DNA of 41,714 bases from a virus (Duplodnaviria; Caudoviricetes). The stretch covers positions 1-41,714 of the IMG/VR virus record IMGVR_UViG_3300034008_000014; one strand, 5' to 3'. Under the pieces are notes generated by a model. It had not been told where the DNA came from. It ran no database searches and saw only the letters and a list, made by a program, of their open reading frames with translations. Below, piece by piece: positions 1 to 41,714 of the stretch (position 1 is its first letter; the number at the start of each line of letters is the position of its first letter). Both the position numbers and the translations under genes were made by a program.

Positions 1-1235
1 CACCGGCCAGAACCGTCGACACGATCATGTCGCTGCCCGAGAAGCCCTTCCCGAAGCTGACGCGCATCTCCTACACGCCCTACTTCGCACCATCTGGCAG
101 GCTGGTCACCGAGCCAGGCTACGACGCCGAAGCGCAGACCTTCTACGCCCCGGCGCCCGGCCTCGTGGTGCCCGACATCGCGGAGCGGCCGACCAGGGAG
201 CAGGCGCTGAGGGCGCTCGACTACGTGGACCGTGAGCTCTTGCACGACTTCCCCTTCGTCGGGACAGCAGACAAGGCGCACGCGCTCGGGCTCATGCTGC
301 TGCCGTTCGTGCGCGACATGATCGCCGGGGCGACACCGCTGCACGACATCGAGAGCCCGGCGCCCGGGTCGGGCAAGGGGCTACTGATGAAGGTGCTCCT
401 CATGCCCGCCGTAGGTGGCAGGCAGCTCACCGCGGGGGCTGCCCACGAGGGCGCGGAGTGGGAGAAGCGCCTTATCTCGTTCCTTCGCCTGTCACCGCAG
501 GCGCTCGTGCTCGACAACGTGAACGACAGGGTGGACAGCGGCTTCTTGTGCACGGCGCTGACCGAGCCCGAGATATCGTCCCGGGTGCTCGGCCAATCCG
601 AGCAAGTCACTATCCCCGTGCGCACCGTGTGGGTGATGACGGCCAACAACCCCAAGTTCTCGGGAGAGGTCGCACGGCGCACGCTGCGCATCCGTATCGA
701 CCCGGGCGTAGAGCGCCCCGAAGACCGTGGCGGCTTCCGGCACAGCGACCTGGCTCGCTGGGCGTACGAGCACCGGGCCAACCTGATCGCCGCATGCTGC
801 ACCATGATCGCCGGATGGGTTGCGGCTGGCTGCCCAGAGCTGGTGCCCACCAAGCCGCTCGGCAGTTTCGAGCACTGGCACGCGGTCATGGGCGGCCTGC
901 TCGACTTCCTGGGCGTCGAAGGGCTGCTCGAGAACAAAGAGGAGTTCCTCACCGCGGGCGACGACGAGAACAGCGTATGGGTCGCCCTAGTGCACGCGCT
1001 CAGGGAGAGCTCCCGGCTGACCGGGATCAGTGAGTGGACGACGAACGACGTGCTGCGCGTGGTCGAGACGAACAGTATCGCGCTCGACCTGGGGCGCGAA
1101 GGTGGCAGCAGAGTGCTGTATCTAGGGCGGTCTTTGGGGCGGCAGAAGGACCGTTGGCACGACGGAGCGCAATTTCAGAAGAGACTGAGCAACGGTAAAA
1201 CGTGGTGGCAGTTGAAGGATCAACCTAGATTCTGA
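1..1235 (+). CDS. C-terminal helicase/ATPase part of phage primase-helicase (5' truncated; N-terminal Prim-Pol part at 40742-41714)
   Basis: Frame open from base 3; PGYD motif, Walker A APGSGKG, Walker B LVLDN, SRVLGQS, TANNP motifs of primase-associated P-loop NTPases. Confidence 0.85.
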   Translation, partial: PARTVDTIMSLPEKPFPKLTRISYTPYFAPSGRLVTEPGYDAEAQTFYAPAPGLVVPDIAERPTREQALRALDYVDRELLHDFPFVGTADKAHALGLMLLPFVRDMIAGATPLHDIESPAPGSGKGLLMKVLLMPAVGGRQLTAGAAHEGAEWEKRLISFLRLSPQALVLDNVNDRVDSGFLCTALTEPEISSRVLGQSEQVTIPVRTVWVMTANNPKFSGEVARRTLRIRIDPGVERPEDRGGFRHSDLARWAYEHRANLIAACCTMIAGWVAAGCPELVPTKPLGSFEHWHAVMGGLLDFLGVEGLLENKEEFLTAGDDENSVWVALVHALRESSRLTGISEWTTNDVLRVVETNSIALDLGREGGSRVLYLGRSLGRQKDRWHDGAQFQKRLSNGKTWWQLKDQPRF

Positions 1236-1435
1236 GAGTAGCCTGAAGATGTTCTCAGATTCAGCTTAGATTCGAGAGGTGTACCCCACTGAGCGAAGTT
1301 GCTTCTGACTAGGGGTAATGCAAAACAGAGAGGTACAGTGGTGTCAGGTACCAGTCACACGCGAAAAAATCTTGTCTTTCTACACGCATCCGGGGACGGT
1401 GGCTCAGAACCCCCCTACCCCTCCTACCCCACTGA
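1227..1435. other. Putative replication origin (AT-richer tract with short repeats)
   Basis: Directly after the primase-helicase gene; AGATTC x3 (1227, 1257, 1268), TACCCCACTGA x2 (1282-1292, 1425-1435), CCTACCCC x2, inverted GGGGTA (1312), A-run at about 1364. Confidence 0.45.
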
Positions 1436-1452
1436 TAGTGAGGCTATGTAAA

Positions 1453-1881
1453 ATGAAGGTCCCAGGCGGCCCCGCGGCACTGGTCAGCCGTGCGACCGCG
1501 GCAGGATTCTGGACTGTGGCAACGGAAGGCGAAGGTGTCTTCGACGGCTCGAGGGAGTCGAGCATCGTCGTGCGCGGCTGGCGCGGGCAGGATCGGTTCG
1601 TGGCCGTCTACCTGCTGAAGCACGACAGCGAGGCTCAGGGCGGCCCCAAGTGGGCAGCGCATCGGTGCTACTGGTGGCAGCGCGAGCAGAGTGCCGTGAT
1701 ACCCGGCTTCGAGCCACGACGCGTCTGGTCGAAGGTGAACAGCTACAGCGAGCAGCAGACGACGCGCATGGTCAGAGATGACGAGTTGGATGAGCACGTG
1801 ACATTTCTGGCGCCTGAGCCGGTTCCGACGCGCTGTACTGTGACCGAGCTCAAAAGCCGCTTGACAGCACTAGCCCCTTAG
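1453..1881 (+). CDS. hypothetical protein
   Basis: ORF with phage-like codon usage from ATG 1453; the upstream extension runs through the repeat tract and is unlikely to be coding. Confidence 0.65.
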   Translation: MKVPGGPAALVSRATAAGFWTVATEGEGVFDGSRESSIVVRGWRGQDRFVAVYLLKHDSEAQGGPKWAAHRCYWWQREQSAVIPGFEPRRVWSKVNSYSEQQTTRMVRDDELDEHVTFLAPEPVPTRCTVTELKSRLTALAP

Positions 1882-1891
1882 ACGAACTCGC

Positions 1892-1920
1892 TTGCGTTCG
1901 TCCGCCCTTAGATGTAAGGT
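1892..1920 (+). promoter_or_regulatory. SigA-type promoter, leaderless transcript
   Basis: TTGCGT-N17-TAAGGT, then 7 nt (AAGAGAC) to ATG 1928; no SD. Confidence 0.7.
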
Positions 1921-1927
1921 AAGAGAC

Positions 1928-2353
1928 ATGAACCTCACCCTTCGTAAGCAGGCCACCATCCTCAGCGTGCTCTTCGCGCTCCTCGCTGCCTGGTTCGTCG
2001 GCACCGCGCCGATCCCGGCCTATGCCGCCCACGAGGCAGGCGACGCCTACCTGAAGAACCAGAGCAACTCCGCTGCCGCCTACCGCGTCTGTCGCAGTCT
2101 CTCGAGCAGCACCACGTGCAGTCACGGCGTGACCCACTACGCGCCGCTGTACCCCGGCCAGACGACCGCCTCGCGCGGTTGGGTCGACGCTGACGGCTTT
2201 TGGGTCGGCGAGGGCTACAAGGCCAGCGTGAACAACGGCACGCCGTATGACGGCTGGGGGTCGGGCTCGAGCGCCCGGCTGGTGAAGGTCGCCGGATGCC
2301 TCAACGTCGGCAACACCACGTGCACGAAGACCGTCTACATCTATCGTGGCTAG
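1928..2353 (+). CDS. small secreted protein with 4 Cys
   Basis: Basic N-terminus, hydrophobic stretch, AYA-A signal peptidase site; mature part resembles the N-terminal domain of the 6549 protein. Confidence 0.8.
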   Translation: MNLTLRKQATILSVLFALLAAWFVGTAPIPAYAAHEAGDAYLKNQSNSAAAYRVCRSLSSSTTCSHGVTHYAPLYPGQTTASRGWVDADGFWVGEGYKASVNNGTPYDGWGSGSSARLVKVAGCLNVGNTTCTKTVYIYRG

Positions 2354-2740
2354 GGCAAGCGCGACTCTCCCCTGAACTCGCACGTCGCGCGTCAACGGAC
2401 CCTCCTTCCAAGGCGGCCAGGTCTGTCAAGATGCGGCACGCAGTACGGCACGCGCCAACGTGCCAGTGCCGCAGACGGACAACCCTGGTCACCCGGACCG
2501 ATGACGTTACGACCTGGCTACCTTGCGGTTAGTCAGCCACCTGGCGCTCAGCGCGCGGCGTGCATTCCCACTCGGCAAAACGAAGGGCAAGACCATGAAG
2601 TCACCGGCAGAGCACCTGATCGAGTAAGACCGAGCCAGACTTAGAGAAGCTGGCACGGCAGGGCTGGGCACTGTAACAGGTGCCCAGCTCTTCCTGCGTA
2701 GGTATGTCCCGCTGTACGGGCGATGCTGTATCCTTGCCCC

Positions 2741-3235
2741 ATGAGCGATATTGTCGGGCCGGTGCGCAAGCCTCGGGCACGTCATCGCACGAGGACAGAG
2801 CGCGACGCTGAGGGCCTCACCATCGTCAACGCTAAGGTGCGTGGGCAGCGCGACATCGACATTGCTCGCGAGCTGGGCACGAGCACGAAGACCGTACAGC
2901 GGCGGCTCGATGAGTTTGTGCGCAAGCATGGTAGCGCCACGGTTGAGGCGTACCGTCAGGTGGCTGAGCAGCAGCTTGATGTGCTCATGGCTGCGGCTAT
3001 GGTGCACGTCGCTGAAGGCGACCTGAAGGGGGTCGAGGCGGCGCTGAAGGTGCACGAGCGTCGCGCCAAGCTCCTTGGGTTGGACGCGCCGACCCAAGTT
3101 GAGCAGAAGGTGACCGTGGTGCAGAGCGAGCAGGAGAAGACGCTGCTGGACCTGCTAGAGCAGGCTGAGCAGCAGCGCGAGCGTGACCTAGCGGAGAGGT
3201 TGGCCAGTGGGCAGCAGTCGACAGAAGAGGCTTGA
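2741..3235 (+). CDS. probable terminase small subunit / HTH protein
   Basis: HTH (DIARELGTSTKTVQRRL) and ERRAKLLGLDAP motif typical of actinophage small terminases; upstream of terL; TATCCT 6 nt before ATG. Confidence 0.7.
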   Translation: MSDIVGPVRKPRARHRTRTERDAEGLTIVNAKVRGQRDIDIARELGTSTKTVQRRLDEFVRKHGSATVEAYRQVAEQQLDVLMAAAMVHVAEGDLKGVEAALKVHERRAKLLGLDAPTQVEQKVTVVQSEQEKTLLDLLEQAEQQRERDLAERLASGQQSTEEA

Positions 3236-4379
3236 GGAGATGCTCAACAAGCCTCGAGCGGCTACGTTCGTAGACTCTCGCAAGCCTTCGACGTTTACAC
3301 GTCAGCTCGAGGCCAACGGTGACGAACTGGTCGCCACGATCAACGGCCCGGCCGGTGAGGTCAACGAGGGCACTGCGTTGCGCTATCTCGAGGACGAGCA
3401 CCTGACCCCGGCCGATTGGGAGGCCACTCACTTCCGCAAGATCGAGTACGGCGCGGGGTTGGTCAGCGTCAAGTTCTCGTTCAGGCGGCGCCAACGTTCA
3501 GGGCTGCCCGACCTGGCTGAGCTCGTGGCGCAGAGCAGGGACCGCTACTACCGCTCACGGGCCAGTCGCCGCGCGGTCGGCCCGTTCGGCTTCATCGTGG
3601 CGCTCGGCGATACACAGTTCGGCAAGATCGACGGCGACGGAGTAGAGGGCGCGCTCGGCCGGTGCATCGAGTATCTCGAGGCAGCGAAGGAACAGCTCGC
3701 CGTAATGAGCAAGCGCTACGACATAGGCCAGGTGCACATTGCCCTCCTCGGCGACCACATCGAAGGCTTCACGTCCCAAGGGGGAGCGAACACGTGGCGG
3801 ACGCAGCTAACGCTCAACGAGCAGATCAGGCTGACCAGGCGCACGATGATGCACGCCGTGCAGACGTTTGCCCAGAGCGCGGCGTCTGTAACTGTGGTAG
3901 CCGTACCCGGCAATCATGGCCGGGTCACGACTGCAAACGGCTCACAGACGCGCTACGACGACAGTCACGACACTGAGAGCCTGATAGCAGTCAGTGACGC
4001 ATGCGCGCTAACCCCTGGCCGGTTCGGTCACGTCAAGTTCTACGTGCCTGAGACGGACGAGATAAGCGTCGTGTGTGACGTGGCAGGGACCAGCGTGGCC
4101 CACGTGCACGGCGACCGCTATGCGCCCGGGAAACACTTCGACTGGTGGCGTGGGCAGGCGTTCGGCTCACCCGCCTTCGCGGGTGCAGATGTCCTAATGT
4201 CAGGACATTACCACGGCTTTCTCGCTGAGGAGCAGGGCAGGCAGCTCTTCCTCCAGGTGCCCGCTCTCGAGGCTGAAAGCACGTGGTGGAGACACAAGAA
4301 GGGCACGCCCGGCAATCCCGGTCTGCTCACGGCAGTGACGAGCGATGGGCAGACGAGACACGTGGAGATAGTGAGATGA
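3207..4379 (+). CDS. calcineurin-like metallophosphoesterase (MRE11-like nuclease)
   Basis: Motifs GDTQFG, GDHIEG, PGNHG, HVHGD, GHYH; start may be GTG 3207 or ATG 3240. Confidence 0.85.
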   Translation: MGSSRQKRLEEMLNKPRAATFVDSRKPSTFTRQLEANGDELVATINGPAGEVNEGTALRYLEDEHLTPADWEATHFRKIEYGAGLVSVKFSFRRRQRSGLPDLAELVAQSRDRYYRSRASRRAVGPFGFIVALGDTQFGKIDGDGVEGALGRCIEYLEAAKEQLAVMSKRYDIGQVHIALLGDHIEGFTSQGGANTWRTQLTLNEQIRLTRRTMMHAVQTFAQSAASVTVVAVPGNHGRVTTANGSQTRYDDSHDTESLIAVSDACALTPGRFGHVKFYVPETDEISVVCDVAGTSVAHVHGDRYAPGKHFDWWRGQAFGSPAFAGADVLMSGHYHGFLAEEQGRQLFLQVPALEAESTWWRHKKGTPGNPGLLTAVTSDGQTRHVEIVR

Positions 4380-4696
4380 CCGAGCAAGAGTTTATGACGC
4401 AGGCTGAGGCGAGGCAGCGCACGATGCGGCTTCAGGCGATGCGCAAGCTGAGCAAGACAGAGCTGCATGGGCTCGGCATCGGTCTAGGCGCGATCACTGC
4501 GCTAGAGGCCGTCCTCGTCACCGAGCTCATGAACATGCGCGACGCGGCCGAGAAGGAGACTGCCGTGCGCCGGGCCAGGGCGCTGCCCACTCTCGGCCCG
4601 TACGGTCGTGCCTACCTGGCTACCCGGCGCGCGCTGTGCGCTGTGGGTTTGGCGCTCGAGGACACGGGCGCTGTGGTTGAGCAGGGGAAAATCTAG
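4376..4696 (+). CDS. hypothetical protein
   Basis: ATGA overlap with upstream stop; 106 aa. Confidence 0.65.
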   Translation: MTEQEFMTQAEARQRTMRLQAMRKLSKTELHGLGIGLGAITALEAVLVTELMNMRDAAEKETAVRRARALPTLGPYGRAYLATRRALCAVGLALEDTGAVVEQGKI

Positions 4697-4717
4697 TCCG
4701 TGCTCGCGCGTAAAGCC

Positions 4718-4746
4718 TCGCATTCCCCCGAATTGTCTGATACTGT
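4718..4746 (+). promoter_or_regulatory. putative promoter of the Lsr2-like gene
   Basis: TCGCAT-N17-TACTGT. Confidence 0.5.
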
Positions 4747-4785
4747 TTCTCTAAAGGGAGACTCCCACAACAGAGAGGTACCATC

Positions 4786-4938
4786 ATGGCAGAGAAGACC
4801 GAGGCCCAGAAGATTCGTGAGTGGGCTCGCCTGAACGGTCATCAGGTCGGCGAGCGCGGCCGGATCAGCGAGACCGTCAGGGCGGCCTACGCGGCGGCGA
4901 ACGGCGGCCAGGCGACGAACGGCAACGAGGCGGCCTGA
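4786..4938 (+). CDS. lsr2: Lsr2-like protein, DNA-binding domain only (50 aa; not in ORF track)
   Basis: MAEKTEAQKIREWARLNGHQVGERGRISETVRAAYAAANGGQATNGNEAA matches the Lsr2 C-terminal consensus IRxWARxNGxxVxxRGRI..V..AY; SD AGAGG. Confidence 0.9.
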   Translation: MAEKTEAQKIREWARLNGHQVGERGRISETVRAAYAAANGGQATNGNEAA

Positions 4939-4952
4939 CGCACGCAGCACGG

Positions 4953-4986
4953 AGCAGGGATCGGTCTCCGCGGCCGGTCCCTGTTT
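4953..4986 (+). terminator. intrinsic terminator after lsr2
   Basis: CAGGGATCGGTC-TCCGC-GGCCGGTCCCTG 12-bp stem (with G-U pairs) followed by TTT. Confidence 0.65.
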
Positions 4987-5004
4987 GCTATCCTGGGGAC
5001 CATC

Positions 5005-6528
5005 ATGCCTAGCCTTTCGCCTGAAGCGCTGACCTACCTGGCCAGCTTCGACGCGACCGCGCTGCGTTCGGCGGCTGGTCGGCGCCTGCTCACTAAGCGC
5101 AACCCGCGGCTCTTCGCCCTGGTCTACCTGGCGCACCATCTCAGTGACGACTCAACGGATGATGTGATCAGCTTCAGCGAGGCGCAGCTCGATTGGTATG
5201 AGCAGATGAGCGAGTGGATTCTGCCTGCCAGCACGCCGCGCTCGTGGCGTCGTGCGTTCGTTGCGCCCCGGCAGAGCGCGAAGACGACGACATGGTTTCT
5301 GATAGCCCCGCTATGGGCTGCTGCGCATCGTCACGTGAAGTTCGCCATGGCTATCGCCGACAACAGCACACTGGCCGAGACGCACCTAGCCACGTTTAAA
5401 CGGGAGCTCGAGCGCAACGAGCTGCTGAGGTTGGACTACCCCGAGCTGTGCGAGCCGATGATGCGCAACCGCGGCACCACTGCCAGCGACAACCGGCAGA
5501 TGATGCAGCAGAGGAGCGGTTTCGTCTTCTCGGCGAAGGGCGCGGGCAGCACGGCGCTCGGCACGAAAGTAGGCAACGTCCGACCTGACCTCATCATCAT
5601 GGACGACATCGAGCCGCCCGCGGCCGACTACAGCGTCTACAAGATGCAGCAGCGCCTAGACCTCATCCGGCAGTCACTGCTGCCCATGAACGCCCACGCG
5701 CGAGTCGTGCTCGTGGGAACCGTGACGATGGACGGCTCTATCGTGCATCAGCTTGTGCGGTCGGTCACGTCGCACGACGTGGCTGGATGGATCACGGCTG
5801 AGCGCTTCCGCACCTTCTACCACGCTGCGCTCATCACCAACGACGACGGCACCGAGCGTTCACTCTGGCCCGAGAAGTGGCCGTTGGCCGAGCTTCAGTC
5901 CATGCGGCACGACCGCTACTTCGCTATCAACTTCCAGAACCTGCCGCTTGCCGCTGACGGTGCAATGTGGCAGATGGGCGACATTACGCACGTGGCCGAC
6001 CAGGCCGTCTACCCGCGCTCGTTCCTGAGCATCGATCCTGCCGTAACGAGCAAAGAGCGCAGCAAGGGGCAGAAAGAGAGCGACGCGACAGGCGTGGCCC
6101 TACTCGGCCACGACAGGCAGACCGGCCGTGTCTACGTCCGTGAGTCGTGGGCGCTGCGGCTCGATCCGAAGGCGCTGCGCACGTGGGTAGCCGCCCGCCT
6201 GGCTGAGCATCCCGAGGTACGCCTTATCCTGGTGGAGACCAACCAGGGCGGTGACGTGTGGCGAGAGATTCTTGGCGGCTTCCCCGACGTGGCGTACGAG
6301 TCCGTCAACCAGTCCGTGAAGAAAGAGACGCGCGCCGAATTCCTGCTCAACGCCTACCAGCGGCGCCAGGTGGTGCACGTCGGGACGCACGAGAGCCTAG
6401 AGCGTGAGCTGCTGGCTTTCCCGAATGGTCTGCACGACGATCAGGTCGACGCGGTGGGTACGGGCTTTACGTGGGTCACGGGAGCTGGTCAGGCTCGACG
6501 GACATCGCTTCGCCGCGCCGTTGCCTGA
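5005..6528 (+). CDS. terL: terminase large subunit
   Basis: Walker A APRQSAKTT, Walker B IIMDDIE, nuclease SIDPA and FPNGLHDDQVDA. Confidence 0.95.
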   Translation: MPSLSPEALTYLASFDATALRSAAGRRLLTKRNPRLFALVYLAHHLSDDSTDDVISFSEAQLDWYEQMSEWILPASTPRSWRRAFVAPRQSAKTTTWFLIAPLWAAAHRHVKFAMAIADNSTLAETHLATFKRELERNELLRLDYPELCEPMMRNRGTTASDNRQMMQQRSGFVFSAKGAGSTALGTKVGNVRPDLIIMDDIEPPAADYSVYKMQQRLDLIRQSLLPMNAHARVVLVGTVTMDGSIVHQLVRSVTSHDVAGWITAERFRTFYHAALITNDDGTERSLWPEKWPLAELQSMRHDRYFAINFQNLPLAADGAMWQMGDITHVADQAVYPRSFLSIDPAVTSKERSKGQKESDATGVALLGHDRQTGRVYVRESWALRLDPKALRTWVAARLAEHPEVRLILVETNQGGDVWREILGGFPDVAYESVNQSVKKETRAEFLLNAYQRRQVVHVGTHESLERELLAFPNGLHDDQVDAVGTGFTWVTGAGQARRTSLRRAVA

Positions 6529-6548
6529 CGTTGCGCTACCCTGAGCGT

Positions 6549-7841
6549 ATGCTTACACGCCGTCTCGCCGCGCTCAGCGCTGGCTTCGCCCTGGCGCTTG
6601 GCGCCCTGACCGCCGTCCCTGCCTCCGCTGCCCAGACCATCACCAACGGCGGACACACCGCCGTTGGTGCGTGCACGGTCAACGCCACGGTCGACAGCAC
6701 TCCGACGACCTCCGACTGCCCCAGCGCCTCGTACGGGCTGCTCAACGTCGGCTCCTCGCGGAACGTGGGCAGCGTCTTCGTCGGGTCCGGCTGGAAGCAG
6801 CGCATCGAGTACAGCAACGGCACCTTCGGCAACTGGTCGGTGGGACCGGCCTGGTGGCACGTGCAGACCGGCGCGGTGCGCGTCTGGTCTGAGCGCACCA
6901 CCGACACCACCCCGGGCTGGCTCTCCGGGGCGTCCGTCGAGAACGATCTGCGCGGCGCCAAGTTCAGCAAGTGGCGCGGCTCCAACGTCGAGATTGGAGA
7001 GACGTGGCTCAACGACGCAGCCGCGTATACCCTTGTCGGCACCCCGTCGACCTCGTGCGGCGGCTGCGGCGAGTGGGCCGGTTTCCCGGGGGCGATGTCA
7101 GTCAACGCGGTGACCCCGAACGACGGCACCATGCCCGGCGACTACCCCTCCGACGCCGCATCCGAGGCGTACTGGGCAGCGGAGGCGAGCGGACGCCACG
7201 ACGCCTACTGGGCCTCGCTCGCCCGCAACGTGCGCACCGCCCGGGCCGGGCTCGGCAAGACCTACTTCGGCCCGTGGTATGAGTTCAACGGCGACTGGAT
7301 GCCGTACAGCGTGAAGCGCACCGCGGCAGCTCAGGCGTCGTTCCGCACCGCGTACGCCCGGGTGACGAACATCATCCGGGCCAACTACCCCGAGGCCGTG
7401 GTCGGCCTGCCGCCCGCGTGCTCGAGGGATATCCCGGCCGCCATGACGCCGGTCACGAGCTCGTTCGACATCTATACCTGCACGCAGTACAACGCCTGGC
7501 CGGTGCAAGCCAACGGCGCTGACGCGGTGGCCAGCCTCGAGCAGGAGCGGCAGCGCGCCGCAGCGTGGGGGAAGCCGTTCGGCATCACCGAATGGGCCAA
7601 CGTGTCCACCCCTGGCGCGGCCGGTGGCGGCGGCGGCGACCATCCCGGCTACATCACGGCGATGCACAACTGGCTCTCGGCCAACGCTGGCACGGGTGCA
7701 GGTAAGGTAGAGTTCGAGACATACTTCAACGTCGGCGGCTACGGCGACCGCTTCGAGCTCACCTATACGAACGGCTCAGGTAACTACGTGCTGAACCCGC
7801 AGCAGCCGAAGACGGCTACCGAATACGCGCGGCTCTTTTGA
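6549..7841 (+). CDS. secreted glycoside hydrolase, GH26-like (clan GH-A)
   Basis: Signal peptide ending ASA-A; WYEFNGDW (acid/base) and KPFGITEW (nucleophile) motifs; TACCCT 6 nt before ATG. Confidence 0.8.
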   Translation: MLTRRLAALSAGFALALGALTAVPASAAQTITNGGHTAVGACTVNATVDSTPTTSDCPSASYGLLNVGSSRNVGSVFVGSGWKQRIEYSNGTFGNWSVGPAWWHVQTGAVRVWSERTTDTTPGWLSGASVENDLRGAKFSKWRGSNVEIGETWLNDAAAYTLVGTPSTSCGGCGEWAGFPGAMSVNAVTPNDGTMPGDYPSDAASEAYWAAEASGRHDAYWASLARNVRTARAGLGKTYFGPWYEFNGDWMPYSVKRTAAAQASFRTAYARVTNIIRANYPEAVVGLPPACSRDIPAAMTPVTSSFDIYTCTQYNAWPVQANGADAVASLEQERQRAAAWGKPFGITEWANVSTPGAAGGGGGDHPGYITAMHNWLSANAGTGAGKVEFETYFNVGGYGDRFELTYTNGSGNYVLNPQQPKTATEYARLF

Positions 7842-9322
7842 TGGACGCCGCGCCCCGCAACGCCTACGCCAGTCAGCACCCTCAGGTCACGCATGCGCTG
7901 AGGGAGCTGAGCGCGGCGCGCCCCGAATACGAGAAGGCGAAAAGCTTCTTCGAGGGTACGGTCCCTGAGGTTCTGGCAGGCGAGAAGCTGAGGCGACTCT
8001 TCGCGGGGCAGGGGCGTCACTTCCGCATCAACTACGCCCGTACGCCTGTCGACCTGCTGACGGAACGGACGACGGTGCAGGGTTGGACCTGCAAGGATGC
8101 CAGGCAGCTCAAGGCGTTGAACGACGCCTGGGAGGACAACCAGCTCGGCATCGAGGCGAAAGACGTGCACGGCAAGGCGTACGAATTCGGCGACTCCTAC
8201 CTGATCGGGTGGCCGGACGAAGACCTGCCCAGCCGCGTGAGCGGCTACCTGCACGACCCGACGAGCGTGCGCGTCTTCTACGACCCTGAGCGCCCGCGGG
8301 TCAAGTCTCACGCGATCCACTTCTGGATCGAGCCGGGCGACGAGGCGAACGGGCTGCCGGAAGGGAAATGGCACAGGGTCACGCTCTACTACCCCGACCG
8401 CGTTGAGCAGTGGGTCAGCAAGCAGGCAGCGGAAGACGCGACGGGCAACGTCAACCTGATCGGCGACGACGGCGAATATGAGCAGTACGTCTCGCCGGAA
8501 GGTGAGGCGTGGCCGACAGAGAACCCGACGCCTGGCGTCATCCCCGTCTTTCACTTCCGCACCGGGCGGCCGTACGGTCGGCCCGAGCACGCCGACGCCT
8601 ATGGCCCGCAGGAGGCTATCAACAAGCTGCTGCTGAGCCTCATGGGCGCCGTCGATCATGTCGTGCTGCCCAAGCGCTACATCACGACCGACTCGGCTCT
8701 CGACGGGCCGCCCGGCGCTGCCGCTGACCCGTTCGCGGCTGCGGTCGGCGAGACGGTCATCGACCCCGAAGGCGACCCGGCACTGACGCAGATCGGGCTC
8801 GACCCGCAGAGCTCGATGAGCGACGACCCGGGTGACGTGTGGCTCATGTCTGGGCAGAACGTGCGGCCGGGCCAGTTCGAGCCCTTCGACCCCGCCAAGC
8901 TCATCGGGCCTATCGAGTCGCTCGTGCAACAAATGGCGGACGTTACCGACATGCCCGCCAACCGCTACCACCGCGGCGGCACCACGCCTTCCGGCGACTC
9001 GCAGCGCATGGACGAGGCGCCGCTGAACAACAAGGCGTCCGACCGTCACGCGCAGTTCGGCGTCACCTGGCACGAGTGGGCAGCGTACGTCTGCCTGGTC
9101 AACGGGCTCGGCGACACGGATGCGCAAATCGCCTGGGGACCGCCGATCCAGTACAACGACGAGCAGAGCTGGCAGACCGCGCTGCTTCAGCTTAAGGCGG
9201 GCGTGCCGCTTGAGCAGGTACTGAAAGAGCGCGGCTACGGCGACGAGTTGATCACGGCATGGATTGCCGCTGGGGCGGCCCAGCAGCCTGACCAGCCTGC
9301 CTCCCCACCCACCGCTCTTTGA
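7841..9322 (+). CDS. portal protein (SPP1 gp6-like)
   Basis: TGATG coupling; INYARTPVD, FGDSYLIGWPD, YGRPEH..AYGPQEAINK, SGDSQR motifs; position after terL. Confidence 0.92.
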   Translation: MDAAPRNAYASQHPQVTHALRELSAARPEYEKAKSFFEGTVPEVLAGEKLRRLFAGQGRHFRINYARTPVDLLTERTTVQGWTCKDARQLKALNDAWEDNQLGIEAKDVHGKAYEFGDSYLIGWPDEDLPSRVSGYLHDPTSVRVFYDPERPRVKSHAIHFWIEPGDEANGLPEGKWHRVTLYYPDRVEQWVSKQAAEDATGNVNLIGDDGEYEQYVSPEGEAWPTENPTPGVIPVFHFRTGRPYGRPEHADAYGPQEAINKLLLSLMGAVDHVVLPKRYITTDSALDGPPGAAADPFAAAVGETVIDPEGDPALTQIGLDPQSSMSDDPGDVWLMSGQNVRPGQFEPFDPAKLIGPIESLVQQMADVTDMPANRYHRGGTTPSGDSQRMDEAPLNNKASDRHAQFGVTWHEWAAYVCLVNGLGDTDAQIAWGPPIQYNDEQSWQTALLQLKAGVPLEQVLKERGYGDELITAWIAAGAAQQPDQPASPPTAL

Positions 9323-9399
9323 CAGGACATACAGACATCAGGTGCTAGCCTAGTCACTAACCGGCTAGATGTCGGATAGTCCCTAGAAGGGTGCACCTT

Positions 9400-10056
9400 A
9401 TGTCTCACAACAGCATTATCGGCTATCGCCGCAACGGTACGCCCATTAGGGTGATTCGGGGCGGCAGCGAGCAGCCGGGCGAGCTGAGCGCAGAAGATCG
9501 CGCTGTGGCCGACCAGCTCGGAATCTCCACTGGAGACGACGGACAGGGCGAGGGTGACGGGGGCGAGCAAGACCTGCAAGACCAGGGCCAGGAGCCCAGC
9601 AAGCTCGAGGACTTGCCCGAGAGCTGGCAGGCCGAGATTCGCAAGCTGCGTCGTGAGGCTGCGGCCAAGCGGGTCGCCAACAAGGCACCAGCACCGCCTG
9701 CCAAGGCGGTCGAGGGCGAAACCCCGGAGCAGGTCGAGCAACGCGTACGTGCGAGCCTCTCTCTCGAGTTCGGCGCGCGGGTCGCGTCGGCCGACGTGAA
9801 GGCGGCGCTGACGGGCATCGTCCCTGACGCACTGCTCGAGTCTGTGGTGGGTCGGCTGAACATCGCCGACTTCGTTACCGATGACGGGCAGGTCGACACG
9901 GATGCGGTGACCGCGCTCAAAGAGGAGTACGTCGCTCTGCTGGGCACGAGCAAGAAGGCCACGCCGAAGGTCGGGCACGGCCGCACGACAGGCACGACAA
10001 AGACGCGCTCCAACGCTGAGCTCTTCAGCGAGGCGCTCTTCGGAACACAGTCTTAA
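9400..10056 (+). CDS. capsid scaffolding protein
   Basis: IGYRRNGTPIRVIRGG leader, acidic linker, EIRKLRREAA coiled coil; directly before capsid gene. Confidence 0.8.
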   Translation: MSHNSIIGYRRNGTPIRVIRGGSEQPGELSAEDRAVADQLGISTGDDGQGEGDGGEQDLQDQGQEPSKLEDLPESWQAEIRKLRREAAAKRVANKAPAPPAKAVEGETPEQVEQRVRASLSLEFGARVASADVKAALTGIVPDALLESVVGRLNIADFVTDDGQVDTDAVTALKEEYVALLGTSKKATPKVGHGRTTGTTKTRSNAELFSEALFGTQS

Positions 10057-10116
10057 CGGACGAGCGCGACAGCCGTGCGAGTCTCATTCTCCTAGCCTCA
10101 GAAAGGGCTCAGCATC

Positions 10117-11019
10117 ATGGCTGGTATCGACATCAACAGGACTACCGCGGGCGTTCAGCTCCCCCGGCCGGTCGCCAACGAGATTTGGGCGAACGTGCTC
10201 GAGGCTTCGACCGTGATGCAGGCGGCGAACACGATCCCGCTTCCCGGCGCCGGGCTGACCATCCCGATGATCACGGGCGAGCCGGTCGCCGCGTGGGTCG
10301 CGGAGACCAACGAGAAGCCCGTCTCGCGGCACACCGTGAGCTCGAAGACGATGACCGGGTACACCATCTCGGTGATCGAGCCCTTCTCGAACCAGTTCAA
10401 GCGCGACCTGCCGGGCCTGTACCGTCAGCTCGTGCAGCGGCTGCCCGCGGCGCTGTCGCGGCGCTTCGATGAGACTGTGTACGGCGTGACCGCCGTCCCC
10501 GGCTCGGGCTTCGACACGCTCGGCGGTGCGCCGACCCTGACCCTGCCCGCGTCGCCGACGCTGCCTCAGGTGCTCGCGGTCGTGACGGCCGTGGCCGCTG
10601 CCGGGGGTGACGTGTCCGACTGGATCGTCACCAACCCGCTATACGCGTCGCTGCTGGGCAGCATCAACGCCGCGACCGGGCAGCAGTACTTCACGCTCGG
10701 TCAGCGCCCGGACGGCGCCCTGGCCCCGACGATCTTCGGCGCCCCGGTGCGGAAGACCAAGGCCGCGTTCAGGACCAGCACCACGGTCGGCGACGACACG
10801 GGTATCGCGGGCGACTTCGCCGGGTCGGCCTACGTCGGCACGGTCGAGGGCGTCTCGATCAGCGTCTCCGACCAGGCGACGATCAATGACGGCGGCACGC
10901 AGCTCAACCTCTGGCAGCGCAACATGTTCGCTGTCCGGGCGGAAATCGAGCTGGGCTTCATCGTCCGCGACGTGAACCACTTCGTGCGGCTGACTGACGG
11001 CACGGTCGACAACCCGTAA
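10117..11019 (+). CDS. major capsid protein (HK97 fold)
   Basis: AAWVAETNEKP, AGDF, NLWQRNMFAVRAE motifs; highly biased codons; SD GAAAGGG. Confidence 0.95.
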   Translation: MAGIDINRTTAGVQLPRPVANEIWANVLEASTVMQAANTIPLPGAGLTIPMITGEPVAAWVAETNEKPVSRHTVSSKTMTGYTISVIEPFSNQFKRDLPGLYRQLVQRLPAALSRRFDETVYGVTAVPGSGFDTLGGAPTLTLPASPTLPQVLAVVTAVAAAGGDVSDWIVTNPLYASLLGSINAATGQQYFTLGQRPDGALAPTIFGAPVRKTKAAFRTSTTVGDDTGIAGDFAGSAYVGTVEGVSISVSDQATINDGGTQLNLWQRNMFAVRAEIELGFIVRDVNHFVRLTDGTVDNP

Positions 11020-11031
11020 TCGACAAGCACT

Positions 11032-11064
11032 GACCCCGGCGCCTTAATCGGCGCCGGGGTCTTT
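11032..11064 (+). terminator. intrinsic terminator after capsid gene
   Basis: GACCCCGGCGCC-TTAATC-GGCGCCGGGGTC perfect 12-bp stem followed by TTT. Confidence 0.85.
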
Positions 11065-11093
11065 GCATTCCCTGATAGGGTAGACTCGCTGCT

Positions 11094-12443
11094 ATGACCT
11101 TCGTACCCGCGTGGAGCGCGCAGAACACGCCTAAGCCTGCTGAGCCAGCGTCTTCGGCTTTCCTGCCGACCACGGCAACGCTCATCGATGGGCAGCGCTC
11201 GGCCGCCGTGCAGGTGCTCGGCGATTCCACTGGGAACGAAACGACGGAATGGGTCTATCAGCTCGGCGCCCTGCTCGGACGTCGCTTCCCTGCCTACACC
11301 GTGCAGCACCGGCTCTTCATGGACGCGAGCCAGGATTACCTGGCGCCGGTCGATGTGCAGACCGCGCCCGAAGGTGCGCGACGTTTACACGGCAACGTTA
11401 ACGACGCCGTGCCCGCGCTGCCTATCTCGCAGAGTCCACACCTGGCGGGCGTTATCGACGTCCGAGCTCGAGTCTCCTTCGACTCGCTGGCGTCTATCGC
11501 CGCTAACACTGTCATCGTGGCTCGGTCGGAGGCCGACCCTAACCGCTCGTGGCAAGCGACCATCGGCAACGCTGCGAACAGCTACCGGCTCAGCTTCACC
11601 TACTGGCCGACCGGACTCGCCGCCAGCTCTGCACTTCGTACAGCTATCGGCACGCCGACCCTCACGGACGGTGGGGTCACCTGGCTACGATGGGTCTTCA
11701 CCCCGGACAACGGCGCGGCCGGAAACGACTTCGCTGCATACCAGTCTGCGGACGGTATCACCTGGTCGCAGATTGGCGCGACCGTGACCACGGCAACCGC
11801 GGCCACGATCTATAACGCCACGAGCGCCTACTACAAGCTCGCGGGCGGCGCTGTCTTCGGTACGCCTATGTCGCTCTACGAAGTGCAGGTGCGCGACGGG
11901 CTCAACGGTCCCAACGTCGTGCCCGCGCTGCCTGAGCACTGGGATAGGTACTCAAGCAGCGCGCCGTCAGCAGCCGTGCAGGGCTCGCCGCTGCTTACGC
12001 TGGTGAATGCGTCGCACCCTGGCGCGAACATCGCTTATCTTGTCAACGCTGCTCGACTAAAGAAGATGACGCCGAACTACGGGCAGACGCTCGCCGTGCT
12101 CTCCGCGGGGCATAACCAGTCGACTTCTAACGGGCAGGGCCTCCTGGCTGAATATGACGCCTGGCGCCAGGCTGTCGCCGCGCAGCTCCCTAACGTGCCC
12201 ATCGTCAGCGTTACCCAAAATCCTGAGCACCCTGCCGCGGCGACTGGCAGTCCTGCCAACCATGCGAAGCGGCGGCTAGACCTGCTGCGCTATGGGCAGG
12301 CTAATCGCGTCGAAGTGGTCGACACCTTCGGCGCATTCCTAGAGACTGCCGATTGGCAGACTGCACTGCTTCAGGGCGACGGCATCCACCCTAGCGTGGC
12401 CGGGTCGCAGGTGTGGGCGACCGAGCTGCTGTCTCGGTTCTAA
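11094..12443 (+). CDS. SGNH/GDSL esterase with inserted beta-sandwich (LamG/ConA-like) domain
   Basis: Blocks VLGDS, HPG, GHN, DGIHP; beta-rich insert between blocks I and II; TAGACT 7 nt before ATG. Confidence 0.8.
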   Translation: MTFVPAWSAQNTPKPAEPASSAFLPTTATLIDGQRSAAVQVLGDSTGNETTEWVYQLGALLGRRFPAYTVQHRLFMDASQDYLAPVDVQTAPEGARRLHGNVNDAVPALPISQSPHLAGVIDVRARVSFDSLASIAANTVIVARSEADPNRSWQATIGNAANSYRLSFTYWPTGLAASSALRTAIGTPTLTDGGVTWLRWVFTPDNGAAGNDFAAYQSADGITWSQIGATVTTATAATIYNATSAYYKLAGGAVFGTPMSLYEVQVRDGLNGPNVVPALPEHWDRYSSSAPSAAVQGSPLLTLVNASHPGANIAYLVNAARLKKMTPNYGQTLAVLSAGHNQSTSNGQGLLAEYDAWRQAVAAQLPNVPIVSVTQNPEHPAAATGSPANHAKRRLDLLRYGQANRVEVVDTFGAFLETADWQTALLQGDGIHPSVAGSQVWATELLSRF

Positions 12444-12446
12444 GCT

Positions 12447-12983
12447 ATGCCTCTCGTCACGGTCACCTGGGAAGCGAGCCACGATGTCGACGGTACGCCG
12501 CCGAAGGGCGCCCTGACCTTCCGGGCGCGGGGCTCGAGCCTGGTCGACCGGGTGCCGCTGGTGAATGGCGCGCTGAGCACCACGCTCGAGGCTGGCGAAA
12601 CGTACGAGGTCGCTGAGCTCATCCCCGGCCGGGCGCCGCAGCGCTACTTCGTCACGGTGCCAGCGTCAGGCACGCCGCTTAGCCTGTCGGACTACCACGT
12701 CGAGCCTGGACAGCCAGTACTTCAGACCATCACGCGGGAGGAGTTCGACGCGCTGCTCGGTCTCGTGCAGAACATCAACCTCGGCGCGTCCTCGTATCGC
12801 GTTTACACGTTCCTGACCCCGGCCGCCACGTGGAGCTGTCCGCACGACCTCGGCCGCGCGCCGCTCGTTTCGGTGCTCGACAGCGCTGGGCAGGCTATGC
12901 TAGCAGACATAGACCAGCCGACTAATTCGCTGGTTACTGTAACCTTCGCTGTCCCTACCTCCGGGCGCGTAATCCTAATCTGA
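12447..12983 (+). CDS. virion structural / fibre-associated protein
   Basis: C-terminal W.xxH(D/N)LG..P.V.V.D...VTVTF module typical of phage fibre-associated proteins. Confidence 0.6.
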   Translation: MPLVTVTWEASHDVDGTPPKGALTFRARGSSLVDRVPLVNGALSTTLEAGETYEVAELIPGRAPQRYFVTVPASGTPLSLSDYHVEPGQPVLQTITREEFDALLGLVQNINLGASSYRVYTFLTPAATWSCPHDLGRAPLVSVLDSAGQAMLADIDQPTNSLVTVTFAVPTSGRVILI

Positions 12984-12996
12984 AAGGCTGCCGCTC

Positions 12997-13782
12997 ATGG
13001 CGCTCAAAGTAGGCAACGGGCTCGATCTTCAGGCGCGGCCGATCATCAACCTGGCCGACCCCACCAACCCTCAGGACGCGGCGAGCAAGAACTACGTCGA
13101 CGCGGGTATCCGCGGGCTGAGCTGGAAGGATGCGGTTCGTGCCGCGTCAACCGGCAACCTGACCCTCTCGGGCACGCAGACTGTCGACGGCGTTGCCCTG
13201 GTCGCCAACGACCGGGTGCTCGCTAAGGATCAGACCGCGCAGGCACAGAACGGCGTCTACGTCGTGGCCGCGGGTGCCTGGTCGCGTGCAGTCGACGCCG
13301 ACTCGCCGGGCGAGCTCGAGGGCATGTCCGTCGCCGTCACCGAAGGCACCGTGAATAAGGGGCGGCAGTACGCCCTGGGCTCGGCTACCGTGACTCCCAT
13401 CGTCGTCGGCACGAGCACCATTGCCTTCGCTCAGGTCGGCGGCGGCGGCGGCACAACCTACACCGCGGGCAACGGTCTGACCATGACCGGCACCGACATC
13501 AACATCGGTGCCGGAACGGGCATCCTGGTCGCGGCGGACAGTATCTCGGTGGACAGCTCGGTCGTGCCGCGGAAGTACGCCGCGTCTGTCGGCAACGGCT
13601 CGCTGACCAGCCTGCCGGTCGTGCACAACCTGGCTACGCGCGACGTGCAGGTCACTGTCTTCGATAACTCCACCTTTGACGAGGTAATCGTTGACACCGT
13701 GCACACCGACGCCAACACGGTCACCCTCGTCTTCGCCACCGCGCCCGGCACGAACGCGTACCGTGTCGTCGTGATTGGCTAA
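12997..13782 (+). CDS. fibre protein (head or tail fibre)
   Basis: NLADPTNPQDAASKNYVD stalk motif, VRAA...LSGTQTVDGV...DRVLAKDQ...NGVY...WSRAVDAD fibre domain, HNLATRDVQV C-terminal module. Confidence 0.75.
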   Translation: MALKVGNGLDLQARPIINLADPTNPQDAASKNYVDAGIRGLSWKDAVRAASTGNLTLSGTQTVDGVALVANDRVLAKDQTAQAQNGVYVVAAGAWSRAVDADSPGELEGMSVAVTEGTVNKGRQYALGSATVTPIVVGTSTIAFAQVGGGGGTTYTAGNGLTMTGTDINIGAGTGILVAADSISVDSSVVPRKYAASVGNGSLTSLPVVHNLATRDVQVTVFDNSTFDEVIVDTVHTDANTVTLVFATAPGTNAYRVVVIG

Positions 13783-13785
13783 GGC

Positions 13786-15540
13786 ATGAGGGTACTGAGC
13801 CCGACCTTCGTGGGCAGCGCGGTCCCGCGCGTCTACCTGGCGCAATTCGGCGCTAAGGGTGACGGGACGACCGACGACACTGCCGCGATTCAGGCGGCAG
13901 TCGACTACCTACCCGTGCAGGGCGGAACCGTCGTCTTCGACGCCGGGAAGGTGTATCGCCAGGCAGGCAACTGTTTCCTCCGCGACAACATCACGGTCGA
14001 CATGAACAGCTCAGTCATCACCAAAGTCGCGGGCGACCTCTACCACGCCTTCATCGGGCAGAGCTACCACGGCACGGGCTATATGGGTGGCTGCCAGAAC
14101 GTCACGATCAAGAACGGGACGCTCGAGGGCTCTTTCACGCTCGGCCAGGAGCGAGGCATTGGCCTCACCTTCCATCACGCGCAAGACCTCAAGTTCGAGA
14201 ACATGAAATGGCTTGAGGGTATGATGGGCGGCCACTATTCCGAGTTTCTCGGGTGCAACCGGGTGACCTTCACCAACTGCACCTTCGAGGGCTTCATGCC
14301 CGACACTCCCCAGTTTCGCAACGAGGCGATCCAGTGCGACTACTCGTACCTCGTGGGCGGCGACCTGGACCAGGCGAACCTGTCCCGCTACGACGGGCTC
14401 GGGTGCTCGAACTTCACCGTGCAGAACTGCAAGTTCATCCCGCTGTCCTACGCCGTGCCGGGCGGCACGGCCCGCACGGTCTACGCGCCCAACCCCATCG
14501 GGACGCACGTACGGATGCAGGACACCTACGCGATGGACGGGCTGAACTTCACCGGCAACCTCGTGCAGGGCATCCGGCAGACGAGCGACCACTCGACCAT
14601 GACGACCCGCGGCTGGCTTCACTTCTTCCACGCGAAGAACGTCACGATCAGCGTGAACACTTTCAACAATGTGCCGGGCCGGGCGAGCCAGGCGATCCAG
14701 ACCGACGCGGCGACCGGCAACACGGGCTACCTGAAGACCGACGCTCAGAAGACCGTGGCGCAGGGCGCGACGGGCACGGCGACTATCACGCCGATGCCCG
14801 CGACGGACTGGTCAATTGTCGGTAACACGTTCAACGACTTCAACGCGGCGAGCGTCGAGGGCATTATCTCGATGCAGGGCTTCGACACCGCGCTGGCCAA
14901 CCCCATGCTGAACATCGATATCCGGGGCAACCAGTTTCGGAACAGTCACCCGACGAACGCGAACAGCGACACGGCGCCCTATCTCATTACGGTGAACCGC
15001 TCTGTCGGCACGCTCATCTCGGACAACACGGCCGACCGCTGTGGGCGTCTCGTCTCGGCGAACAACAACCGGGGCATGCTCATTCGAGGCAACACGGTGC
15101 GCGAGTCTTATTCCGAGACGATCCAGTGCACGGCTGCCGTGCATCTTCGGATCATCGAAAACTGGTTCGGGCTCTGCTCTTGCGGCATCCGGGTATCGGG
15201 TGGGCAGGCGGTCCGGGTCGCGGGCAACAATATGACGTATGGCTCAGCGACGGGCGCGATCCGTACCTTCGTGATGCAGCTCGCAGCGGGCGGCGCGGGT
15301 AACGACCTGACCGACTTCATCGTGGAGTCGAACATCGTCTACGGGACCGGGGCAGCGCAGGGTATCGCCGTGGGCACGGCGGGTGGCAACGTGACGCGGG
15401 GCCGCATCCACGGCAACATCTCGCTCGGCGCGACCACGCCTGTCGCCATAACGGGCACGCCTGCACCTACCCTGGTCTTCGCGCCGCTCACGGGCACGGC
15501 GACCACGGCTAACACACTCATGCATAACGTCATCGCGTAA
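13786..15540 (+). CDS. right-handed beta-helix spike / polysaccharide depolymerase (pectate lyase-3-like)
   Basis: FGAKGDGTTDDTAAIQAA motif and repeated I.GN/V.NC beta-helix rungs. Confidence 0.85.
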   Translation: MRVLSPTFVGSAVPRVYLAQFGAKGDGTTDDTAAIQAAVDYLPVQGGTVVFDAGKVYRQAGNCFLRDNITVDMNSSVITKVAGDLYHAFIGQSYHGTGYMGGCQNVTIKNGTLEGSFTLGQERGIGLTFHHAQDLKFENMKWLEGMMGGHYSEFLGCNRVTFTNCTFEGFMPDTPQFRNEAIQCDYSYLVGGDLDQANLSRYDGLGCSNFTVQNCKFIPLSYAVPGGTARTVYAPNPIGTHVRMQDTYAMDGLNFTGNLVQGIRQTSDHSTMTTRGWLHFFHAKNVTISVNTFNNVPGRASQAIQTDAATGNTGYLKTDAQKTVAQGATGTATITPMPATDWSIVGNTFNDFNAASVEGIISMQGFDTALANPMLNIDIRGNQFRNSHPTNANSDTAPYLITVNRSVGTLISDNTADRCGRLVSANNNRGMLIRGNTVRESYSETIQCTAAVHLRIIENWFGLCSCGIRVSGGQAVRVAGNNMTYGSATGAIRTFVMQLAAGGAGNDLTDFIVESNIVYGTGAAQGIAVGTAGGNVTRGRIHGNISLGATTPVAITGTPAPTLVFAPLTGTATTANTLMHNVIA

Positions 15541-15555
15541 AGGCTGGTCATCATC

Positions 15556-15978
15556 ATGGCGCTCATCATCACCGCAGCCAGCATCTCGGCGACTCTCTCG
15601 TTGAGTTTAAACGATGCCGACGTGGAGCAGGCTCAGAACGTAATCGAGCTCGAGACCGGCGCCGACCTGGCCACGGCTGACCCCGAATCGCGTTTCAGCG
15701 CGGCCGACCTGAAACAGCTCCGCGCCGCGGTGCTGTGGCAGACTGCCTACCTTCAGGCGCACCCGGAGGTTCTGACCGCTCAGACGAACATCGCCAGTGT
15801 CAAGGGCCTGTCTGCCGGGGTCACCTTCACCCCGGGGCAGGACGGCCTGCTGTCGCCCCTGGCGGCCCGCGCCCTGGCCCGGCTGAGCTGGCGGGCTGGT
15901 CCCGTCAAGATCACCAGCCTGAAGCCGTCACGGACCATCGTACGGCCGCAGCCCGACCCGTGGGTGAGGGTGGTCTAG
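15556..15978 (+). CDS. head-to-tail adaptor
   Basis: LRAAVLWQTAYL and LSPLAARALARLSW pattern; size and position. Confidence 0.7.
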   Translation: MALIITAASISATLSLSLNDADVEQAQNVIELETGADLATADPESRFSAADLKQLRAAVLWQTAYLQAHPEVLTAQTNIASVKGLSAGVTFTPGQDGLLSPLAARALARLSWRAGPVKITSLKPSRTIVRPQPDPWVRVV

Positions 15979-16326
15979 GTGACGACCCCTGTCGCCACGA
16001 CGACTATCACGATCAAGCGGGCACCCGACCGCTCGAACATCGACCCCGAGGATTACGACCCGTCCGACTTTGCTGAGGTCGCCGTGGGCATTCGGGCGAT
16101 CATCGACGCAAGCCGCGCCTACAGCGGCACCGCGCCCGGCCCCGGCGACCGCGAACAGGTGACGTTCTCCTTGCTCTGCGACCCGACCGACCTGAGGTAT
16201 CTCGACGTGGTGATAGATGAGCGCACGTCTCAGGAGTATGCCGTATCCTGGGCAGTGCACACACCGGGCGTCGCGGGCTATCTGGCGAGCGTCTTGGCAG
16301 GTCTGACTACCACGAAAGGAACCTGA
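15979..16326 (+). CDS. head-to-tail stopper
   Basis: TTTITIKR N-terminus, beta-rich, DVVIDE..QEYAV; position. Confidence 0.65.
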   Translation: MTTPVATTTITIKRAPDRSNIDPEDYDPSDFAEVAVGIRAIIDASRAYSGTAPGPGDREQVTFSLLCDPTDLRYLDVVIDERTSQEYAVSWAVHTPGVAGYLASVLAGLTTTKGT

Positions 16327-16556
16327 TGCAGCGCACCATCGAGCTCGAGCACGAGGGCCGTCATGAGCCCACCTTCGAGGAGGTCGAGGCTGCTCTCGAC
16401 GCCGAGCTGAAGAGCGAAGGACTGAAGCGCTCAGGCGACTTCCGCGTCACGGGCTCGACCGTAACCAGTGGCGGCCCGAGCAAGTTCACGCTCACCTTCG
16501 ACGCCGACGAGCCGCCCAAGCCGGGGCGCAAACCCGCTAACGATGACAGCGAGTAG
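16326..16556 (+). CDS. hypothetical protein (neck region)
   Basis: TGATG coupling, SD AAAGGA. Confidence 0.6.
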   Translation: MQRTIELEHEGRHEPTFEEVEAALDAELKSEGLKRSGDFRVTGSTVTSGGPSKFTLTFDADEPPKPGRKPANDDSE

Positions 16557-16565
16557 GTAGTTCCC

Positions 16566-16850
16566 GTGCAAATATCGGGCGGCGACGCGGCGATCAACGC
16601 GCTGGCCAACAGTCCCGAGCTGCTGGCCGTCTCGATGCGCCTGGCGAAGGTGGGCAGCGCCGGGGCGAAGAAGCGCGCCCGAGTCGACACGGGCGAGATG
16701 AGGCGCGGCATCATCGCGCGCCGGATCAAGGGCGGCGCGCGCGTTCTGATGACGACCGACCATGACATCTTCAACGAGTTCGGCACGAGCCGGATGCCTG
16801 CCCAGCCGATGCTCCGTCCGAGCATGGACGACCTCAGGGGCGTGTTGTGA
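16566..16850 (+). CDS. HK97 gp10-like neck protein
   Basis: ARVDTGEMRRGI and EFGTSRMPAQPMLRP motifs. Confidence 0.85.
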   Translation: MQISGGDAAINALANSPELLAVSMRLAKVGSAGAKKRARVDTGEMRRGIIARRIKGGARVLMTTDHDIFNEFGTSRMPAQPMLRPSMDDLRGVL

Positions 16851-16875
16851 GACGAGCCGACCGTAGGGAGGCGCT

Positions 16876-17262
16876 GTGATGGTCCCGGACACCGAGCAGG
16901 CGGTGAAGACTCACGCCAAGGCGAACCTACTGCCAGGCGTGCTAGGCGGCCGAATCTTCTTCAGCTTCCCGGAGGGAAGCCCGGCGATGCCGCTACTGGT
17001 GATCGAGCAGGTAGGCGGCTTCACGGACAACAGCGCGCCGGTCGAGAACCCCCGGCTCAGCTTCTCTTGCTGGTCGACCAAGAAAGAGACGGCGAGCGAC
17101 CTTCGCCGCGCCCTGGTCGCCTACCTGAAGACGCTCGACGGGGTGATGCTCGACCCGCAGACGCGGTGCGGCGGCGTCACCGACATTACTTCGCTGTTCA
17201 TCCGTGAGCGTGACAGCGCCTACTGCCGCTACATTGTCGACGCCACGGTCACCACGGCGTAA
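16876..17262 (+). CDS. tail terminator protein
   Basis: P.LVIEQVGG, PRLSFSCW, RYIVDATV; position; SD GGGAGG. Confidence 0.75.
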   Translation: MMVPDTEQAVKTHAKANLLPGVLGGRIFFSFPEGSPAMPLLVIEQVGGFTDNSAPVENPRLSFSCWSTKKETASDLRRALVAYLKTLDGVMLDPQTRCGGVTDITSLFIRERDSAYCRYIVDATVTTA

Positions 17263-17272
17263 TATGCCTCGC

Positions 17273-17566
17273 ATGAGAAAGCTCCTCGCCGGTGCCGCCG
17301 TCGCCGCCCTTCTGCTCGGCGGGTGTGGGCAGCCTGCCGAACCGACCGAGGCGTGTGTCGCCTTCGCTGAGGCGGCCAACGCAGTCATCGAGCAGAACAA
17401 TATGCTGCTCGAGGCCGGGGGCGACTACATCGACGCCCTGCACGCTGGTGACGACGAGGCGGCCGAGACTGCCCGAGCCCGCGTATCTGTCATCACGGCC
17501 ACGGCCCAGCCGTACTTCGACGCGTACGCGGCCAAGCAGGCCGCGTGCCTCGGAACGCAAGCGTAA
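17273..17566 (+). CDS. lipoprotein
   Basis: MRKLLAGAAVAALLLGGC lipobox; two further Cys; TAATAT 7 nt before ATG. Confidence 0.8.
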   Translation: MRKLLAGAAVAALLLGGCGQPAEPTEACVAFAEAANAVIEQNNMLLEAGGDYIDALHAGDDEAAETARARVSVITATAQPYFDAYAAKQAACLGTQA

Positions 17567-17695
17567 TTTCGTTCGACCTTTGTAATTACATAGTGCTCTA
17601 GACTGGTCGAGAGGCGAAAGCCAAACGAGCGCAAGCTCAGCCATGTTCCCTCCGGGGTCCGACCTACCGCGTGAGCGGAGAAATGCGAGCACATC

Positions 17696-18271
17696 ATGCC
17701 TTACGTTCCGGGTAGCGACGCTACCTTCGTCAAGCTCGGCCCCGGCAAAATCTACTTCGGCGCCTTCGGTGCCGCTGAGCCGACCGATCTGACCACGGCG
17801 CTCACCAACGCGTGGACCTACGCGGGCTTCACCGACGCGGGCCACACCTTCACCTTCACGCCGACCTACGAGCCGGTCGAGGTCGCTGAGACACTCCTGC
17901 CCATCGGCCGCCAGGCGACCGGCCAGGACATGACGCTCGAAATGGCGCTGGTCGAGGTCACCGCGGGCAACGTGCAGAAGGCGCTCAACGGCGCCACGGT
18001 CACCAGCTCAGGCACGGGCGCCACGGCTATCGACTCCGTGGAGCCGCTGGCTTTCGGCGCCGTTGAGCCGCGCGTTGCGATCCTCTGGGAGGCCGACGAC
18101 AAGTCCGAGCGTTGGGTTTGGCGGCGCTGCCTTCAGACCGGCGCCGTCGCTATCGGCCGCTCGAAGGGTGCCGCCAAGGCGACCATCCCGCTGAGCTTCA
18201 CGCTCGAGCCCGTGTCCTCCGCGATCCGCCCGTTCAAGGCGATCCTGAAGAGCACGAGCACCGTCACCTGA
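17696..18271 (+). CDS. major tail protein
   Basis: LGPGKIYFG, GFTDAG.TFT, RWVWRR motifs; highly biased codons; upstream of chaperones and tape measure. Confidence 0.9.
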   Translation: MPYVPGSDATFVKLGPGKIYFGAFGAAEPTDLTTALTNAWTYAGFTDAGHTFTFTPTYEPVEVAETLLPIGRQATGQDMTLEMALVEVTAGNVQKALNGATVTSSGTGATAIDSVEPLAFGAVEPRVAILWEADDKSERWVWRRCLQTGAVAIGRSKGAAKATIPLSFTLEPVSSAIRPFKAILKSTSTVT

Positions 18272-18284
18272 TCCGCGCTATAGT

Positions 18285-18348
18285 GTGAGATGAGCGGGTC
18301 GGCGTGACACGGCCCCCCGGGTGGCAACCTCCGACCCGCTCATCTCAC
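18285..18348. terminator. long stem-loop (attenuator/terminator) between major tail and chaperone genes
   Basis: Perfect 18-bp inverted repeat GTGAGATGAGCGGGTCGG / CCGACCCGCTCATCTCAC. Confidence 0.7.
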
Positions 18349-18367
18349 CTACCGGCAGGAGACACCA

Positions 18368-18778
18368 ATGCCCGACGAGCAGACGACCGACGAGCTGCAC
18401 CCACATCTCGTTCTCGAGTTCGGCGACGACGTGGGCCGGTTCCGCGCTCACGAGCACTTCAACCTCGCGCTGCTCTGGAAGCACAAGAGCGCTATCGAGC
18501 GCGGCACGTACGAGGCGGTCATGCTTTTCGCCGAGACGATGGTTCTGGACGACGACCGCGACGCCCTCTTCGACTTCCTGGTCAGCCACGGCAACGACGC
18601 CGACTTCGTGACTGTGGTCTACAACGCGCTGTGGCGGTGCCACGTGGGGGAGACGAACCTCCCTTTAGCGCGATTGTCGGACTCCTCACCTTCTACGAAC
18701 AGCACCGACTCGAGCTCGACGGAAAACTCGTCCTCGCCGGTCACGGACAGCGCGATGGGCACCGAGACGACGGACTAG
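18368..18778 (+). CDS. tail assembly chaperone (short form)
   Basis: Between major tail and tape measure genes; SD CAGGAG; Ser-rich tail after the slippery site. Confidence 0.85.
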   Translation: MPDEQTTDELHPHLVLEFGDDVGRFRAHEHFNLALLWKHKSAIERGTYEAVMLFAETMVLDDDRDALFDFLVSHGNDADFVTVVYNALWRCHVGETNLPLARLSDSSPSTNSTDSSSTENSSSPVTDSAMGTETTD

Positions 18779-18990
18779 CCCTCTTCCCCGGTCTGCCCAC
18801 GCGGCTACTGCTCGCAGCGGTGTACTCTTACCTTATCGAAGGCGTTGACGCCGACAGGCGTTTCGAGGTTGACCTCACGCTGGGCCTGGTCGAGCCTGAC
18901 GACACTCTGGCCGAACAGGTCGAGGCGCTGCCTGAGAGTAGCTTCGAGGAACGAGCGCAGATAGCTATGGCGTACGGCGACATCAACTAA
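18368..18990 (+). CDS. tail assembly chaperone, -1 frameshifted long form
   Basis: In-frame slippery heptamer C CCT TTA at 18661-18667; -1 frame is open to 18990 (..SAIVGLLTFYEQHRLELDGKL..). Confidence 0.8.
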
Positions 18991-19003
18991 GGGAAAGGCA
19001 GTC

Positions 19004-22000
19004 ATGCCAGGCGGCTCAGTCGGCACTATCTACTACGACGTGCTGCCCGACCTGTCTGGCTTCGGCGCTGCCGTCGCGGCCGCCACTGGCAACTTCAAGC
19101 CCGCTCAGGTTAAGGTATCGGCCGACACGCGCCAGGCCCAGGCCGGGATCACCGCGCTCACGGGGGCCACTGGGCAGCTCACGGGCAGCTCGACCAAACT
19201 GGCGAACGCTCAAGGGCAGCTCAGGGTGGCGAACGCCCGGCTGGCCGAGACCTCACAGAAGGCGGCGGCTGGTTCTGCTCGGCTGCTGTCTGCCCAGGAG
19301 TCCCAAGCTCGCGCCATGCGTTCGGTCGTGGCGGCTCAGCGTGAGGTTCAAGCCAGCGCTGAGGCGGCGCGGCGCCCCGCAGAGAAGCTCTACAAAACGC
19401 TTGGCGCCAAGATCAACGACGGCGGTGTGCAACGCCTGGCCACGGGCGTCACGGCGGCCGGGGCGGCGCTGGGGCTCGGCGTGGGGTTGGCCGTCAAGAC
19501 TACGGCCGACTTCGAGCAAGCCGTCTCCCACGTTGCCAGCACGGGCGACGAGGCCAAGAAGCGGATCAGCGAGCTCCGCGCTGAAGCGGTTAAGTTCGGC
19601 GCCGACACTGCCTACTCCGCGACCGAGGCAGCGAACGCTCAGCAGGAGCTGATCAAAGCCAACGTCAGCGTCGCCGACACGATCAACGGCGGACTGGCGG
19701 GCGCGCTCGACCTCGCCGCAGCCGGGTCGCTCGGCGTCGCCGACGCGGCCGGGATCATGGCTACGGCGATGTCGCAGTTCAAGATCGAGGGCGACCAGGC
19801 AAGCCACGTCGCCGACCTGCTGGCGGCCGGGGCCGGGAAGGCTCAGGGCGAGGTCAGCGACTTCGCCGGGGCGCTGAAGTACGTCGGCCCCAACGCGAAG
19901 GCGATGGGGGTCTCCATCGAGGAGACGGTCGGCGTGCTGGCGATGTTCGCTGACCAGGGTGTGCTCGGCGAGCAGGCCGGAACCTCGTTTCGGTCGATGC
20001 TGGTCAGCCTGTCGGCCCCGATGGGCGCGGGCGCGAAGGAAATTCAGAAGTACGGCATCAACCTCCGCGACGCCTCAGGCGAGTTCATCGGCATGGAAGG
20101 CGCGGCTGAGCAGCTTCGGAAGAAGCTCGGCGGGTTGAGCCGGGCCGACCGTGACGCTGCACTTGCCAGGATTTTCGGAAAGAACAGTCTGACCGCTGCG
20201 ACCATCCTTTACGAGGGTGGCGCTGAGGGTGTGGCGAAGTGGACCAAGGCCGTAAACGATTCCGGCTACGCCCAAGATGTCGCGCGCGAGAAGATGAACA
20301 ACCTCCGCGGCGACGTGGAGAAGCTCGGCGGTGCGATCCAGTCGGCGTTCATCGGGGCGGCAAGCTCGAGCACGTCCCCGCTGCGCGGCATCGTGCAGAA
20401 CGTCACCAACGTAGTCGATGCGGTGGGCGAGCTCCCGGCCGCGGTGCAGGGCGGGCTCTTCAAGGGCACGGCCGCCGTCGCGGCCACGGCAGTCTTCGCT
20501 GGCGGCCTGGTCAAGGTGGCCGGGGCGGCGAAAGAGGCTAAGGTCGCGCTCGACGTGCTGAAGGTCAGCTCGAAGACTGCACTGCTTGGCGCGGGCGCGC
20601 TGGGCATCGGGCTCACGGTCGCGGCGGTCGCGGTCGGCCACTGGGCAGGGGAGTCGGCGAAAGCCAAGCAGGCTACCGATAACCTGTCCGAAGCCCTGGT
20701 CGCCAGTAACGGCGTGGTGGACGAGTCAATCGCCAAGATGCGGGCGAAGGAGCTGGTCGACTCTGGCGCTATCGGCCAGGCCCGGAAGCTCGGAATTTCT
20801 GTCGAGGACCTGACGGCGGCGAGCCTCGGAAACGTCGCAGCGCAGGAGCGTGTAAACGCTGTGCTATCGACCACCGAACGCCAGTCGGGCAACGTCGCAC
20901 GCGGCATGGGCGACGTGACCGGCAAGGGTGTCGAGCTGGGCAAAGCCGCCGACGCCGTGCAGGACGCGCTCGACAAGGGCAACAAGACCCTGAAGGATGC
21001 TCAGGGGGAATACAGCGACTACTCACGTTCGGTCGACGCGGGCACCGCGGCCGTTGGGCAGAGCGAAGAGGCGCACCGTAAGAACCAAGACGCTATCGGC
21101 CGCAGCCTGACCGCGCTTCAGCAGCTCGGCACGGCGTCGAGTCGCACCGCTGAGGAGAGCCAGCGCTTCGCCTCTCAGCTTTTCAAAGAGGGCGAGACGC
21201 TTCAGGCGGTCACGACCTCCTACTCCTCCTACCAGGCCGCTATTGACACGAGCGCAGCCAGCATTAAGGGCCAGTCGCTCAGCATCGAGAAGGGCACGGG
21301 GTTACTCCGCGCCGACACCGACGTACGGCGCGATGCTGTCGGCGCCCTGACCGGCCTGGCTTCGGCCGGGAAATCCTACGTCACGTCCATGGCTGCCCAG
21401 GGGGCGAGTAGCCGAGACCTGCAAGAGGCCACGAAGGGCGTCCGCGACGATTTCATCGCGGCGGCGCGCGAGGGCGGGCTGACCGCGAAAGCCGCCCGCA
21501 ACCTCGCCGACGACTACGGGCTCGTGCCCAAAGAGGTCAAGACCACGTTCGACGCCGTGGGTATCGCCGCGCAGCAGGCGAAGATCAAAGAATATCAAGA
21601 GGCTATCGAGGGACTGACGCAGCCGCAGCGGATCAGGCTCGAGTCGATTCTCGACAAGAAGGGCAGCGAGGCGGCCGAGAAGTACCTCAAGAGCCTGGTC
21701 GCCGACCCTTACACGTTCAAGCTCAAGGCGGACACCAAGCAGGCGAAGCAGAATGCCGTCGACCTCCGCGTCACCGTGGGCAAGGTGCCGTCCGACAAGA
21801 CGACGCTATTCAAGACTCCCGGCGTCAACACGGCTCAGCGCGAGGTCAGAACACTCGACGGGCAAATCAGGAATACGCCCAAGTCGCTGACCACGCGGAC
21901 CAGCGCGCCCGGCGCGAAGGGCGCGGCTGGGGATATTCGCACGCTTGACGACAGAATCAATGACGTGAACGGCAAGAACGTCGCCGTGAACGTGGGCATC

Positions 22001-23251
22001 AACTTCTCCCAGAACAAGCTTGCTGTCGACCTCGTAAAGAAGTACGGCAAGAGCGCCAGAATCCCCAGCGCCTACGCGAAGGGTGGCAAGGTCCAGAACC
22101 TCTCGGGGTTGGGCGAGCGGAGTTACGACACCGAGCCCGCCATGCTGCGTGTAAACGAGCATGTCTGGACCCCCGAAGAGGTCCGGGGCGCGGGTGGTCA
22201 TGAGGCTATGTATCGCGCCCGGGCAGCGGCGAAGAAGGGCGAGCTCCACTTCGCGCGTGGCGGTGCTGTGGCTCGGCGGCTCGAGGTCGGCGTCGATGTT
22301 GACAAGGTGCCCAGTGCGGGATCGTTCAACAATATTCCGACGCTGGGCGAACGGCTGGGCAGCCAGGCCGCGTCGGGCTACGCGTCGGCGCTGTCGAACG
22401 CCTACCGCGGCATTCTGAAGAAAGCCCAAGCAGCCGCGGAAGACGGCGGCGGCGGACTCATCGGCGGCAAGGGGTTCGCCAACGGACTCGCCTTCGCGCG
22501 GTCGCAGGTCGGCAAGCCCTATCGCTGGGCATCGGCCGGGCCGGGCGGCTACGACTGCTCAGGCTTCATGGCAGCCATTGCCAACGTCGTACAGGGCAAG
22601 CGCCCGTACGTGCGCCGGTTCTCCACTGGGCAGGCAGCGGGCGGCCCGAAGACCGTGGGCGGCTTCACGCGCGGCAAGAGCTCGGCCTTCCGTATCGGCA
22701 TCAACCCGACCCGGGGCTCGAAGATCGGGCACACCGCGGGAACCATCAACGGCGTAAACGTCGAGTCCGCTGGTGGCGTCGGCGTGCGCGTCGGAAAGTC
22801 TGCCCGCGGGGCCAACAGCGGCATGTTCCCCTTGCACTACGGTCTGGCGAAGGGCGGCCCCGTGCTGCCCAAGCAGGGCGACCCGCCATACGACACTCTC
22901 TCGAAGACTGGGCAGCGCTTCACGCCGGGGCTCGAGGAGCTGGCTGAGAAGTTCTACGGGCAGAAGCTCTACGACCAGGGCGGCGTGCTCGCGCCTGGTG
23001 CTACCCTGGCAGTTAACAAGACCGGGAAGCCTGAATACACCTTCGAGAATAGCCAGTTCAAGGCGCTGAACCGCGTGGTAAAATCGCTCGAATCGGCAAT
23101 AGATGTCAAGTCAGGGCGCCCTACTCGATCTCCAGTGCCGGTGATCATCAACATTCACGGTGGCGACATGCGAGAGGTTCGGCGTACCGTCGAAGACGTG
23201 CTCGCTGAACACGGTGAATATGACGCCACGATAAACAGGATGAGGCGCTAA
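19004..23251 (+). CDS. tape measure protein with C-terminal NlpC/P60 peptidase
   Basis: 1415 aa, Ala-rich; TP901-type core (TAYSATEAA, GEQAGTSFR, NNLRGD); QVGKPYRW...YDCSG and GHT; repeated A.GG.V motifs. Confidence 0.95.
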   Translation: MPGGSVGTIYYDVLPDLSGFGAAVAAATGNFKPAQVKVSADTRQAQAGITALTGATGQLTGSSTKLANAQGQLRVANARLAETSQKAAAGSARLLSAQESQARAMRSVVAAQREVQASAEAARRPAEKLYKTLGAKINDGGVQRLATGVTAAGAALGLGVGLAVKTTADFEQAVSHVASTGDEAKKRISELRAEAVKFGADTAYSATEAANAQQELIKANVSVADTINGGLAGALDLAAAGSLGVADAAGIMATAMSQFKIEGDQASHVADLLAAGAGKAQGEVSDFAGALKYVGPNAKAMGVSIEETVGVLAMFADQGVLGEQAGTSFRSMLVSLSAPMGAGAKEIQKYGINLRDASGEFIGMEGAAEQLRKKLGGLSRADRDAALARIFGKNSLTAATILYEGGAEGVAKWTKAVNDSGYAQDVAREKMNNLRGDVEKLGGAIQSAFIGAASSSTSPLRGIVQNVTNVVDAVGELPAAVQGGLFKGTAAVAATAVFAGGLVKVAGAAKEAKVALDVLKVSSKTALLGAGALGIGLTVAAVAVGHWAGESAKAKQATDNLSEALVASNGVVDESIAKMRAKELVDSGAIGQARKLGISVEDLTAASLGNVAAQERVNAVLSTTERQSGNVARGMGDVTGKGVELGKAADAVQDALDKGNKTLKDAQGEYSDYSRSVDAGTAAVGQSEEAHRKNQDAIGRSLTALQQLGTASSRTAEESQRFASQLFKEGETLQAVTTSYSSYQAAIDTSAASIKGQSLSIEKGTGLLRADTDVRRDAVGALTGLASAGKSYVTSMAAQGASSRDLQEATKGVRDDFIAAAREGGLTAKAARNLADDYGLVPKEVKTTFDAVGIAAQQAKIKEYQEAIEGLTQPQRIRLESILDKKGSEAAEKYLKSLVADPYTFKLKADTKQAKQNAVDLRVTVGKVPSDKTTLFKTPGVNTAQREVRTLDGQIRNTPKSLTTRTSAPGAKGAAGDIRTLDDRINDVNGKNVAVNVGINFSQNKLAVDLVKKYGKSARIPSAYAKGGKVQNLSGLGERSYDTEPAMLRVNEHVWTPEEVRGAGGHEAMYRARAAAKKGELHFARGGAVARRLEVGVDVDKVPSAGSFNNIPTLGERLGSQAASGYASALSNAYRGILKKAQAAAEDGGGGLIGGKGFANGLAFARSQVGKPYRWASAGPGGYDCSGFMAAIANVVQGKRPYVRRFSTGQAAGGPKTVGGFTRGKSSAFRIGINPTRGSKIGHTAGTINGVNVESAGGVGVRVGKSARGANSGMFPLHYGLAKGGPVLPKQGDPPYDTLSKTGQRFTPGLEELAEKFYGQKLYDQGGVLAPGATLAVNKTGKPEYTFENSQFKALNRVVKSLESAIDVKSGRPTRSPVPVIINIHGGDMREVRRTVEDVLAEHGEYDATINRMRR

Positions 23252-25113
23252 TGGCTTCGAGCACTCTGCGGACTGCGCTCGGCACGACCGTATCGAACGC
23301 CGCAGGCGACCAGTCGCGCAACTTCGAGTACCTGACCCGGGTCGGCCTGAGGGCGGGGGGCCTGGGCAGCACCATCGGCTACCTGTACTTCTCGCTGGCA
23401 GCGATCCCGCGCGGCGCTGTGGTCAGCTCGGCGAAACTGTACCTCTACAGCGACTCGAGCGCGCAGGCTGGTGCGATCACGCTCAGCCTGAAGCGGCTAC
23501 GCCAGACCGTCTCGATGACGAAGGTCACCTACACCACGCGGCCGACCGCACTCTACGGCGATGCAGCCCGGACGGTAACGAAGACCGGCCCCGTCGCGGC
23601 CGGTACGGAATGGATGGTCGACGTAACGCCGCACGTTCAGAGTGTGGCGAACGGCGACGCCTGGTACGGCTGGCAACTCACGGCGAATTTCAACCCTATC
23701 GCCTGGTTCAACAAGAGCAACCACCCAAACAGCGTGCAGCGCCCCCGGCTCGAGCTGACCTGGACTGTGCCTCCGACCGCACCGACTGGGCTGCGGCCGG
23801 GTGGGGGTCGGGCGGTCTCTCTGCCCAGTCCCCGCGTGGCGGCCACGTACACCGACGTAGGGGCTGACAACGCACTCGCCGCGGTGCAGGTCCAGACGAA
23901 CGCCACGAACGTCTGGACGGCCCCTTCCTGGGATTCTGGCGTGGTCCTCACGTCTTCGCCTGAGCTGGACCTGGCGACGCAGGGCACGTTTGTCGGCCTG
24001 GCGAGTGGAGAGATGCGCTGGTGGCGTATGCGATGCCAAGACGCGAACGGGCTCTGGTCGGCCTGGTCCCTGGCAGAGTCGTTTAAACGGGACCTCAAGG
24101 GGGCCGTGACGATCCTCAACCCGCAGCAGTCGCCGAACAACTACGTAACCGAATCGTCTCCTCCGATTACGTGGAGCTTCACGGGCGAAACGCAGACCGC
24201 CTATCAGGTCAACATCGCTGACCCGGCGACCGGGCGAGTGCTCTACTCGTCGGGCAAGATCACTGGCACCGCGACCGCGCTGACCCTGCCGCCCACCGCG
24301 CTGACCGGCGCGGCCGGGACGCTCTACAACCTCCGCGTGATTGTCTGGGATTCGAAGAGTCGTGAGACGACGCCCGGCGACCCGGCATGGACGGACGCCT
24401 CTCTCGACTTCACCTTCGCGCTCAGCGCGTCCACACCGCCCACCACGAACCTCGTGCTGACCAGCGGCGAGCCGCGCCCCCGCGTGACGCTCACCTGGCA
24501 GCGCGGGACGTTCCCCGACTCGTACTCGATCATGCGTAACGGCGTGGTCATCGCGTCCGGGCTGAGCCCGAGCGAGCTGGCACCTGGCGGCACCGGCACG
24601 TCGTTTACATGGGTCGACCGCAACCCGCTGCCGCAGACCGCAGCCACCTATCAGGCGTTGGCCGTGGTGAACGGGCAGGCGAGCGCCGGGAACAGCACCG
24701 CCACGATCACGCTGACCAGCCTCGGCATCTGGCTGGCCGACAACACGCGGGCCAACGAGGTTGTATTATTCGGGCGGGAAGCGCGCTCTTGGACGTATGG
24801 AGAGGAGTCGGAAGTGCTGAGCGTGCTGGGCGGCAGTGAAGTTTCAGTCGTGACGCACTCTCAGCGCGGGCTCGAGGGTACCGTGCAGGGCACGCTGCAA
24901 CACGGCTCGGCTATCGGTGAGAACGTCACCGCGAAGGCGTACCGTGACGCGCTCCTGAGGATCAAGCGCAACCCTGGGCAGCAGTGTTGGCTCACCCTGC
25001 ATGACTCCACTATCCCGGTCGTAGTCCGCGCCATTAACATTACCCCGCGCGCCCTGCCGCAGCCGGTCTACGATGTCTCTTTCGAGTTCTACGAAGTGAA
25101 GAAAAGAGGATAG
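23251..25113 (+). CDS. minor tail protein (distal tail/baseplate, beta-sandwich/FnIII-like domains)
   Basis: TAATG coupling to TMP; IPRGAVVSSAKLYLY, RPRLELTW, SAWS motifs. Confidence 0.8.
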   Translation: MASSTLRTALGTTVSNAAGDQSRNFEYLTRVGLRAGGLGSTIGYLYFSLAAIPRGAVVSSAKLYLYSDSSAQAGAITLSLKRLRQTVSMTKVTYTTRPTALYGDAARTVTKTGPVAAGTEWMVDVTPHVQSVANGDAWYGWQLTANFNPIAWFNKSNHPNSVQRPRLELTWTVPPTAPTGLRPGGGRAVSLPSPRVAATYTDVGADNALAAVQVQTNATNVWTAPSWDSGVVLTSSPELDLATQGTFVGLASGEMRWWRMRCQDANGLWSAWSLAESFKRDLKGAVTILNPQQSPNNYVTESSPPITWSFTGETQTAYQVNIADPATGRVLYSSGKITGTATALTLPPTALTGAAGTLYNLRVIVWDSKSRETTPGDPAWTDASLDFTFALSASTPPTTNLVLTSGEPRPRVTLTWQRGTFPDSYSIMRNGVVIASGLSPSELAPGGTGTSFTWVDRNPLPQTAATYQALAVVNGQASAGNSTATITLTSLGIWLADNTRANEVVLFGREARSWTYGEESEVLSVLGGSEVSVVTHSQRGLEGTVQGTLQHGSAIGENVTAKAYRDALLRIKRNPGQQCWLTLHDSTIPVVVRAINITPRALPQPVYDVSFEFYEVKKRG

Positions 25114-25117
25114 GCCC

Positions 25118-26281
25118 GTGATCAGTCTGGGGCTCACCGCTGCCCAGCAGCGAGAGTTTCATGCGGTTTTGGCAGGGTCTTATTCGGTCGATATCGTGGT
25201 ACGGGTCATGGACCTGAACCGACGCTATCTGGCCGACATCTCGGAGCGGCTCTACGATGGGCAGGTCAATGTCGACGGCGACGCCGATATCACCCGCACG
25301 GCGACCCTCTCGCTCCGCGACCCCGATCATGCGTTGCTGTGGGATACCAACTCGCCTAGCGACGGCTCGCTCTTTGTGGACAGACTCGTCTCTATTCTGT
25401 ACGTGATCACGGCGCCGTACCCGGCGAGGCTGACGTACAGCGTGCCGATCTTCGCCGGGCCAGTGACGAAAGCCAGCCGCACCGCTGACGTAGTGAATGT
25501 CGAGGCGTCAGGCATGGAGCATCTCGTGCTCCCCCCGACCGTTGCCTGGTTCACGAAGACCTACAACAAAGGCGTGAAGAAGAGCACGCTCGTCCGTACG
25601 ATCATGTCCGAGCTGGGGACCGAAACGAAGTTTCAGATTCCCGACTGGCCCGAGACGACGGCCGCCCCCGTGACCCTCGTGCATAACTCGAACATCTGGG
25701 CAGTGGCCAAAAGTGTCGTCGGCAGCCGAGCCACGAACCATCTCTTCTACGACGGCCGGGGAGTGTGCGTGCTGAGAAAGACGCCCTATACTTCGACCTT
25801 CGCCTTCCGCAGTGGAGACGGCGGCACGATCATCACAGAGCCGCAGGTCAATTACGACATGGCCGATGTGCGCAACACGGTGCGCGTGGTCGGCGCCGTG
25901 CCCACCGGGAAGAAGACGCCGGTTTCGGCGACCGTGACGGCGCCGCGGTCGCATCCGTTGAGCACCTTCTCGCTCGGCCGGAACGGTAGGCAGCGGGTGA
26001 TTCTCGAGGAGGTCGAAGACGACCACCTGAAGACGGCTGCCCAGTGCAAGGAGCTCGCGCAGAGCCGCGTCGACTGGCTGCTTCAGCAGAGCGTCGATGT
26101 GACCTTCGATGCCCGCGTGGTCCCCCATCTCGAGCCCGAGGACGTTTACACGATCCATACCCCGGATTTCTCTTTCACGGCACGGGTGAAGCGGCTGACC
26201 ATCCCGCTCAAGTCCGGGCCGATGTCCGTGGGCTACAACGTCAAGCGCAGCACGAACGCTGCCAGAATCAGGAAACGGTAG
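25118..26281 (+). CDS. minor tail protein (hub-like)
   Basis: GQVNVDGDADITRTATL, FYDGRG, NTVRVVG, PHLEPED motifs; position. Confidence 0.8.
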   Translation: MISLGLTAAQQREFHAVLAGSYSVDIVVRVMDLNRRYLADISERLYDGQVNVDGDADITRTATLSLRDPDHALLWDTNSPSDGSLFVDRLVSILYVITAPYPARLTYSVPIFAGPVTKASRTADVVNVEASGMEHLVLPPTVAWFTKTYNKGVKKSTLVRTIMSELGTETKFQIPDWPETTAAPVTLVHNSNIWAVAKSVVGSRATNHLFYDGRGVCVLRKTPYTSTFAFRSGDGGTIITEPQVNYDMADVRNTVRVVGAVPTGKKTPVSATVTAPRSHPLSTFSLGRNGRQRVILEEVEDDHLKTAAQCKELAQSRVDWLLQQSVDVTFDARVVPHLEPEDVYTIHTPDFSFTARVKRLTIPLKSGPMSVGYNVKRSTNAARIRKR

Positions 26282-26459
26282 CAGTCGTGCCAGCCGGGAA
26301 GCTAATCGGGAGGTACGGGCGCCCATCGAGGGAAACGGTCTCGACGCGGCACCCCTTGCCGCGTTTGGCGACCTTCACCACGCGGGCGAAAGCCGCGCCG
26401 TTGTCATCGTGCACAATCATGCCGGGTACGATAGCGGCCGGGCTCACTGTGTATGTCAT
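26268..26459 (-). CDS. small SH3/KOW-like protein, antisense within tail operon
   Basis: 63 aa MTYTVSPAAIVPGMIVHDDNG...; fills the intergenic gap and has its own leaderless promoter. Confidence 0.75.
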   Translation of the reverse strand: MTYTVSPAAIVPGMIVHDDNGAAFARVVKVAKRGKGCRVETVSLDGRPYLPISFPAGTTATVS

Positions 26460-26466
26460 GTCTATG

Positions 26467-26495
26467 ACTCTACACGTCTTCACGAAGGAATGCAA
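26467..26495 (-). promoter_or_regulatory. conserved early-type promoter
   Basis: TTGCAT-N17-TAGAGT-CATAGAC-ATG. Confidence 0.8.
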
Positions 26496-26498
26496 CCA

Positions 26499-28676
26499 AT
26501 GACGCAAGAGCTTTACGGCACCGTGCTGTCCGTCGACACGCGCAACCTCGGCGAGCCGACCGTCGCCTTCGCGGCCGCTGGGCAGACCACGCTCTACGTG
26601 GACGACGCAGCGAGTTTCAACAGTCTCGGCGGTCAGGCACTGGTCGACGGCGTGCTCTACTCGTACGCAGAAATCGATGTCGAGGTCAACACGCTCGAGC
26701 TGCTGACCGTGCTCGAGGCTGACGTGCCGGAAGGCGCGCTGGTCGAGGTTGTGCCCGCGTCCCCCGTGAAGGTGGCCTCAGTCGACCTCGGCGGCGAGGG
26801 TGACGCGGTGCCGGTCATCGTGCCTCACGCGCTGGTCGAGGAGCTGGTCGACGGCGTGCGAGACGAGCACACGAGCGAGACCGTGTTGTGTGACCTGAAG
26901 GGCGCGCAGTTGGTCATCGTAGACGTGGTAGGACAGCCGCTGACCAAGGGCACCATCGATCCCGACCGGCTGAACCTGGGCCAGGTGGCCGACCTCGTGC
27001 AAGACCCGCAGATGCTGTCCGAGCGCTGGTCGCCGTCCGAGCCGTGGGTCATTCTCGGCCCCGACGACGTTTACCCGGAGCTGAACTACGCCCGCTGTAC
27101 GAACGACGGTGCCACCATCGACACCGATTTCTACCTCACCGACATGATTCCCGTGCAAGCTGGGCAGTCAGTGCGGGTCGCCGGTCTGCTTCGGTTCAAC
27201 AGCGCAGCCGTGACGGGCGCAGGATTACCGTCTGAGAGCCGCGGGCGCGTCAGGGTGGAGTTCTATCAGGCTGACGGCGTAACGAGCCTGAGCGGCTCTG
27301 AGCAGTTGGAAGAGCTGCTATCCAGTGCGACCACTCCTGACGTGTGGACCACGCTTGCCGCATCCTTCCCGGTGCCGGAAGGCTACCCGTTCGCGCGAGC
27401 GAAATTCCAGACCTCGTACCAGACGGGCGGGGCGGTCGACTTCATCAAGCCTAGCGTGCAGGTCCCGTGGAATCGGGTAGCCTCAAGCAGCTACGTCGAG
27501 GGCGCGTCAGGCTGGGCACTGGACGACAACGTGAGCCAGGTCGAAGACCTGAACGTGCTGAACGAGTTGGGTGCGGGCGGCATCACGACGGGCGCGCTCA
27601 CCGTGGGGGGCGTCGACTTCGCCACGCTCATCAACACGATGCCGCGCGGCATCGTGGCTTATGACCTGTCCACCACGGGCGACGACACGGGCAACAACTA
27701 CAGTCTCTTCGAGTTCGCTATGGGGCCAAGCGAAGCGGGCAGGCTCTATCGTGTGAAGTTCATCGGGCATCTTCAGTCGGCGTCGATCAACGATGTCTAT
27801 GACCTGCATATCCATATGACGACGAACAATACTACGCCGACCAGTGCGAGTCCCATCATCAGGTCGCAGCGTGTAAACATGGGGCCTGGCGCGGCAAGCT
27901 CGGCGTTCATCGTGGAGAAGGTCTTCGCCACGGGCGACTATGCCAACGTGCGTTTCCTGCTAGCGATGGACCGGCAGTACGGCAACGGGCCGGGGTTCGT
28001 CTACAACGGCGGTGGCAGGCAGCTCACGGCGTACGTCGAGGATTGCGGGCTCTACGCCAGTGCGGCCGACGCGGGCACCCTGTCGCAGAAATCTTTCTAC
28101 ACGCCGCCAGCCACGCCGCAAGAGCCCAACCCGCAGCCCAAGCCGCCCCAGCCCGATCCCGTGGTGACGTACACTGATGTCCCCTTCCCGTGCACATGGT
28201 CACGCTCCTACGACTCCGATGGTGGTGTCCGCCAGGGCGACGACACGCAGAACCTTTATCAGGGCTACTACTCGGGCACGCACGGGAACACGCGCTCGCT
28301 CTTCGGTTTCGATGACGCGCTGATCCGCTCACGGACGGCCGGGGCCACCATGACCGGCATCAAGCTCAGGTTTCGGGCGAAGACGACCTACAACTACTCG
28401 GGCGGCACCTACCGACTGACCACGGGCAACTACTCCGCTAAGCCCGGCTCTTGGTCGGGGGCAAACACGAACGAGAACCGGGCGAACTTCTCTCGGAAAG
28501 CAGGGTCGACGCAGACTCACAACCTGCCGCTGGCTATCGCCAACGAGTTCAAGAGCGGCACCACCAAATGCCTCGGGTTCGGCCCGGCCCCGAGCACGTC
28601 GCACGAATACTACGTGACTGCCTACGGCAACGGGAGCAGCAGCGAGCCGGTGCTTTACCTTAGTTACAAACGATAG
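26499..28676 (+). CDS. minor tail protein / receptor-binding fibre
   Basis: 725 aa from ATG 26499 (SD GAAGGA); carbohydrate-binding-like beta domains, Pro-rich linker, C-terminal YQGYYSGTHGNTRSLFGF domain. Confidence 0.8.
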   Translation: MTQELYGTVLSVDTRNLGEPTVAFAAAGQTTLYVDDAASFNSLGGQALVDGVLYSYAEIDVEVNTLELLTVLEADVPEGALVEVVPASPVKVASVDLGGEGDAVPVIVPHALVEELVDGVRDEHTSETVLCDLKGAQLVIVDVVGQPLTKGTIDPDRLNLGQVADLVQDPQMLSERWSPSEPWVILGPDDVYPELNYARCTNDGATIDTDFYLTDMIPVQAGQSVRVAGLLRFNSAAVTGAGLPSESRGRVRVEFYQADGVTSLSGSEQLEELLSSATTPDVWTTLAASFPVPEGYPFARAKFQTSYQTGGAVDFIKPSVQVPWNRVASSSYVEGASGWALDDNVSQVEDLNVLNELGAGGITTGALTVGGVDFATLINTMPRGIVAYDLSTTGDDTGNNYSLFEFAMGPSEAGRLYRVKFIGHLQSASINDVYDLHIHMTTNNTTPTSASPIIRSQRVNMGPGAASSAFIVEKVFATGDYANVRFLLAMDRQYGNGPGFVYNGGGRQLTAYVEDCGLYASAADAGTLSQKSFYTPPATPQEPNPQPKPPQPDPVVTYTDVPFPCTWSRSYDSDGGVRQGDDTQNLYQGYYSGTHGNTRSLFGFDDALIRSRTAGATMTGIKLRFRAKTTYNYSGGTYRLTTGNYSAKPGSWSGANTNENRANFSRKAGSTQTHNLPLAIANEFKSGTTKCLGFGPAPSTSHEYYVTAYGNGSSSEPVLYLSYKR

Positions 28677-28694
28677 CCAAAAGAGAGAAGCGGA

Positions 28695-28904
28695 ATGATG
28701 AAAAGCAAGCAACTGCATGTCGTAAAGGGCGTACTCGATACGCTAGCGCACGTGCAGAACAACAATGGCGTGCCAGGCTTTGACCTGACGCAAGTCAACG
28801 GCACGCTGCGAGAGACTGGGCAGGCCGTCGAGCTGGTTTGGGTTCCCGGCGCAAACTGGCCGACTGACCCCGTTGACGGCGATTGGGATATCGTTACACG
28901 GTAA
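28695..28904 (+). CDS. hypothetical protein
   Basis: Short ORF following the fibre gene. Confidence 0.55.
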   Translation: MMKSKQLHVVKGVLDTLAHVQNNNGVPGFDLTQVNGTLRETGQAVELVWVPGANWPTDPVDGDWDIVTR

Positions 28905-28933
28905 ACCATTTGACACGCTGTAGGCTAGGCTCT

Positions 28934-29368
28934 ATGGACTTGTCACAATTGCGCGTCGCCGGGTGGCGAGGCGGCGACCTGCTGACCCTGGGGCTGGTCT
29001 ATCTCGGCGTCGCGGTGTCCGTTATCCTCGCGCCGAACTATCAACCCGACCTCGTGCATACTCATCTCCCGGTCCCTCTCCGCGTCGCCGTCTGGGCAGC
29101 GCCCGGCCTCGTCGCTGTCGTGTGCGGCTGGGCACACTCTCGCAGGTTGCAGGGCATCGCCTTCGGCCTGCTCAGCTTCGCGCCCGCTGAACGTATGACC
29201 TCGTTCTTCTGGGGAGCCACCTTCTACCACGGGGCAGACCCGCAATGGTGGCCCGGGTTCGTGGTGTACGCCGGATTCCTGCTGTTCGTGTTGCGGCTGG
29301 CCGCCCGTCCCGAGCCGGTCGAGCCTGCTGAACTGCCCGCCGTGCTTCGCCCCGAGAAGCTGCGATGA
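28934..29368 (+). CDS. membrane protein (about 4 TM), lysis cassette
   Basis: Hydrophobic segments; TAGGCT 7 nt before ATG. Confidence 0.7.
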   Translation: MDLSQLRVAGWRGGDLLTLGLVYLGVAVSVILAPNYQPDLVHTHLPVPLRVAVWAAPGLVAVVCGWAHSRRLQGIAFGLLSFAPAERMTSFFWGATFYHGADPQWWPGFVVYAGFLLFVLRLAARPEPVEPAELPAVLRPEKLR

Positions 29369-29781
29369 TAAGCGAGCTGCTGGGGGCGGCTGCCATTGTC
29401 ATCGCTGCTGCCTTCGGATATGTCGGCGTGCGTGGTAGCAACAGGGCGAACCAGCGGACAGCGACCGCTCAGACTGCTCTCGACGCTGCCGCCAAGAAGG
29501 CGGAAGCAGAGATAAGTGCAGGCGATCAGGCGTTAGAGCTCGTCAAGATCATGCGCGGCGAGCTCGACAGCGTGAAAGAGGAGCTGTCCGACGTGCGCGA
29601 CGACCTCGCCACGGAACGCGTCTGGCAGGACGAGGTACGGGACGCCTGGACGCGCTATGACGCCTGGGCAGGCCATGTCCTCGAGACGCTCGACCGGGTG
29701 CTGCCTGACGCGCAGAATAGGCTGCCCACGCGGCCGCTGCTCCCCCCGCGGCCCAAACTACTTCATCGGCGCCGGGGGTAG
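29365..29781 (+). CDS. membrane-anchored coiled-coil protein, lysis cassette
   Basis: N-terminal TM followed by heptad region; ATGA overlap. Confidence 0.7.
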   Translation: MISELLGAAAIVIAAAFGYVGVRGSNRANQRTATAQTALDAAAKKAEAEISAGDQALELVKIMRGELDSVKEELSDVRDDLATERVWQDEVRDAWTRYDAWAGHVLETLDRVLPDAQNRLPTRPLLPPRPKLLHRRRG

Positions 29782-29819
29782 ACTATGGGGCACACCTAAC
29801 GGAAAGGGGGCTTGACGTT

Positions 29820-30710
29820 ATGCCTACCACTGGCTACGGCTGGACCGCCAGCGCAAACCCGGCCGACTTCGGCGGCCTGGTCACAGTCTTCGACGCGCCC
29901 GGGCAGTCGGCGGCGATCCGCTGCCGCAAGAACCTGCACATCGGCACCCAAGACGGCATCCTCGGCGACCTCTTCAAGTTCGTCGCCTGGCGGCTCCACA
30001 AGATCGAGCCCGCGGTCGAAGGCGCTCAGAACGATGAGTGGTCGTACTACTTCAAGAAGAACTCCAACGACCCCAACTCGTATTCTCAGCATGCGGGCGG
30101 GCTGGCGTTCGACTGGAACGCGATGCAGCACCCGAACAACGCCGGTCCCTACACGGGCTGGAACATGAAGCAGCGGGCTCAGGTCAAGGCGCTGCTGGCT
30201 GAGGTCGAGTACGTGATCCGCTGGGGGTCGGACTACAACGACTCGATGCACTTCGAGATTGCGAAGGGTCTGGCCAACGACGCGGGCAAGGCGAAGATCG
30301 CACGAGTGGTCAAGAGGCTGCGCGCCACGATGAAGGCGCACCCGGAAGACTTCGGGGGCAAGCCGCTGCCGGTCCCGGTGAAGATCGTGGACGCAGTAGC
30401 CTCGTGGTCCCTGGCCGCGTTCAAGGGCCGGGTGAAGGTGATCGGCTACAACAGCGGGTTCCCGTCCCACGTCAAGGTCATGCAGACCGCTCTGGTGGAG
30501 CTGGGCTACGACCTCGGCCGCCCGGCCGTTGACGGGCTCAAGGGCGCGAAGACCACGGGCGCGGTCGCCTCGTTCCTCCGCAAGACCGGGGTGAAGGGCT
30601 GGCAGAACCTGAGCGGCAAGACGGTCAGCCTCTCCATGTTCAAGACCATCCTCGAAGCCGCGGAGGGAAAGAGGGCGGGCACGCAGTATCCGCCCCTGGT
30701 CGAGAAGTGA
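29820..30710 (+). CDS. endolysin: M15-family peptidase plus peptidoglycan-binding domain
   Basis: SQHAGGLAFD and DSMHFE Zn-peptidase motifs; VKVMQTAL..LGY....VDGLKG.KT..AV PG_binding_1-like motif. Confidence 0.9.
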   Translation: MPTTGYGWTASANPADFGGLVTVFDAPGQSAAIRCRKNLHIGTQDGILGDLFKFVAWRLHKIEPAVEGAQNDEWSYYFKKNSNDPNSYSQHAGGLAFDWNAMQHPNNAGPYTGWNMKQRAQVKALLAEVEYVIRWGSDYNDSMHFEIAKGLANDAGKAKIARVVKRLRATMKAHPEDFGGKPLPVPVKIVDAVASWSLAAFKGRVKVIGYNSGFPSHVKVMQTALVELGYDLGRPAVDGLKGAKTTGAVASFLRKTGVKGWQNLSGKTVSLSMFKTILEAAEGKRAGTQYPPLVEK

Positions 30711-31003
30711 GCTACATCACGCCTAACGATGGGAGTACGCGTATGGTCCCCGAGACGCCTCAGGTGGTCGGCGGCAACGTGTTGACGCTGTTGCCAGCGA
30801 AAGCCCGCCAAGTCGTTTACATCGCCTTCGGTCTGCTGGCACTGGTCGACTCGGCCACGCTGGTCGGCTACGGCGCGCTAGCCCGTGAGCTGCCGGACTG
30901 GCTGGTCGTGGCGACTGCCGTGATCACGTTCCTGGCGCTGCCCATCGGCTCGCTCGCGGCGGGGAACGTGACCCGCGACGCAGGGGAGACTCACTCGAGC
31001 TAG
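30707..31003 (+). CDS. holin
   Basis: Two TM segments (RQVVYIAFGLLAL.., PDWLVVATAVITFLA..); GTGA overlap with endolysin. Confidence 0.7.
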   Translation: MSYITPNDGSTRMVPETPQVVGGNVLTLLPAKARQVVYIAFGLLALVDSATLVGYGALARELPDWLVVATAVITFLALPIGSLAAGNVTRDAGETHSS

Positions 31004-31041
31004 GCGGTGATCCTAGTCTGTCGCTACGGCGACGTAAGGCG

Positions 31042-31080
31042 GCCCTGAGAGTCGACGTCTCCCGACTCTCAGGGCTTCTT
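31042..31080. terminator. terminator at convergence of the two arms
   Basis: GCCCTGAGAGTCG / CGACTCTCAGGGC perfect 13-bp stem followed by TTCTT. Confidence 0.8.
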
Positions 31081-31128
31081 ACTCCCCACTTCTGGGGCGC
31101 TAGGGTCTCTTACTCCCCATTTCTGGGG
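31077..31128. repeat. 21-bp direct repeat x2 with internal palindrome
   Basis: TCTTACTCCCCA(C/T)TTCTGGGG at 31077-31097 and 31108-31128. Confidence 0.8.
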
Positions 31129-31376
31129 TCTTGCGAGTGGTAGACCTTTCCGGCCAGCATCACGAGCTGAGAGATAGCCTGGTCGACCATGCGGGCGACC
31201 TGCTCGTCATCCTTGACCTGCTTGTCATCGAGCGCGACCTTAGTGAGAACATCGAAACTATCGGACGACTGCACCGATCCCGAGAGAGTGGTGCCGCACG
31301 TGTCCGTGGTGCACGTGCCGACAGAGATAAAGACGTTGCCGAGCCAAACGCTGGTAGTGGTGGTCCGAATGGCCAT
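31110..31376 (-). CDS. hypothetical protein
   Basis: SD AGGAGG and own promoter. Confidence 0.75.
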   Translation of the reverse strand: MAIRTTTTSVWLGNVFISVGTCTTDTCGTTLSGSVQSSDSFDVLTKVALDDKQVKDDEQVARMVDQAISQLVMLAGKVYHSQDPRNGE

Positions 31377-31415
31377 GATGTCCTCCTGGTGTGTGGTGTA
31401 CTGCTCTTGTCTACG

Positions 31416-31444
31416 ACTCTACAGTACGTCGGGCCGGAATGCAA
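31416..31444 (-). promoter_or_regulatory. conserved early-type promoter
   Basis: TTGCAT-N17-TAGAGT-CGTAGACAAGAGCA. Confidence 0.85.
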
Positions 31445-31447
31445 ACC

Positions 31448-31717
31448 CTAGTCCGTGAGCATCTGCATAGCGAGCTGGTCGAGAGCAAGCAGCGCGTCGG
31501 CGTACTGCTCTGCCAGCTCGTCGTCTGCGTCTGCCCAGTGCCAGCGCAGCACGTTGCCAGCGACCAGGCAGAGCGCGTTGGTCACGGCGATGCAGCCGTG
31601 ATCGTTGTGGAGCACCTGAAGCGCCTCGGTGTCGTCACGCATCCGGGCGCTCAGGAAGTTGACCCCCAGCAGAAACGTCGCTTTGACCTCTTCGGGGGTG
31701 GGCAGCTCGTCAGACAT
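31448..31717 (-). CDS. hypothetical protein
   Basis: SD GAAAGGA; helical acidic protein. Confidence 0.7.
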   Translation of the reverse strand: MSDELPTPEEVKATFLLGVNFLSARMRDDTEALQVLHNDHGCIAVTNALCLVAGNVLRWHWADADDELAEQYADALLALDQLAMQMLTD

Positions 31718-31940
31718 GAGAGCATCCTTTCGCGTGCGTATCGCCCGGCTCTTTCGTGATGTGCTGCCCTGTCATCGTGTCCATACGAGCGCGACACTTC
31801 GTGCACGTGACCCACCGACAGTGACGGACCTTGCCCTTGGAGACGCAATGAAACTGCCACCACACCTTTCCGCCCGGCACGGTGATGTGGGCACAGCAGG
31901 GACAACGGACGGGGATCGGGGGTAACGCGGTGGTACTCAT
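31710..31940 (-). CDS. small Cys-rich (Zn-binding) protein
   Basis: CPCC...HC...HC...CTKC; overlapping operon arrangement. Confidence 0.65.
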   Translation of the reverse strand: MSTTALPPIPVRCPCCAHITVPGGKVWWQFHCVSKGKVRHCRWVTCTKCRARMDTMTGQHITKEPGDTHAKGCSHV

Positions 31941-32287
31941 GGCGTCTCTCTCTCGGTCAGAATTCTTTCGAGTGTTTCGATTGTCTCACGCGAGACGCTG
32001 ACGCTAAACGCCCGTGTCTCAACCGTCGAAAAGACGGGCGGCGCTGATCGTGTAAACGCAGCGGGCAGCAGGGCGCCTTCTGTGGTGAAGCCGCACTCCT
32101 CCCAGCCTCTCGGGAAGTGACGCCCCCCTGTCGCCTCGGGCGGCGCCGGGACGAGACGATACGCTTCGCCCTGCTCGAGCTGCTTGACGTAGGTACGGGC
32201 GTCGTCTGGCGACTCGGAGATGAGCCGCCAGCCTTCCCAGAAATCCTTGTCGCACGCCCGCACCGCGAAGCCGTGTTCGTCGCTCAC
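31937..32287 (-). CDS. hypothetical protein
   Basis: 4-nt overlaps at both ends. Confidence 0.65.
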   Translation of the reverse strand: MSDEHGFAVRACDKDFWEGWRLISESPDDARTYVKQLEQGEAYRLVPAPPEATGGRHFPRGWEECGFTTEGALLPAAFTRSAPPVFSTVETRAFSVSVSRETIETLERILTERETP

Positions 32288-32649
32288 GACCCGCTCAGCA
32301 TGTCGGCAACCTCGGCGTCTCGGATCATGCCGTCGATCACGTCCGCCAGGACGTTCTCGCCGGGCAGGAAGACGTTCTGCCCACGTGTCTCCTGCTCGAG
32401 GATGAGCGCACGGTGGGCAGCCCGCACGACGGCCGTGCTGGGCTGGTCGACCGACAGGCGATGTGACTGCCAGTGCCGCGGAGCCGCGACGGACGCCGTT
32501 CCGGCGACAATCTGGTCGAGCTCCGGGGCGGCCAAACTGCCAGCCTCCCAGTCGAGAAGGCGGCTCTCGTCTTCCAGCAACTCGAGCCCGTCCTCGCGGC
32601 TCACGACAAACTGCTCTTCGATGCTCTCGGGTGCGTTCGGGTCAAACAT
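32284..32649 (-). CDS. hypothetical protein
   Basis: SD GAAGGGG and own promoter. Confidence 0.7.
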   Translation of the reverse strand: MFDPNAPESIEEQFVVSREDGLELLEDESRLLDWEAGSLAAPELDQIVAGTASVAAPRHWQSHRLSVDQPSTAVVRAAHRALILEQETRGQNVFLPGENVLADVIDGMIRDAEVADMLSGS

Positions 32650-32687
32650 TGGAGTCCCCTTCAGGTCGGTTCGTGCTCTTGTCTACG

Positions 32688-32716
32688 ACTCTACAGCATC
32701 ACTCTTCCCAGCGCAA
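32688..32716 (-). promoter_or_regulatory. conserved early-type promoter
   Basis: TTGCGC-N17-TAGAGT; 32 bp (32664-32695) identical to 34169-34200. Confidence 0.85.
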
Positions 32717-32932
32717 CTCTTTCTCTGTGCGATCCTCATACCACGTCACGACCAACCAGACGCGCCGGTAGCGCACGGGATGCCGGTCTAGCCACCAGTC
32801 GAAGGGGCGAGCAATGTCGACGTTCTCGCCGAACCAGTCGCTAACGTCGTGCTTCAGGTGGTCCCACCACGACCGCGGCACGTACACCGTGTCTGTCTCG
32901 GTGTGGCGCCGCGGTTCGGGCTTAGGCTTCAC
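32699..32932 (-). CDS. hypothetical Trp-rich protein
   Basis: [10 protein letters not shown] motif; GTGA overlap. Confidence 0.65.
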
Positions 32933-33117
32933 TGCTCAGGCTCGAAGGGAAGCTGAGGCTGGACCCATACCCTGACCATTCCGGCGCGCTTCCGGGCGCG
33001 ATAGGCGATGGTCCGCACGGAGTCGCGGGCAATGCCCAACTCCTCGGCCAGCTTCTCGTACGTGGCGCCTTCGGCCAGGCGTCGTAGCACCAGGGCATCT
33101 CGGGTCTCTTCGTTCAT
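32929..33117 (-). CDS. HTH DNA-binding protein (sigma region 4-like)
   Basis: [29 protein letters not shown]; SD GAAAGG. Confidence 0.8.
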
Positions 33118-33119
33118 GG

Positions 33120-33308
33120 TCAGCCTTTCAGATTGATCTGGACGAACCGGCCGGTCGCCGGGTCGCGGGTCACGCCTGCCGCCATGCTGCGCAGCAGCCG
33201 GTCGAGCGAGCCGCGCTCGCAAGCGAGGCAGTCGCCGTCAGCGTTGAGGCCCTCGAGGGCGTCGGTGCCGCAGGTCTCGCAGGTCTCGGTGTCGCACGCT
33301 GTGTTCAT
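33120..33308 (-). CDS. small Zn-ribbon protein
   Basis: CETC...CLAC and RDPATGRF motif. Confidence 0.65.
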   Translation of the reverse strand: MNTACDTETCETCGTDALEGLNADGDCLACERGSLDRLLRSMAAGVTRDPATGRFVQINLKG

Positions 33309-33466
33309 TAGAAGACTCTACGGTCATCGGCCCGCTGGGCGGCGAGCGCTGCCGCAATCTCCGCCCGAATCTCCGCGAGGGTGGAATCTTCGCGCATCTC
33401 AGCCACACGGCCAGGGTGCACGCCAGCGGCAAGGGCTTCGGTCAGCAGTAGATTTTTGGTGCTCAT
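33308..33466 (-). CDS. hypothetical protein (52 aa; not in ORF track)
   Basis: MSTKNLLLTEALAAGVHPGRVAEMRED...; SD GGAGG, own promoter, TAATG coupling to next gene. Confidence 0.75.
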   Translation of the reverse strand: MSTKNLLLTEALAAGVHPGRVAEMREDSTLAEIRAEIAAALAAQRADDRRVF

Positions 33467-33504
33467 GGTAACCTCCGGGTCGGCGTGTCTAACTCTTGTC
33501 TATG

Positions 33505-33533
33505 ACTCTACACGAGCAGGGCGCCAGGTGCAA
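33505..33533 (-). promoter_or_regulatory. conserved early-type promoter
   Basis: TTGCAC-N17-TAGAGT-CATAGACAAGAG. Confidence 0.85.
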
Positions 33534-33552
33534 GCCCTGGCGCCCATGAATC

Positions 33553-34155
33553 TCAGGCGGTCTCGATCATGTCGAGATTGTGGCACGGGCAGATCGGGGC
33601 GCCGTAGGTGTCCAACCAGACGCGCGTCATGCGGACGAGGTAGCCGCTCTCGGCTACGCACGACACCTTCAGCATCCGGGTGCCCTGCTTCTTCGGCCCT
33701 TCGGCGCTGTCGTCAGGAGTGCCGCCGAGACGCGCATGCGGGTAGTCACCCAACGCCCGCGCGATGTCCTCGAGCTGGCTGGTCAGCGCCTCGCCTGCTT
33801 CGCTCGTCGTCATCTTGCCCTCGTAGCCGCAGAACTTCATCATCTTGGCGAAGTTACCACGGTGCCCGCTCTTGCAGTCATCGACCGCGTGAAGCACTTC
33901 GTGACCTAGCACGGCGAGCACGGTGTGAGCGTCGCTGACCACGGGGGAGATGAAGACCTGATTCACGCCGTCTTCGCTGACCTTGCGAGTCCAGCACTGG
34001 CCGCGTACGGCCGACTTGGGGCCACTCCCGCCCGGCCACCCCACTGAGAGCCGCAGCTCAGGGAGCAGAATGCCCCGCGGCTCGAAGATGTGAATGTTCA
34101 TGTATTCGACGGCCGCCGTGAGCCACTCTTCGCGGGTCCCGTACTTTGCGCTCAT
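33553..34155 (-). CDS. SprT-like zinc metalloprotease
   Basis: HEVLH (HExxH), GHRGNF, C-terminal C...CPCH; SD AGGAGG. Confidence 0.8.
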   Translation of the reverse strand: MSAKYGTREEWLTAAVEYMNIHIFEPRGILLPELRLSVGWPGGSGPKSAVRGQCWTRKVSEDGVNQVFISPVVSDAHTVLAVLGHEVLHAVDDCKSGHRGNFAKMMKFCGYEGKMTTSEAGEALTSQLEDIARALGDYPHARLGGTPDDSAEGPKKQGTRMLKVSCVAESGYLVRMTRVWLDTYGAPICPCHNLDMIETA

Positions 34156-34192
34156 CTCTCTACCTCCTGGTCGGTTCGTGCTCTTGTCTACG

Positions 34193-34221
34193 ACTCTACA
34201 CGACGCAGCCAGGCAGTGCAA
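34193..34221 (-). promoter_or_regulatory. conserved early-type promoter
   Basis: TTGCAC-N17-TAGAGT-CGTAGACAAGAGCA. Confidence 0.85.
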
Positions 34222-34230
34222 GCGTTTAAA

Positions 34231-34851
34231 CTAGAAAGGCGCCACCGGTTCGCCCGGGTGCTCGAGCTCCCACTGGTCGACCTCGTACTGGGGCACCGAC
34301 CAGTCGCCCGACATGGGCCAGGTCTCGAGGTAGGCGACCGCATTGCGCAAGATGTTTAGCGAATCATGCGCGGCGCCTAGGAGTTCGTGATTGCACCGGG
34401 CGCAGAGCAGCCCGCGGACGCACTCACGGCAGCCCGTCTTGCAGTGAGCGTGGTCGTGGTCGACGCTCATGCGCTTGGTCAACGGGCGTTGACGGCAGAT
34501 AGCACACTTCCCGTGCTGAAGCGTGTAGAGCCAGTTGTAGGTATCCTCGTCAATCCCGAACGTACTCTTCGTCCGTGACTTGTGCGAGGCGACGCTCTGG
34601 CAGGCTTTGCACCTAGAGCCGATGGTGTCAGCCAGGCGCACGAACGTCTGGCAGCCCGAGCACCAACGCCGACCAGGCGGCCAGAGACTCTTGTCGACCG
34701 TCTTACGGCGCAGCGACTCGGGCACCATGGCAAGTCGGGCCAGGGCTGCCTCGGCGCGTTTAACGGGCGGCTGCTTCAGCAACCAGCACTCCTCGCAGCG
34801 CTGGCGCCTGGGCAGCGCCTCGAGGTCGCGGCAGTCAGTGCAGAGCCTCAT
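34231..34851 (-). CDS. endonuclease VII-family (His-Me finger) nuclease
   Basis: QHGKCAIC, VDHDH, VRGLLCARCN motifs; extra N-terminal CxxC pairs. Confidence 0.9.
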   Translation of the reverse strand: MRLCTDCRDLEALPRRQRCEECWLLKQPPVKRAEAALARLAMVPESLRRKTVDKSLWPPGRRWCSGCQTFVRLADTIGSRCKACQSVASHKSRTKSTFGIDEDTYNWLYTLQHGKCAICRQRPLTKRMSVDHDHAHCKTGCRECVRGLLCARCNHELLGAAHDSLNILRNAVAYLETWPMSGDWSVPQYEVDQWELEHPGEPVAPF

Positions 34852-35056
34852 GCTGTTTACACGCCCTAACTGTTGTCATAGCGACCGGGTACTGAGCCTC
34901 GCCGACAAAGATAAACTCACGGTCGCAGTCGGAGCAAGCGAAATTGACTGGCAGTTGAGCGCCGCAGTCTGGGCAAAGGAAGGCCACTGTCTCACCCGTG
35001 AGAGCGAGCTCAACGGGCACCATACCGACATGCGGACAGTCAGTGCGGAGTCTCAC
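34835..35056 (-). CDS. small Zn-finger protein
   Basis: GTGA overlap at 35053-35056; CPH, CPDC, CSDC. Confidence 0.6.
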   Translation of the reverse strand: MRLRTDCPHVGMVPVELALTGETVAFLCPDCGAQLPVNFACSDCDREFIFVGEAQYPVAMTTVRACKQHEALH

Positions 35057-35472
35057 CGCCGATAGGTGCGGCGTGGCCACAGCGAGCCGCGCAGGCCGTC
35101 CACGGCCGGGCCGAGCGGGACGATGCGCAGCCCCTTGTTGGCGCCCGTCTTCGTGACCAACAGAAGCCGCCCCATGCCGTCGACCTTCACGGCGACCTGT
35201 ATCGCCCTCTCGCAGGGCAGGGGAACGCAACTCCGACAGCTCCGCGTGTAGCTGCCGCGGAAGTAGCGTTTACATGTAACGCACTTACGCTCACCTGGCT
35301 GCACCTTGGCGAAGAGCGCCGACAGCTCGGGCTCACCGTACTGCCCAAGCCAGCGGGCGAGCGCCACCCGAGAGATGCCGATGTAGTCGGTCACGGCGTT
35401 GGGCGTCTGGTCGGCGTCGAGTAGCGCCCTGACCCGCGCGATGCGGGCGGGAACGTCGATCCTGGCAGTCAC
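35053..35472 (-). CDS. HTH plus Zn-finger protein
   Basis: VTDYIGISRVALARWL helix-turn-helix-like; CVTC, CRSC. Confidence 0.6.
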   Translation of the reverse strand: MTARIDVPARIARVRALLDADQTPNAVTDYIGISRVALARWLGQYGEPELSALFAKVQPGERKCVTCKRYFRGSYTRSCRSCVPLPCERAIQVAVKVDGMGRLLLVTKTGANKGLRIVPLGPAVDGLRGSLWPRRTYRR

Positions 35473-35846
35473 GGCAGACGCCTGTTCATGTCCACGAGGC
35501 TTCTCGCTGTGCGCCCCGTGGACATGAGGTAGTACGCGGGCCAGCTCAGGGCCAGAGCGAGCCCCAGCTCGACCCTGGCCCCCTTCGACTGAGGCCAGCC
35601 GGGCAGCAGGATGATGCCACGGCAGCCCAGCGCCAGCGCTTCGGCCAGGTCGTCGGCCAGGTAGTCGCCGAAAGCGGCTGAGCCGAGACCGTTAGGCTCG
35701 TGGTGCACGACCAGCGCAGGATTCACGACCATGACGCCGTGACGGCTGCACCACTCCGCAGCCGCAGCGAACGCCGGGAAGTTAAACTCGGGATAGCCAG
35801 ACATCGGGCCAGAGAGATAATAGGTCAGGCTCTTGTCGATGCTCAT
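35469..35846 (-). CDS. DUF4406 / nucleoside 2-deoxyribosyltransferase-like protein
   Basis: YYLSGPMSGYPEFNFPAF, VVNPA, LLPGWPQSKGARVE motifs. Confidence 0.85.
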   Translation of the reverse strand: MSIDKSLTYYLSGPMSGYPEFNFPAFAAAAEWCSRHGVMVVNPALVVHHEPNGLGSAAFGDYLADDLAEALALGCRGIILLPGWPQSKGARVELGLALALSWPAYYLMSTGRTARSLVDMNRRLP

Positions 35847-36787
35847 GGCAGAGAAATCACTTTCCGGGCACCGCGCAGCATCTTGGGCGCGCTCAGCGCT
35901 ACGTGGTGCTTGCTGTGCAGGACCCAACCATGCCGGGTCAGCTCCCAATACTCACCCGGCAGGCCCCGGGCCTCGACGCGCGCCCCCACGGGCAGCGCGG
36001 CAAACTCGGCCTCCGTGCGCAGTGTGTCGCCGACCTTCGGGCCGACCTCGACGGCCTCGACGGGATACCACGGGCCGAGCTCGGCGAAGTTCTTGACCTC
36101 GTAAAGCGTGTTCCCGTCGCTCAGCGTGCAGACCTTCGTGTCGCCGACCTCGAGGCCGTTGCGATGCCAGAGGACATCAAAAAACCCGACGAAAGCGCGC
36201 TCAGGCTCAGCCTCGACGGGATACCACGGGCCAAGCTCGGCGAAGTTGGCTACCTCGGCCACGCCAGACGCCCAACTGGGCGCGCCGGTGACTAGTCGTA
36301 TGCCGTCGTCGGCGCGCAGTTCAATCGGAAAGAGCATAAAAGCACGCTCCTCGGAGGGCTGCTGTGACTCAAGCGGTGCCGGAATCCTGATCGGGCCGCG
36401 CTCGCGCTCAGCTAGTTGCTCGATGTCGCCGACCAGGGCGGCGAGGTTGGCCGCAGTCGGCCGGTCATCCGTCCCCAGCCCCCGCGACTGAAAGGCGATC
36501 AGCGTGTGGAGATTCCACATCGCGTGCGCCAGGTGGGACAGGCCGCTCTCGGGGTCAACGTCCTCACCGCCGAGCCAGGCCAGGAAGTGGCGGCTCGCAG
36601 CGTTAGCGCTGAGCGACCAGTCGTAGCCGCGTAGGAAGTTGTGCTGACTGTACTTCTGAGCGCCGAAGCCAGCCACCTTCGCCAGCTCGGTAATGGCCCG
36701 CGGGTCGAGAGCGGCAAACTGTGCCAGTTTCGAGCCCTTCTGGCCGCCCGTCGCGCTGGTCACCCGTACCTCTTCGTCATCCTTCAT
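35843..36787 (-). CDS. dATP/dGTP diphosphohydrolase (DUF5664) domain protein with C-terminal extension
   Basis: GGQK, FGAQKYSQHNFLRG, RH...GEDVDPESGLSHLAHA motifs; SD AGGAG at ATG 36787. Confidence 0.85.
   Translation of the reverse strand: MKDDEEVRVTSATGGQKGSKLAQFAALDPRAITELAKVAGFGAQKYSQHNFLRGYDWSLSANAASRHFLAWLGGEDVDPESGLSHLAHAMWNLHTLIAFQSRGLGTDDRPTAANLAALVGDIEQLAERERGPIRIPAPLESQQPSEERAFMLFPIELRADDGIRLVTGAPSWASGVAEVANFAELGPWYPVEAEPERAFVGFFDVLWHRNGLEVGDTKVCTLSDGNTLYEVKNFAELGPWYPVEAVEVGPKVGDTLRTEAEFAALPVGARVEARGLPGEYWELTRHGWVLHSKHHVALSAPKMLRGARKVISLP
36054..36247. repeat. 38-bp intragenic direct repeat (1 mismatch)
   Basis: 36054-36091 and 36210-36247, both encode NFAELGPWYPVEA. Confidence 0.9.
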
Positions 36788-36822
36788 GTCGTCTCCTGGT
36801 TTGTAAGTATGTCTGGACAAAG

Positions 36823-36946
36823 TGGAAAGGGCAGGATTCGAACCTGCGACTGCGGCGTGCCACGTGCGCCCGGCGTCTCTGCCACGCTTCCGGAATTCCA
36901 CACGTGCCTAGGTGCACCTGCTGCTCTACCACTGAGCTACCTTCCC
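36823..36946 (-). ncRNA. tRNA-like RNA with Ala identity and an expanded anticodon arm
   Basis: Acceptor GGGAAGG/CCUUUCC-A (G3-U70, A73), U8A9, D arm GCUC-AGUGGUA-GAGC, T arm GCAGG-UUCGAAU-CCUGC; about 70-nt rod instead of the 17-nt anticodon arm. Confidence 0.8.
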
Positions 36947-36958
36947 TGAAGACTAAAA

Positions 36959-37203
36959 CGCCGGGCACGCTTCCCCACGTGTCCACCCCGGCGCCCTAGT
37001 CAGGAAGGCGCCCACTTCGTACCGATGGTCAGCACTCCCACAACCCAAGCCATGCTGTCGATCCAGCGGGCTAGAGTAATTGGTGCGCTGAGCGGTTGGC
37101 CCGTGGGCGCCTACCTGGCCCCCGAGACACCGCCGCTATGGCAGTGCCTCGGGTCTGAGCAGGTCGTGCAGATCAGATGAGCGCGCTTGCGCGCGAGTCA
37201 TCC
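36959..37203 (-). ncRNA. structured non-coding tract (several hairpins)
   Basis: Stems at 36959-36993, 37001-37117 (14/15-bp closing stem), 37121-37153, 37154-37177 and a GCAA-tetraloop hairpin near 37182-37193; G-U pairs favour the minus strand. Confidence 0.6.
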
Positions 37204-37713
37204 TCAGAACGGGGGCGGCTCTTCACCCCCGCCGAAGGCGTCCGGCTCGGGTCCGGCCTCGACCTTCACCGCGTAGAGCTTCTGGGGGAAGCGCTTCTTG
37301 GCGCGCTCCGGGTCGGGGTCGACCTGCTCGCCCGAGAACTTGACGCTCACCTTGTCGCCGACCCTGATGGGGCGGCCGAGCTTCTTGGTGGCCTCGCCGA
37401 ACGAGTTGAACAACGCGGAGGGCTTCTGAGCCCACAGCGAGCGCTCCTCGCCTGCGGCCGGTCCCTCCGTCATCGCCAGCGCCACCACGACGGTCTTCAC
37501 CGGCTGGTCGTTGGGGGTGGTGGTCTTCCGGCCCTTGTTGTTGGGGTCCCAGAAGACAGGATCGCCACTCTCGTAGTCGCGGGCCTGGACCAGCTTCGGG
37601 ACCTCGAGCACGGTTCCGGCCTGCACGTCGCCGACCTTCGCCGTCTTCCAGCTCACGGACTCACGCTTCGCCTGCTGCGCGAACGGGTCCTGCTCGGGGG
37701 TGGTGTTGCTCAT
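37204..37713 (-). CDS. ssb: single-stranded DNA-binding protein (actinophage type)
   Basis: QARDYESGDPVFWD, VGDKVSVKFSGE, KLYAV and acidic tail EEPPPF; highly biased codons. Confidence 0.75.
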   Translation of the reverse strand: MSNTTPEQDPFAQQAKRESVSWKTAKVGDVQAGTVLEVPKLVQARDYESGDPVFWDPNNKGRKTTTPNDQPVKTVVVALAMTEGPAAGEERSLWAQKPSALFNSFGEATKKLGRPIRVGDKVSVKFSGEQVDPDPERAKKRFPQKLYAVKVEAGPEPDAFGGGEEPPPF

Positions 37714-37831
37714 GCTTGGCGCCCTTTCTGAGGCTTAGACTTGGTGGGCTCTCGCCCTATGGTGGGGAGTAAGCCAGCCAGGAGAGTTAGGATTCTGGTG
37801 AGTCCGTCCGTCCCTGGCTGCCTTACAAGAA

Positions 37832-38986
37832 CTACTCTACACCCGTTGTGCCTGGTGTCAAGCCCTTTTCTGAATGAGTTTTGAGGGAGCTTGACGGCTG
37901 CTCGCGCGGCTCGCCGCCGAGACGGCGAAGCCAGTGCTTCGAGTCGCGCCGATGAGCTCGCACGGCAGCGCTGAGCGCTACGGCGGCGTAGCCTTCGACT
38001 AGATCGACCGTGTACGCCTCGGCCTCGCCCGTGCCCTGGGCCACGTGCAGAATGATGCCGACGTGTTTACACGCACCGAGCTCAGTGCGCTCTCCTGTCT
38101 CGGGGTCGTAGCGCTTCGAGTTCGCGTACATAGCGAGCTGCTGACCCATCTTCCCGGCGCCGTAGTCGACCCGGCCGGACTTGACATCGCCGACCACGGG
38201 GCGCTGACAGCGCTCGGGGCACGGATGCATGTCGATGTTTTCGGCGCCGAAGGTTGCGAAACTCAACAGTCGGTCGAAGGTGCCCGCGGCCTGCCAATCG
38301 TCGTTGACCACGAACGTCTCAGGGCTCGTAGCAATGGCGTGCAGGTCTTCGAGCAGTCTCACGTATGCGGCCAGGTCGGCGCGATCCTGAAGCGTCACGG
38401 GGCGCGGTGGGCCGACCTCCTGAGGCAGCAGGTCAGGCAGTGGCTCGTGCGCGTCGACGTACTCGGTCAGCTTGTGCAGGTCCGTGCCGCGCTGAGCCTT
38501 GGCGTGGCCGTCGCCGACCTCGAACGCACGGCGGGCGATACGACTGAGCACGGTGCGCGCCGACTCGGCGAAAGGATCGTCGCCTGCGGCGAAGGCTGCG
38601 TCGAGCTTGGCCGCGTCGACCTGGCTAAGCTCATCCCAGAGTGTGTCCGTAAATTCGTGTGTGCTCTTGCGCCAGTCGAGAGCCAGACCAGTAAGCACGA
38701 CGCGCTCACGCCAGGCTTCGAGCTGTTCCCGGCTCTCTAGCGCACCGATAAACGTCGTGCACCGGGTATACAGTTTCTCGAGGTAGCCCTGCCCCTTGCA
38801 CTTCGGGCACTGCTTCGTCTTGCCAGGCCGGGCGCCAGGCACGCGACCTTCGACGCACCCGAGACCCATAAGGGCGCCGATCATCGAAGCGTCAGGGCAC
38901 GGGAGCTTGATGTACGGGCGCCCGTCTTTGGCGCGTCGCACCTTGGTCGGATCGGGAAACTCTGTGCCGAACGGATCGTTACTCAT
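37832..38986 (-). CDS. PD-(D/E)XK exonuclease (RecE/Cas4-like)
   Basis: RGTDLH, AGTFDR, GDVKSG, QLAMYA motifs; N-terminal Zn-binding Cys. Confidence 0.85.
   Translation of the reverse strand: MSNDPFGTEFPDPTKVRRAKDGRPYIKLPCPDASMIGALMGLGCVEGRVPGARPGKTKQCPKCKGQGYLEKLYTRCTTFIGALESREQLEAWRERVVLTGLALDWRKSTHEFTDTLWDELSQVDAAKLDAAFAAGDDPFAESARTVLSRIARRAFEVGDGHAKAQRGTDLHKLTEYVDAHEPLPDLLPQEVGPPRPVTLQDRADLAAYVRLLEDLHAIATSPETFVVNDDWQAAGTFDRLLSFATFGAENIDMHPCPERCQRPVVGDVKSGRVDYGAGKMGQQLAMYANSKRYDPETGERTELGACKHVGIILHVAQGTGEAEAYTVDLVEGYAAVALSAAVRAHRRDSKHWLRRLGGEPREQPSSSLKTHSEKGLTPGTTGVE
37834..37861 (-). promoter_or_regulatory. promoter for the ssb / ncRNA unit
   Basis: TTGACA-N16-TAGAGT. Confidence 0.7.
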
Positions 38987-39068
38987 CGTCCGGCCCGTCG
39001 ATGACGCCGACCGACTCGAGCCAGTCAATCCACGCGCCGACCAGCCAGGCGACGGCGCGGCTAAACAC
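38979..39068 (-). CDS. very small hypothetical protein (29 aa)
   Basis: GTG start overlapping the mazG end; fills the gap before the exonuclease. Confidence 0.4.
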   Translation of the reverse strand: MFSRAVAWLVGAWIDWLESVGVIDGPDDE

Positions 39069-39462
39069 GCTTGCCGCCGTGGCGATATGAGCGGGTCCGA
39101 TTGTAGAACATCTTCCGCTCGTACTCTTCGAGCAGGTCGATGCCGTAGCGACCACAGGTGTCGAGCAGCCGGATAAGCACGTCTGCCGCTTCACTGCCTA
39201 CGCCTTCAGGTTTCGGGATGCGGGCGCCTTCGGTGATCTGCTGATAGGTCACGCGCTCGGTAGCGTCGTCGGTGCCGTGGTCGCGGAAGGCTTCGAACAT
39301 CTCTGAAACCTCAGAGTGCAGTAGCGCCACGTCATCGCCGAAAGTGCGCTCTGTGTCGTGCCAGCCGTTGGCCCGATTCAGCCTGGCGACTTCTTCGGTC
39401 AGCTCGGCGAGCGACTTGCCTGGCTCATTCAGCTCAGCGAGCTCGCGGATATTCTCGGTCAT
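39061..39462 (-). CDS. mazG: MazG-like nucleotide pyrophosphohydrolase
   Basis: LLHSEVSEMFEA, SEAADVLIRLLD, KMFYNRTRSYRHGGK. Confidence 0.88.
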   Translation of the reverse strand: MTENIRELAELNEPGKSLAELTEEVARLNRANGWHDTERTFGDDVALLHSEVSEMFEAFRDHGTDDATERVTYQQITEGARIPKPEGVGSEAADVLIRLLDTCGRYGIDLLEEYERKMFYNRTRSYRHGGKRV

Positions 39463-39641
39463 GTCTCCTCTTTCGGTAGTTCATGGACGCCTTGAGTGTG
39501 GCCACAGGTGCAATAGCCGTAGAGCCTGCCGTGCAGATTTAGGCTCTTCGGCGCCTCTTCCTCGTACGCCTGGCACTCTTTTCGGCAGAAAGGATAGGCG
39601 CGACAGCGGCCGACGTGCGGGTCAGACGGCGGCTTAGTCAC
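39459..39641 (-). CDS. small Cys/His protein
   Basis: 4-nt overlaps; C..PFC..EC, CTCGH. Confidence 0.55.
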   Translation of the reverse strand: MTKPPSDPHVGRCRAYPFCRKECQAYEEEAPKSLNLHGRLYGYCTCGHTQGVHELPKEET

Positions 39642-39793
39642 GGCTTTGGCGTTTCCATGCCGTGAGCACGCGCGATGAACACGGCCAAGTCGACAATAGT
39701 GAGTGAGCAGTGCGTGCAGCGACTCACCGGCTTACCGCTGAACACACCGACAGTCTTGAAATTGTGCGCCAGAAGCGCAGTGTGGCAGGTCAC
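39638..39793 (-). CDS. hypothetical protein (51 aa; not in ORF track)
   Basis: GTGA overlaps at both ends; MTCHTALLAHNFK...CTHC. Confidence 0.55.
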   Translation of the reverse strand: MTCHTALLAHNFKTVGVFSGKPVSRCTHCSLTIVDLAVFIARAHGMETPKP

Positions 39794-40317
39794 TTCGGCT
39801 CCTCGTGCACGTGCGGGATCGTCCGTGACTTGGCCTTGCCGCTGTGCAGGTCGGCGTGCACCTTCGCCAGCTCGGCGCGGGGCTTGATGTCGTAGCAGAC
39901 CACGCCGTGAGCAGTGAAGACGTGCGTGCGCTGCTCGAGGTCGGACATGTCCTGCCAGGCAGCCACCTTCAGCGGTTCGGCCTCGGTCGCGGCGTCGGCC
40001 GCCTCCTGGGCAGTCGTCGTGACCTCTGTGACCTTCTCCGCGTTGGGGAAGACCTCGAGCACGGCGGCCTCGGCCGGGGTCGGCGCGGGCTGAGACTTCT
40101 CTCGCACGACCGTTACCAGCTCGTCGGCGCCCTTCGTCACGCTGTATCTCTTGCCCTCGTGCGGCGTGAACTTCCCGCCCTCGATGGTAAACACGACACC
40201 GACGCCCCCGGCCAGGTCCACGCTAACCACGTGCCAGCTCTCGCCCTTGAGGTCGATGGTCAGGTCGCCGGGCGCCAGCTCGGCCGCCTTCACCTGTTGA
40301 CGCGTCTTGAACCCCAT
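39790..40317 (-). CDS. hypothetical protein with N-terminal SH3-like barrel and His-rich C-terminus
   Basis: VKAAELAPGD...WHVVSV; HVFTAHG, HADLH, PHVH; SD GGAAGG. Confidence 0.75.
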   Translation of the reverse strand: MGFKTRQQVKAAELAPGDLTIDLKGESWHVVSVDLAGGVGVVFTIEGGKFTPHEGKRYSVTKGADELVTVVREKSQPAPTPAEAAVLEVFPNAEKVTEVTTTAQEAADAATEAEPLKVAAWQDMSDLEQRTHVFTAHGVVCYDIKPRAELAKVHADLHSGKAKSRTIPHVHEEPK

Positions 40318-40353
40318 AGCCTGCCTTCCGTTCTGTCTGTAGCCTGGTCTTCC

Positions 40354-40382
40354 ACTCTAGGGTAAGATGAGTGAGAACGCAA
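40354..40382 (-). promoter_or_regulatory. promoter starting the leftward arm
   Basis: TTGCGT-N17-TAGAGT. Confidence 0.75.
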
Positions 40383-40411
40383 GCAGAAATACCTGAGAGA
40401 GTGAGTGAGAT

Positions 40412-40681
40412 ATGAGTGGACAGCGCGAGTCATCCTCTGACCCCACGGTGGGCGAGGTTGTCATCGACGGGACCGGCGAGACCTTCGAGACGCTGCCCGT
40501 GGCGCCGAGCCCCCGGCCGTCGCTGGCACGGACTGAGCAGGTCATGACGACGCTTCACGAGCGAGAGCGCGACGAGCTGGACGGCCTGGCCATACAGTTT
40601 CTCGAGAGCCGGGCAAGCCTGATTCGCGGCTACATACTGGACGGGATGAAGCGCGACAAAAGGCGCCTCCGATCTGTCTAA
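40412..40681 (+). CDS. hypothetical protein
   Basis: First gene of the divergent rightward unit. Confidence 0.6.
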   Translation: MSGQRESSSDPTVGEVVIDGTGETFETLPVAPSPRPSLARTEQVMTTLHERERDELDGLAIQFLESRASLIRGYILDGMKRDKRRLRSV

Positions 40682-40741
40682 CAGTGAGGTAGTGGTGTAG
40701 TATGGGGAATCCCTAGCGCCTAGATGAGGAGACTCCCCCCT

Positions 40742-41714
40742 ATGACCATCGACCCTACCGAGCAGGATCAGATCGACTTCGAGAAGGCGGCCGTCAAGTA
40801 TGCTGCCCGCGGGTGGCGAGTGCTGCCCGTGCACCCGGGCGAGAAACGGCCCGTGCTGAACGACTGGCAGCGCCGGGCCACGACCGAGCTAGCTCAGGTC
40901 TTCGACTGGTGGATCGACAACCCGCGCTACAACGTCGGCATCGCCACGGGCGTCGAGTCAGGCGTCTTCGTGCTGGACGTCGACCCGAAGAACGGCGGTG
41001 ACGAGTCGCTGACCGAGCTCGAGCACCTGAACAAACCTCTTCAGCGTACATACACCGTGCGCACGCAGTCGGGCGGCTGGCACTACTACTTCCGCATGCC
41101 GCAAGACTTTGTCCTGACAAACTCTCCGGGCAGGCTGCGGGGGACCGGGATCGACGTACGCGGCGAAGGTGGGCAGGTCGTGGCGCCGCCGTCCGTGACG
41201 CCGACAGGCGTTTACACGCTCGAAGTTGATGCACCCCTGGCCCACGCTCCCGACTGGCTGCTCGACCTGCTGCGGCCCATCGTGGCGCTCGTGCCAGCGG
41301 CGGCGCCCGGCCCGGCCGTGGTGCCCGACGACGAGCTCGAGCAGGTACGCGGCTACGTAGACCGAGCCGTCGCCCTCGCTGTGCAGACCGTGGCCGAGAC
41401 CGCTTCAGGCGGGCGCAATCAGGTGCTCAACGATCAGGTGCTCAGCCTGGCCGGGATCGCTGCCCACGACGCGAGGCTGGTCAGCCCGGACAGACTTTAT
41501 CGAGACATGCTGGCAGCCTGCTCGGCCAACGGTCTGATAAACGACGACGGGCTCGAAGCCTTCCGGAAGACCTTCGACTCGGCATGGAATGCTGGACTAG
41601 CGAAGCCGCGACGCAACTGGCCGCCCATGATCGACAACGTGCGCCTGCTGAAGCCTCACACCGCGCCCGGTGCGGCGCGGCCCGTGGTGAACGTGACCGA
41701 GCGCAAGCTCAACG
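40742..41714 (+). CDS. bifunctional DNA primase-polymerase (Prim-Pol) N-terminal part, 3' truncated (not in ORF track)
   Basis: Open to window end: GWRVLPVHPGEKRP, YNVGIATG, VLDVDPKNGG, VRTQSGGWHYYF, GIDVRGEGGQVVAPPS, PriCT-like GGRNQVLN; SD GAGGAG. Confidence 0.92.
   Translation, partial: MTIDPTEQDQIDFEKAAVKYAARGWRVLPVHPGEKRPVLNDWQRRATTELAQVFDWWIDNPRYNVGIATGVESGVFVLDVDPKNGGDESLTELEHLNKPLQRTYTVRTQSGGWHYYFRMPQDFVLTNSPGRLRGTGIDVRGEGGQVVAPPSVTPTGVYTLEVDAPLAHAPDWLLDLLRPIVALVPAAAPGPAVVPDDELEQVRGYVDRAVALAVQTVAETASGGRNQVLNDQVLSLAGIAAHDARLVSPDRLYRDMLAACSANGLINDDGLEAFRKTFDSAWNAGLAKPRRNWPPMIDNVRLLKPHTAPGAARPVVNVTERKLN

Follow-up and report, generated by a model that had tools for sequence, protein, structure and literature searches.

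The window analysed here, a stretch of 41,714 nt that makes up a complete 41.7-kb virus record with a G+C content of 65%, carries on its minus strand the gene for a tRNA-shaped RNA in which the acceptor stem, D arm, and T arm frame a long, non-decoding arm in the place of the anticodon arm. The element is a maintained, new form of a known, unexplained type of tRNA-like phage RNA. Its arm recurs in four other phage elements, and each of the five displays a self-complementary bulge through which two copies could pair. We put the probability at roughly one half that this RNA is excised from the transcript of an ssb operon by RNase P and 3' trimming, and that it forms homodimers via its bulges. 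The window includes siphovirus-type head and tail genes and has protein relatives in actinobacterial phages, and the phage sequence has been seen mainly in biocrust (soil-crust) metagenomes.

Structure of the Element

The element extends from G1 to the discriminator base A73 and comprises the following parts, in which L150, L130, L204, and L249 denote the loci of the four related elements described in the next section.

36823..36946, minus strand: gene for the tRNA-shaped RNA, spanning 124 nt (G1 to A73), CCA not encoded
36940..36946, minus strand: 5' strand of the acceptor stem, pairing with 36824-36830 (G1-C72, G2-C71, G3-U70); discriminator A73 is 36823
36923..36937, minus strand: D arm with canonical 4-bp stem, G15 and G18G19; Levitt pair covaries G-C/A-U
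36914..36921, minus strand: proximal stems of the arm, one pairing with 36852-36855 (4 bp, including an A.C mismatch), the other with 36857-36860 (4 bp); compensatory changes in L150 and L130, same fold in L204 and L249
36907..36913, minus strand: 7-nt bulge ACCUAGG, in which an A precedes a self-complementary hexamer; a kissing contact between molecules is predicted here
36861..36906, minus strand: distal arm, an 8-bp stem (36899-36906 with 36861-36868) carrying a tip that varies; first four pairs covary
36856, minus strand: single 3' purine bulge between the proximal stems
36831..36851, minus strand: 4-nt variable loop and T arm with T loop UUCGAAU; stem covaries

The Rfam tRNA model matches 36823-36946 on this strand with 50.3 bits (E 5e-8) over model positions 1-71 with a 62-nt insertion, which is the only gathering-level Rfam match in the whole window. 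The initial annotation of this DNA had given the coordinates and letters of the element, an intact tertiary core, and the acceptor determinants, all of which are borne out by the sequence (U8, A14, G15-C48, G18G19, UUCGA, G1-C72, G2-C71, G3-U70, and A73 are all found), by the Rfam match, and by pair probabilities of 0.87-1.00 for the acceptor, D, and T arms (0.99 for the D stem). The acceptor (7 bp, G3-U70, A73), D arm, and T arm are those of a canonical tRNA-Ala; in the place of a 5-bp anticodon stem and a 7-nt loop with U33 and an alanine anticodon stands an arm of 70 nt, exceeding the canonical arm by 53 nt where about 50 nt had been estimated, and ARAGORN detects no tRNA or tmRNA gene in the window. 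The letters of the element are identical (0 differences) in contigs of three other runs (matching stretches 36715-36913 in X3, 36854-37004 in X4, and 36421-36849 plus 36880-37030 in X5), so that assembly error is ruled out, and no variants of the element were found in four DNA sequencing runs. The runs listed as containing the sequence include no RNA data set.

Conservation of the Arm

The arm is common to five elements, from the window, L150, L130, L204, and L249, and the family spans unrelated phages with G+C contents of 42-66%. L150 occupies the same slot in a related 39-kb phage, with an exonuclease 53% and a capsid 74% identical to those of the window; its acceptor is identical to the window's and its arm measures 50 nt. 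L130 belongs to a phage with 42% G+C, where it lies 391 nt downstream of recT, and L204 and L249 come from high-G+C phages in which neither element follows an ssb gene. The shared architecture is 4 bp, a single 3' purine bulge (missing from L204), 4 bp, a 7-nt 5' bulge, and a stem, capped by a tip whose length and sequence vary between members. All five members have a 7/5 acceptor/T geometry, as opposed to the 8/4 or 9/3 of allo-tRNAs, and none encodes CCA.

Covariation was judged from a script-made, segment-wise alignment of these five members, which represent four hexamer lineages. Of 28 pair positions in six stems, 27 pair in all of the window, L150, and L130, and 12 do so with two or three pair types, while the Levitt pair is G15-C48 in three members and A15-U48 in two. 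Because the arm is shared by four other elements with compensatory changes in its stems and in the Levitt pair, the element is, on sequence comparison, judged to be maintained and not a decayed tRNA. The nested rod drawn in the initial annotation stands in its proximal stems, which covary, whereas the UCCG/CGGG stem of the distal part derives from folding energy alone. A palindrome-blind pairing score applied to 116 arm clusters of the wider class of long-arm elements (see below) gave 12/12 for L130 and L150, and 11/12 for the window, L204, L249, and the unrelated rod L123.

BLAST of the 431-nt region of the window against GenBank phages returned short D- and T-arm matches only, never covering the arm, and searches with L130, L204, L150, and L249 likewise gave no arm-covering match; single-protein locus searches with the SSB-like protein and with the exonuclease found nothing. 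Among 23 exonuclease-anchored loci, most of them 29-39% identical or truncated, the pattern found the element in one (L174, the phage of L150), and Rfam over 19 such loci gave the same single match. RF00005 scored above its cut-off in 7 of 35 related virus records, mostly fragments, with a long arm only in G001. The proteins P0002 and P0011, encoded on 3,358-nt contigs, show 60-63% identity to the proteins flanking the element. Relative L157 has the ssb gene of L150, yet its slot contains different hairpins and nothing tRNA-like, so the element is dispensable or replaceable.

The Self-Complementary Bulge

In every family member, the 7-nt bulge is an A followed by a self-complementary hexamer, and four different hexamers occur in the five elements: ACCUAGG in the window, ACUCGAG in L150, AUCUAGA in L130, and ACCAUGG in both L204 and L249, which count as one lineage. 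The hexamers of the window and L150 differ in four of six letters. Self-complementarity was noted as an idea from these two, before L130, L204, and L249 were recognised, and at a palindrome background of 0.016 per position the probability for the two later independent lineages is ~3e-4 as a product of rates. As the hexamer changes in sequence yet stays self-complementary, and cannot pair within itself, pairing between two molecules is the simplest reading; the covariation of the bulge points to homodimer formation, a prediction made from five sequences.

Constrained folding of the 116 arm clusters yielded five 5'-side bulges of 6-8 nt, and all four of those with 7 nt were an A plus a palindrome; the window is not among these four. 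Class-wide, palindromes at the bulge offset are weakly enriched (5/116, p 0.038 uncorrected), and no general excess of palindromes was found in the class (G3-U70 clusters have 42, with 28.7 expected, and the remaining clusters 66, with 95 expected). The window arm itself contains six palindromic hexamers, a number reached by 45 of 5000 shuffles, of which only the bulge hexamer is conserved as a palindrome.

The shared rod fold of the window element has an energy of -47.2 kcal/mol against a minimum of -49.7 kcal/mol, and the minimum-energy fold hides the bulge inside a local hairpin; while the conserved self-complementary hexamer is found by covariation, its exposure in the window requires a conformer 2.5 kcal/mol above the minimum. 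Taken alone, the window arm is no more stable than its shuffles (z +0.74, with 385 of 500 equally good). Hexamer duplexes are predicted at -8.0 and -7.3 kcal/mol. RNAcofold dimer energies (-111.2 vs -99.4 kcal/mol) were dropped as support because they had no shuffle control and kissing lies outside the model of that program. In crystallised branched kissing loops, an unpaired A is described next to a 6-bp kissing helix on the bulge side (PMC8457670); that structure joins a bulge with a loop, whereas the contact proposed here would join a bulge with a bulge.

Two other roles for these sequences were considered and rejected. A DNA-level role of the hexamer is opposed by its unconserved sequence and by the lack of a second nearby copy (two in the genome), and a role of the arm as antisense to a phage gene by the absence of any 11-mer match elsewhere in the genome. 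Elsewhere, in the G3-U70 rod of L127 (2501-2612), the palindrome UCAUGA overlaps a 7-nt bulge that lies on the 3' side; this may be the same device in mirror form.

Alanine Identity

The initial annotation centred on alanine identity, and the main role of the RNA might be that of an alanine-charged, non-decoding mimic acting in trans, as an EF-Tu or ribosome modulator or as an alanine donor. G3:U70 is described as the main AlaRS element (PMC5389517), and G3-U70 is present, together with A4-U69, in the window, L150, and L130. Two of these three members came from a pattern that demanded G3-U70, which makes their agreement partly circular, and G1, G2, and A73 were fixed by the search patterns and are uninformative. 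The pair is more frequent among long-arm G1G2G3/A73 elements than wobble at positions 4-7 (26/81 vs 10/135, p 6e-6), is rare in non-Ala tRNAs (7/343), and is kept in 6 of 9 Microbacterium forms (see below) across different acceptor sequences. Against this, L204 and L249 have G3-C70, as do 3 of the 9 Microbacterium forms; the class rate is that expected from tRNA-Ala ancestry, with 18 of 46 canonical tRNAs with the same ends, all Ala, carrying the pair (p 0.44); in an acceptor-unbiased set, among the matches listed, 6 of 62 elements, one of them the window, have G3-U70; and CCA is encoded in no family member. With the pair in three of five members and a class rate that matches tRNA-Ala ancestry, alanine charging is plausible without being defining; the letters G3-U70 and A73 that the initial annotation read are there. 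The window copy can probably be alanylated, but charging would be lineage-specific; as the main role of the RNA, we consider alanine mimicry unlikely.

Genome Setting and Processing

On the minus strand of the window, the gene order is exonuclease, promoter-like site, SSB-like gene, a 257-nt structured spacer, the element, and dATP/dGTP pyrophosphohydrolase.

37832..38986, minus strand: exonuclease gene (phrog_466, E 2e-48)
37834..37861, minus strand: promoter-like site of sigma-70 type in front of the SSB-like gene, 10/12 consensus matches; near-identical site in L157
37204..37713, minus strand: SSB-like gene upstream of the element (phrog_1911); weak OB-fold evidence, acidic tail ending PPF
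37002..37203, minus strand: structured non-coding spacer, no Rfam family; z -4.39 for the region 36790-37205
36951..37001, minus strand: strong hairpin, 20 bp long, ending 4 nt before G1; z -3.93 vs shuffles; predicted 3'-end protector of the upstream mRNA
35843..36787, minus strand: dATP/dGTP pyrophosphohydrolase gene, downstream (phrog_801, E 2e-39); start codon 35 nt past A73

A Foldseek search with the SSB-like protein gave best rows that were mostly SSB/RPA, none at E<=0.001, and the ESM Atlas search returned unnamed phage clusters only. The spacer at 37002-37203 contains several extra hairpins including a long branched stem, and a different structured spacer occupies the equivalent slot of L157 (1296-1486). 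Genes of nucleotide-pool metabolism (dATP/dGTP pyrophosphohydrolase, deoxyribosyltransferase-like, MazG-like) are clustered at 35469-36787 and 39061-39462 on the minus strand and may serve nucleotide modification or counter-defence. Several palindromes are avoided in the window (observed vs expected: GCCGGC 0 vs 39.9, CAGCTG 0 vs 17.9, CGATCG 0 vs 17.5, CTGCAG 0 vs 11.5, GACGTC 4 vs 19.3), and these are likely host restriction sites.

A search of the minus strand between 35500 and 39500 gave no terminator-like site, and the element is for this reason probably co-transcribed with the SSB-like and pyrophosphohydrolase genes on either side. The upstream hairpin, which like the self-complementary bulge and the T5/T4 precedent discussed below is absent from the initial annotation, ends 3-5 nt before G1 in the window, L150, L204, and Microbacterium phage Squash, and 2 nt before it in SadLad; in L130 and L249 the upstream structure is no better than shuffles (z +0.28 to -0.78).

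Squash was reached by BLAST with L150 and has a tRNA-like element between ssb and a MazG pyrophosphohydrolase gene. This slot matches 41 Microbacterium records, several of which are called cluster EG in the abstracts of the relevant literature. Twelve of the 41 phages were examined and contain nine distinct forms of the element, 55-122 nt long, whose sole common part is an acceptor with a T arm, some (55-61 nt) having no D arm; none showed a canonical anticodon loop on manual reading. A73 is present in 8/9 and CCA in 1/9, and the elements are mis-annotated as tRNA-Ser, -Tyr, -Val, or OTHER, or are left without annotation. In L355 (1900-2057) and L357-L367, elements stand behind a near-invariant hairpin after ssb, with bodies swapped and flanks kept. 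The window and Microbacterium SSB proteins share one 27-residue stretch, and because the Microbacterium elements have no bulged arm, they are analogues of the window element by position only.

The constancy of acceptor and T arm alone, together with the upstream hairpin, suggests that the element marks an RNase P cut site. Its fold, its position between genes, and the hairpin would be consistent with such a processing element. RNase P is reported to cleave T4 precursors that lack CCA, as well as mRNAs and the phage M3 and C4 RNAs, and to favour CCA (PMC11143913), whereas the window has CUU directly after A73. It might accordingly be asked whether the element is nothing other than a cis-acting cut signal that shapes the operon mRNA, with an idle released RNA and coincidental palindromes. 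The minimal Microbacterium forms, the hairpin, and the ssb and pyrophosphohydrolase flanks common to the window and Squash would fit this explanation, yet it leaves unaccounted for why unrelated phages that differ so widely in G+C content keep a bulged arm whose stems covary and whose hexamers, four different ones, are all self-complementary, and we regard it as improbable.

Relationship to Known RNAs

The closest precedents in plan are RNA1 and RNA2 of phage T5 and species I (rnaC) of phage T4, which are 125-144 nt long and annotated as 'tRNA-like stable RNA with unknown functions' and 'small, stable RNA', respectively. T5 RNA1 and RNA2 fold into an acceptor, a D-like arm, an enlarged anticodon arm, and a T arm, and the element resembles them and T4 species I in joining a tRNA body to an enlarged non-decoding anticodon arm, a likeness by folding for which no homology is claimed. 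Differences are that the T5 and T4 RNAs lie in tRNA clusters of large coliphages whereas the window element is solitary within a recombination operon; that their variable arm is long or their acceptor irregular and their scores fall below the Rfam tRNA cut-off, whereas the window has a canonical 7/5 core; and that their predicted folds have no bulge of A plus palindrome. For decades the tRNA-like stable RNAs of T4 and T5 have been without an assigned function, as PMC3014915 states for RNAC and RNAD of T4.

Non-decoding tRNA-like folds within transcripts also occur as t-elements, which direct cuts by RNases P and Z in plant organelles and are usually degenerate, with no conserved cargo arm, whereas the window element has one. 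The tRNA-like domain of tmRNA shares G3-U70, A73, and the want of an anticodon. The tmRNA-like role raised in the initial annotation is nevertheless not borne out, since there is no tag frame, no pseudoknots, no ARAGORN or Rfam tmRNA match, and a full D stem; of the tools that annotation had named, Rfam recovered its tRNA model but neither tmRNA nor YrlA, ARAGORN and BLAST added nothing beyond the short matches above, and the comparison of relatives did reveal compensatory changes.

YrlA combines D, T, and acceptor mimicry with a long stem in the place of the anticodon arm, and in M. smegmatis it undergoes RNase P cleavage and acquires CCA (PMC4201824). In YrlA, as described there, the acceptor arises by internal cleavage and the stem binds Ro60 via GNCGAAN0-1G beside rsr, none of which was found here. 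By analogy, the arm could serve to bind a protein of the phage or the host, which the RNA would tether in the manner of a Y RNA, an explanation encouraged by L180 (1800-2200, minus strand) of Isosphaeraceae, in which tandem long-arm tRNA-like repeats, Y-RNA-like, lie directly upstream of a TROVE/Ro60-like gene (a family assigned by reading the protein), and by the long-arm elements near DUF2828/DUF7788 genes in L128 and L141. The window arm has neither CGA, and hence no GNCGA motif, nor the recurring CAGCA, GUUCCU, and GUUAYC motifs; Ro60 and RtcB are found in 0 of 52 ORFs scanned with PHROGs; Rfam gives no match to YrlA or Y RNA; and the bulge changes its sequence while self-complementarity stays. 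A YrlA or Y RNA identity is rejected, and the tether is to our minds highly improbable.

An intron-containing or decayed tRNA-Ala gene is barely credible: when 53 nt are deleted near the arm's 5' side, the remaining loop contains U33 and GGC (Ala) on 3-4 stem pairs, a possible trace of tRNA-Ala ancestry, and a few members of the class, such as L051, rebuild into canonical arms, but 0 of 18 deletions in the window combine Y32 and U33 with four or more pairs, 0 of 18 give U33 in L150, bulge-helix-bulge geometry is absent, and the arm and Levitt pair covary. Removal of a single stretch thus restores no canonical arm in either element, the intron-bearing tRNA is largely refuted, and the view of the initial annotation that the RNA is non-decoding and under selection is upheld by these deletions and by the compensatory changes. 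The element is neither a canonical tRNA nor an intron-bearing tRNA, tmRNA, YrlA, or allo-tRNA, and its plan is that of the T5 and T4 tRNA-like RNAs.

The Wider Class of Long-Arm Elements

A pattern requiring 55-85 nt between a D arm and a T arm located at least 119 loci in IMG/VR, with 55 of 64 parts scanned. Among the matches listed, 103 were distinct, of which 62 passed the filters (closed acceptor, no inner tRNA remnant) and 41 were dropped; A73 is present in 30 of these 62 and CCA is encoded in 10. In matched scans, 26 of 33 G3-U70 elements and 55 of 63 distinct G3-C70 elements were clean, and over four limited pattern scans the class amounts to at least 143 elements that are distinct and clean, grouped into 116 arm clusters.

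Its composition is heterogeneous: TROVE-like or DUF2828 genes and recurring motifs accompany some members, while a few others resemble interrupted tRNAs. L051 (1494-1605), on a viral contig, is a tRNA-Gly(GCC)-like gene interrupted by a structured insert of 44 nt where introns usually lie. In Aeromonas phage Aeh1 (L353, 2885-3006), a 122-nt long-arm element annotated as tRNA-Val probably belongs to a subclass with CAGCA/CCGCAA motifs and is not a decoding tRNA. Streptomyces phage Yara (L354) has two unannotated tRNA-like elements (1656-1740 and 2474-2540), one after an acidic-tailed gene ending PPF and the other with an anticodon arm reduced to a 4-bp tetraloop stub. The literature searched, mostly openly accessible, gave no account of the arm family, the bulge, or the Microbacterium post-ssb elements; the models of 10,006 candidate viral RNAs that accompany PMC10690425 could include this element.

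Proposed Mechanism and Significance

In the mechanism that we favour, host RNase P would cut the co-transcript at G1, leaving the upstream ssb mRNA to end in the strong hairpin and uncoupling the ssb message from the downstream nucleotide-metabolism genes. A 3'-trimming enzyme and the addition of CCA, which is standard for tRNA genes that do not encode it, would then yield a stable RNA of ~127 nt. The tRNA body may serve as a protective scaffold for the arm. Engineered tRNA scaffolds likewise keep the acceptor, D, and T arms, and in them a cargo replaces the anticodon stem-loop while the host tRNA machinery processes and protects the product, although their cargo is artificial whereas that of the window is natural and conserved (PMC3753655). 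Six base pairs between the bulges of two copies would, if the covariation is read correctly, create a particle in which tRNA elbow and acceptor end are each present twice.

Our leading guess is that host proteins recognising the elbow or the acceptor end of tRNA would bind such a dimer as a decoy. In its fullest form, which we offer tentatively and consider doubtful, unrelated phages would encode a two-headed tRNA mimic joined by bulge-bulge kissing, a bivalent decoy that titrates defence toxins or sensors at the elbow or acceptor end and whose excision also tunes the ssb operon.

Such RNAs are common in phages, yet ARAGORN misses them. The Microbacterium elements make the processing idea testable in a laboratory host, and the covarying self-complementary bulge provides a structural handle that point changes could disrupt and then restore. 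If true, a tRNA mimic that forms homodimers in nature would be a new RNA architecture.
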